Shown piece after piece: positions 1 to 32,000 of a DNA stretch of 32,000 nucleotides. The stretch covers positions 2,653,800 to 2,685,799 of the forward strand of contig NC_018178.1 of the NCBI RefSeq assembly GCF_000279145.1. The letters are read 5' to 3'. Numbering within the stretch: position 1 is the stretch's first letter; every line of letters starts with the position of its first letter. The notes beneath the pieces are model-generated. The model was not told the DNA's origin. It saw nothing but the letters and a program-made list of their open reading frames with translations, and did not search any database. The DNA is from Melioribacter roseus P3M-2 (lineage in GTDB: Bacteria > Bacteroidota > Ignavibacteria > Ignavibacteriales > Melioribacteraceae). The position numbers and the translations under genes were made by a program.

Positions 1-356
1 GTAAAAAATACGGACTTAAAGCAGACCGCAAAGAAGGTTTAACGGGGGTGTGGATAGAAGACCGCAAAATTGCCGCTATCGGAATTAAAGTGAGCCGCTG
101 GATTACGATGCACGGTTTTGCTTTCAATATCAATACGGATTTATCCCTCTTCGGAGGAATAATTCCATGCGGCATTAAAGATAAAGAAGTGACCTCGCTC
201 CAAAAGGAAACTGGCATAATGTACGATATTGAAGATATTAAGAAAGATTTGCTCGAAGAATTCGTACGAATTTTCGATTATCGGCATCATACCGAAATCG
301 ACAGAAGTCGCTTCATAAATTCAATAATAGAATTTGAAAGGGCGGAGCATGAATAA
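1..356 (+). CDS. lipB: Octanoyl/lipoyl transferase LipB, C-terminal part (5' end lies outside the window)
   Basis: Frame 3 is open from the window edge. The translation ..[44 protein letters not shown] shows the LipB KIAAIG Lys region and the PCG Cys motif. The ORF-track start at 48 is an internal GTG. Confidence 0.85.
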
Positions 357-2427
357 AGATAAATCCGAGCTAATACTAAACGAAGAATTAACTCCCACGG
401 GTAAAAAAGATTCATTCGGAGGAATGAACAAAAAGGAATTGTTGAATGTCCTTCGACTGATGATTATGTCCCGTACTATCGACGACAAGCAGATGACCTT
501 GTTGAAACAGGGGAAGACGTTTTTTCACATACCCGGTTCCGGACACGAAGCCGCTCAGGTGGCGTTCGGACTTCAATTAAAAAAAGGAATCGATTGGGCA
601 TATCCGTATTACAGAGATTTGGCTTTCATGCTGGCTGCGGGCACAAAACCCGAAGACGTATTCCTTCATTTCCTCGCCCGGAAAAACGACCCGATGTGCG
701 GAGGCAGACAAATGCCGTGTCATTGGTCGTCAAAAGAATTAAACGTTCCTACTCAATCGAGCCCCACGGGTACTCAATTTTTACAAGCAGTCGGCACGGC
801 ATTGGCATTGAAGAAAGAAGGCAGGGAAGGCGTGGTTTATGTTAGCAGCGGGGAAGGCGCCACTTCCGAAGGAGAATTTTTCGAAGCTGTCAATTGGGCA
901 AGCCGCGAAAAACTTCCGGTCGTTTTTTTGATCGAAAATAATAAATGGGCTATTTCTGTTCCCGTCGAAAATCAAAATGCGGGCAGGAATTCGTCGGTCT
1001 CGGAGTTGCTGAAAGGTTTCGAAAATTTACTCCGTTTCGAGGTAGACGGCACCGATTTTCTCAAAGTACATGCTATTGCAAAGTCGGCTTTCAAATACGC
1101 GCGCAGGGGCGATGGGCCGGCGCTCGTTGAAGCTCATGTAGTGCGGCTCTTTTCGCATTCCTCTTCGGACGACCAGAAAAAATATCGTCCCGCCGAATCG
1201 CTGGCGCAGGACGCTCAAAAAGACCCGATAAAATTATTCTCAAATTACTTGATCGAAAAGGGCTTTCTTAACGACCTGGCATTGGAGGAACTCTATAAAG
1301 AAGTACGAAATCATGTCAACGATGCGGCAGACTGGGCATTAAAACAGCCGGAGCCGGAGACAAACGCCGCAATAAAATATGTTTACGACGAGTCGGACAA
1401 AAAATCGAAACTTACTTACGAAAAATCAAAAAGCTACGGCAAAAATACCGTCATGGTCGACGCCATCAATCATGCTCTGAAAGAAGAACTCGAATTTAAC
1501 GATAAGATTTATATCTTCGGCGAAGACGTGGCGGACAAAAAAGGGGGAGTGTTCACTGCCACAAAAGGATTATCGACGCAGTTCGGAAACGAACGCGTTT
1601 TCAATTCGCCTTTGGCTGAAGCGAGCATAATAGGCGTTGCAATCGGAATGTCGCTGGCGGGACTTAAACCGTGCGTCGAAATTCAATTTGGCGATTATAT
1701 CTGGCCGGCTTTTATGCAGATAAGAGACGAGCTTGTTATGTATCGTTACCGCTCGAACAATCTGTTCGAAACCCCGGTGGTAATACGCGTTCCGGTAGGA
1801 GGATTTATTCACGGAGGATTGTATCACAGCCAGAATATCGAAGGTTTTTTTGCTCACATGCCCGGACTTTATATAGCCTACCCTTCGAACGCGGCTGATG
1901 CTAAAGGATTATTGAAAACCGCTCTTCGCATAAACGATCCGGTGTTGTTTTTGGAGCATAAAGGTCTTTACAGGCAGAGTTACGCTACGTCGCCCGAACC
2001 CGATGCGGGATATTTACTGCCGTTCGGAAAAGCCCGTAAAGTAACCGAAGGCTCGGATTTATCGGTTATTACTTACGGCGCAATGGTGCACGAATCGGCC
2101 TTCGCGGCAAAAAAACTGAAAGAAGAAGGATACTCTGTCGAAATTATCGACATACGAACAATTTCTCCGCTCGATTTCGAAGCCGTCGCCGAAAGCGTTA
2201 AAAAGACCGGTAAAGTCGCCGTAATTCACGAAGATACTCTTACTGCGGGATTCGGAGCCGAAATTGCCGCTCGCATCTCCGACGAGTGTTTCGAATTTCT
2301 CGACGCTCCCGTTAAAAGAATTGCCGCAAAAGACTCTCCAATTCCGTATGCTCCGAACCTCGAAAAATTTGTTCTGCCCGACAGAAATAAAATTTACGAC
2401 CGGCTTAAATTGTTATTGAAATATTAA
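349..2427 (+). CDS. 2-oxoacid (branched-chain/pyruvate family) dehydrogenase E1 component, fused alpha+beta subunits
   Basis: The N-terminal half has an E1-alpha ThDP-binding signature ([20 protein letters not shown]). The C-terminal half has an E1-beta signature ([41 protein letters not shown]). The ATG at 349 overlaps the lipB stop by 8 nt; an alternative TTG lies at 334. Confidence 0.9.
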
Positions 2428-2439
2428 TGAGAGGTATTG

Positions 2440-4002
2440 ATGAAAGTCGAAATTATTATGCCGCAAATGGGGGAAAGTATTACCGAAGGAACGGTAATCA
2501 AATGGCATAAAAAAGTTGGCGAAGAAATTAAAAAAGACGAAATTTTATTCGAAATTAGCACGGACAAAGTCGATACCGAAGTGCCGAGTCCCGAAAACGG
2601 AATTCTTAAAGAAATTTTGGTAAAAGAAAACGAAACAGCAGAAGTTGGAAAAGTTGTAGCTGTTCTGGAAACTGATAATTCGGAATATGTCGATAAGGCA
2701 CAGGATACGCCGACAACAACTCAAGTGGGCGGCGAGATAGTCGATATTATTATGCCGAAAATGGGCGAGTCGATTACCGAAGGCGTTATAATCAAATGGC
2801 ATAAAAAAGCGGGCGACAAAGTAGCTAAGGACGAAATTCTTTTCGAAATAAGCACCGATAAAGTCGACACCGAAGTTCCTTCGCCCGAAGAAGGAATATT
2901 GACGGAAATCCTTTACGAGGAAAATCAAACCGTTGAAGTAGGACAGACTGTAGCAAAGCTTAAAACCACTACGGGCTTGCGTCCGGTAACTACCGCCGCA
3001 GAAACCGTTGAAATTGCGGAAGAGAAAGAAAAATCCGCCGCCGAAGAACCTTTAAGAAAGGAAGAGACTGCAAGCCGGAACGCAAATCGATTCTATTCGC
3101 CTTCCGTTATTAATCTTGCAAGAGCCGAAGGAATTCCTTTGAGCGAACTCGATACTTTAGAAGGCACGGGACTAAAAGGCAGGCTTACGAAAAAAGACCT
3201 CGAAAGATATATCGAGTCCCGGAAATCGGTCGCAATAAATCAGGACGTTAAGAAAACCGAACCGGCGTCTGTTTCTGAATACAAAAGGGTAAGTTCGGAC
3301 GGAGTTGAAATTATTCCGATGGATCATACAAGACGGCGAATTATGGAACATATGGTCAAAAGCCGCGATACTTCCGTGCATGTTACCGCAGTCGCCGAAG
3401 TCGATATGTCGGTTATTTATAATTTCATTAAAGAAAACAAAAACAAATTCGCTAAAGAAAACTTAAAGTTGACTTACATGCCGTTTATTGCTTTTGCGGC
3501 TGTTAAGGCTCTGCAGCAATACCCGTTGATGAATTCTTCGATCGAAGGCGCGAATATCGTGATGAAAAAATATATCAATCTTGGCATTGCCGTGGCTGTT
3601 GAGCCGAACGGATTGATCGTGCCGAACATTAAACACGCCGAAGAAAAAAGCGTTATCGGACTGGCAAAAGCTATAGCCGATTTGAGCGAGCGGACTCGCA
3701 CGAAGAAATTGCTTCCCGAAGACGTTCAGAACGGAACGTTTTCGATTACGAACTACGGCGTCTTCGGCACGTTGATCGGCACGCCGATTATTAATCAACC
3801 CGAAGTCGGTATCCTTGGAGTCGGAGCGGTCGTAAAGAAACCGGTTGTCGTAGAAAACGAAGGCGTCGAATCGATAGCCATTAAACCGATGATGTATTTA
3901 TCGCTGAGTCACGACCACCGTTTGATTGACGGAATGATTGGCAGTAAATTTCTTATGTCGATTAAACATATTTTGGAAAATTTCGATACAAGTTCTGTTT
4001 AA
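2440..4002 (+). CDS. Dihydrolipoamide acyltransferase (E2) with two tandem lipoyl domains
   Basis: There are two near-identical lipoyl domains (IIMPQMGESITEG..EISTDKV and IIMPKMGESITEG..EISTDKV, about 294 nt apart), a subunit-binding domain (SPSVINLARAEGIPLSEL..GTGLKGRLTKKDL) and the catalytic DHRLIDG motif. The ATG at 2440 is preceded by GAGG. Confidence 0.93.
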   Translation: MKVEIIMPQMGESITEGTVIKWHKKVGEEIKKDEILFEISTDKVDTEVPSPENGILKEILVKENETAEVGKVVAVLETDNSEYVDKAQDTPTTTQVGGEIVDIIMPKMGESITEGVIIKWHKKAGDKVAKDEILFEISTDKVDTEVPSPEEGILTEILYEENQTVEVGQTVAKLKTTTGLRPVTTAAETVEIAEEKEKSAAEEPLRKEETASRNANRFYSPSVINLARAEGIPLSELDTLEGTGLKGRLTKKDLERYIESRKSVAINQDVKKTEPASVSEYKRVSSDGVEIIPMDHTRRRIMEHMVKSRDTSVHVTAVAEVDMSVIYNFIKENKNKFAKENLKLTYMPFIAFAAVKALQQYPLMNSSIEGANIVMKKYINLGIAVAVEPNGLIVPNIKHAEEKSVIGLAKAIADLSERTRTKKLLPEDVQNGTFSITNYGVFGTLIGTPIINQPEVGILGVGAVVKKPVVVENEGVESIAIKPMMYLSLSHDHRLIDGMIGSKFLMSIKHILENFDTSSV

Positions 4003-4021
4003 TTCTAAATCCGGAGAATAA

Positions 4022-4927
4022 ATGAAAATCAATCAACATCAAAAGAATTTCAAAGAAGCAATTGAAAAGGAACGACAGGAACTGGGTAAGAGACCCGAGT
4101 GGCTGAAAGTACGGCTCCCTTCGGGCGAAAATTATAAAGACGTACATCGTTTGATGAGAAAATCGAAACTCAACACCGTTTGCGAAGAAGCAAAATGCCC
4201 GAATATCGCAGAGTGCTGGAACCGCAGAACAGCTACATTTATGATATTAGGAGACGTATGTACGAGGAGCTGCGGATTTTGTAACGTTAAACTGGGACTT
4301 CCTACCGAACTCGATCTCGACGAACCGAGACGCGTGGCTGAATCGGTCGAGCAGTTGAAATTAAATCACGTCGTAATTACTTCCGTCAACAGGGACGAAC
4401 TCAAGGACGGAGGCGCTTCGATTTTTTCGGAAACAGTCAGGCTCATTCGTTCTAAAATGCCATCTACGACGATTGAAATTTTAATCCCCGATTTTAAAGG
4501 CGAAACGGAAGCTTTCGAAATAATAATGCAAAATCCGCCCGACATTTTGAATCATAATCTGGAAACGGTCAAACGTCTTTACCATGCCGTACGCCCTCAG
4601 GCAAAATACGAAAGAAGCCTTAAGCTGATCGAATGGTTCAAGCAAAGGGGACTTAGAACAAAGAGCGGGATTATGGTCGGAATAGGCGAATCTAAAGAAG
4701 AAGTTTTCGATTTGATGAAAGATTTATACAATGCCGGCTGCGATATTATGACAATCGGTCAGTATTTGCAGCCCACAAAAAATCATTTGCCGGTGCACCG
4801 ATACGTTACTCTCGAAGAATTCAAGGAATACAAGGATTTCGGAATGAGCCTCGGGTTCAAAGCCGTCGAATCCTCGCCTTTGGTGCGCAGCTCGTATCAT
4901 GCTGATAAACACGCCGAATTGTCCTAA
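4022..4927 (+). CDS. lipA: Lipoyl synthase (radical SAM)
   Basis: Contains CEEAKCPNIAECW and the radical-SAM CTRSCGFC motif, with LipA-like length and a C-terminal SSY motif. Confidence 0.95.
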   Translation: MKINQHQKNFKEAIEKERQELGKRPEWLKVRLPSGENYKDVHRLMRKSKLNTVCEEAKCPNIAECWNRRTATFMILGDVCTRSCGFCNVKLGLPTELDLDEPRRVAESVEQLKLNHVVITSVNRDELKDGGASIFSETVRLIRSKMPSTTIEILIPDFKGETEAFEIIMQNPPDILNHNLETVKRLYHAVRPQAKYERSLKLIEWFKQRGLRTKSGIMVGIGESKEEVFDLMKDLYNAGCDIMTIGQYLQPTKNHLPVHRYVTLEEFKEYKDFGMSLGFKAVESSPLVRSSYHADKHAELS

Positions 4928-5154
4928 CCGCAAGAAATAGTTTTCTCAGGTTTGATAAGAGGATTCCGACTCCTTTTATGTGAGTTGTAAACTTTCGGTT
5001 TTAGGCTTTATTTTTTGTCGATAATTCTTATTTTAAACCATAGATTTTGACTCTAAACTTTGGCACGTTAGTTTCTTTAAAATAGATTTTAGAAGGAACT
5101 ATGATTTTGGCTCTAATTGAAATACTACAAAGATTAACCCCTAAACCGAAGAAA

Positions 5155-5182
5155 GGTTATAGCAAAACTATAACCTTTTTTT
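5155..5182 (+). terminator. Terminator-like hairpin plus T-run just upstream of the oxidoreductase operon
   Basis: GGTTATAG-caaaa-CTATAACC is followed by TTTTTTT. It lies 24 nt before the ATG at 5206, so it could end lipA transcription or act as an attenuator. Confidence 0.35.
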
Positions 5183-5205
5183 ATTTTAAATAAACCGAGG
5201 TAATT

Positions 5206-5496
5206 ATGGCAAAAGTAAAAGGCGATATCCTGATCGATATCGAGAAATGCAAAGGATGCGAGATATGCACGGTAGCATGCCCGCAGTCGACGCTAGAGCT
5301 TTCTCGAAAACTGAACTCAAAAGGATATCATTACGTCGTAAAAATCAAAGATAATTGCACCGGGTGTACTAACTGCGCTCTGGTTTGCCCAGAAGGCATT
5401 ATCAGAGTCTATCGCAAAACCGATAAAGCGAAAAAAGAACACCTTGCAACTATAACCGACGTCAAAAACGATATAACAGTAACGGTGCGGCAATGA
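5206..5496 (+). CDS. 2-oxoacid:ferredoxin oxidoreductase delta subunit (2x[4Fe-4S] ferredoxin, KorD/OorD-like)
   Basis: Two CxxCxxCxxxCP clusters (CKGCEICTVACP, CTGCTNCALVCP). It is the first gene of a coupled delta-alpha-beta-gamma set. Confidence 0.85.
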   Translation: MAKVKGDILIDIEKCKGCEICTVACPQSTLELSRKLNSKGYHYVVKIKDNCTGCTNCALVCPEGIIRVYRKTDKAKKEHLATITDVKNDITVTVRQ

Positions 5497-6566
5497 AAAA
5501 AGAACTCCGTTTAATGAAAGGAAACGAAGCTCTGGCCGAAGCTGCAATTCGCGCCGGCTGCGACGGTTATTTCGGTTATCCTATTACTCCGCAATCGGAA
5601 GTATTAGAGTATCTTTCAAAAGAAGCTTATAAAAGAACCGGTATGATAGTTCTACAGGCCGAAAGCGAAGTGGCTTCGATCAATATGGTCTACGGAGCCG
5701 CAGGCACCGGCAAAAAAGTAATGACCTCCTCGTCGTCTCCCGGAATCAGTCTGATGCAGGAAGGAATTTCTTACATCGCCTGCGCCGAACTGCCGTGTCT
5801 GATTGTCAACGTAATGAGAGGCGGTCCGGGTCTCGGCACGATTCAGCCTTCGCAAGGCGACTATTTCCAGGCTGTAAAAGGCGGCGGTCACGGCGACTAT
5901 AAACTGATTGTTCTCGCCCCGTCAACCGTTCAGGAAATGGTCGATTTTGTGCCTCTCAGTTTCGATCTCGCATTTAAATATAAAAATCCCGTTATGATTC
6001 TTGCCGACGGAGCGCTCGGACAAATGATGGAAAAAGTGGAACTCTTCGATCCGATTCCACGCAAAAACAATACAGAAGAATGGGCTACGGTGGGCAAACC
6101 GAAAAACAGAGAAAGAAATATTATCACTTCTCTTCACATCGAACCCGATAAGATGGAGGAGATAAATCATAAACTCCAGAAAAAGTACAAAGAAATCGAA
6201 GAGAATGAAGTCCGTTATGAAATGATTAACTGCGACGACGCGGATATAATTATCGTAGCGTTCGGACTAGTGGCAAGAATCAGTTCCAAGGCTGCGGAAT
6301 TAGCCCGCGAAAAAGGTTTGAAAGTCGGCGTCTTCAGACCGATTTCTCTCTATCCTTTCCCGTACGAAAAATTGAATCGACTTGCCGAGAATGTCAAAGG
6401 AATGCTGGTTACCGAAATGAACGCCGGTCAGATGGTCGAAGATGTTAAACTTGCCGTAAACGGCAAGACGGACGTGCATTTCTACGGCAGGATGGGAGGC
6501 ATCGTTCCATCGCCGGAAGAAATTCTGGCTCAACTTGAAGAAAAATTTTCGGGAGAATTGGTATGA
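5493..6566 (+). CDS. 2-oxoacid:ferredoxin oxidoreductase alpha subunit (KorA/OorA-like)
   Basis: Contains the GYPITPQSE motif typical of OFOR alpha subunits. ATGA overlap with the delta gene. Confidence 0.9.
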   Translation: MKKELRLMKGNEALAEAAIRAGCDGYFGYPITPQSEVLEYLSKEAYKRTGMIVLQAESEVASINMVYGAAGTGKKVMTSSSSPGISLMQEGISYIACAELPCLIVNVMRGGPGLGTIQPSQGDYFQAVKGGGHGDYKLIVLAPSTVQEMVDFVPLSFDLAFKYKNPVMILADGALGQMMEKVELFDPIPRKNNTEEWATVGKPKNRERNIITSLHIEPDKMEEINHKLQKKYKEIEENEVRYEMINCDDADIIIVAFGLVARISSKAAELAREKGLKVGVFRPISLYPFPYEKLNRLAENVKGMLVTEMNAGQMVEDVKLAVNGKTDVHFYGRMGGIVPSPEEILAQLEEKFSGELV

Positions 6567-7387
6567 CGGATAATAAATTGCAGGAAGAAAAACATTTCGA
6601 AGAAATGATTGCCGAAGAAAGCGTCTGTGTCGAAGAAAATCTGGTCTACGACAGACCTAAAACTTTGATCGACACAACGATGCATTATTGCCCGGGTTGC
6701 GGACACGGAGTTGCGCATCGCTTAATTGCCGAAGTTATCGACGAACTCGGAATTCAGGATAAAACAATCGGAGTGGCTCCGGTCGGTTGTTCCGTTTTCG
6801 CATACAACTATCTCGATATTGATATGTCGGAAGCCGCACACGGCAGGGCAACCGCTGTTGCAACGGGAATCAAAAGAATGCTGCCCGATAAATACGTTTT
6901 TTCTTATCAGGGCGACGGCGATTTGGCCGCTATCGGCACCGGGGAAACGATTCACACATGCAACCGCGGAGAAAACATTCTGATTATTTTTATCAATAAC
7001 GGCATTTACGGAATGACAGGCGGTCAGATGGCTCCGACTACGCTCGTCGGTATGAAATCGACTACCAGCCCCGAAGGCAGAATTCCCGAACTGATGGGAA
7101 ATCCATTGAAAATAACCGAGTTGATCGCACAATTGCCGGGAGTTTATTATTGCACTCGCGTTGCTGTCAATACCCCGAATAACGTAAGAAAAGCAAAGAA
7201 GGCAATTCTGAAAGGATTCCAGTATCAGGACCATAAAAAAGGTCTCTGCTTTGTAGAAATAGTTTCGAATTGTCCTTCCAACTGGAAAATGACTCCCGTA
7301 GAAGCGAATAAATGGCTCGAAGAAAATATGTTGCCTTTCTATCCGCTCGGCGACCTGAAAGTACCAGAAATCGAAGGAGGCAAATGA
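6563..7387 (+). CDS. 2-oxoacid:ferredoxin oxidoreductase beta subunit (ThDP-binding, KorB/OorB-like)
   Basis: Contains the YCPGCGHG and GDGD ThDP/Fe-S motifs. ATGA overlap with the alpha gene. Confidence 0.9.
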   Translation: MTDNKLQEEKHFEEMIAEESVCVEENLVYDRPKTLIDTTMHYCPGCGHGVAHRLIAEVIDELGIQDKTIGVAPVGCSVFAYNYLDIDMSEAAHGRATAVATGIKRMLPDKYVFSYQGDGDLAAIGTGETIHTCNRGENILIIFINNGIYGMTGGQMAPTTLVGMKSTTSPEGRIPELMGNPLKITELIAQLPGVYYCTRVAVNTPNNVRKAKKAILKGFQYQDHKKGLCFVEIVSNCPSNWKMTPVEANKWLEENMLPFYPLGDLKVPEIEGGK

Positions 7388-7950
7388 TGACCGAAGAAAT
7401 TATTATCGCGGGTTTCGGGGGACAGGGAGTTTTGTCGCTCGGACAGATTTTATGTTACGGCGGGGTGATTGAAGACAAAGAAGTAAGCTGGATGCCTTCA
7501 TACGGGCCGGAAATGAGAGGCGGCACGGCAAATTGTATTACAATTATCAGCGATTCTAAAATCAGTTCGCCCATCATATCGAAATTCGACACACTCATTG
7601 CGCTCAATCAGCCGTCGCTCGATAAATTCGAAAATTCGATTAAACCCGGCGGGCTGCTTATTTACGAAGCCAGTACGATATTGAATCCTCCCAAAAGGAC
7701 CGATATCGAAATCTTGCCTGTCGAAGCCGCCAACGAAGCCGCCAAATTAAAAAACACGCGCGTGATGAATATGGTTGTGCTGGGCGCATATCTCAAGAAA
7801 AAACCTGTTATTTCTTTCGATACGGCGCTCGAAGCCCTCAAAAAAGTATTGCCTGAAAGATATCATCATCTTATTCCGCTCAACAAACAGGCAATCGAAA
7901 AAGGAATGGAACTGGCGGAAAAAGTAGGCGATATTAATTATCAGAATTAA
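7384..7950 (+). CDS. 2-oxoacid:ferredoxin oxidoreductase gamma subunit (KorC/OorC-like)
   Basis: N-terminal IIIAGFGGQGV motif. The ATG at 7384 overlaps the beta stop (ATGA). The track's start at 7312 would overlap the beta gene by 76 nt and encodes an R-rich non-homologous leader. Confidence 0.88.
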   Translation: MMTEEIIIAGFGGQGVLSLGQILCYGGVIEDKEVSWMPSYGPEMRGGTANCITIISDSKISSPIISKFDTLIALNQPSLDKFENSIKPGGLLIYEASTILNPPKRTDIEILPVEAANEAAKLKNTRVMNMVVLGAYLKKKPVISFDTALEALKKVLPERYHHLIPLNKQAIEKGMELAEKVGDINYQN

Positions 7951-7975
7951 TTTTTGCCGGTTTTCTTATTGAAAT

Positions 7976-8028
7976 GTCGTCGACCTCCCGGGGATTTTGC
8001 ACTATCGGGGGTCGACGACGTTGTTTTA
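7976..8028 (+). terminator. Rho-independent terminator of the oxidoreductase operon
   Basis: A 13-bp GC-rich stem (GTCGTCGACCTCC / GGGGGTCGACGAC, with one G-T pair) is followed by GTTGTTTT. Confidence 0.8.
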
Positions 8029-8036
8029 AAAAAATG

Positions 8037-8065
8037 TTGCATTTATGAACTAAAATGTTGATATT
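8037..8065 (+). promoter_or_regulatory. Candidate CRISPR leader promoter (TTGCAT-N17-GATATT)
   Basis: Sigma70-like hexamers sit in the roughly 50-bp AT-rich leader between the terminator and the first repeat. This is sequence resemblance only, and FCB-group promoters may differ. Confidence 0.25.
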
Positions 8066-8072
8066 TTAACGG

Positions 8073-9492
8073 GTTTTAATCGCACTATTGTAGAATTGAA
8101 ATCTGTTTCCGACGTTTGTTGTTCCGTCGTTTGTTGTTGTTTTAATCGCACTATTGTAGAATTGAAATTTCGCAAAAGCGGAATTAGTCTCTGTGATTGC
8201 AACTCGTTTTAATCGCACTATTGTAGAATTGAAATTATCTTTCTATGTATGCTTTCTCTCGTGCTCTATCCGTTTTAATCGCACTATTGTAGAATTGAAA
8301 TATGCTCAACACATGGTATATGTGTATATGCGAAAACAGTTTTAATCGCACTATTGTAGAATTGAAATTAATTTACAAGCCCGTAGTCAAGCCCGCAAAA
8401 TTCGTTTTAATCGCACTATTGTAGAATTGAAATACGAAATGAAAATTTACAACATAGAACTCGATTACGTTTTAATCGCACTATTGTAGAATTGAAATAA
8501 CAATTCCACCCAGCCCGACGGCTCTCGCCTTCTCGTTTTAATCGCACTATTGTAGAATTGAAATATGGCAGCGAGTCGTTCGTCGTCGATTTCCTTAGCG
8601 TTTTAATCGCACTATTGTAGAATTGAAATAATCGACGATAAGCGAAATTGCGGAGGACTACGGCTGTTTTAATCGCACTATTGTAGAATTGAAATTATCT
8701 TTCTATGTATGCTTTCTCTCGTGCTCTATCCGTTTTAATCGCACTATTGTAGAATTGAAATATGCTCAACACATGGTATATGTGTATATGCGAAAACAGT
8801 TTTAATCGCACTATTGTAGAATTGAAATATATATGAGACATTGCGTCGGCGGATATTCTTCTCCGGGTTTTAATCGCACTATTGTAGAATTGAAATCTTA
8901 GTAAAACGTGGGAATATATCAGTGCGCTGGGAGTTTTAATCGCACTATTGTAGAATTGAAATAACACATGCTAATCATATTAGAAGAAACGCCCGGGTTT
9001 TAATCGCACTATTGTAGAATTGAAATGTACGGACAACCGCCAGAACATTATTATCTATTCGAGTTTTAATCGCACTATTGTAGAATTGAAATGCGCTACT
9101 TCTGCATGCGATTATCAGAATCGAGTCTGAGTTTTAATCGCACTATTGTAGAATTGAAATGAATACGATAATCCGTATGGAGACAAAGCGCTTTCGCGTT
9201 TTAATCGCACTATTGTAGAATTGAAATGCATTACGCCGTATTTGTCGAAGTCCAGTTTTTCGCGTTTTAATCGCACTATTGTAGAATTGAAATAGTTTTA
9301 CGTAAACAAGAAGGTTGTACAGAGGATATGTTTTAATCGCACTATTGTAGAATTGAAATGTCTTGTCTTTCGCTATTACTGCGCCTTCAAGTCGCGTTTT
9401 AATCGCACTATTGTAGAATTGAAATTTGTTATCTTGCGGACGCTATGTAAATCCTCTCTAATGTTTTAATCGCACTATTGTAGAATTGAAAT
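8073..9492 (+). CRISPR. CRISPR array: 22 identical 30-bp repeats plus a degenerate 23rd repeat at 9529, with 22 spacers of 34-38 bp (20 unique)
   Basis: The repeat GTTTTAATCGCACTATTGTAGAATTGAAAT starts at 8073, 8139, 8206, 8272, 8339, 8404, 8469, 8535, 8600, 8666, 8732, 8799, 8867, 8933, 8997, 9063, 9131, 9198, 9264, 9330, 9396 and 9463. The + orientation is inferred from the ATTGAAAT 3' end (a Cas6-type 8-nt handle, as in type I-B/III families) and from repeat degeneration at the right end. Confidence 0.97.
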
Positions 9493-9528
9493 TCAATCCT
9501 GAATCGAATGGGCTGTAGTAATACTTTG

Positions 9529-10650
9529 GTTTTAATCGCACCCGACTCTGACGGGTAGAATTGCCCCGCTTGCAGCGGGGTCTCCGTTCGTCCGTCATTC
9601 GACGGACTCACTTCGAAAATCCGAACTACAAAATTGTCATGCTGTTATGGTTTTAATCGCACCCGACTCTGACGGGTAGTATTATTTTGCCGGCGCTGAT
9701 TTTATCGAAGTGATAGTCCTGTCAGGTTCAAGCGGTCGCTGAGCTTGTCGAAGCGACTTCGTTCGTCCGTCATTCGACGGAATCACTTCGAAAATCCGGA
9801 CTACAAAATTGTCATGCTGTTATGTTTTAATCGCACCCGACTCTGACGGGTAGTATTATTTTGCCGGTCGCTGAGCCTGTCGAAGCGATAGCCCTGTCAG
9901 GTTCAAGCGGTCGCTGAGCCTGTCGAAGCGAAGATTGTGTCCCGTAAAAGTCTACAAGTTTGTAAAAGCAATGTAAGAAAAAATCATTCTACAGAATTAG
10001 AGGATAGTCTTATTGCATCAGAGCGGTCGCTGAGCCTGTCGAAGCGACTACGTTTGTCCGTCAGTCGACGGACTCACTTCGAAAATCCGGACTACAAAAT
10101 TGTCATGCTGTTATGTGTTAATCGCATCCGACTCTGACGGGTAGTATTATTTTGCCGGTTGCTGAGCCTGTCGAAGCGAAGATTGTGTCCCGTAAAAGTC
10201 TTCAAGTTTGCAAAAGCATGTAAGAAAAGAAACATTCTACAGAATTAGAGAATAGTCTTATTGCATCGGAACGGTCGCTGAGCCTGTCGAAGCGACTACG
10301 TTCGTCCGTCATTCGACGGACTCACTTCGAAAATCCGTACTACAAAATAGTCATGCTGTTATGCGTTAATCGTACCCGACTCTGACGGGTAGTATTATTT
10401 TGCCGACGCTGATTTTATCGAAGCGATAATCCTGACAGGTTCAAGCGGTCGCTGAGCTTGTCGAAGCGACTACGTTCGTCCATCAGTCGACGGACTCACT
10501 TCGAAAATCCGGACTACAAAATTGTCATGCTGTTATGTTTTAATCGCACCCGACTCTGACGGGTAGTATTATTTTGCCGGTCGCTGAGCCTGTCGAAGCG
10601 ATAATCCTGTCAGGTTCAAGCGGTCGCTGAGCTCTTCGTTGCGATTTTCT
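9529..10650 (+). repeat. Tandem array of six composite units, each headed by a variant CRISPR repeat (GTTTTAATCGCAC-CCGACTCTGACGG-GTAG..)
   Basis: Variant repeats start at 9529, 9650, 9824, 10115, 10363 and 10537, giving unit lengths of 121, 174, 291, 248 and 174 bp plus a truncated last unit. The units share the modules GGTCGCTGAGCCTGTCGAAGCGA, GTCCGTCATTCGACGGAC and CACTTCGAAAATCCGGACTACAAAATTGTCATGCTGTTAT. No reading frame is conserved between copies. Confidence 0.9.
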
Positions 10651-10696
10651 GCAAACTCCACTCCGAAAAATCGATATAAAAAACTTCCTGAACAAT

Positions 10697-10808
10697 TTGG
10701 CAATCTTGCAATTTGGTAATTTGGTAATCTTGCAATTTTGTAATTTGGTAATCTTGTAATTTGGCAATCTTGCAATTTGTCAATAAACAAATTTGGCAAT
10801 TAACGAAT
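10697..10808. repeat. Imperfect 8-bp-periodic tract (about 14 units of TTGGYAAT / CTTGYAAT)
   Basis: The tract reads TTGGCAAT CTTGCAAT TTGGTAAT TTGGTAAT CTTGCAAT TTTGTAAT TTGGTAAT CTTGTAAT TTGGCAAT CTTGCAAT TTGTCAAT AAACAAAT TTGGCAAT TAACGAAT. It ends 38 nt before the ATG at 10846. Confidence 0.85.
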
Positions 10809-10845
10809 TACTTTCATAGCTTGCTTCATAAAAACGGAGTAAGGT

Positions 10846-11295
10846 ATGAAAAAAAGCGATAAACCGATTATTGTCGAACAGGTTTTTAATGCAAGCAGAA
10901 CCGATGTATGGAATGCCCTTACGGATATTGACGAAATGAAAAAATGGTATTTCGAAAACATTCCCGCTTTTGAGCCCGTCAATGGTTTTAAAACTAGCTT
11001 TAACGTGATTAGCAATGGAAGAAATTTTTTGCATAAATGGGAAGTTACCGAAGTTATTCCCGAAGAACGTATTGCATACACTTGGCGGTTCGAGGGTTAC
11101 GGCGGACTGTCGACGACGGATTTTTTTCTAAAAGAAGAAAACGGAGGCGTACGATTGATTCTTACAGTTACCGTACAGGAAGATTTCCAGGAAAATATCG
11201 AGGAATTCAAAAGAGAAAGCTGCATCGGCGGATGGAATTATTTTATTAACGAAAGACTCAAAAACTATTTGGAATCAATAATCAGAAAGGACTAA
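10846..11295 (+). CDS. SRPBCC / AHSA1 (Activator of Hsp90 ATPase homolog 1-like) family protein
   Basis: About 149 aa, with the family's typical N-terminus (..IIVEQVFNASRTDVWNALTD..MKKWYF) and a C-terminal GGW..FINERLKNYLE region. GGAG lies 8 nt upstream of the ATG. Confidence 0.7.
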   Translation: MKKSDKPIIVEQVFNASRTDVWNALTDIDEMKKWYFENIPAFEPVNGFKTSFNVISNGRNFLHKWEVTEVIPEERIAYTWRFEGYGGLSTTDFFLKEENGGVRLILTVTVQEDFQENIEEFKRESCIGGWNYFINERLKNYLESIIRKD

Positions 11296-11615
11296 TGATG
11301 TCCAGATTTATTTTGTTGTATATAGGCGACGGTAAGTCGGGCGATCCTGAAAAGGATTCGGATAATTATAATAAATATATGGAATGGCTCGGTAAGTTAA
11401 ATAAGATATTAGTTAGCCCTGCGAATCCGTTAAAAGATAATACCATTGTTAAATCCGACAGGATAATTGAAAACGTTAGCGTAACCGGATTAAGCGGATA
11501 TACAATTATTGAAGCGGCGAATATTAAAGAAGCCGCGGAAATTTCAAAAGGGTGTCCGTTTCTCGATTCAGGCGGAGTTATTGAAATTGCGGAATTGATT
11601 CAAATGAATCGGTAA
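11295..11615 (+). CDS. YCII-related (DGPF-like) domain protein
   Basis: Shows the pattern FILLYIGD...GYTIIEAANIKEAAEISKGCPFLDSGGVIEIAEL typical of YciI-like proteins. TAATG overlap with the upstream gene. Confidence 0.65.
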   Translation: MMSRFILLYIGDGKSGDPEKDSDNYNKYMEWLGKLNKILVSPANPLKDNTIVKSDRIIENVSVTGLSGYTIIEAANIKEAAEISKGCPFLDSGGVIEIAELIQMNR

Positions 11616-11745
11616 ATTAATTGGCATTGTAAGACTAATTTTATATCTTAAGACGCATTATCCAATTAATAGTCTTACTCAGGGCAGCCTCCACGAAGGC
11701 ATTAATTACTCCTCATTAATAATAAATAAATTTAGGAGTTACGAG

Positions 11746-12522
11746 ATGAAAAGGTATATCTATGTTTTAACTGTTATAATCTTATTAGCAGGCATTTCAG
11801 AGGGGCAAACAGTTAGAAAAGGTTTCAATTTCCTTTCAATAAGCGATTCAGCGGATACAATTGTTACAACCGTTTTTGCGTCGGGCGACGTTAAAGGTCT
11901 TGCCGCAGGAGAAAATAAAGAAGAGCTTGCCACCAACGGCGCATTGGGCGTTAGCATGGCTATCCGCGATATTTTAATTACCGCTTCCATAAACGTTGCT
12001 ACAACAATGGATACTCTTAATAACACTTTTAGCAACATTATATTGAATCCTTCAAACGGAAGCGGACTTAGATCCGGATTGCTCGACTTTAGAAAGAAAA
12101 AAATATTCAATAATTTTAATCTTCACATGTATGCTACCGTTTCCACAAGCACATGGAAAATTGAAAATGAAATTAAAGACGTTACCGTGGGAGGAATTGG
12201 CGTTCTGATTGAAAGAGCCCTCATAAGCAATAATGAAGAAAATGAAGTTACGCTAAGCTATGAGCTGGGGCTTAGCGTTAGAACTTTAATGGGAGAACTG
12301 GCGTCGAACGAGGAGAAGAGACTTCGATTCTTAAATACTAAAAATTCTGTCTTCGGAGGTTTGGAAGGCGGTATGACTATAAGAGTAAATAATTTGATTG
12401 CGTCTCTTCAATTTTACTATTTTATCGGCGACCATGTTAACGGGGTAACCGGCGGACAGCTCGCTACAGGAATCAGCATAAGCACTAACCTCTTTAGTTT
12501 TAAGAGCAAATATGAAGACTAA
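11746..12522 (+). CDS. Hypothetical secreted protein, probable outer-membrane beta-barrel
   Basis: N-terminal signal peptide ([21 protein letters not shown]). Alternating hydrophobic beta-strand-like segments run to the C-terminus. AGGAG RBS. No family recognised. Confidence 0.6.
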
Positions 12523-12548
12523 TACTAATTTGTAGGAGGGGCGCGACT

Positions 12549-12968
12549 ATGAAAGTAATCGACGAATTCAAAAAATTTGCCATACGCGGCAATGTTATTG
12601 ATATGGCAATCGGTATCATTATCGGAAGCGCATTCGGTAAAATAGTCAGCTCTTTTGTAAACGACGTCATAATGCCTCCTATAGGCTGGTTGATCGGCAA
12701 TGTCGATTTTTCCGAACTTGCGCTCGTACTGAAAGATAAAACCGATACGGCCGACGCGGTAACAATTCGATACGGAGTATTCTTAAATACCGTAATCGAT
12801 TTCCTGATAATTGCCTTTACGATATTCGTCGTGATTAAACAAATAAATCGACTAAGGAAGAAAGAGGAAGAACCGAAACCCGCGCCGACTACAAAAGAAT
12901 GTCCGAAGTGTTTTACGTTAATTCCGATCAAGGCTTCGAGATGCCCGAACTGTACTTCCGAAATTTAG
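12549..12968 (+). CDS. mscL: Large-conductance mechanosensitive channel MscL with C-terminal CxxC..CxxC zinc-ribbon tail
   Basis: Contains [37 protein letters not shown] and a second TM segment ([24 protein letters not shown]). The tail is [19 protein letters not shown]. Confidence 0.92.
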
Positions 12969-12978
12969 AAGCGTTTGC

Positions 12979-13013
12979 AATACGGTTTGATTATTGAGGA
13001 AGAATACCGTATT
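12979..13013 (+). terminator. Possible mscL terminator hairpin
   Basis: AATACGGT-19 nt-ACCGTATT is followed by AT-rich sequence. The loop is long and there is no clean T-run. Confidence 0.3.
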
Positions 13014-13049
13014 AATTTCTATATTTGTACTTAAATTTTTACGGTATTC

Positions 13050-13631
13050 ATGGAACTCGATTTAATAACGGATATACATAAGTATTGCGATAACTGGTGC
13101 GACAGATGCATCTATTCCACCAGGTGCGAACTTTTCATCGAAACAATTTATAAGAACGAAAGAAAAAAAGCGGTTTTTAATCCCGAAGGGTTTTTTAATG
13201 TACTTCGGGATTTATTCGTTCAGGCTTATGATTCTTTCGAAATTTATCGCCCGGATAGTTCGGGTATTGAAGAACTTTCTGAACTTTACGGCGCGGAAAG
13301 CAACAACTGGCTGGAAAAAAACGAATTATTTCTTAAGGACAATAATAAAAATACGGATATAACCGACGCATTGGACGTAATTCGTTATTATCAGTATTTT
13401 ATTTCATTAAAAGTAAAAAAATCGTTTGAGAGCGATATCGATGAGAAGTTAATTCAGCTTAAACTTGCCGAAGTTGCCGCTTCGAGGTCGATTTCCGCAT
13501 GGTATATTATTTTTAAGGAAACAGGCTCCGAAGACATCGGAAAAATAATAGGCATTCTAAAGTCTATATTAATATTAGTTGACGAATCTAATCCTGAACT
13601 GAAATCGTTTTACAGACCATATTTTGATTAA
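13050..13631 (+). CDS. Hypothetical protein with N-terminal four-Cys cluster (CX3CX2CX6C)
   Basis: 193-aa ORF with coding-like composition. Residues [15 protein letters not shown] lie near the N-terminus and the rest is predicted helical. No family recognised. Confidence 0.55.
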
Positions 13632-13644
13632 AACCGGGGATGTT

Positions 13645-15306
13645 ATGGAAAATGAAAAACCAAAAAATTTTATTTATGAGATAATCGACGAAGATATACG
13701 TACAAATAAATGGGGAGGTCGCGTTCATACGAGGTTCCCTCCCGAGCCGAACGGTTATCTTCATATCGGCCACGCCAAATCGATATGCCTTAATTACGGA
13801 ATCGCCCGCGATTATAACGGCAAATTCAATCTCCGCTTTGACGATACAAACCCGGAAAAAGAAGAAACCGAATACGTCGAATCGATTATCGAAGACGTCA
13901 AATGGCTCGGCGCCGATTTCGAAGACAGGATTTTTTACGCCTCGGATTATTTCGAACAGATGTATCAATACGCCGTCGAGTTGATCAAAAAAGGGAAGGC
14001 GTACGTTTGCGATCTGTCCGCTGAAGAAATTCGTAAAACCAGAGGCACATTAACCGAACCGGGCGTCGAAAGTCCGTATCGTAACAGGACCGTGGAAGAA
14101 AATCTCGACTTGTTCGAAAGAATGAGAAAAGGCGAATTCCCGACCGGCTCGAAGACTTTGAGAGCTAAAATCGATATGGCTTCGCCGAATCTGAATTTGC
14201 GCGACCCTGTAATGTACCGGATACTTCACGCAGAACATCACAGGCAGGGCAATAAATGGTGTATCTATCCCACTTACGACTGGGCGCACGGTTTGGAAGA
14301 TTCGATCGAAGGAATTACGCATTCAATCTGTACGTTGGAATTCGAAAACCACAGACCTCTTTACGACTGGTTCCTCGACGAATTAAATATTTATCATCCT
14401 CAGCAAATCGAATTTGCGCGTTTGAATTTGAGCTATACCGTAATGAGCAAAAGGCGTCTGCTTCAATTGGTAAAAGACGGATACGTTGACGGATGGGACG
14501 ACCCGCGTATGCCTACGATTTCAGGTTTGAGAAGACGCGGCTTTACTCCCGAATCCCTTTGGAATTTTGCCGAACTCGTCGGCGTGGCAAAACGCGACGC
14601 AATGACAGACATAGCCCTGCTCGAATTTGCCATACGCGACGACCTGAATAAACGCGCCAACCGAGCTATGGCCGTTCTCGACCCGGTTAAAGTCGTACTT
14701 GTTAATTACGAGGGGGAAGAAGAAGTCGAGGCTGTCAACAATCCCGAAGATCCCTCCGCCGGAACGAGGAAAATTAAATTTACCAAAGAACTTTACATCG
14801 ACAGAGCCGATTTCATGGAAGATCCTCCCAAAGGGTTCAGAAGATTGATTCCCGGCGGAGAAGTGAGATTGAGATACGCTTATATAATCAAATGCGAAGA
14901 AGTAATTAAAGACGACAATGGTAATATAATCGAGTTAAGATGCACATACGACCCCGATACGAAAAGCGGCTCGGGCGCCAGCAATAAAAAAGTTAAAGGC
15001 ACTATCCATTGGGTCTCGGCAAAATACGCCGCTGAAGCGGAAGTAAGATTATACGACAGGCTCTTTACAATCGAAGACCCGGCGGCTGAAAAAAATTGGC
15101 TCGACTATATTAATCCCGTTTCGCTCAAAGTAATCGAAAACGCTTACATCGAACCTTCTTTGAAAGATTCGAAACCGGGAGAAATATTCCAGTTCGAACG
15201 CCAGGGATATTTCTGCGTCGATTCCAAATATTCCACTCCGGAAAAACTTGTGTTCAACAGAACCGTCACGTTAAAAGACAGCTGGGCTAAAAAGAAAGGT
15301 CAATGA
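13645..15306 (+). CDS. glnS: Glutaminyl-tRNA synthetase
   Basis: HIGH motif ([14 protein letters not shown]), VMSKR (KMSKS) motif, a GlnRS-type C-terminal anticodon-binding region and a length of about 553 aa. The ATG at 13645 is preferred over the TTG at 13624, which overlaps the upstream gene. Confidence 0.93.
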
Positions 15307-15323
15307 CAAATTGAAGCATGAAA

Positions 15324-15353
15324 CCGGGCAAACCTCAAACGAGGATTGCCCGG
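15324..15353. terminator. Bidirectional terminator shared by convergent glnS and gltX
   Basis: CCGGGCAA-14 nt-TTGCCCGG, flanked by GAAA on the left and CATTTTATTT on the right. Confidence 0.6.
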
Positions 15354-15357
15354 CATT

Positions 15358-16806
15358 TTATTTCAGAATTTCGAGAGCGCGGTTAATTCTTTTAATCGTT
15401 TCTTCTTTTCCGATGATAAACAATATGTCGTAAATTCCGGGTCCTGCGCTCATTCCGGATACTGCTAACCGGAGAGGGTGAATTAATTTACCCGCGCCGA
15501 TTCCCAATTCCGAAGCCGTTTCTTTGAGGGCTTTTTCGTAATCTTCTTTGGAAGGATTTTCGAGCGCGGAAAATTTATCGCGCAATTTCGTCATATATCC
15601 TGGCGTTTCGGATTTCCAGTTCTTCTCTACGGCTTTTTCTTCGTAAGATGACGGCGCCTCGAAGAAGTAGGGAGATTTTGTTATAAACTCATACGCAAAG
15701 GAGACGCGTTCTTTCATCGCTCGAATAACCGACAGAAGATACTCGTCGGTATAATTCGCATTCGCGTATTTGCTTTTGTTCATTTCGTCTTTAAGCATAA
15801 GCAACAGTTCGCTTTCGGGCTTTGCTCTCAGATGCTCCGCATTCAGCCAGTTCAATTTTTCGATGTCGAAAACAGCTCCCGATTTGTTGACGCGTTCCAG
15901 CGAAAATTTTTCGATTAATTCGTCGATGTAATAAAATTCCTTGTCGTCTCCAGCATTCCATCCGAGCAAGGCGACAAAGTTGATTAAAGCTTCTTTTAAA
16001 TAACCTTTGGCTCTGTAATCTTCTACGGCTACGTCGCCCTGACGTTTACTAAGCTTGGAACGGTCGGGATTCAGTAATAGGGGAAGGTGCGCAAAAACAG
16101 GGAGATTCCATCCCAGGAAATTATAGAGCAAAACATGTTTGGGCGTGGAGGAGAGCCATTCTTCGCCTCGTATAACGTGGCTTATTTGCATTAAATAGTC
16201 GTCGACTACATTCGCCATGTGATAGGTTGGAAAGCCGTCGCTTTTGATTAGCACCTGGTCGTCGATATTGTCGGAATCGAATTCTACGGTTCCTCTTATT
16301 ACGTCTTCGAATATTATTTTTTTCCCGGGTTCCACATTTAGTCGCACCACATGCGGAATATTTTCGCTCAGCTTCTTTTCGATTTCATCTTTGGAAAGTC
16401 GTAGACAATGCTTGTCGTATTTTGCCTGGGGCAACTTTTTTGCCATCTGTTCTTTACGCAGCTCCTCGAGGCGTTCGGGCGTACAAAAGCAGTAATAAGC
16501 ATGACCTTTGGAAATCAATTCTTCGGCGTATTTTTTATAAATATCGAGCCGCTGCGACTGTAAATACGGACCGAAATCGCCTCCGGCGTCCGGACCTTCG
16601 TCGTAGTCGAGACCGCACCATTTGAGAGAATTTATCAAATTTTCGACGGCTCCTTCCACATACCGGTTCCGGTCGGTGTCTTCGATGCGCAGAATGAATT
16701 TGCCGTTGTTTTTGCGAGCAAATAAATAATTATACAATGCGGTTCTTAGACCTCCCACGTGTAAATATCCCGTAGGGCTCGGAGCGAATCGTACCCTGAT
16801 ATTCAT
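15358..16806 (-). CDS. gltX: Glutamyl-tRNA synthetase
   Basis: RFAPSPTGYLHVGGLRTALYNY (HIGH-class motif) and KLSKRQG (KMSKS); 482 aa. Confidence 0.95.
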   Translation of the reverse strand: MNIRVRFAPSPTGYLHVGGLRTALYNYLFARKNNGKFILRIEDTDRNRYVEGAVENLINSLKWCGLDYDEGPDAGGDFGPYLQSQRLDIYKKYAEELISKGHAYYCFCTPERLEELRKEQMAKKLPQAKYDKHCLRLSKDEIEKKLSENIPHVVRLNVEPGKKIIFEDVIRGTVEFDSDNIDDQVLIKSDGFPTYHMANVVDDYLMQISHVIRGEEWLSSTPKHVLLYNFLGWNLPVFAHLPLLLNPDRSKLSKRQGDVAVEDYRAKGYLKEALINFVALLGWNAGDDKEFYYIDELIEKFSLERVNKSGAVFDIEKLNWLNAEHLRAKPESELLLMLKDEMNKSKYANANYTDEYLLSVIRAMKERVSFAYEFITKSPYFFEAPSSYEEKAVEKNWKSETPGYMTKLRDKFSALENPSKEDYEKALKETASELGIGAGKLIHPLRLAVSGMSAGPGIYDILFIIGKEETIKRINRALEILK

Positions 16807-16837
16807 GTCTTACCCCTAAATAAAATTGGCGATTAGA

Positions 16838-19153
16838 TTAACTGTTCGTGTAGTATTTAATTTTGTCGATAAATTCTTTGCTGTCGATCGGTTTGGGAAT
16901 ATAATCTGTCGCGCCGGCTTCGAGGCATTTCTCTTTGTCGCCTTTCATTGCAAAAGCCGTCAAAGCGATTATCGGTACGTTCTTATATTCCGGCATCTGC
17001 CTTATTTTTTCCGTGGCTTCGAATCCGTTCATAATCGGCATTTGCATATCCATCAGAATCAAATCGAACTTTTCCTTTTTAGCCATATTGACGGCGTCTT
17101 CGCCGTTTTCGACAACGACTATATCTTCGAAGTTGTTTTTCTTCAGTAAACGCGTTACGATTATTTGTGAATGTTTGTAGTCTTCCGCCAGCAATATTTT
17201 CTTAACGCCTTTTTTGGTCAGCACTTCTTCTTCCGGCGGAGGAACTTCGTATTGGTTGATCATCTGGCGGATTGTATCTGCCAGGTCTTCGATGTTAGTC
17301 GATCTCTTTTCGAGCAAGTCGTCGAAAAGCCCTTCGATATTTTTGAGGTCTTCCTGATAGTTCTCTTTGCCCGTATAAATAATAATCGGAAGATGAGCGA
17401 ATCTCGGTTCCGATTTAATCATTTTTATCAATTCGAAACCGTTCGGATGAGGCATATCGAGATCGATTATTGCCAGGTCGATATCCTTGTCTTTAATCAA
17501 ATCCATAACATTAGCCGATACGTTTTCGGCTACCGGTTTGAAACCCGCCGATTCAATGGCTTGCTTAACGAGATTGAGCGTCGGCACGTCGTCGTCAACG
17601 CATAAAATATTAGAATCTTTTCTCAATTTATAACTTGTAAGAACTTCCACGAGATAGTTGTAGTTGATCGGTTTTACAAAATATTCCACTGCGCCCATCA
17701 TAAAGGCTTTCTGTTGTTCGTGTTCGATAGAGCAGACAATTACGGGCACGTTTTTCGTTTTTTCGTGCTCGTGGATTTTGCGCAATAATTCGAGACCGTT
17801 TGTATTCGGCAGTTCGATATCCAAAATGACAGCCAGGAGCGATTCGGAGTTTATGAAGTCAAATGCCTCCTGTTCCGTACTGACAATTATCGGTTTATAC
17901 CCCCATTTGTTCAAATAGTTGCTCAACAACTTGGAGGTAGCATAGTCGTCCTCAATTACCAGAACTTTGTTTTCCGTATCGGGTTTGGGAAGACCGCTCA
18001 ATGTTTTGTCGATATCAGACATTATTGCTCCATCGATTGTTATTTTGAATATAAGTTGATCGTTAAAGTGAACAACGCTTATATCTCCGTTAAGAAGATT
18101 GAGATATTTTTTTGCTAAATATAAGCTTAATCCCGTTAAGTTGGAATTCTTAATTTCATTTATTTTTTTAATTACAAAAGGTTTGAAGAAATTCTTGATT
18201 ATATCGACAGGTATACCGACCGCGTCGCTGGCGGTTAATGTCATTTCGATTCCGCCAGATTCCCGGTTGCTTCCTTTGACTGTAAAATTGCCGGAGGTCG
18301 AAAGGAGGGAAGCCGTATAGATCAAATTGCTGAATACGTATCTCAATTTGAACTCGTCGGATTTTATAGTTCCGTCGATTTTCAGGTCGACGTCGAATTT
18401 GAATTTGTTGTTGGAACGGTGACGGAATAATTTGATTAAGTCTTCCAATACCTGCGTAACTTCGACGTCTTTTTTATTTACCGAAAAATCGCCCGATAGT
18501 ATTCTTGTCGATTCTTTCAAGTCGTTCAAATAGAGAAGAATGCTCTGAGCCGAACGCCTTATGGGAGAAAAATTCTCCGGTTTCAATCCGGAGTCCGATT
18601 TCTCGGATAATAGAGTTACGCTGCCGATAATGGTATTTGTAATATTTCTTATGTCGTCCGAAAAATTATTGATCAATTCGTATATTTCCGCGCTCGGCTG
18701 GTTGAATTTGTGAACCGGCGTTCTGAGGGATAACAGACGACTTATTAAAGCCGACGCCGATTCAATGTTCAGCTTATCGTTCTTGTCGATGGGGGATTTT
18801 TTTGAAATCGAGACGACGAATCGATTTCCCGCGTTGTCGGTCGCCATCAAGCAAGCGTTGAATTTCGAAGTGTCCGTAGGAATTCCGCAGTTACTGTCGA
18901 AATTGAGCGTATTAATGAGATTGTTGTTTATTACCCGGCAATTCGTACACGAAAAATCTCCGCCGCCTTCCAGAGTTACGTTGTCGGATTTACCGATTAG
19001 CTTGAGATTGGTTTTGTCCGAAAGACTAAACAGTGAAACCGAATGAAGATTAAAATTACGCACTAGAAATCGGCATATTTCGTTGTAAAAAGACTCGTCG
19101 CCCGAAATTGCAAATTCAATCAATTCGTTAATACCGTTGATAAGCTGATTCAT
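16838..19153 (-). CDS. Hybrid sensor kinase-like protein: N-terminal sensory region, degenerate HisKA/HATPase core, three receiver domains
   Basis: The H-box-like FSDDIRNITNTIIG has Asp where the phospho-acceptor His is expected. N/G-box-like FSNLIYTA, SDAVGI and TGLSLYLAKK are present. The three REC domains are VLVIEDD..ILDIELP..KP, ILCVDDD..IIDLDMP and ILLAEDY..LMDMQMP..KP. Confidence 0.85.
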   Translation of the reverse strand: MNQLINGINELIEFAISGDESFYNEICRFLVRNFNLHSVSLFSLSDKTNLKLIGKSDNVTLEGGGDFSCTNCRVINNNLINTLNFDSNCGIPTDTSKFNACLMATDNAGNRFVVSISKKSPIDKNDKLNIESASALISRLLSLRTPVHKFNQPSAEIYELINNFSDDIRNITNTIIGSVTLLSEKSDSGLKPENFSPIRRSAQSILLYLNDLKESTRILSGDFSVNKKDVEVTQVLEDLIKLFRHRSNNKFKFDVDLKIDGTIKSDEFKLRYVFSNLIYTASLLSTSGNFTVKGSNRESGGIEMTLTASDAVGIPVDIIKNFFKPFVIKKINEIKNSNLTGLSLYLAKKYLNLLNGDISVVHFNDQLIFKITIDGAIMSDIDKTLSGLPKPDTENKVLVIEDDYATSKLLSNYLNKWGYKPIIVSTEQEAFDFINSESLLAVILDIELPNTNGLELLRKIHEHEKTKNVPVIVCSIEHEQQKAFMMGAVEYFVKPINYNYLVEVLTSYKLRKDSNILCVDDDVPTLNLVKQAIESAGFKPVAENVSANVMDLIKDKDIDLAIIDLDMPHPNGFELIKMIKSEPRFAHLPIIIYTGKENYQEDLKNIEGLFDDLLEKRSTNIEDLADTIRQMINQYEVPPPEEEVLTKKGVKKILLAEDYKHSQIIVTRLLKKNNFEDIVVVENGEDAVNMAKKEKFDLILMDMQMPIMNGFEATEKIRQMPEYKNVPIIALTAFAMKGDKEKCLEAGATDYIPKPIDSKEFIDKIKYYTNS

Positions 19154-19223
19154 CTATACTGTCCGAAAAGTTTTAATAAAAATAATAAAATTATATTTTA
19201 GGAACATCCCGGCTAGAGTTCCT

Positions 19224-21365
19224 CTATAAATTATCGACGAAATAATCTGTAATTTTAGTATAAAGGTGAAGAGCGTCTCTTCCTCTTACGCCGTGCTCGT
19301 GTTTGACATACGGGAAATAATCGAGCGGTTTATTCAAATGCATTGCCTTTTCGGCAAAGAGCAGAGTATGTTGCCATACGACTACGGGATCGAATGTGCC
19401 GTGAACAAGGAGTAATTTCCCTTTCAGGTTATCAACGTAATTCAGAAGCGACGACTCTTTATAGCCTTCGGGATTCGATTCCGGAGTATCCATATATCTC
19501 TCGGTGTACATTACTTCGTAGAGACTCCAGTCGATAACCGCGCCGCCGCCTACTCCCGCTTTGAATTGATTGCCCGTCCTGAGCATCAAAGAAGCGGCCA
19601 TAAATCCGCCGTAACTCCAACCGAATACTCCGAATCTGGAAGTATCGACATACGATAATTTTTTCAGATATTCCACGCCGCATAATTGGTCTTCAATTTC
19701 AACAGTTCCCAATCTTCTGAAAGTAGCTTGTTCGAATTCGAGTCCCCGGTTGTCGGAACCGCGATTGTCGAGCGTAAAAACAATATAACCTTTTTGAGCC
19801 ATCATGTAGAACCAGATGAAATATCTGCCGTATCCGAATGAATTGGTAATCAACTGAGCATGCGGTCCGCCGTAGACATAGAAAATTACCGGATATTTTT
19901 TAGCGGGGTCGAAATCGGGAGGAAGAATCATACGGCAGTAGAGATCGATTCCTTCCTTGTTTTTTATGGTAAATACTTCCGTTTTGCCCAGATTGTATTC
20001 CGATAACGGATCGTCGGCTGTCAGCAGGTTTCTCAAAGTATTATTGTAATTGGCAAGAACTATTTTTCTCGGCGTATCGTAATTCGAGTAATTGTCGATA
20101 AAGAAGTCGCCGTCGTCGCTGCGGCGAACAGAGTGCGTGCCGGGTTCTTTGGTTATTTTTTCGAGTTTGTCGTTTTTTAATTCGAGGCGATAATAATGCC
20201 TTTCGAGCGGCGATTCCTTTGTGGCGGTGAAGAATAAATATTTGCCGTCTTTATCGAATCCGTCAAAGTCGGTTATAACCCATTCGCCTTTTGTCAATTG
20301 TTTGAGAAGATTGCCGTCTGTATCGTAAAGATAAGCGTGTTTGTAACCGTCGCGCTCGGATAACCAGACGAACTTATTCGGCGAACCCGGGATGAAATAA
20401 AGAGGCGTCTCCGGCTCCACGTATTTATCGTCCCTTTCTTCGAAGAGAGTCTTGACCGGTTCTCCTGAACTCACGTCATATTTAATTAGCTTAAGATGGT
20501 TTTGGTCTCTATTGAGATGAGCAATGAAAAAATTTTTTTGATCGGGCGACCACGTAAGCGAAGTAAGATACTGGTCTTTCGGTTCGCCTGTGTTTAACCA
20601 AGTAGTCGATTCGTCATCTATTTTATAGATTCCGACTGTTACGTGATGGCTCGCCTGTCCCGCCATCGGGTATTTTATATTCTTTATGCGCGCCGGTTTA
20701 GATGAGATGTCGAGCAGCGGATAGTCTGAAACCATAGTTTGGTCCATTCGATAGAAAGCTATGAAATCCGAGTTCGGCGACCAGAAAATACCGCCGTTAA
20801 TACCGAATTCGTTTCTGTGGACCGACTGTCCGCATATTATATTGCTGTCCGGCTCGTTCGTAACGGCTTTAAATTCTTTGCCGTCGAGACTAACATATAA
20901 ATTGTTCTTGATAGTAAAAGCCAGATACCGGTTATTGGGAGCCACAGTTAAGTTTTCGGCTTCTTCCGGGGCTCTGTTGATTACCTCGGCGGTGTTTGCT
21001 TCTACGTTTACGCGTATTAATTTATTGTCGTAAATAAAGTTGAATTCGTTTTCGTCGATCCAGGAAATTGGCGGTAAGTAGTTAATCTTATCGTAACCTT
21101 TTTCTGAAAGAAGGGCGTTTATTTTGTCCAAAGAGGAAAGCGTATCGTATTTTTCGGAATCGACCGAGCCTGCGAGAATAAATTTATCTTTGACAAACGA
21201 GAAATCGTGACTTGCGGGAATCCATTGAAGCTGGCTCAGGTTCTCCGGCATCAATTTGGAATACGCATTGATTATAACGTCCTCGACGGTAAAGTTTTTC
21301 TTTTGCGAGAAAATGAATGCCGGCGCTAAAAGAAAACAAATTACGATTAATTTAAAGCGGGACAT
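19224..21365 (-). CDS. Dipeptidyl-peptidase IV-like serine peptidase (family S9B), secreted
   Basis: Signal peptide (MSRFKLIVICFLLAPAFIFSQ), an N-terminal beta-propeller region and the catalytic GWSYGG motif, with downstream Asp and His (LLVHGTFDP, HEHG). The ATG at 21365, preceded by GAGG, is preferred over the GTG at 21371. Confidence 0.88.
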   Translation of the reverse strand: MSRFKLIVICFLLAPAFIFSQKKNFTVEDVIINAYSKLMPENLSQLQWIPASHDFSFVKDKFILAGSVDSEKYDTLSSLDKINALLSEKGYDKINYLPPISWIDENEFNFIYDNKLIRVNVEANTAEVINRAPEEAENLTVAPNNRYLAFTIKNNLYVSLDGKEFKAVTNEPDSNIICGQSVHRNEFGINGGIFWSPNSDFIAFYRMDQTMVSDYPLLDISSKPARIKNIKYPMAGQASHHVTVGIYKIDDESTTWLNTGEPKDQYLTSLTWSPDQKNFFIAHLNRDQNHLKLIKYDVSSGEPVKTLFEERDDKYVEPETPLYFIPGSPNKFVWLSERDGYKHAYLYDTDGNLLKQLTKGEWVITDFDGFDKDGKYLFFTATKESPLERHYYRLELKNDKLEKITKEPGTHSVRRSDDGDFFIDNYSNYDTPRKIVLANYNNTLRNLLTADDPLSEYNLGKTEVFTIKNKEGIDLYCRMILPPDFDPAKKYPVIFYVYGGPHAQLITNSFGYGRYFIWFYMMAQKGYIVFTLDNRGSDNRGLEFEQATFRRLGTVEIEDQLCGVEYLKKLSYVDTSRFGVFGWSYGGFMAASLMLRTGNQFKAGVGGGAVIDWSLYEVMYTERYMDTPESNPEGYKESSLLNYVDNLKGKLLLVHGTFDPVVVWQHTLLFAEKAMHLNKPLDYFPYVKHEHGVRGRDALHLYTKITDYFVDNL

Positions 21366-21391
21366 AGACACCTCATTAATATTTGAATAAT

Positions 21392-21421
21392 AAAAAAGGG
21401 GGGTTATAAACCCCCTTTTTT
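21392..21421 (-). terminator. Rho-independent (bidirectional-looking) terminator after clpP
   Basis: GGGGGTT-ATA-AACCCCC is flanked by an A-run and a T-run, 5 nt downstream of the clpP stop on the minus strand. Confidence 0.8.
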
Positions 21422-22088
21422 ATTTTTTAGATTTATTGTCCGATGGATTAACACGGTGAGTCAGGATATTGTCAATCAGGTTGTATTCCTTAGCTTCTTC
21501 GGCGGTCATGAAATAGTCCCTGTCGCAGTCCTTGGCAATCTGTTCGTACGATTTACCCGTATGCTCGGCAAGTATTTTGTAAATAGTGTCGCGTGTTTTG
21601 ATCATTTCTTTAGCGTGAATTTCGATGTCTGTGGTTTGTCCCTGCAAACCTCCGACCCACGGTTGATGAATCATAATTTTGGAATGGGGAAGCGCCGAAC
21701 GTTTTCCGGCTTCGCCTCCTGCCAAAAGAACCGCTCCCATACTAGCCGCAAGACCGACGCATATTGTAGATACTTTCGAGCGGATATATTTCATAGTATC
21801 GTAAATTGCCAGTCCGGCAGAAACGCTGCCACCCGGCGAATTGATATAGAGATAGATGTCTTTATCCGGGTCTTCGGCTTCCAGGAATAATAACTGCGCA
21901 ATTATAAGACTTGCGATATGATCGTCGATGGCTGTTCCCAAAAATACTATACGTTCTCTCAGAAGCCGCGAAAAGATGTCCATACCCCTTTCGCCGCGAC
22001 CCGTCTGCTCGATTACATAAGGCACCAATTGATTGAAAATTTCGTGTTTTTTAATTGATTCGATATCGGTGAAAAAATCATTCTTCAT
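21420..22088 (-). CDS. clpP: ATP-dependent Clp protease proteolytic subunit
   Basis: [30 protein letters not shown], catalytic Ser (AASMGA), His (MIHQP) and Asp (DRDYFMTA). The start is taken at Met16 of the track ORF (MKNDFF..). The upstream poly-Lys extension is the alternate frame of the tig tail. Confidence 0.92.
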
Positions 22089-23388
22089 TTTCTTTTTTCC
22101 CTTCTTCTTTTTTCTTCTTTTCTTCAGGATCAACTTCTTTGACTACCGCATTATCTTTCAGGAATTTAATTACTTTGTCTTCCAGCAGATAGTCGGCTCT
22201 GTTTGTATCTTTATAATACTTAACAAGTTTGTCGACGCTTATGCCCGTCTTTTCGGATTCTTCTTTGGCTAATTGTTCCAGCTCGGAATCTTCCACTTTT
22301 ATGTTTTCTTTTTCGGCAATGTTAGTCATTATTATTTGCCACTTTGCCGTCCATTCGGCTCTTGGCTTAAGATATTCGGCAAGTTGTTTTTCGTCGACGT
22401 TTTTCTGACCGTAACGTCGGGCGTTTTCTTTTTCCATTTCAATAAAGCGTTTGTGCAGCGATTCAACCAATCCCGAAGGTGGAGTGAAATCGTTATTCTC
22501 CACAACTTTGTTTAAGAGAGAATTGGTAAAGATTTGTTCGGATTGATTATCGTAATATTTTTTGAAATTATCTCTCATCAACTCGCGCAATTCTTCGATG
22601 GTCGAAGCTTTATCGTTGGAGATTTTCTTGATTAATTCCTCGTTCAGTTCCGGCTTGACCAATTTCTCGATTTTTTTGATTTCGACTTCGTAGTTATATT
22701 CCTGGCGGTGAAGCTCCTCGCCGTGATAATGTTCGTCGACGAAACTGAAATCGAATTTATCGCCTGCTTTTTTGCCTTTGGCATTTTCGAAAATCTGAGG
22801 ATTAACTTTTTCGTCGTTCAAATCGATAGTTACGTTTTCGCTTCTTTGATTCGGAACCGGATTTTTTGATTCGTCGAGTTGCTGAAGATCGACCGTTATT
22901 TTGTATTCTTTCGATTCAACCGTATCGGCTTCTTCATACTTATAATGGGGTTTCAGCAGATATTCGATTTCCTTCTCGATTTCTTCTTCTTTTACTTTGA
23001 ACGCGGGTTTTTCGATTTCGAGCCCTTTATAGTCTTTAACGTCGACTTTGGGCATAATCTCGTACTGAATTTTGAAAGAAAGCTTTTCGCCGATATTAAA
23101 ATCGATATCGGTAAGTTGAGGAGTGCTTATCGGTTGAAGCTTCTCCTGGTCTACGATATCCCAGAATTTTTTAGTGGCAATTTTTTCCGAAGCTTTGTAT
23201 TCGATAGCTTCGCCGTAGAGTTTTTTTATAATCGAAAGGGGAGCTTTTCCCTTTCTGAAGCCGTCAATGGCAATATGTTTTCTTTCTTCTTCGTAAGCCT
23301 TTTCGATTTCGGGCTTAATTTCGTCGTAAGATAAATTTACTTCGAGTTCCTGTAACGAATCGGATAATTGATTTACTTTGAAGTCCAA
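22078..23388 (-). CDS. tig: Trigger factor
   Basis: [17 protein letters not shown] ribosome-binding signature, with FKBP-like and C-terminal domains and a K/E-rich tail. The TTG start at 23388 (..AGAGGTATAT TTG GAC TTC AAA) is used because the track's Met lies inside the tRNA gene. Confidence 0.9.
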
Positions 23389-23418
23389 ATATACCTCTGA
23401 TCTTTTGTTATAAAATAG

Positions 23419-23501
23419 TGCGAGAGGGGGGACTCGAACCCCCACGTCGCAGTGACACTAGATCCTAAGTCTAGCGCGTCTACCAATTCCGCCACTCTCG
23501 C
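23419..23501 (-). tRNA. tRNA-Leu (anticodon UAG), 83 nt, long variable arm, no encoded CCA
   Basis: The minus strand reads GCGAGAGTGGCGGAATTGGTAGACGCGCTAGACTTAGGATCTAGTGTCACTGCGACGTGGGGGTTCGAGTCCCCCCTCTCGCA. It has a 7-bp acceptor stem, an anticodon stem CTAGA/TCTAG with loop CTTAGGA, and a GGTTCGAGTCC T-arm. Confidence 0.93.
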
Positions 23502-23510
23502 AATGACTTG

Positions 23511-23518
23511 CAAAAATA
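23511..23518 (-). promoter_or_regulatory. Candidate Bacteroidota-type -7 promoter element (TATTTTTG = TAnnTTTG) for tRNA-Leu/tig/clpP
   Basis: On the minus strand TATTTTTG ends about 9 nt upstream of the tRNA 5' end (motif 23518..23511, tRNA 5' nucleotide at 23501). It matches the published TAnnTTTG consensus. No clear -33 element was seen. Confidence 0.25.
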
Positions 23519-23668
23519 TGCAAATAAAGTTAAAAATAAAAGAGAATTCAGACGACTGGATTGTTGAAATTCTAAATAATTTGCCGAAAATTCTTCCCTT
23601 TTCAAGGAGATTGAAAGGAATGTTATATCAATAATTTTTTATATTAATTAGTCAATTTTAACGGGCTT

Positions 23669-25576
23669 ATGCAAAATCTTATCGGAATTCAAATCGATAA
23701 TTACAGGATTGTTTCCGTTCTGGGCAAGGGCGGCATGGGAATTGTATATAAAGCCTACGATACCAAGCTTGACCGCTTTGTAGCCATAAAAATGTTGAAT
23801 TCCGACATGTACGACCGCCTTAAGTTTATCGAACGATTCAAGAGGGAAGCGAAAAACCAGGCAAAATTGTCGCATCCGAACATCGTCACGGTTTACGGTT
23901 TTATCGAATACGACAATCTGCTCGGTATCGTGATGGAATATGTCGAAGGCGAAAGTCTCGACAAAATTTTAAGAAGACAGGGCAGATTCAATCTTTACGA
24001 CGTGTTTTATATTCTTAAGCAGATTTTGCTCGGACTCGGCTATGCTCATTCGAAAGGTTTTGTGCACAGAGACATTAAACCTTCCAATATTGTTTTGAAT
24101 AAAGAAGGCGTCGCCAAGGTGATGGATTTCGGTATATCGAAATCCTTATTCGACGATTCCGCGGTAACAAAAACGGGCGCTAAAATCGGCACCGTTTATT
24201 ATATGAGTCCCGAACAGATTAAAGGCTACGACGTTACGAACAGGAGCGATATCTATTCATTGGGCTGTACGGCATACGAAATGATTGTAGGACATCCGCC
24301 CTTCGATTATGAAAGCGAATACGAGATTATGGACAGCCATCTCAAAAAGTCGCCTCCAAAAATTTCGTCGGCAATCGCCGGAATTCCGGAAATAGTCGAC
24401 GAATTGATTTTGAGAGCAATGGCTAAAAATCCTAACGACAGATATGCTACATGCGAAGAAATGTACGAAGAAGTACAACGCGTTGACCAGCAGGTGGCTA
24501 AACTTTACACGAATTATTTCAGAAAAACCGAAGCGCGCTCTGCCACATATAAATTTATGTCAGCCTCGGCTTTTGCTCTCTTTTTTATTGTGTTAATCGG
24601 TATTTCGTATTTCGTTTATACTCAGGTGGACGAACTTCTGAAAAGTAACGCGTTGGAAGAATTGAAAAAGTACAATATAGAAGCGCTCTTTTCGTCGCCC
24701 GAAGACGAATTCAGTTTCAAGGAAATTGTCAGAATCCAATCGCCCGTTGACGTCAATCTCAACGGAATTTCATTCTCGGGAAATACTTTTGCCGTTGCAG
24801 TAGGAGATTCGGGCGTCATACTGACTTCGAATAATAACGGACAAAATTGGAAACTTATCGGCTACGACAAAAAAGTAAATCTAAGCGACGTTTATTGCTC
24901 GCCGCTCGGCAAGACCATTATTGTCGGCGATTCCTCGACAATTTTATACAGCGCAAATTTTCTCGATTCGATAAGGACTGTTCAGGTGCGGGGAGGGTAT
25001 ACTTTTTTCAGAGTGAAATTTATCGACGAGCAAACCGGATTTATTACGGGCAGCGACGGTCTTATTATGAAAACAGTCAACGGAGGAATCAGCTGGTATA
25101 AAGTGGTTACAAATACAAAGGATTTGATTTTCGACCTCGATTTTTCAAACGACAGACATGGTATAGCAGTGGGGTGGAACGGGCTTATGTTAACAACCGA
25201 AAACGGGGGAGAAAGCTGGCATCCGATTGAAAACGTAAAATTCGACAATTATATAAAATCGATTGATATTACCAAAGAAGGATATTGTCTGGCTGCGGGG
25301 GGAGATGCTACTATTCTGCGATCGATAAATTACGGCAAAGATTGGGAAATCGAAAAAGTCGCTGAATTGGGAGGCTTGCAAAAAGTACTCTTCATTTCCG
25401 AAAATTACGCCGTGGTAACGGGAAGCAAGGGTATATTAATGTTCTCGAAAGACAAGGGCAATACATGGAATCTGATTGAAAGCAGAATTTATTCCAATAT
25501 GAACGACCTGGAACTGAGTCCGGAACGTGAATTATTTATGGTCGGCGTTAACGGGATGATTTTTAAAATATTTTAG
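23669..25576 (+). CDS. Hanks-type Ser/Thr protein kinase, one TM helix, C-terminal BNR/Ycf48-like beta-propeller
   Basis: GKGGMGIVYKA, VAIK, HRDIKPSN, DFG and SPE kinase motifs. TM segment FMSASAFALFFIVLIGISYFVYT. Five Asp-box-like repeats follow (NNGQNW, NGGISW, NGGESW, NYGKDW, DKGNTW). Confidence 0.88.
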   Translation: MQNLIGIQIDNYRIVSVLGKGGMGIVYKAYDTKLDRFVAIKMLNSDMYDRLKFIERFKREAKNQAKLSHPNIVTVYGFIEYDNLLGIVMEYVEGESLDKILRRQGRFNLYDVFYILKQILLGLGYAHSKGFVHRDIKPSNIVLNKEGVAKVMDFGISKSLFDDSAVTKTGAKIGTVYYMSPEQIKGYDVTNRSDIYSLGCTAYEMIVGHPPFDYESEYEIMDSHLKKSPPKISSAIAGIPEIVDELILRAMAKNPNDRYATCEEMYEEVQRVDQQVAKLYTNYFRKTEARSATYKFMSASAFALFFIVLIGISYFVYTQVDELLKSNALEELKKYNIEALFSSPEDEFSFKEIVRIQSPVDVNLNGISFSGNTFAVAVGDSGVILTSNNNGQNWKLIGYDKKVNLSDVYCSPLGKTIIVGDSSTILYSANFLDSIRTVQVRGGYTFFRVKFIDEQTGFITGSDGLIMKTVNGGISWYKVVTNTKDLIFDLDFSNDRHGIAVGWNGLMLTTENGGESWHPIENVKFDNYIKSIDITKEGYCLAAGGDATILRSINYGKDWEIEKVAELGGLQKVLFISENYAVVTGSKGILMFSKDKGNTWNLIESRIYSNMNDLELSPERELFMVGVNGMIFKIF

Positions 25577-25583
25577 AGGAAAT

Positions 25584-26846
25584 GTGGAAAAGTTTATAAT
25601 AAGAGGCGGCAAAATACTGGAAGGCAAAGTCGATGTCAGCGGCGCCAAGAATTCGGCGCTGGCTCTCATGCCTGCTACTTTGTTGAACGACGGGATTAAC
25701 GCTATCGAAAATACTCCCGAAGTGAACGATATCCATACAATGATTAAATTAATGACCGAGTTGGGCTCTAATATTAATTTCGACAAACATCGTCTTACGA
25801 TCGACAACTCGAATGTCAATAATCAGGTTGCTCCGTATGAATTGGTTAAGAAAATGAGGGCTTCGATATATGTGCTGGGACCTCTCTTGACGCGATTCGG
25901 CTATGCAAAAGTTTCAATGCCCGGAGGATGCGCCTGGGGACCGCGTCCGATTAATCTGCATTTGGAAGCCATGAAAAAATTGGGCGCAGAAATAGAACTC
26001 GAACTCGGTTATATAATTGCTAAATCAAAACGTCTTCGCGGCGCCAAAATTCATTTCGACGTACCTTCTGTGGGAGCCACAGGCAATACGCTCATGGCTG
26101 CCGCGCTGGCAAAAGGATCGACGCTTATTTCAAATGCCGCGACCGAACCTGAAATAGTATCGTTAGCCGAATATCTGACAAAAATGGGCGCTAAGATAAA
26201 CGGTATCGGAACTAAAATGATTGAAATTGAAGGAGTCGATACCCTTAGTCCCGCCGACTATTATAACATTCCGGATCGGATTGAAGCCGGAACTTTGTTG
26301 ATTGCAGCGGGAATTACAGGCGGCAACGTTACCCTTTGCAACGTTATGCCTAATCACGTGGATACTATTTTAATTAAATTGGAAGAAGCCGGATTCCGTT
26401 TAGAAAGCAATGAAAACGAAATAACACTCCGCTCGACCGGGGCGATTGCAAATGTGGATGTAACTACAGACGTATATCCCGGATTTCCGACAGACATGCA
26501 GGCTCAATGGATTGCATTGATGTCTTTGGCTAATGGCACATCTACAATTACGGATACGATTTATCCCGACAGATTCAATCATGTTCCGGAATTGGCGAGA
26601 TTGGGCGCGAATATCGAAGTTGTCAACAACAGCGCCGTGGTTAAAGGAGTGGGAAAATTAACGGGCGCAAAAGTTATGTCAACGGACTTGAGAGCCAGCG
26701 CTTCGTTGGTGCTTGCCGGATTGGCTGCTTCGGGAACCACGGAAATACTTAGAATCTATCATATCGACAGGGGATATCAACGAATCGAAGAAAAACTAAA
26801 AACACTCGGAGCGGATATCGAAAGAGTAAAAACCGATGAGTATTAA
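25584..26846 (+). CDS. murA: UDP-N-acetylglucosamine 1-carboxyvinyltransferase
   Basis: GGKILEGKVDVSGAKNSALALM, the active-site Cys region MPGGCAWGPRPINLH and the C-terminal HIDRGY. The GTG start is preceded by AGAGGA. Confidence 0.94.
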   Translation: MEKFIIRGGKILEGKVDVSGAKNSALALMPATLLNDGINAIENTPEVNDIHTMIKLMTELGSNINFDKHRLTIDNSNVNNQVAPYELVKKMRASIYVLGPLLTRFGYAKVSMPGGCAWGPRPINLHLEAMKKLGAEIELELGYIIAKSKRLRGAKIHFDVPSVGATGNTLMAAALAKGSTLISNAATEPEIVSLAEYLTKMGAKINGIGTKMIEIEGVDTLSPADYYNIPDRIEAGTLLIAAGITGGNVTLCNVMPNHVDTILIKLEEAGFRLESNENEITLRSTGAIANVDVTTDVYPGFPTDMQAQWIALMSLANGTSTITDTIYPDRFNHVPELARLGANIEVVNNSAVVKGVGKLTGAKVMSTDLRASASLVLAGLAASGTTEILRIYHIDRGYQRIEEKLKTLGADIERVKTDEY

Positions 26847-26960
26847 AAAGCGTTTTTACGACAATAAATTTTTTTAATAATTTTAGGTGTCCTGGCTCTC
26901 TTTGAAGCGCTCATTTCCAGACTCCCGCTTTTTAATACATTCGATTACGAATTCTCCGCT

Positions 26961-29027
26961 TTGAACGGCATACTGCTGTTTATAGCGGGCGGTCTTGTTT
27001 TTCTAAAATACTCCGACGAATCAGACAGCGTTATTGCAGCTTACCGCAAAATTTCAATCAAATTATTTAGCGTCGCCCTTCTTGTTCTGATCTCCGGCTT
27101 CTCGATTTATCTGTTCGTCAACCGCTGTCCCGTTGAATACGGTATCGCTTTTTATTTTATTATTACTCTGCCTTCTCTTCTGACCGGTTCCGTCGCGGCG
27201 TATATAATTAAACTGATTTTCAAAAAACATCGCTTTGTTGTTTTCATTCTTTTCTCGATAATATTACTATCGTTATCGTTAATTGAATTTTATTTCTACC
27301 CTCAAGTTTATTTTTATAATCCGATCTTCGGATATTTTTCGGGCACAATTTACGACGAGAGTATAGTTATTACCGATAAACTTATTTATTACAGAGTTTT
27401 CAGTTTATTGACGGGGTTTGTAATTCTGCTGGCATCGCTGGAAAATAAGAAGAGAGAAATATTAAACAATACCATACTGGCGGCGTTAATAGCCGCATTG
27501 TTGTTTACGATCTGGATATTCAAACCGGTTCTCGGATTTGCTACGAACAAAAATTTATTGCAAAATAAGCTGGGGTTGCATATCGAAACGCGACACGCAC
27601 AAATATATGCGCCGACGGATTACGGATACGGGAAGTATGCCGTATTGCTGTTCGAATATTATTACGAACGACTAAACGACCTATTCGAATCTAAAGGTGA
27701 ACAAATTCAGGTTTATTTATTCAGGGACAGCCGGCAGAAAAAAGAATTGTTCGGCAGCGGGAGCGTGGATATGTCAAAACCGTGGACTAATCAAATATTT
27801 ACCGACGTCGGCGGCTTCGAATCGACTCTGAAACATGAAATAGTGCATGCTCTGATGGCTAAATATTCAAATCCGCCATTTTATATACCGTTGAATCCGG
27901 CGCTTTTGGAAGGCGCAGCCTCAGCATTGGATAATAATTATTACGGTTATCCGGTGCATTTTATGGCAAAGTTAGCGTACGATAACGGATACCGTACGGA
28001 TATTAAAAAATTATTCACGGATTTTTCCTTCTATTCAAATTACGCGGGCGTTTCATACGTATATGCAGGGTCTTTCGTTAAATATTTGATCGACAAATAC
28101 GGCATAAACGATGTGATTGAATATTACGGCTCGAACGATTTTGTGAAAACATTCAACAAAACGCCCGACGCGGTTATCGAAGAATATTACGATTTTCTTC
28201 AAAATCTTCCCGAAATAAATAATAAAGAGGCGGCACGGCTTTATTTCGGCGGCAAACCCATTTTCAAAAAAACTTGCGTCCGTTACGCCGCGCGTGAAAC
28301 AAACAGGGGATATCGATACTATAATCAGAAAGATTTTTTGAAAGCGACGCAAATATTCGAAAAAGTTTATTCCGAGACGAAATCGTATGAATCGTTGCAG
28401 GGATTGATCAGATCTTACTTGGCGCAAAAAAAATATTCGGAAGCGTTAAAAATTCTTTCAAAAGAAATTAAAAACTTTAACGAAACTCCTTATATTTACG
28501 TATTGAAATTATCGTACGGGGACGTTTCCGCTTTGGCAAATGATTTTGAGGGCGCCCTCAGTTTGTATAAGGAAATTAAAAAGATGAAACTGAATCCCGG
28601 ATACTATTTCAATTCTTCATTGAAAATATATTTAATCGAACAGAATCGAATCAAAGAGTACTTGACCGGCGACAGCGCCGCTAAGAAAAAAATATTGCTC
28701 GACGCGCTGCAAAACGGAGCTTATGAAGTCTTATACGAATTATGCGATTTGATGAATAGCGAAGACGATTTTACGGAGGCGCTGAATAAATTCAAATATA
28801 TCGACAACACGGATGAAAATAATATTTTTCTGTTGATGAAATTATCTCGATGCGCATTAAAAAACGGATATCTGAAAATAGCTAAAGAAATAGCCGTAAG
28901 CGCCGCAAAAGGAATCGACGGTATTTATTGGCGGGAAATAACAGCCGAAAATCTGAGAATGGTCAATTGGTTCGTGAATTTTTCTGGAGACACAGAACTC
29001 AAAACAAATATTCCGGCTTATGATTGA
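26961..29027 (+). CDS. Polytopic membrane protein with peptidase-MA-like HExxH domain and TPR-like C-terminal region
   Basis: About six or seven hydrophobic helices in the first ~190 aa. HEIVH at 27834-27848 is followed by LLEGAASAL as a candidate third-ligand Glu. The C-terminus is helical and repeat-like. The start is uncertain: TTG at 26961, with the frame open back to 26868 through hydrophobic sequence. Confidence 0.7.
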   Translation: MNGILLFIAGGLVFLKYSDESDSVIAAYRKISIKLFSVALLVLISGFSIYLFVNRCPVEYGIAFYFIITLPSLLTGSVAAYIIKLIFKKHRFVVFILFSIILLSLSLIEFYFYPQVYFYNPIFGYFSGTIYDESIVITDKLIYYRVFSLLTGFVILLASLENKKREILNNTILAALIAALLFTIWIFKPVLGFATNKNLLQNKLGLHIETRHAQIYAPTDYGYGKYAVLLFEYYYERLNDLFESKGEQIQVYLFRDSRQKKELFGSGSVDMSKPWTNQIFTDVGGFESTLKHEIVHALMAKYSNPPFYIPLNPALLEGAASALDNNYYGYPVHFMAKLAYDNGYRTDIKKLFTDFSFYSNYAGVSYVYAGSFVKYLIDKYGINDVIEYYGSNDFVKTFNKTPDAVIEEYYDFLQNLPEINNKEAARLYFGGKPIFKKTCVRYAARETNRGYRYYNQKDFLKATQIFEKVYSETKSYESLQGLIRSYLAQKKYSEALKILSKEIKNFNETPYIYVLKLSYGDVSALANDFEGALSLYKEIKKMKLNPGYYFNSSLKIYLIEQNRIKEYLTGDSAAKKKILLDALQNGAYEVLYELCDLMNSEDDFTEALNKFKYIDNTDENNIFLLMKLSRCALKNGYLKIAKEIAVSAAKGIDGIYWREITAENLRMVNWFVNFSGDTELKTNIPAYD

Positions 29028-30432
29028 TTTCAAAAAAGAATTATCCAAATACGACTTTTTAAAAAATTTTACCGAACTGGCAAGTAAAAGAAACGAGAAG
29101 GTATATCTCGTAGGAGGATTTGTCAGAGATATAATCTTGAAAAGAAGCAGGGATGAAATGGATTTCCTGGTGGTCGGCGACGGACCCGAATTTGCAAAAG
29201 AACTTGCAAATCAATTCAATGTGGGTAAGGTTACAATATATAAGAATTTCGGCACCGCTCATTTTAATTATCAGGGAATTTCTTTCGAATTTGTGGGAGC
29301 TCGAAAGGAATCGTACAACAGGCACAGCAGAAATCCGGAAGTTGCTCCGGGAACGCTGGATGACGATCTGAACCGCAGGGATTTTACCATCAATACATTG
29401 GCGCTTTCGTTGAATAAAGATTCTTTCGGCGAGTTGATCGATAAATTCGGCGGTTTGAACGATATTGAAAACAAGGTAATAAGAACGCCTTTGGATCCGG
29501 AGACAACTTTCAACGACGACCCTCTCCGTATTATGCGCGCAGTCAGATTTGCCGCTCAGCTCCAGTTTGATATAGAAGAAAATACTTTGAAAGCGGCTTC
29601 GCAGATGGCCGAGCGTCTTAAAATCGTTTCGCAGGAAAGAATTACGGAAGAGTTTTTTAAGATACTTGCCGCGCCGGCGCCTTCGATTGGACTTAAGTTG
29701 ATGTATGAAAACGGCATAATGAAAGTTGTGTTTCCGGAAATAGCCGAATTGGGCGGAGTGGAACAACGCAAAGATTTTCATCATAAAGATGTTTTTTATC
29801 ATACTTGCATTGTTGTCGACAATCTGGCTAAAGTAACGGATAATATATGGCTGAGATTCGCAGGTTTGGCGCACGATATAGCCAAGCCGAAAACCAAAAA
29901 ATTTATCGAAGGAATCGGATGGACATTCCACGGACACGAGGAAATAGGAGCCAGAATGATGAAGAAAATTTTTCATCGATTGAAATTGCCGATGAATAAA
30001 CTTCATTATGTCGAAAAGCTCGTACGGCTTCATCTGCGTCCCATCGCGCTGGTGGAAGAGCATGTTACCGATTCGGCAATAAGAAGACTGGCGGCGGCGG
30101 CGGGCGAAGATCTAGACGATTTGATTACATTATGCCGCGCCGACGTCACAAGCAAGAATCCCGAAAAAGTTAGCAAGTATCTGTCGAATTATGACCGCGT
30201 TATGGAAAAGGTTAAAGAAGTTCAGGAGAAAGACAAGTTGAGGGCGTTCCAGTCGCCCGTGCGCGGAGACGAAATTATGAAAGTCTGCGGCATTCCCCCA
30301 TCGAGAACAGTCGGCGAAATAAAGAAGGCAATCGAAGAGGCTATTCTCGACGGTAAAATTCAAAATACTTACGAAGACGCATATAATTATTTTTTGCAAA
30401 TAAAAGACGAATATTTAAAGAAAGAAAAATAA
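29020..30432 (+). CDS. CCA-adding tRNA nucleotidyltransferase / poly(A) polymerase family protein with HD domain
   Basis: LVGGFVRDIIL..DEMDFLV nucleotidyltransferase motif, RRDFTINTLA, and an HD domain (HHKDVFYHT..LAHDIAKP). 8-nt overlap with the upstream gene. Confidence 0.88.
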   Translation: MIDFKKELSKYDFLKNFTELASKRNEKVYLVGGFVRDIILKRSRDEMDFLVVGDGPEFAKELANQFNVGKVTIYKNFGTAHFNYQGISFEFVGARKESYNRHSRNPEVAPGTLDDDLNRRDFTINTLALSLNKDSFGELIDKFGGLNDIENKVIRTPLDPETTFNDDPLRIMRAVRFAAQLQFDIEENTLKAASQMAERLKIVSQERITEEFFKILAAPAPSIGLKLMYENGIMKVVFPEIAELGGVEQRKDFHHKDVFYHTCIVVDNLAKVTDNIWLRFAGLAHDIAKPKTKKFIEGIGWTFHGHEEIGARMMKKIFHRLKLPMNKLHYVEKLVRLHLRPIALVEEHVTDSAIRRLAAAAGEDLDDLITLCRADVTSKNPEKVSKYLSNYDRVMEKVKEVQEKDKLRAFQSPVRGDEIMKVCGIPPSRTVGEIKKAIEEAILDGKIQNTYEDAYNYFLQIKDEYLKKEK

Positions 30433-30519
30433 TTTTGAAAATCTTGAAACTTTCTTTTTAATATTGCGTCGTAATCAATGTAAATTCGGTGCAAATAAAG
30501 AGCACAAATAGGAGTGATA

Positions 30520-31866
30520 ATGAAAAAAGTAATTCTGCCATTATTAATTATTCTGACCGCCGTCCCTATAACGGCTCAGAAAAAATTAACGCTCGATAAG
30601 GCAATATCGATAGCGCTCGACCGGAACACTGCGCTAATTAAAACTCAGAATAATATCGAATCAAATTATTCTCAACTCAAGAATGCTTACGGCGAACTTC
30701 TGCCTTCTTTCGGGCTGCAGGCTCAATGGAACTGGCAGCGGGTTAACGACGTTGGCGGCACTCAAAGAGATTTCTTCGGCAATGTAGTCGAAATTCCCCC
30801 CTCCCAAACGGACAGCCGGTACTATTCGGTAGGTATGGGAGGCAATCTGGTGCTGTTTGACGGTCTTGCTAATGTGTCAAATATCTATCAAAAGAAATAT
30901 AATTTGAAAGCCGCCGAGTATAATCTCGAAAAAGTTAAACAAAATGTGGTCTACGAAACCACCGATTATTTTTATCAGGTATTGAACGCGCGCGAATTGA
31001 TGAAAGTCCGCGAAGAAAACGTTAAATATTACCAGAAATTTTACGAAACGGTTAGTGAAAAAAATAAGTTGGGTTCCGTCGCAAAAGCCGACGTCTATAC
31101 AGCGCAGGTGCAACTAGGCAACGCGGAACTTCAACTGATACAGGCTCGCAATACTTATGAAACGGCATTAAGCAATCTGCTGAATTATTTGGGACTCGAC
31201 GTGCTCGAAGATTACGACCTTGTCGATCCGTTCGAGGGGAAGAAAAGCATCGATACCGATTTTTATATGAAAGATTTCGACGATATACAGACAATGGTCA
31301 ACTATGCGCTGGAAAACAGATTCGATTATAAGAGTTTGGAATTCAATCTGAACTCCGCGCGTAAAGGTCTTAATATAGCGCGCTCGGGATTGTTCCCTGT
31401 GCTCTCGGCAAATTACTCCTGGTCGACTTCTTCGGTCGATGTAAATAAATTGTTCGACAGGAAAGTTTTCTACATAGGTGCTACTTTGAGCATACCGATA
31501 TTCTCAAATTGGTCGACAGAAAATCAAATTCAGCTGGCTGAAGTAAATCTTAAAAATATTAACGAAGATTTAAACGCGCTCGAAAGACAGATTAAAATCG
31601 AAATCAAACAGGGTTACCTCGATCTGACCGCTGCCAAAAAGAGTCTCGACGTAGCCACTAAAAACGTCATGGCTGCGGAAGAAAATCGCAAGTTAAATCA
31701 GGAACGCTACAATTTGGGCGCCGGCACCATACTCGACGTGCTTCAATCCGACAGGGATTATATCGACGCGGTAAGGAGCAAAATCAACGCGTTGTATGAT
31801 TTCTATACGAAGTACGACAGGCTGCAGAATTCTCTCGGTAAATTAGATTACAAAAAATTTGAATAA
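30520..31866 (+). CDS. TolC-family outer-membrane efflux protein
   Basis: Signal peptide, and two repeated alpha/beta halves with typical OEP sequence (..LTLDKAISIALDRNTALI.., ..YNLGAGTILDVLQSDRD..). The ATG at 30520 follows GGAG; an alternative GTG lies at 30514. Confidence 0.88.
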   Translation: MKKVILPLLIILTAVPITAQKKLTLDKAISIALDRNTALIKTQNNIESNYSQLKNAYGELLPSFGLQAQWNWQRVNDVGGTQRDFFGNVVEIPPSQTDSRYYSVGMGGNLVLFDGLANVSNIYQKKYNLKAAEYNLEKVKQNVVYETTDYFYQVLNARELMKVREENVKYYQKFYETVSEKNKLGSVAKADVYTAQVQLGNAELQLIQARNTYETALSNLLNYLGLDVLEDYDLVDPFEGKKSIDTDFYMKDFDDIQTMVNYALENRFDYKSLEFNLNSARKGLNIARSGLFPVLSANYSWSTSSVDVNKLFDRKVFYIGATLSIPIFSNWSTENQIQLAEVNLKNINEDLNALERQIKIEIKQGYLDLTAAKKSLDVATKNVMAAEENRKLNQERYNLGAGTILDVLQSDRDYIDAVRSKINALYDFYTKYDRLQNSLGKLDYKKFE

Positions 31867-31881
31867 AAGGAGTTAATTAAA

Positions 31882-32000
31882 ATGGCTAATGGGAAAAAGA
31901 AATCCAGAAAAAAATTATTTGTTTTCGGCGGACTGGGATTGTTGCTTGTTGTTGTAATTCTCCTGGTTGCATTTGCGGGTAATAAAGAAGAAATTATTCC
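31882..32000 (+). CDS. Probable efflux membrane-fusion (periplasmic adaptor) protein, N-terminal fragment (runs off the window)
   Basis: ATG at 31882 after AAGGAG. The product MANGKKKSRKKLFVFGGLGLLLVVVILLVAFAG is a basic N-terminus followed by a TM anchor. The product is inferred from its position directly after the TolC-family gene. Confidence 0.45.
   Translation, partial: MANGKKKSRKKLFVFGGLGLLLVVVILLVAFAGNKEEII

Follow-up and report, generated by a model that had tools for sequence, protein, structure and literature searches.

The stretch of DNA analysed here (the window) comprises 32,000 nucleotides (nt) of the Melioribacter roseus P3M-2 genome, a single 3.30-Mb contig with 41% GC in which the genome paper counted three CRISPR loci, one of them an orphan (PMC3534657). 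The window holds an orphan array of type I-B type (array 1) on the + strand at 8073–9492, consisting of 22 identical canonical 30-nt repeats, GTTTTAATCGCACTATTGTAGAATTGAAAT, and spacers of 35–38 nt. Matches to GTTTTAATCGCAC at ≤2 mismatches number 27, compared with a shuffle mean of 1.6, and none of 100 shuffles reached this count. The array is preceded by a leader (7975–8072, + strand) with a conserved long hairpin, GTCGTCGACC...GGTCGACGAC, and an AT-rich stretch. Because this hairpin also precedes the second, cas2-adjacent array of the genome (array 2), as it does the arrays of relatives, the direction of array 1 can be assigned to the + strand. Within array 1, a two-spacer block occurs twice (8236–8338 and 8696–8798), which points to repeat-mediated segmental duplication in the live part of the array as well. 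Array 2 has 16 repeats that differ from the canonical array-1 repeat at two positions, and it adjoins cas6, a cas8b-like gene, cas7, cas5, cas3, cas4, cas1 and cas2, a gene set that identifies it as type I-B; the same cas6-cas8b-cas7-cas5-cas3-cas4-cas1-cas2 operon is the cognate one for array 1. Between cas4 and cas1, this operon also encodes a 121-aa 23S rRNA intervening-sequence protein (four-helix bundle, PF05635/TIGR02436; L008 1723–2088, − strand).

Downstream of the 22 canonical repeats, the TATT of the repeat is replaced by CCGACTCTGACGG in six variant copies, which start at 9529, 9650, 9824, 10115, 10363 and 10537. The six exact matches to CCGACTCTGACGG compare with a shuffle mean of 0.45, and no shuffle reached this number; the copy at 10363 is more diverged in its 5′ part (GCGTTAATCGTAC). 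The first copy (9529–9563, + strand) begins 36 nt past repeat 22, in register as a 23rd repeat, and is composed of the 5′ 13 nt of the repeat, the 13-nt insert (hairpin at 9540–9556) and GTAGAATTG. The insert lengthens the AC/GT pairs of the repeat, which form a tiny central stem, into a 5-bp stem (ACCCG/CGGGT) with a 7-nt loop, predicted to fold at about −8 kcal/mol compared with −2.5 kcal/mol for the canonical repeat. In silico, the variant hairpins remain folded at 55 °C, whereas the canonical repeat does not. The fourth copy carries a C-to-T change in the stem (ATCCG...CGGGT) that still permits a G-U pair in RNA. Each feature listed in the original prediction, made from the letters of the sequence, is present, including the 3′ continuations of the variants (GTAGAATTGCCCC in copy 1 and GTAGTATTATTTTG in copies 2–6). 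Both the 13-mer and the longer variant core are confined to the two CRISPR trailers of the genome, with none scattered elsewhere, so the insert is not a generic REP/MITE, an origin that the same prediction had named as refuting its reading.

Two other claims hold in part. The 3′ handle, which had been described as lost, is indeed changed in copy 1, but the repeat there is interrupted after ATTG by a two-hairpin module ending in ...CGAAAAT rather than simply shortened. Likewise, the variants are repeat-derived and the first of them is in register, but copies 2–6, which had been presented as further CRISPR repeats, arose by tandem duplication of a trailer unit; they lie 121–291 nt apart with paralogous filler between them and are neither regularly spaced nor separated by unique spacers. 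As in degenerate terminal repeats, the final repeat departs from the array consensus, and this departure takes the form of a conserved structured insert. The variant repeat has lost both the native mini-stem and the AAAT of the handle, and a cas6 gene is present in the genome.

The module that follows copy 1 (9564–9620, + strand) consists of a first hairpin (hp1, 9564–9580), the sequence CGTTCG, a second hairpin (hp2, 9590–9607) and the motif TCACTTCGAAAAT (9608–9620). Next comes a 29-nt pseudo-spacer (9621–9649, + strand), which in the block map occurs five times in all, with further copies at 9796, 10087, 10335 and 10509; no full or seed match to it was found in the genome above chance. The region 9650–10623 (+ strand) is made of duplicated trailer units containing variants 2–6, four more blocks of hp2, motif and pseudo-spacer, ten hairpins of the GCTGAGCYTGTCGAAGC type (hpA) and two 93-nt AT-rich inserts, located in units 3 and 4. 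Tandem Repeats Finder and a repeat finder placed copies 2–6 within tandem units with periods of 174, 248 and 291 nt and 91–93% identity, and the block map resolved the parts of a unit as hp2 (GTCCGTC-ATTC-GACGGAC), the motif, one pseudo-spacer, one variant repeat and 1–3 copies of hpA. Minus-strand promoter-like sites (TCGACA-17-AATAAT) overlap copies 2–6 and were treated as chance, being conserved neither in array 2 nor in the sister species. Farther downstream, a tract with an 8-nt period (CAATTTGG/CAATCTTG) occupies 10693–10809, directly upstream of an AHSA1/SRPBCC gene at 10846; it is conserved, with a changed order of units, at the orthologous site of the sister species (L011, about 1210–1090, − strand).

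The same kind of structure was found when further arrays were searched, with hairpin-type variant trailers in array 2 and in the sister species and other mid-repeat hairpins in relatives. At the end of array 2, the repeat is canonical up to GTAGAATTG and is followed by CCCCGCTTACAGCGGGG (hp1), hp2 and the motif. The trailer continues beyond the motif for about 1.2 kb and contains seven variants of the form ATTAATCGTAC-CCGAC(NNN)GACGG-GTAGAATTG with hpA copies between them; the loops of these variants differ (ACTCCGA, ACGCCGA and ACACGTC) and the pairing is kept. The sister species, Melioribacter sp. Ez-97 (G116; Cas1 96% identical), has both orthologous loci. Its orphan array ends in an in-register variant followed by hp1, where the assembly breaks, and the remainder of the trailer leads to the same downstream gene as in P3M-2; its cas-linked array ends in hp1, hp2 and the motif together with two variants. 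The two species share zero spacers and retain the terminal structure, and the pseudo-spacers of the two arrays are homologous to each other and to those of the sister species. In its 5′ part, the variant tracks the repeat polymorphism of its own array (GTTTT in P3M-2 array 1, GTCTT in the sister), which indicates recombination between live repeats and the variant and thereby explains the in-register junction. Two other genomes of the genus are too diverged in DNA for an empty-site comparison.

We aligned 13 units of the module from six genomes (P3M-2, Ez-97, OK-6-Me, G117 and the MAGs Uz-U4-16 and PL25a). Both hairpins carry compensatory changes, with double changes at 5 of 19 predicted pairs; one pair of hp2 occurs as four pair types, and other pairs switch from GC to CG or from CG to UA. 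The single-stranded CGTTCG and CTCACTYCGAAAAT are invariant throughout the alignment. A covariance model built from these units was searched against 151 genomes of the family and 80 Cas1 relatives. Strong matches in the family genomes lie solely beside this repeat family (genera g1, g46, g44 and g15) and all on the repeat strand, so that at least four Melioribacteraceae genera carry the module in a fixed orientation relative to the repeats; no strong matches were found in Firmicutes, Thermotogae and other loci among the 80 Cas1 relatives. A scan of metagenomes added one further array end with the module, next to a more distant repeat and again on the repeat strand (L268), and two other matches that are due to chance. 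Nine identical weak matches (29.5 bits) are scattered over one genome, G144 (for example, L242 and L249), and are probably an unrelated dispersed hairpin repeat. No Rfam 15 family was found in either trailer, the canonical repeats alone giving sub-threshold CRISPR-DR matches at E ≤ 1, and we found no description of hairpin-swollen repeats or of the hp1–hp2 module in the searchable literature.

In its fuller versions the module gains two hairpins, one nested and one (CCCGC...GCGGG) lying directly against the next repeat. A mid-array position of the module, between repeat positions 1–26 and repeat positions 3–30 and with ordinary repeat-spacer units after it, is seen in G126, G117 and Uz-U4-16. 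The terminal AAAAT of the module might be the displaced end of the repeat, but this is no more than a hypothesis, since the distances to the next repeat (29–54 nt) do not match spacer lengths.

In other relatives, repeat positions 11–17 are occupied by different GC-rich hairpins. OK-6-Me and G117 have CCCGTCAAAGACGGG and 1–4 tandem GTCCGTCAGAGTCGGAC units at this mid-repeat site, the terminal repeat of G122 has CCCGTTAAACGGG there with its handle intact, G125 has GTCTGCCTTTGGCAGAC and PL25a a long hairpin, and in an Ignavibacteriaceae MAG the last three repeats contain, at this site, 16-nt inserts that fold poorly. The G117 hairpin is found nowhere but in the two CRISPR loci of that genome. 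Reverse-complementing the core of the OK-6-Me unit, CCGTCAGAGTCGG, gives exactly the M. roseus insert, and the occurrence of one hairpin with a flipped loop suggests that it is the stem, not the sequence of the loop, that counts and that hairpin dynamics operate at the DNA level. The cas-linked array of OK-6-Me (L016 11507–12140, next to cas2) has collapsed to swollen repeats and modules; just one canonical repeat is left, with one or two plausible spacers, and its leader-proximal repeat is composed of the 5′ part, the hairpin and CGAAAAT. Another Melioribacteraceae genome has a different trailer (L039 14340–15600), made of tandem modules of about 330 nt with repeat pieces (TTATTAATCGA... and ...CTACAGAATT) and long hairpins. 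Variant repeats were not found in viral contigs, where the search returned chance ORF matches and a few solitary or mini arrays of the canonical family. These virus-borne solitary repeats or two-repeat mini-arrays are at L169 (about 6154, − strand), L171 1681–1760 and L164 13312–13334.

The hpA hairpins have a different distribution. Their loop, CTGAGCYTGTCGAAG, occurs in 73 of 301 sampled genomes of the phylum, a single genome having as many as 41 copies; a reversed-pattern control gave a count near zero. Given this dispersal, we conclude that the trailers have been colonised by a REP-like element. The P3M-2 genome has 19 copies, 15 of which are in the two CRISPR trailers. The others include copies at a type I restriction locus, where hpA (loop TGAGCYTGTCGAA) is inserted in frame twice in hsdR and at the start of hsdS (N-terminal ...DTEPVEVSE...); the coordinates outside the trailers are C1:1493460, 1494255 and 1497932–1497964 (L143 2957–2975, 3752–3770 and 7433–7465), and also C1:160579. 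The stems of the copies in the restriction genes are unrelated in sequence and covary, and a Y1 transposase gene (C1:1495730–1496074) lies between the hpA copies of the hsdR/hsdS locus. It looks as if hpA is a REP/RAYT-type element that tolerates coding insertions, and its copies were probably the sites of the recombination that produced the tandem duplications of the trailers.

The fixed orientation of the module, its invariant single-stranded motifs, its covariation and its restriction to arrays together argue for a role at the level of the transcript, or at least a directional one, and against pure decay. The interpretation that we tentatively prefer, while rating it slightly short of an even chance, is that the variant repeat bounds a cis-acting RNA end module that caps or ends the array transcript. 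Under this interpretation, the variant would be a CRISPR repeat in which the loop of the central mini-stem has been swapped for a GC-rich hairpin, and it would form the repeat-derived boundary of an array-specific structured module (hp1, hp2 and CTCACTYCGAAAAT, then a short tail or two more hairpins) that occupies the old end of Melioribacteraceae type I-B arrays and at times an internal position. In P3M-2, one unit of pseudo-spacer, variant repeat and module would have been amplified five-fold by unequal recombination, largely between copies of the REP-like hairpin in the trailer, and recombination within the shared 13-nt 5′ part would have joined the trailer to the live array, placing copy 1 in register. 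The module would be co-transcribed with the pre-crRNA, and its hairpins, including that of the variant repeat, might act in cis on the RNA, either ending the transcript or blocking 3′-to-5′ exonucleases, and so give either the last crRNA or the whole transcript a defined, stable 3′ end. With the native 3-bp stem beside the cleavage site destroyed, Cas6 probably binds the variant repeat but does not normally cut it.

Several observations do not sit easily with an end module. The U-tract is limited to some copies of one strain, a plain terminator or cap leaves the invariant single-stranded motifs unexplained, and the mid-array copies in G126, G117 and L017 precede normal-looking repeat-spacer units, which a strong terminator would silence. 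The inversion of the insert loop between close relatives fits hairpin dynamics in DNA, and copy number varies widely among close strains. Mismatches in the stems have no clear strand bias, with G-U outnumbering A-C by 15 to 6 in one tally and standing at about 4 to 5 in another.

Some of these same observations would be expected if the trailers were functionless, with old-end repeats, free of selection, gathering hairpins and REP-like elements and unequal recombination multiplying the mixture. We consider this possible but rather unlikely. The phylum-wide dispersal of the GCTGAGCYTGTCGAAGC hairpin against a near-zero control, its in-frame copies in hsdR and hsdS near a Y1 transposase gene, the strong copy-number differences between close strains, the inverted insert loop and the segmental duplication within array 1 itself are all consistent with such decay and selfish DNA. 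However, neither the hp1–hp2–motif module nor the mid-repeat hairpins are dispersed, the orientation of the module is constant, and compensatory changes and invariant single-stranded motifs persist across genera whose Cas1 proteins are just 72–80% identical.

A third explanation treats the module as a passenger, a discrete structured non-coding RNA acting in trans, for example by binding Cas proteins. Melioribacteraceae type I-B arrays would then carry a dedicated structured RNA gene, cut from the pre-crRNA by Cas6 like a spacer, with release at the upstream GTAGA^ATTG and with the hairpin of the downstream variant closing the 3′ end against the trimming that type I-B crRNAs undergo. The framing of the module fits this idea, since it always lies between an upstream repeat (positions 1–26) and a downstream repeat 5′ part, mid-array as well, and the downstream repeat very often contains a hairpin. 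Its fixed orientation and the four covarying hairpins of the fuller versions are also in keeping with a discrete RNA, the dose of which would rise with the five tandem copies in P3M-2. Yet hairpins 3 and 4 are missing from the short version in the window, and strains differ in copy number from 1 to 7; we judge a passenger RNA to be improbable.

The original prediction had suggested that each variant repeat is an intrinsic terminator of pre-crRNA transcription. In its favour, copies 2–6 were flagged as terminator-like on the + strand in a lax hairpin-plus-T consensus scan, a result that also counts towards the end module. The stems are just 5–6 bp, however, and the T-run is interrupted in these copies and missing from copy 1, array 2 (GTAGAATTGCTTAGC) and the sister species (GTAGAATTGTTTTAGC, where 9 nt separate the Us from the stem). 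Since the U-tract is limited to copies 2–6 of P3M-2, terminator function is not a conserved property, and a row of five terminators after an earlier hairpin would be superfluous; we regard this reading as very unlikely. Antitermination through boxA was also considered and rejected: the rrn boxA of the genome reads GTTCTTTGA(C/A)A, the likeness of the module motif CACTTCGAAAAT to it is loose and a look-alike in the leader is not conserved. Least credible of all, to the point of being hardly tenable, is an RNA of the CreA/CreR type, a crRNA-like regulator or antitoxin in which degenerate repeats would enclose a conserved pseudo-spacer directing Cascade to a genomic site of partial match. A conserved 29–32-nt pseudo-spacer does lie, in a type I-B host, between the variant repeat and the ...CGAAAAT tail, but the idea fails for want of a target, genomic full and seed matches being at chance level and the sole inverted match, in the 8-nt tract at 10733–10748, showing no co-variation in the sister species. 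The tail and the 8-nt handle disagree at 4 of 8 positions, the element is at array trailers and not in the cas operon, and hairpins replace the pseudo-spacer in the fuller versions.

Variant repeats at array ends are usually dismissed as decay, and the structure described here is conserved, covarying and strand-specific. It accompanies a single repeat family across several genera and persists even where the spacers have turned over completely. If transcribed, an end module of the kind we prefer may exemplify the formation of a stable 3′ end on guide precursors by a type I-B system in a thermophile; alternatively, the arrays may carry and process a non-guide RNA, and, should the passenger explanation be true, CRISPR arrays would be expression and processing platforms for non-guide RNAs. 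For annotation, such trailers mislead CRISPR finders and break assemblies, as in the sister genome.

Repetitive extragenic palindromes (REP/BIME elements) are mobilised by RAYT Y1 transposases and stabilise the 3′ ends of upstream mRNAs in Escherichia coli. Like them, the trailer hairpins are short, GC-rich and arranged in tandem clusters at the ends of transcription units, and the GCTGAGCYTGTCGAAGC hairpin in particular is REP-like, being dispersed, with covarying stems and a conserved loop, in a genome that has a Y1 transposase gene. Unlike REPs, the 13-nt insert and the hp1–hp2 module are confined to CRISPR loci and occur in one orientation. In CRISPR-associated transposons and in the CreA/CreR RNAs of type I-B systems, atypical repeats near the array frame a conserved, non-immune 'spacer'. 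Variant repeats likewise frame a conserved non-immune 'spacer' here, but a target was not found, toxin or transposon genes are not evident and the framed sequence is a folded module, not a guide.

Substrates of type I-B Cas6b enzymes of the Methanococcus and Clostridium type are repeats with almost no structure apart from a 3-bp stem adjoining the cut, and they carry an 8-nt handle, ATTGAAAN. The canonical repeat of M. roseus fits this description, since it ends in ATTGAAAT and its CTA/TAG mini-stem stops one base short of the expected cut, whereas the variant has a 5-bp stem ending 3 nt before the expected cut and a handle interrupted after ATTG. A further comparison is with degenerate terminal repeats at the old end of arrays. 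As in those, the variant is leader-distal, its last 4 nt are lost (...ATTG for ...ATTGAAAT) and it is kept despite spacer turnover. Unlike random decay, it has a structured insert at a fixed mid-repeat site that is kept across species and recurs in other genera, and it differs from such repeats in being accompanied by a conserved, covarying module and in its possible position mid-array. We view the hairpin-swollen repeats as a variant of the known divergent terminal repeats, with a modest chance that they are something more.

Follow-up and report, generated by a model that had tools for sequence, protein, structure and literature searches.

The window analysed here, a 32,000-nt stretch of the Melioribacter roseus P3M-2 genome, holds the third CRISPR locus of this strain, which is cas-less: no cas genes were found in the whole 32-kb window. 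The locus consists of a leader, a type I-B-style array of 22 identical 30-nt repeats (8073-9492) with regular spacing and unique spacers, and a distal block of repeat-bounded units at 9529-10650 (Table 1). The 16 block-proximal spacers are common to three strains and the differences between their arrays are confined to the opposite end; the leader therefore lies on the left, where new spacers are gained. The cas-linked or syntenic arrays of Ez-97, OK-6-Me, Rosettibacter and JGI locus L174 likewise have the leader hairpin ahead of their first repeat. The array repeat ends in an ATTGAAA(C/T) tag and belongs to a family that adjoins type I-B cas genes elsewhere. A repeat with a 1-nt difference lies downstream of cas6-cas8b-cas7-cas5-cas3-cas4-cas1-cas2 in Ez-97, and in locus L030 the repeat is identical and comes after a cas3...cas4-cas1 cluster with its leader. 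The crRNAs of type I-B systems carry an 8-nt AUUGAAAC tag and have trimmed 3′ ends (PMC3479195).

Recomputation placed six variant repeats at positions 9529, 9650, 9824, 10115, 10363 and 10537, as originally predicted, and these delimit paralogous units of 121, 174, 291, 248 and 174 nt and a truncated sixth. In the first variant repeat (Rv1), other sequence stands in place of the final four nucleotides, AAAT. The hairpin GTCCGTC-ATTC-GACGGAC followed by TCACTTCGAAAATCCGGACTAC was found in five copies at up to 2 mismatches, and the hairpin GGTCGCTGAGCCTGTCGAAGCGA, referred to as H, in eight copies at up to 1 mismatch, all within the block; the number expected by chance was 0 in both cases. The predicted higher-order duplication was also recovered, with 94% identity between 9653-9931 and 10366-10644 and 92% between 9908-10155 and 10156-10403. 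Likewise, the block proved to be noncoding, as its longest open reading frame does not exceed 76 amino acids and none is common to different units. One pair of hairpin 2 is broken in unit 5. The X segment may be a decayed repeat plus spacer: its local alignment to the repeat was not significant, although the core model described below aligns CAGAATTA at 10248, in the X-segment region, to the repeat end. The AATTTGGTAATCTTGC repeats occur also at the trailer end of the cas-linked L174 array (12560-12670), and their copy number varies between strains.

Table 1. Features of the M. roseus P3M-2 locus (window coordinates; Rv, variant repeat)
Feature	Position	Strand	Description
CRISPR leader	7951-8072	+	Conserved long hairpin at 7976-8019 (GTCGTCGACCTCCCGGGG...CGGGGGTCGACGAC)
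Canonical array	8073-9528	+	22 copies of GTTTTAATCGCACTATTGTAGAATTGAAAT; spacers of 34-38 nt; last spacer 9493-9528
Rv1, variant terminal repeat	9529-9563	+	First 13 nt of the repeat; hairpin CCGACTCTGACGGG in place of TATTG; then TAGAATTG
Intact core, unit 1	9556-9622	+	TAGAATTG, hairpin 1, TCTCCGTTC, hairpin 2, TCACTTCGAAAATCC; covariance-model score 83.5 bits
Hairpin 1, unit 1	9564-9580	+	CCCCGCTTGCAGCGGGG
Hairpin 2, unit 1	9590-9607	+	GTCCGTCATTCGACGGAC
Lineage-specific tail, unit 1	9623-9649	+	Runs up to the next variant repeat
Unit 2	9650-9823	+	Rv, H* (CGCTGATTTTATCGAAGTG, 9694-9712), linker, H (9734-9756), degenerate core (9748-9797), tail; 31.5 bits
Unit 3	9824-10114	+	Rv, H (9866-9888), linker, H (9909-9931), X, H (10025-10047), degenerate core (10019-10088), tail; 35 bits
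X segment, unit 3	9932-10024	+	AT-rich
Unit 4	10115-10362	+	Rv (2 substitutions), H (10157-10179), X (10180-10272), H (10273-10295), degenerate core (10248-10336), tail; 40.2 bits
Unit 5	10363-10536	+	Rv (3 substitutions), H* (10407-10425), linker, H (10447-10469), degenerate core (10461-10510), tail; 30.7 bits
Unit 6, truncated	10537-10650	+	Rv, H (10579-10601), linker, partial H, then unique sequence
AATTTGGTAATCTTGC repeats	10686-10809	+	8-bp period; close the module directly upstream of the AHSA1 gene

Comparison with related arrays revealed that the block contains a conserved core, which comprises the ...GTAGAATTG of the repeat, the GC-rich hairpin 1, CGTTC, hairpin 2 and UCACUYCGAAAAU. 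At least four further Melioribacteraceae genomes have this core in their type I-B arrays, either distally or internally, and most of these arrays adjoin cas genes. In Melioribacter sp. Ez-97, JGI locus L174 and the metagenome-assembled genome (MAG) GCA_037481715, cas-linked type I-B arrays have the core after their terminal repeat; it is also present in both OK-6-Me loci, and Rosettibacter shows the same layout with other hairpin sequences. Hence, the lack of cas context stated in the original prediction applies to this window and not to its relatives, where the same module follows cas2, leader and array. Both the 57-nt two-hairpin core and its GAATTG/GC-hairpin junction recur across genera; the 5′ junction with the repeat is identical to the base in 13 of 13 intact copies, all of which have a handle of AUUG followed by CCCC (or UCCC). 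The tail downstream of the core measures 29-32 nt, or in certain lineages 42-62 nt, and a 5′-truncated repeat comes after it in some cases. The repeats flanking a cassette retain their 5′ 13 nt and 3′ GTAGAATTG, and the one closing the unit usually holds one to four small hairpins inserted at its center. Such hairpin-expanded repeats occupy the position of Rv1 in Ez-97, OK-6-Me, 4301-Me, Rosettibacter and L174. In MAG GCA_037481715 and OK-6-Me, cassettes also reside inside arrays with normal repeat-spacer units downstream, which is odd for a pure end signal.

Both hairpins stay paired through compensatory changes. A covariance model was built over the homologues, as had been proposed together with the prediction, and its matches were limited to Melioribacteraceae array ends (13 intact copies, 70-94 bits); the model found nothing in 0.82 Mb of other loci nor in six other Ignavibacteria arrays of the same repeat family, which have plain trailers, and the core gave no match outside Melioribacteraceae arrays in about 1.2 Mb searched. 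Among 11 intact cores, 96% of the pair cells were paired, and 5 pairs (20 cells) were altered on both sides with no one-sided change, compared with at most 1 in control structures whose 3′ partners were slid by 1-3 columns; this covariation rests on about four or five independent lineages. At one position of hairpin 2, all four Watson-Crick pairs were found. Four of the six broken pair cells were A.C or C.A, corresponding to wobble pairs on the opposite strand; as a pointer to the functional strand these were discarded, the counts being too few and contradictory. Between lineages, the cores are 67-74% identical, and the tails are at the level of shuffled sequences. The feature is real and partly conserved across related bacteria. 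One of the readings offered originally, that of a family of structured cassettes, thus gained support from a two-hairpin core kept across species with covariation; within the window, however, this core is intact in unit 1 only.

Neither the core nor the cassette was found in Rfam or in the literature searched. At an E value of ≤10, Rfam had no match within the block, only weak CRISPR-DR2 matches on the canonical repeats, and the OK-6-Me cassettes yielded only subthreshold chance matches. Literature searches on CRISPR trailers, terminal repeats and terminators, or by the H sequence or its spurious-peptide strings, retrieved nothing relevant.

Units 2 to 6 of M. roseus are degenerate paralogues that score 30-40 bits against the core model (versus 70-94 bits for intact copies) and have one to three copies of H in place of hairpin 1. 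Strains whose flanking genes are about 99.5% identical differ in unit architecture, which indicates unequal crossing-over; the other architecture of strain L033/L036 is explicable by H-H recombination, and the last unit of L033 is different and more degenerate. Collectively, the low scores and the variable architecture agree with the earlier suggestion of an amplified, decaying trailer. H itself was detected in at least 120 metagenome stretches with a GC content of 31-68%, where it is enriched outside long open reading frames and occurs in both orientations, whereas all copies in the window point the same way. Thus, the suggestion that the block consists of palindromic elements is apt for H, which is dispersed in very diverse metagenomes; in the roughly 1.2 Mb searched, the core was found only at CRISPR repeats. 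E. coli BIMEs and similar REP clusters are dispersed palindromes arranged as modular mosaics of short hairpins and linkers in variable copy number. The block resembles them as a hairpin-linker mosaic of variable copy number built with a dispersed H, but differs in the restriction of its core to CRISPR repeats within the sequence searched and in the uniform orientation of its H copies.

We put at roughly one in two (about 0.5) the probability that the block represents, in M. roseus, a distal module that is conserved among Melioribacteraceae type I-B arrays and has here been locally amplified and is decaying; a cis-acting RNA end structure would be its likeliest mechanism. The basic unit begins within the CRISPR repeat, four nucleotides downstream of the expected Cas6b cleavage site (...GUAGA|AUUG), with a GC-rich hairpin replacing the last four bases of the 8-nt crRNA tag. 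The conserved GUUC is predicted to pair back onto the GAAU of the repeat; this pairing is out of reach of covariation because it is invariant. A second hairpin, a conserved single-stranded UCACUYCGAAAAU, a lineage-specific tail and another repeat come next, and unit 1 (9529-9649) is a basic unit of this kind. Units 2 to 6 probably arose by tandem duplication and unequal crossing-over, with hairpin 1 swapped for copies of the dispersed H, and are decaying. Transcription of the pre-crRNA would continue into the module, which would form the 3′ end of this transcript and act in cis, providing the last spacer with a repeat on its 3′ side. With its tag truncated and the cut site paired, the trailer would yield no loadable crRNA, and the stable stack of hairpins at the array boundary could terminate transcription, stop exonucleases or insulate against transcription from either direction.

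Intrinsic (Rho-independent) terminators likewise place GC-rich hairpins at the end of a transcription unit, and in MAG GCA_037481715 hairpin 1 is directly followed by UUUU, as in such terminators. Hairpin 1 of M. roseus and OK-6-Me runs into UCUCCGUUCG or UCGUCGUUCG instead of a U-tract, so it is not a textbook terminator; moreover, unlike terminators, the cassettes can precede further spacers. The five variant repeats of units 2 to 6 score as weak terminator-like sites, and the variant-repeat hairpin is weak (−6 to −12 kcal/mol). Antisense transcripts are able to start from the trailer side in type I-B arrays (PMC3479195). The original prediction had excluded a tracrRNA or scaRNA on the grounds that the repeats lie on the same strand; the conclusion stands, as the system is type I-B, but the argument does not, since antisense transcription would yield an anti-repeat RNA. 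The minus strand of units 2 to 6, and of these units only, carries a predicted sigma-70-like promoter (TCGACA-17-AATAAT). An antisense anti-repeat RNA was nevertheless rejected as the conserved function because the promoter sequence, which combines H with TATTATTTTGCCGG, a repeat tail specific to M. roseus, is absent from the OK-6-Me cassettes and the system is type I-B.

Three further candidates were rejected. The cassette tail is not a second leader or promoter, as aligning the leader sequence after the hairpin to the cassette tails of four species, or the complete M. roseus leader to the T module of the same organism, gave no better result than shuffles. UCACUCC is not an anti-Shine-Dalgarno mimic, its CUCC being CUUC in M. 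roseus and MAG GCA_037481715. Finally, a phage or plasmid origin, or an anti-CRISPR mimic of the kind of solitary repeat units or RNA anti-CRISPRs, was dismissed because the repeat, the variant repeat, the tail motif and units 1 and 2 had no match in viral contigs or in phage or plasmid collections. The search for phage and plasmid mimics returned one chance match, in coding DNA.

The module might instead be neutral junk, a decaying array end with old degenerate repeats, colonized by REP-like palindromes and reshaped by slippage and unequal crossing-over, its complementarity being kept by DNA-level palindrome dynamics and gene conversion between arrays rather than by function. We regard this as possible but rather unlikely. 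It fits a block that is rearranged from strain to strain, the broken hairpins of unit 2, unit 5 and the final L033 unit, a cosmopolitan and dispersed H, and the H-like hairpins that build an approximately 1-kb satellite beyond the trailer of L174. Core copies also group by genome, as concerted evolution predicts, and palindromes can indeed remain complementary via DNA-level processes. However, neutrality does not readily explain why single-stranded parts of the core (CGTTC and TCACTYCGAAAAT) are kept across lineages next to randomized tails, why the repeat junction is invariant or why intact cores lack one-sided changes. Degenerate terminal repeats and trailers in general share with the module a leader-distal location, a last repeat that is off consensus and an end older and more stable than the leader end. 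The departure of the M. roseus type is nonrandom, unlike theirs, in that the same junction and core recur across genera, the flanking repeats carry inserted hairpins, and the unit may be tandem or lie within an array.

It is unlikely that a conserved, structured nonguide RNA, excised by Cas6b and with a function of its own, is encoded between the hairpin-expanded repeats of Melioribacteraceae type I-B arrays; examples of its role would be titrating or positioning Cas6b or Cascade, stop-restart punctuation of long arrays, and gene regulation. Still less probable is the strong form of the structured-cassette reading, in which Cas6b cuts the cassette from the pre-crRNA at the flanking hairpin-expanded repeats and the RNA acts in trans, for example as a ligand of Cas6b or Cascade or, in the manner of crRNA-like RNAs, as a regulator of cas or other genes. 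The ends retained by the flanking repeats, the cassettes inside arrays of two genomes and the covarying core all favor excision, and PMC8501985 and PMC10120712 describe repeat-derived nonguide RNAs in type I-B systems. These crRNA-like mini-arrays (CreA of CreTA, CreR and further repeat-like regulatory RNAs) are similarly repeat-derived non-spacer units with one well-kept and one degenerate flanking repeat. Each encloses, between two repeat-like sequences, a spacer-like segment with a partial match to a promoter beside a PAM, and mini-arrays are enriched near cas genes (PMC10120712). In contrast, the inter-repeat segments of the block are structured, lie at the distal array end and measure 86-250 nt rather than a spacer-sized ~30-40 nt, and the 8-nt 5′ handle is not intact in any of the 13 intact cores, the tag being cut to AUUG with no evident target. 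A trans-acting RNA is further opposed by the retention of only four of the eight tag nucleotides, the predicted pairing over the cut site, the lack of a spacer-like segment of ~36 nt and of an identified target, and the degeneracy of five of the six units in the window.

We consider it very unlikely that the core is a miniature mobile element, akin to the IS200/IS605-derived MITEs with hairpin ends, that integrates beside ...AATTG in CRISPR repeats and then spreads by repeat-repeat recombination. The precise and identical left junction, the two subterminal hairpins, the complementarity between the GAAT of the junction and a 4-nt GTTC at the base of hairpin 2, the unrelated tails of different lineages and the copies within arrays are in line with such an element. 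Nevertheless, there were no copies outside CRISPR arrays in the sequence searched, no transposase was seen in the loci examined, and the sequence after the core is not the "AAAT plus ~36-nt spacer plus full repeat" expected from insertion into a repeat. An assembly artefact, raised with the original prediction, would be a mis-assembly of a shorter repeat and can practically be dismissed: although short-read contigs end inside the block, making copy numbers in metagenome assemblies less certain, and the alternative architecture is known from metagenome assemblies, the exact same 1383 nt are present in the independent assembly GCA_049325435.1, whose array differs by six spacers, five further assemblies hold homologous multi-unit trailers, and the authors of the P3M-2 genome state that repeat regions were verified by PCR and sequencing (PMC3534657).

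Our preferred reading remains a conserved distal module that would act in cis, and the two-hairpin element in question is fused to the repeat at a fixed base and kept across genera while its neighbors randomize. CRISPR trailers are usually regarded as decaying leftovers. The fixed-base fusion and the conservation amid randomized neighbors suggest selection for an "end piece", or for internal punctuation, in some type I-B arrays, and since M. roseus P3M-2 is a cultured strain, the question is directly testable. The M. roseus block also illustrates how such a module grows and decays via recombination between dispersed hairpins. If the module operates at the RNA level, it would bear on the making of the last crRNA, on the insulation of arrays from neighboring genes and antisense transcription, and on the origin of nonguide RNAs from repeats; if an excised nonguide RNA proved true, it would constitute an array-borne RNA class distinct from crRNAs and from the known crRNA-like mini-arrays.

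The 32-kb window has no cas genes; its CRISPR array is flanked by a 2-oxoacid:ferredoxin oxidoreductase operon on one side and by an AHSA1/YCII pair on the other. Three proteins encoded in the window match M. roseus P3M-2 proteins with full identity, and the genome of this strain was reported to carry three CRISPR loci, of which the third lacks cas genes (PMC3534657). Comparison of the spacers of three strains revealed that the 16 nearest to the block of variant-repeat-bounded units are common to all and that differences occur only at the opposite end. This pattern places the leader on the left and indicates that crRNAs are encoded by the plus strand, that the array has been acquiring spacers and that the block constitutes its old trailer end. 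The array of GCA_049325435.1, a second assembly, lacks six leader-side units, and two JGI metagenome contigs, from a strain approximately 99.5% identical in the flanking genes, carry 38 repeats and the block in another arrangement. Two side observations concern the array itself. An exact duplicate of two spacer-repeat units implies recent repeat-mediated recombination, and spacers 35 and 41 of L033, one of these JGI contigs, are near-identical variants of a single sequence, a pattern to be expected if (primed) acquisition had been directed repeatedly at variants of the same target.

Coordinates of features in the window and at the compared loci (L-numbers)
Feature	Locus	Position	Strand	Remarks
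Oxidoreductase gene end and first intergenic bases, CAGAATTAATTTTTGCCGG	window	7944-7962		resembles 3′ part of variant repeats 2-6
Leader long hairpin, GTCGTCGAC...GTCGACGAC	window	7976-8019		~55 nt upstream of first repeat, A-run after
Leader long hairpin	L165; L171	11408-11451; 11403-11447		kept in Melioribacteraceae type I-B leaders, including orphan array
Leader long hairpin, further copies	L172; L174	11420-11464; 8415-8458
CRISPR array, 22 identical 30-nt repeats GTTTTAATCGCACTATTGTAGAATTGAAAT	window	8073-9492	+	spacers 34-38 nt
Exact duplicate, two consecutive spacers and repeats	window	8206-8368 = 8666-8828		missing from GCA_049325435.1 and L033
Variant-repeat starts	window	9529, 9650, 9824, 10115, 10363, 10537
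Variant-repeat 3′ part, TAGTATTATTTTGCCGG	window	9678-9693 and paralogues
H hairpin, GGTCGCTGAGCYTGTCGAAGCGA, 8 copies	window	9734-10601		same family as L041-L164; conserved 13-nt loop, covarying stems
8-bp-periodic AATTTGGTAATCTTGC repeats	window	10686-10809		close trailer module directly upstream of next gene
8-bp-periodic AATTTGGTAATCTTGC repeats	L174; L033; L169	12560-12670; 5880-5950; about 470-590		L169 in reverse complement
Block-adjacent AHSA1	window; L040	10846-11295; 280-711		81% identical in relative
Locus without AHSA1-to-MscL genes	L170 (OK-6-Me)	13756-16579		wholly absent
Cas-adjacent array	L171 (OK-6-Me)	11500-12130		about two spacers and three cassettes; truncated hairpin-expanded repeat first
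Tandem 46-nt units, ~22	L174	11500-12520		each one reverse-oriented H-like hairpin, CACGCTTCGATAAACTCAGCGTG
AT-rich palindromic insertion, GAATTCAGAATGCAGAATTCAGAATTCTGAATT	L007	7236-7325		splits one repeat

The first variant repeat stands one spacer beyond the last canonical repeat, and the units measure 121, 174, 291, 248 and 174 nt, followed by a truncated sixth. In the variant repeat, the first 13 nt of the canonical repeat are preserved and the hairpin CCGACTCTGACGGG stands in place of the central TATTG; the first copy also retains TAGAATTG. Five copies of the hairpin GTCCGTCATTCGACGGAC with TCACTTCGAAAATCCGGACTAC are present, as are eight of a further hairpin, H (GGTCGCTGAGCCTGTCGAAGCGA), every one inside the block, where chance would give none. 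Units 2-3 and 5-6 are 94% identical across 279 nt, and no conserved ORF was found in the block. The description in the original prediction was accurate.

Unit 1 (9529-9649) contains an intact two-hairpin core (repeat end, hairpin 1, CGTTC, hairpin 2 and UCACUYCGAAAAU) that scores 83.5 bits by a core covariance model, versus 30-40 bits for units 2-5. In the latter, hairpin 1 has given way to H, present in one to three copies separated by a linker or by the AT-rich segment X, and the repeat's GAATTG is mutated to GTATTA; some pairs of hairpin 2 are broken in units 2 and 5. As the arrangement in the JGI strain is, moreover, derivable by deletions between H copies, the block consists of a single cassette that looks functional and, behind it, paralogues that have been amplified and are decaying, which bears out the earlier suggestion of an amplified, decaying trailer. 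The block flank also seems to be a hot spot of recombination: in a relative, the adjacent AHSA1 is only 81% identical and the genes downstream of it 96%, and OK-6-Me lacks the AHSA1-to-MscL genes. The 8-bp-periodic repeats, found at orphan and cas-linked loci alike, vary in copy number between strains. On the leader side, TTATTGAAAT lies directly before the long hairpin, and the resemblance of 7944-7962 to the variant repeats may be a scar of the array module's arrival at the locus.

When metagenome contigs were scanned for an exact 22-mer, H was located in at least 120 stretches. The matches listed derived from gut, marine and other metagenomes, ranged in GC from 31% to 68% and had unrelated flanks; in these loci the 13-nt loop TGAGCYTGTCGAA occurred 378 times, and the stems vary yet stay complementary (GGTCGC/GCGACC, GGTCAC/GTGACC, GGACGC/GCGTCC and others). 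The listed copies lie in both orientations, often clustered and preferentially outside long ORFs. Given this spread of samples, GC, flanks, stems and orientations, H is a cosmopolitan dispersed hairpin and not CRISPR-specific. It had no match in Rfam, and no description was found in the literature searched by sequence. At L174, a JGI cas-linked locus, the 46-nt units form a satellite of about 1 kb between the array's trailer and the 8-bp repeats.

The core starts directly after ...TAGAATTG in 13/13 intact copies, four bases beyond the type I-B Cas6b cleavage site that generates the 8-nt AUUGAAAC tag (PMC3479195). We aligned 11 cores, which represent only four or five independent lineages, every comparator being a draft assembly. 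Two hairpins emerged, with 96% of pair cells paired, and the covariance analysis that the original prediction had proposed brought out compensatory changes in both: five pairs were altered on both sides (20 cells), none on one side, and one hairpin-2 position shows CG, GC, AU and UA. When the 3′ partners were slid by 1-3 columns, 0-1 doubly changed pairs remained. RNAalifold recovered both hairpins independently and added a pairing of the repeat GAAU with a conserved GUUC before hairpin 2, which is invariant and therefore beyond the reach of covariation. With the degenerate copies included, the outcome of the analysis was unchanged. Core identity between lineages is 67-74%, and the following tail aligns no better than shuffled sequence. 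Palindrome complementarity arising through DNA-level processes can be an alternative source of the covariation. The model's matches were confined to these array-associated copies; 0.82 Mb of metagenome loci that bear H gave no match, nor did the other Ignavibacteria arrays. Copies at non-CRISPR loci, which had been named as evidence against a CRISPR-linked element, are widespread for H; for the core, none was found in the sequence searched. The palindromic-element reading is supported for H and improbable for the core.

The absence of cas context stood for the window but not for relatives, in which the same layout follows a type I-B operon. In Melioribacter sp. Ez-97, the operon cas6-cas8b-cas7-cas5-cas3-cas4-cas1-cas2 precedes a leader with the long hairpin and 35 repeats, the terminal one reading ...GTAGAATTG|CCCCGCTTACAGCGGGG TCACCGTTC GTCCGTCAGTCGACGGAC TCACTCCGAAAATCC... 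Beyond it come a variant repeat whose central hairpin is that of the window, four copies of H with its linker, hairpin 2 and tail for a second time, and then one more variant repeat and one more H; the block is present also at the syntenic AHSA1 locus. L174, from a sample shared with the M. roseus-like strain, has an Ez-97-like layout after its type I-B operon and, in addition, the AATTTGGTAATCTTGC repeats that close the module in the window, which indicates that the whole leader-array-trailer module is common to orphan and cas-linked loci. Melioribacter sp. OK-6-Me carries six cores: three are interleaved with two normal repeat-spacer units in the syntenic orphan array, and the other three stand immediately behind the leader at the cas-linked locus. 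More than 20 normal repeats make up the OK-6-Me orphan array at the oxidoreductase locus. The MAG GCA_037481715 has two tandem cores within the array and one at its end, Rosettibacter firmus the same layout with different hairpin sequences, and strain 4301-Me only a terminal repeat with a central hairpin. In six other Ignavibacteria assemblies with the same repeat family, the arrays end plainly. The insertion in L007, an unrelated MAG with the identical repeat, is a further example of a small palindrome that has entered this repeat.

We favor, at a probability of about 0.5, a composite explanation: a conserved array-end module, locally amplified and decaying, that acts in cis. Support is good for the homology and the amplification but not for the proposed RNA mechanism. 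A cis-acting module would be the most economical reading. Because the sequence before the cut site is kept in the terminal repeat, a repeat would still stand on the 3′ side of the last spacer; with a truncated tag and a pairable cut site, trailer RNA should not become loadable crRNA; and the stacked hairpins, with predicted energies of -10 to -22 kcal/mol, could mark the array boundary as a terminator, exonuclease stop or insulator. Antisense transcription from the trailer side is documented for a different type I-B organism (PMC3479195). Intrinsic terminators are among the closest known things to the cassette; however, most species lack a U-tract after hairpin 1, cassettes lie inside arrays in two genomes, and the core structure may act on either strand, all of which argue against a simple terminator.

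Ordinary degenerate terminal repeats and REP/BIME clusters are also close, and neutral decay with REP-like colonisation is a possible, if less probable, account of the block; dispersed-palindrome behaviour is limited to the H component. A trans-acting RNA released by Cas6b is rather unlikely. Type I systems have comparable crRNA-like mini-arrays (CreA, CreR), but the cassette lacks their spacer-sized insert and intact tag. A miniature mobile element targeting repeats is improbable, as tails do not read 'AAAT + spacer + repeat' and no core copy was found away from arrays in the sequence searched. An assembly artefact can be practically dismissed, since an exact copy of the 1383 nt is present in GCA_049325435.1 and the P3M-2 repeat regions were, as their authors state, checked by PCR and sequencing (PMC3534657). 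The cassette does not show the defining features of a tracrRNA or of a viral repeat mimic.

No description of the cassette was found in Rfam 15 or in the literature searched. The H family may merit study by itself, and, M. roseus being a cultured strain, the cassette is open to direct testing.
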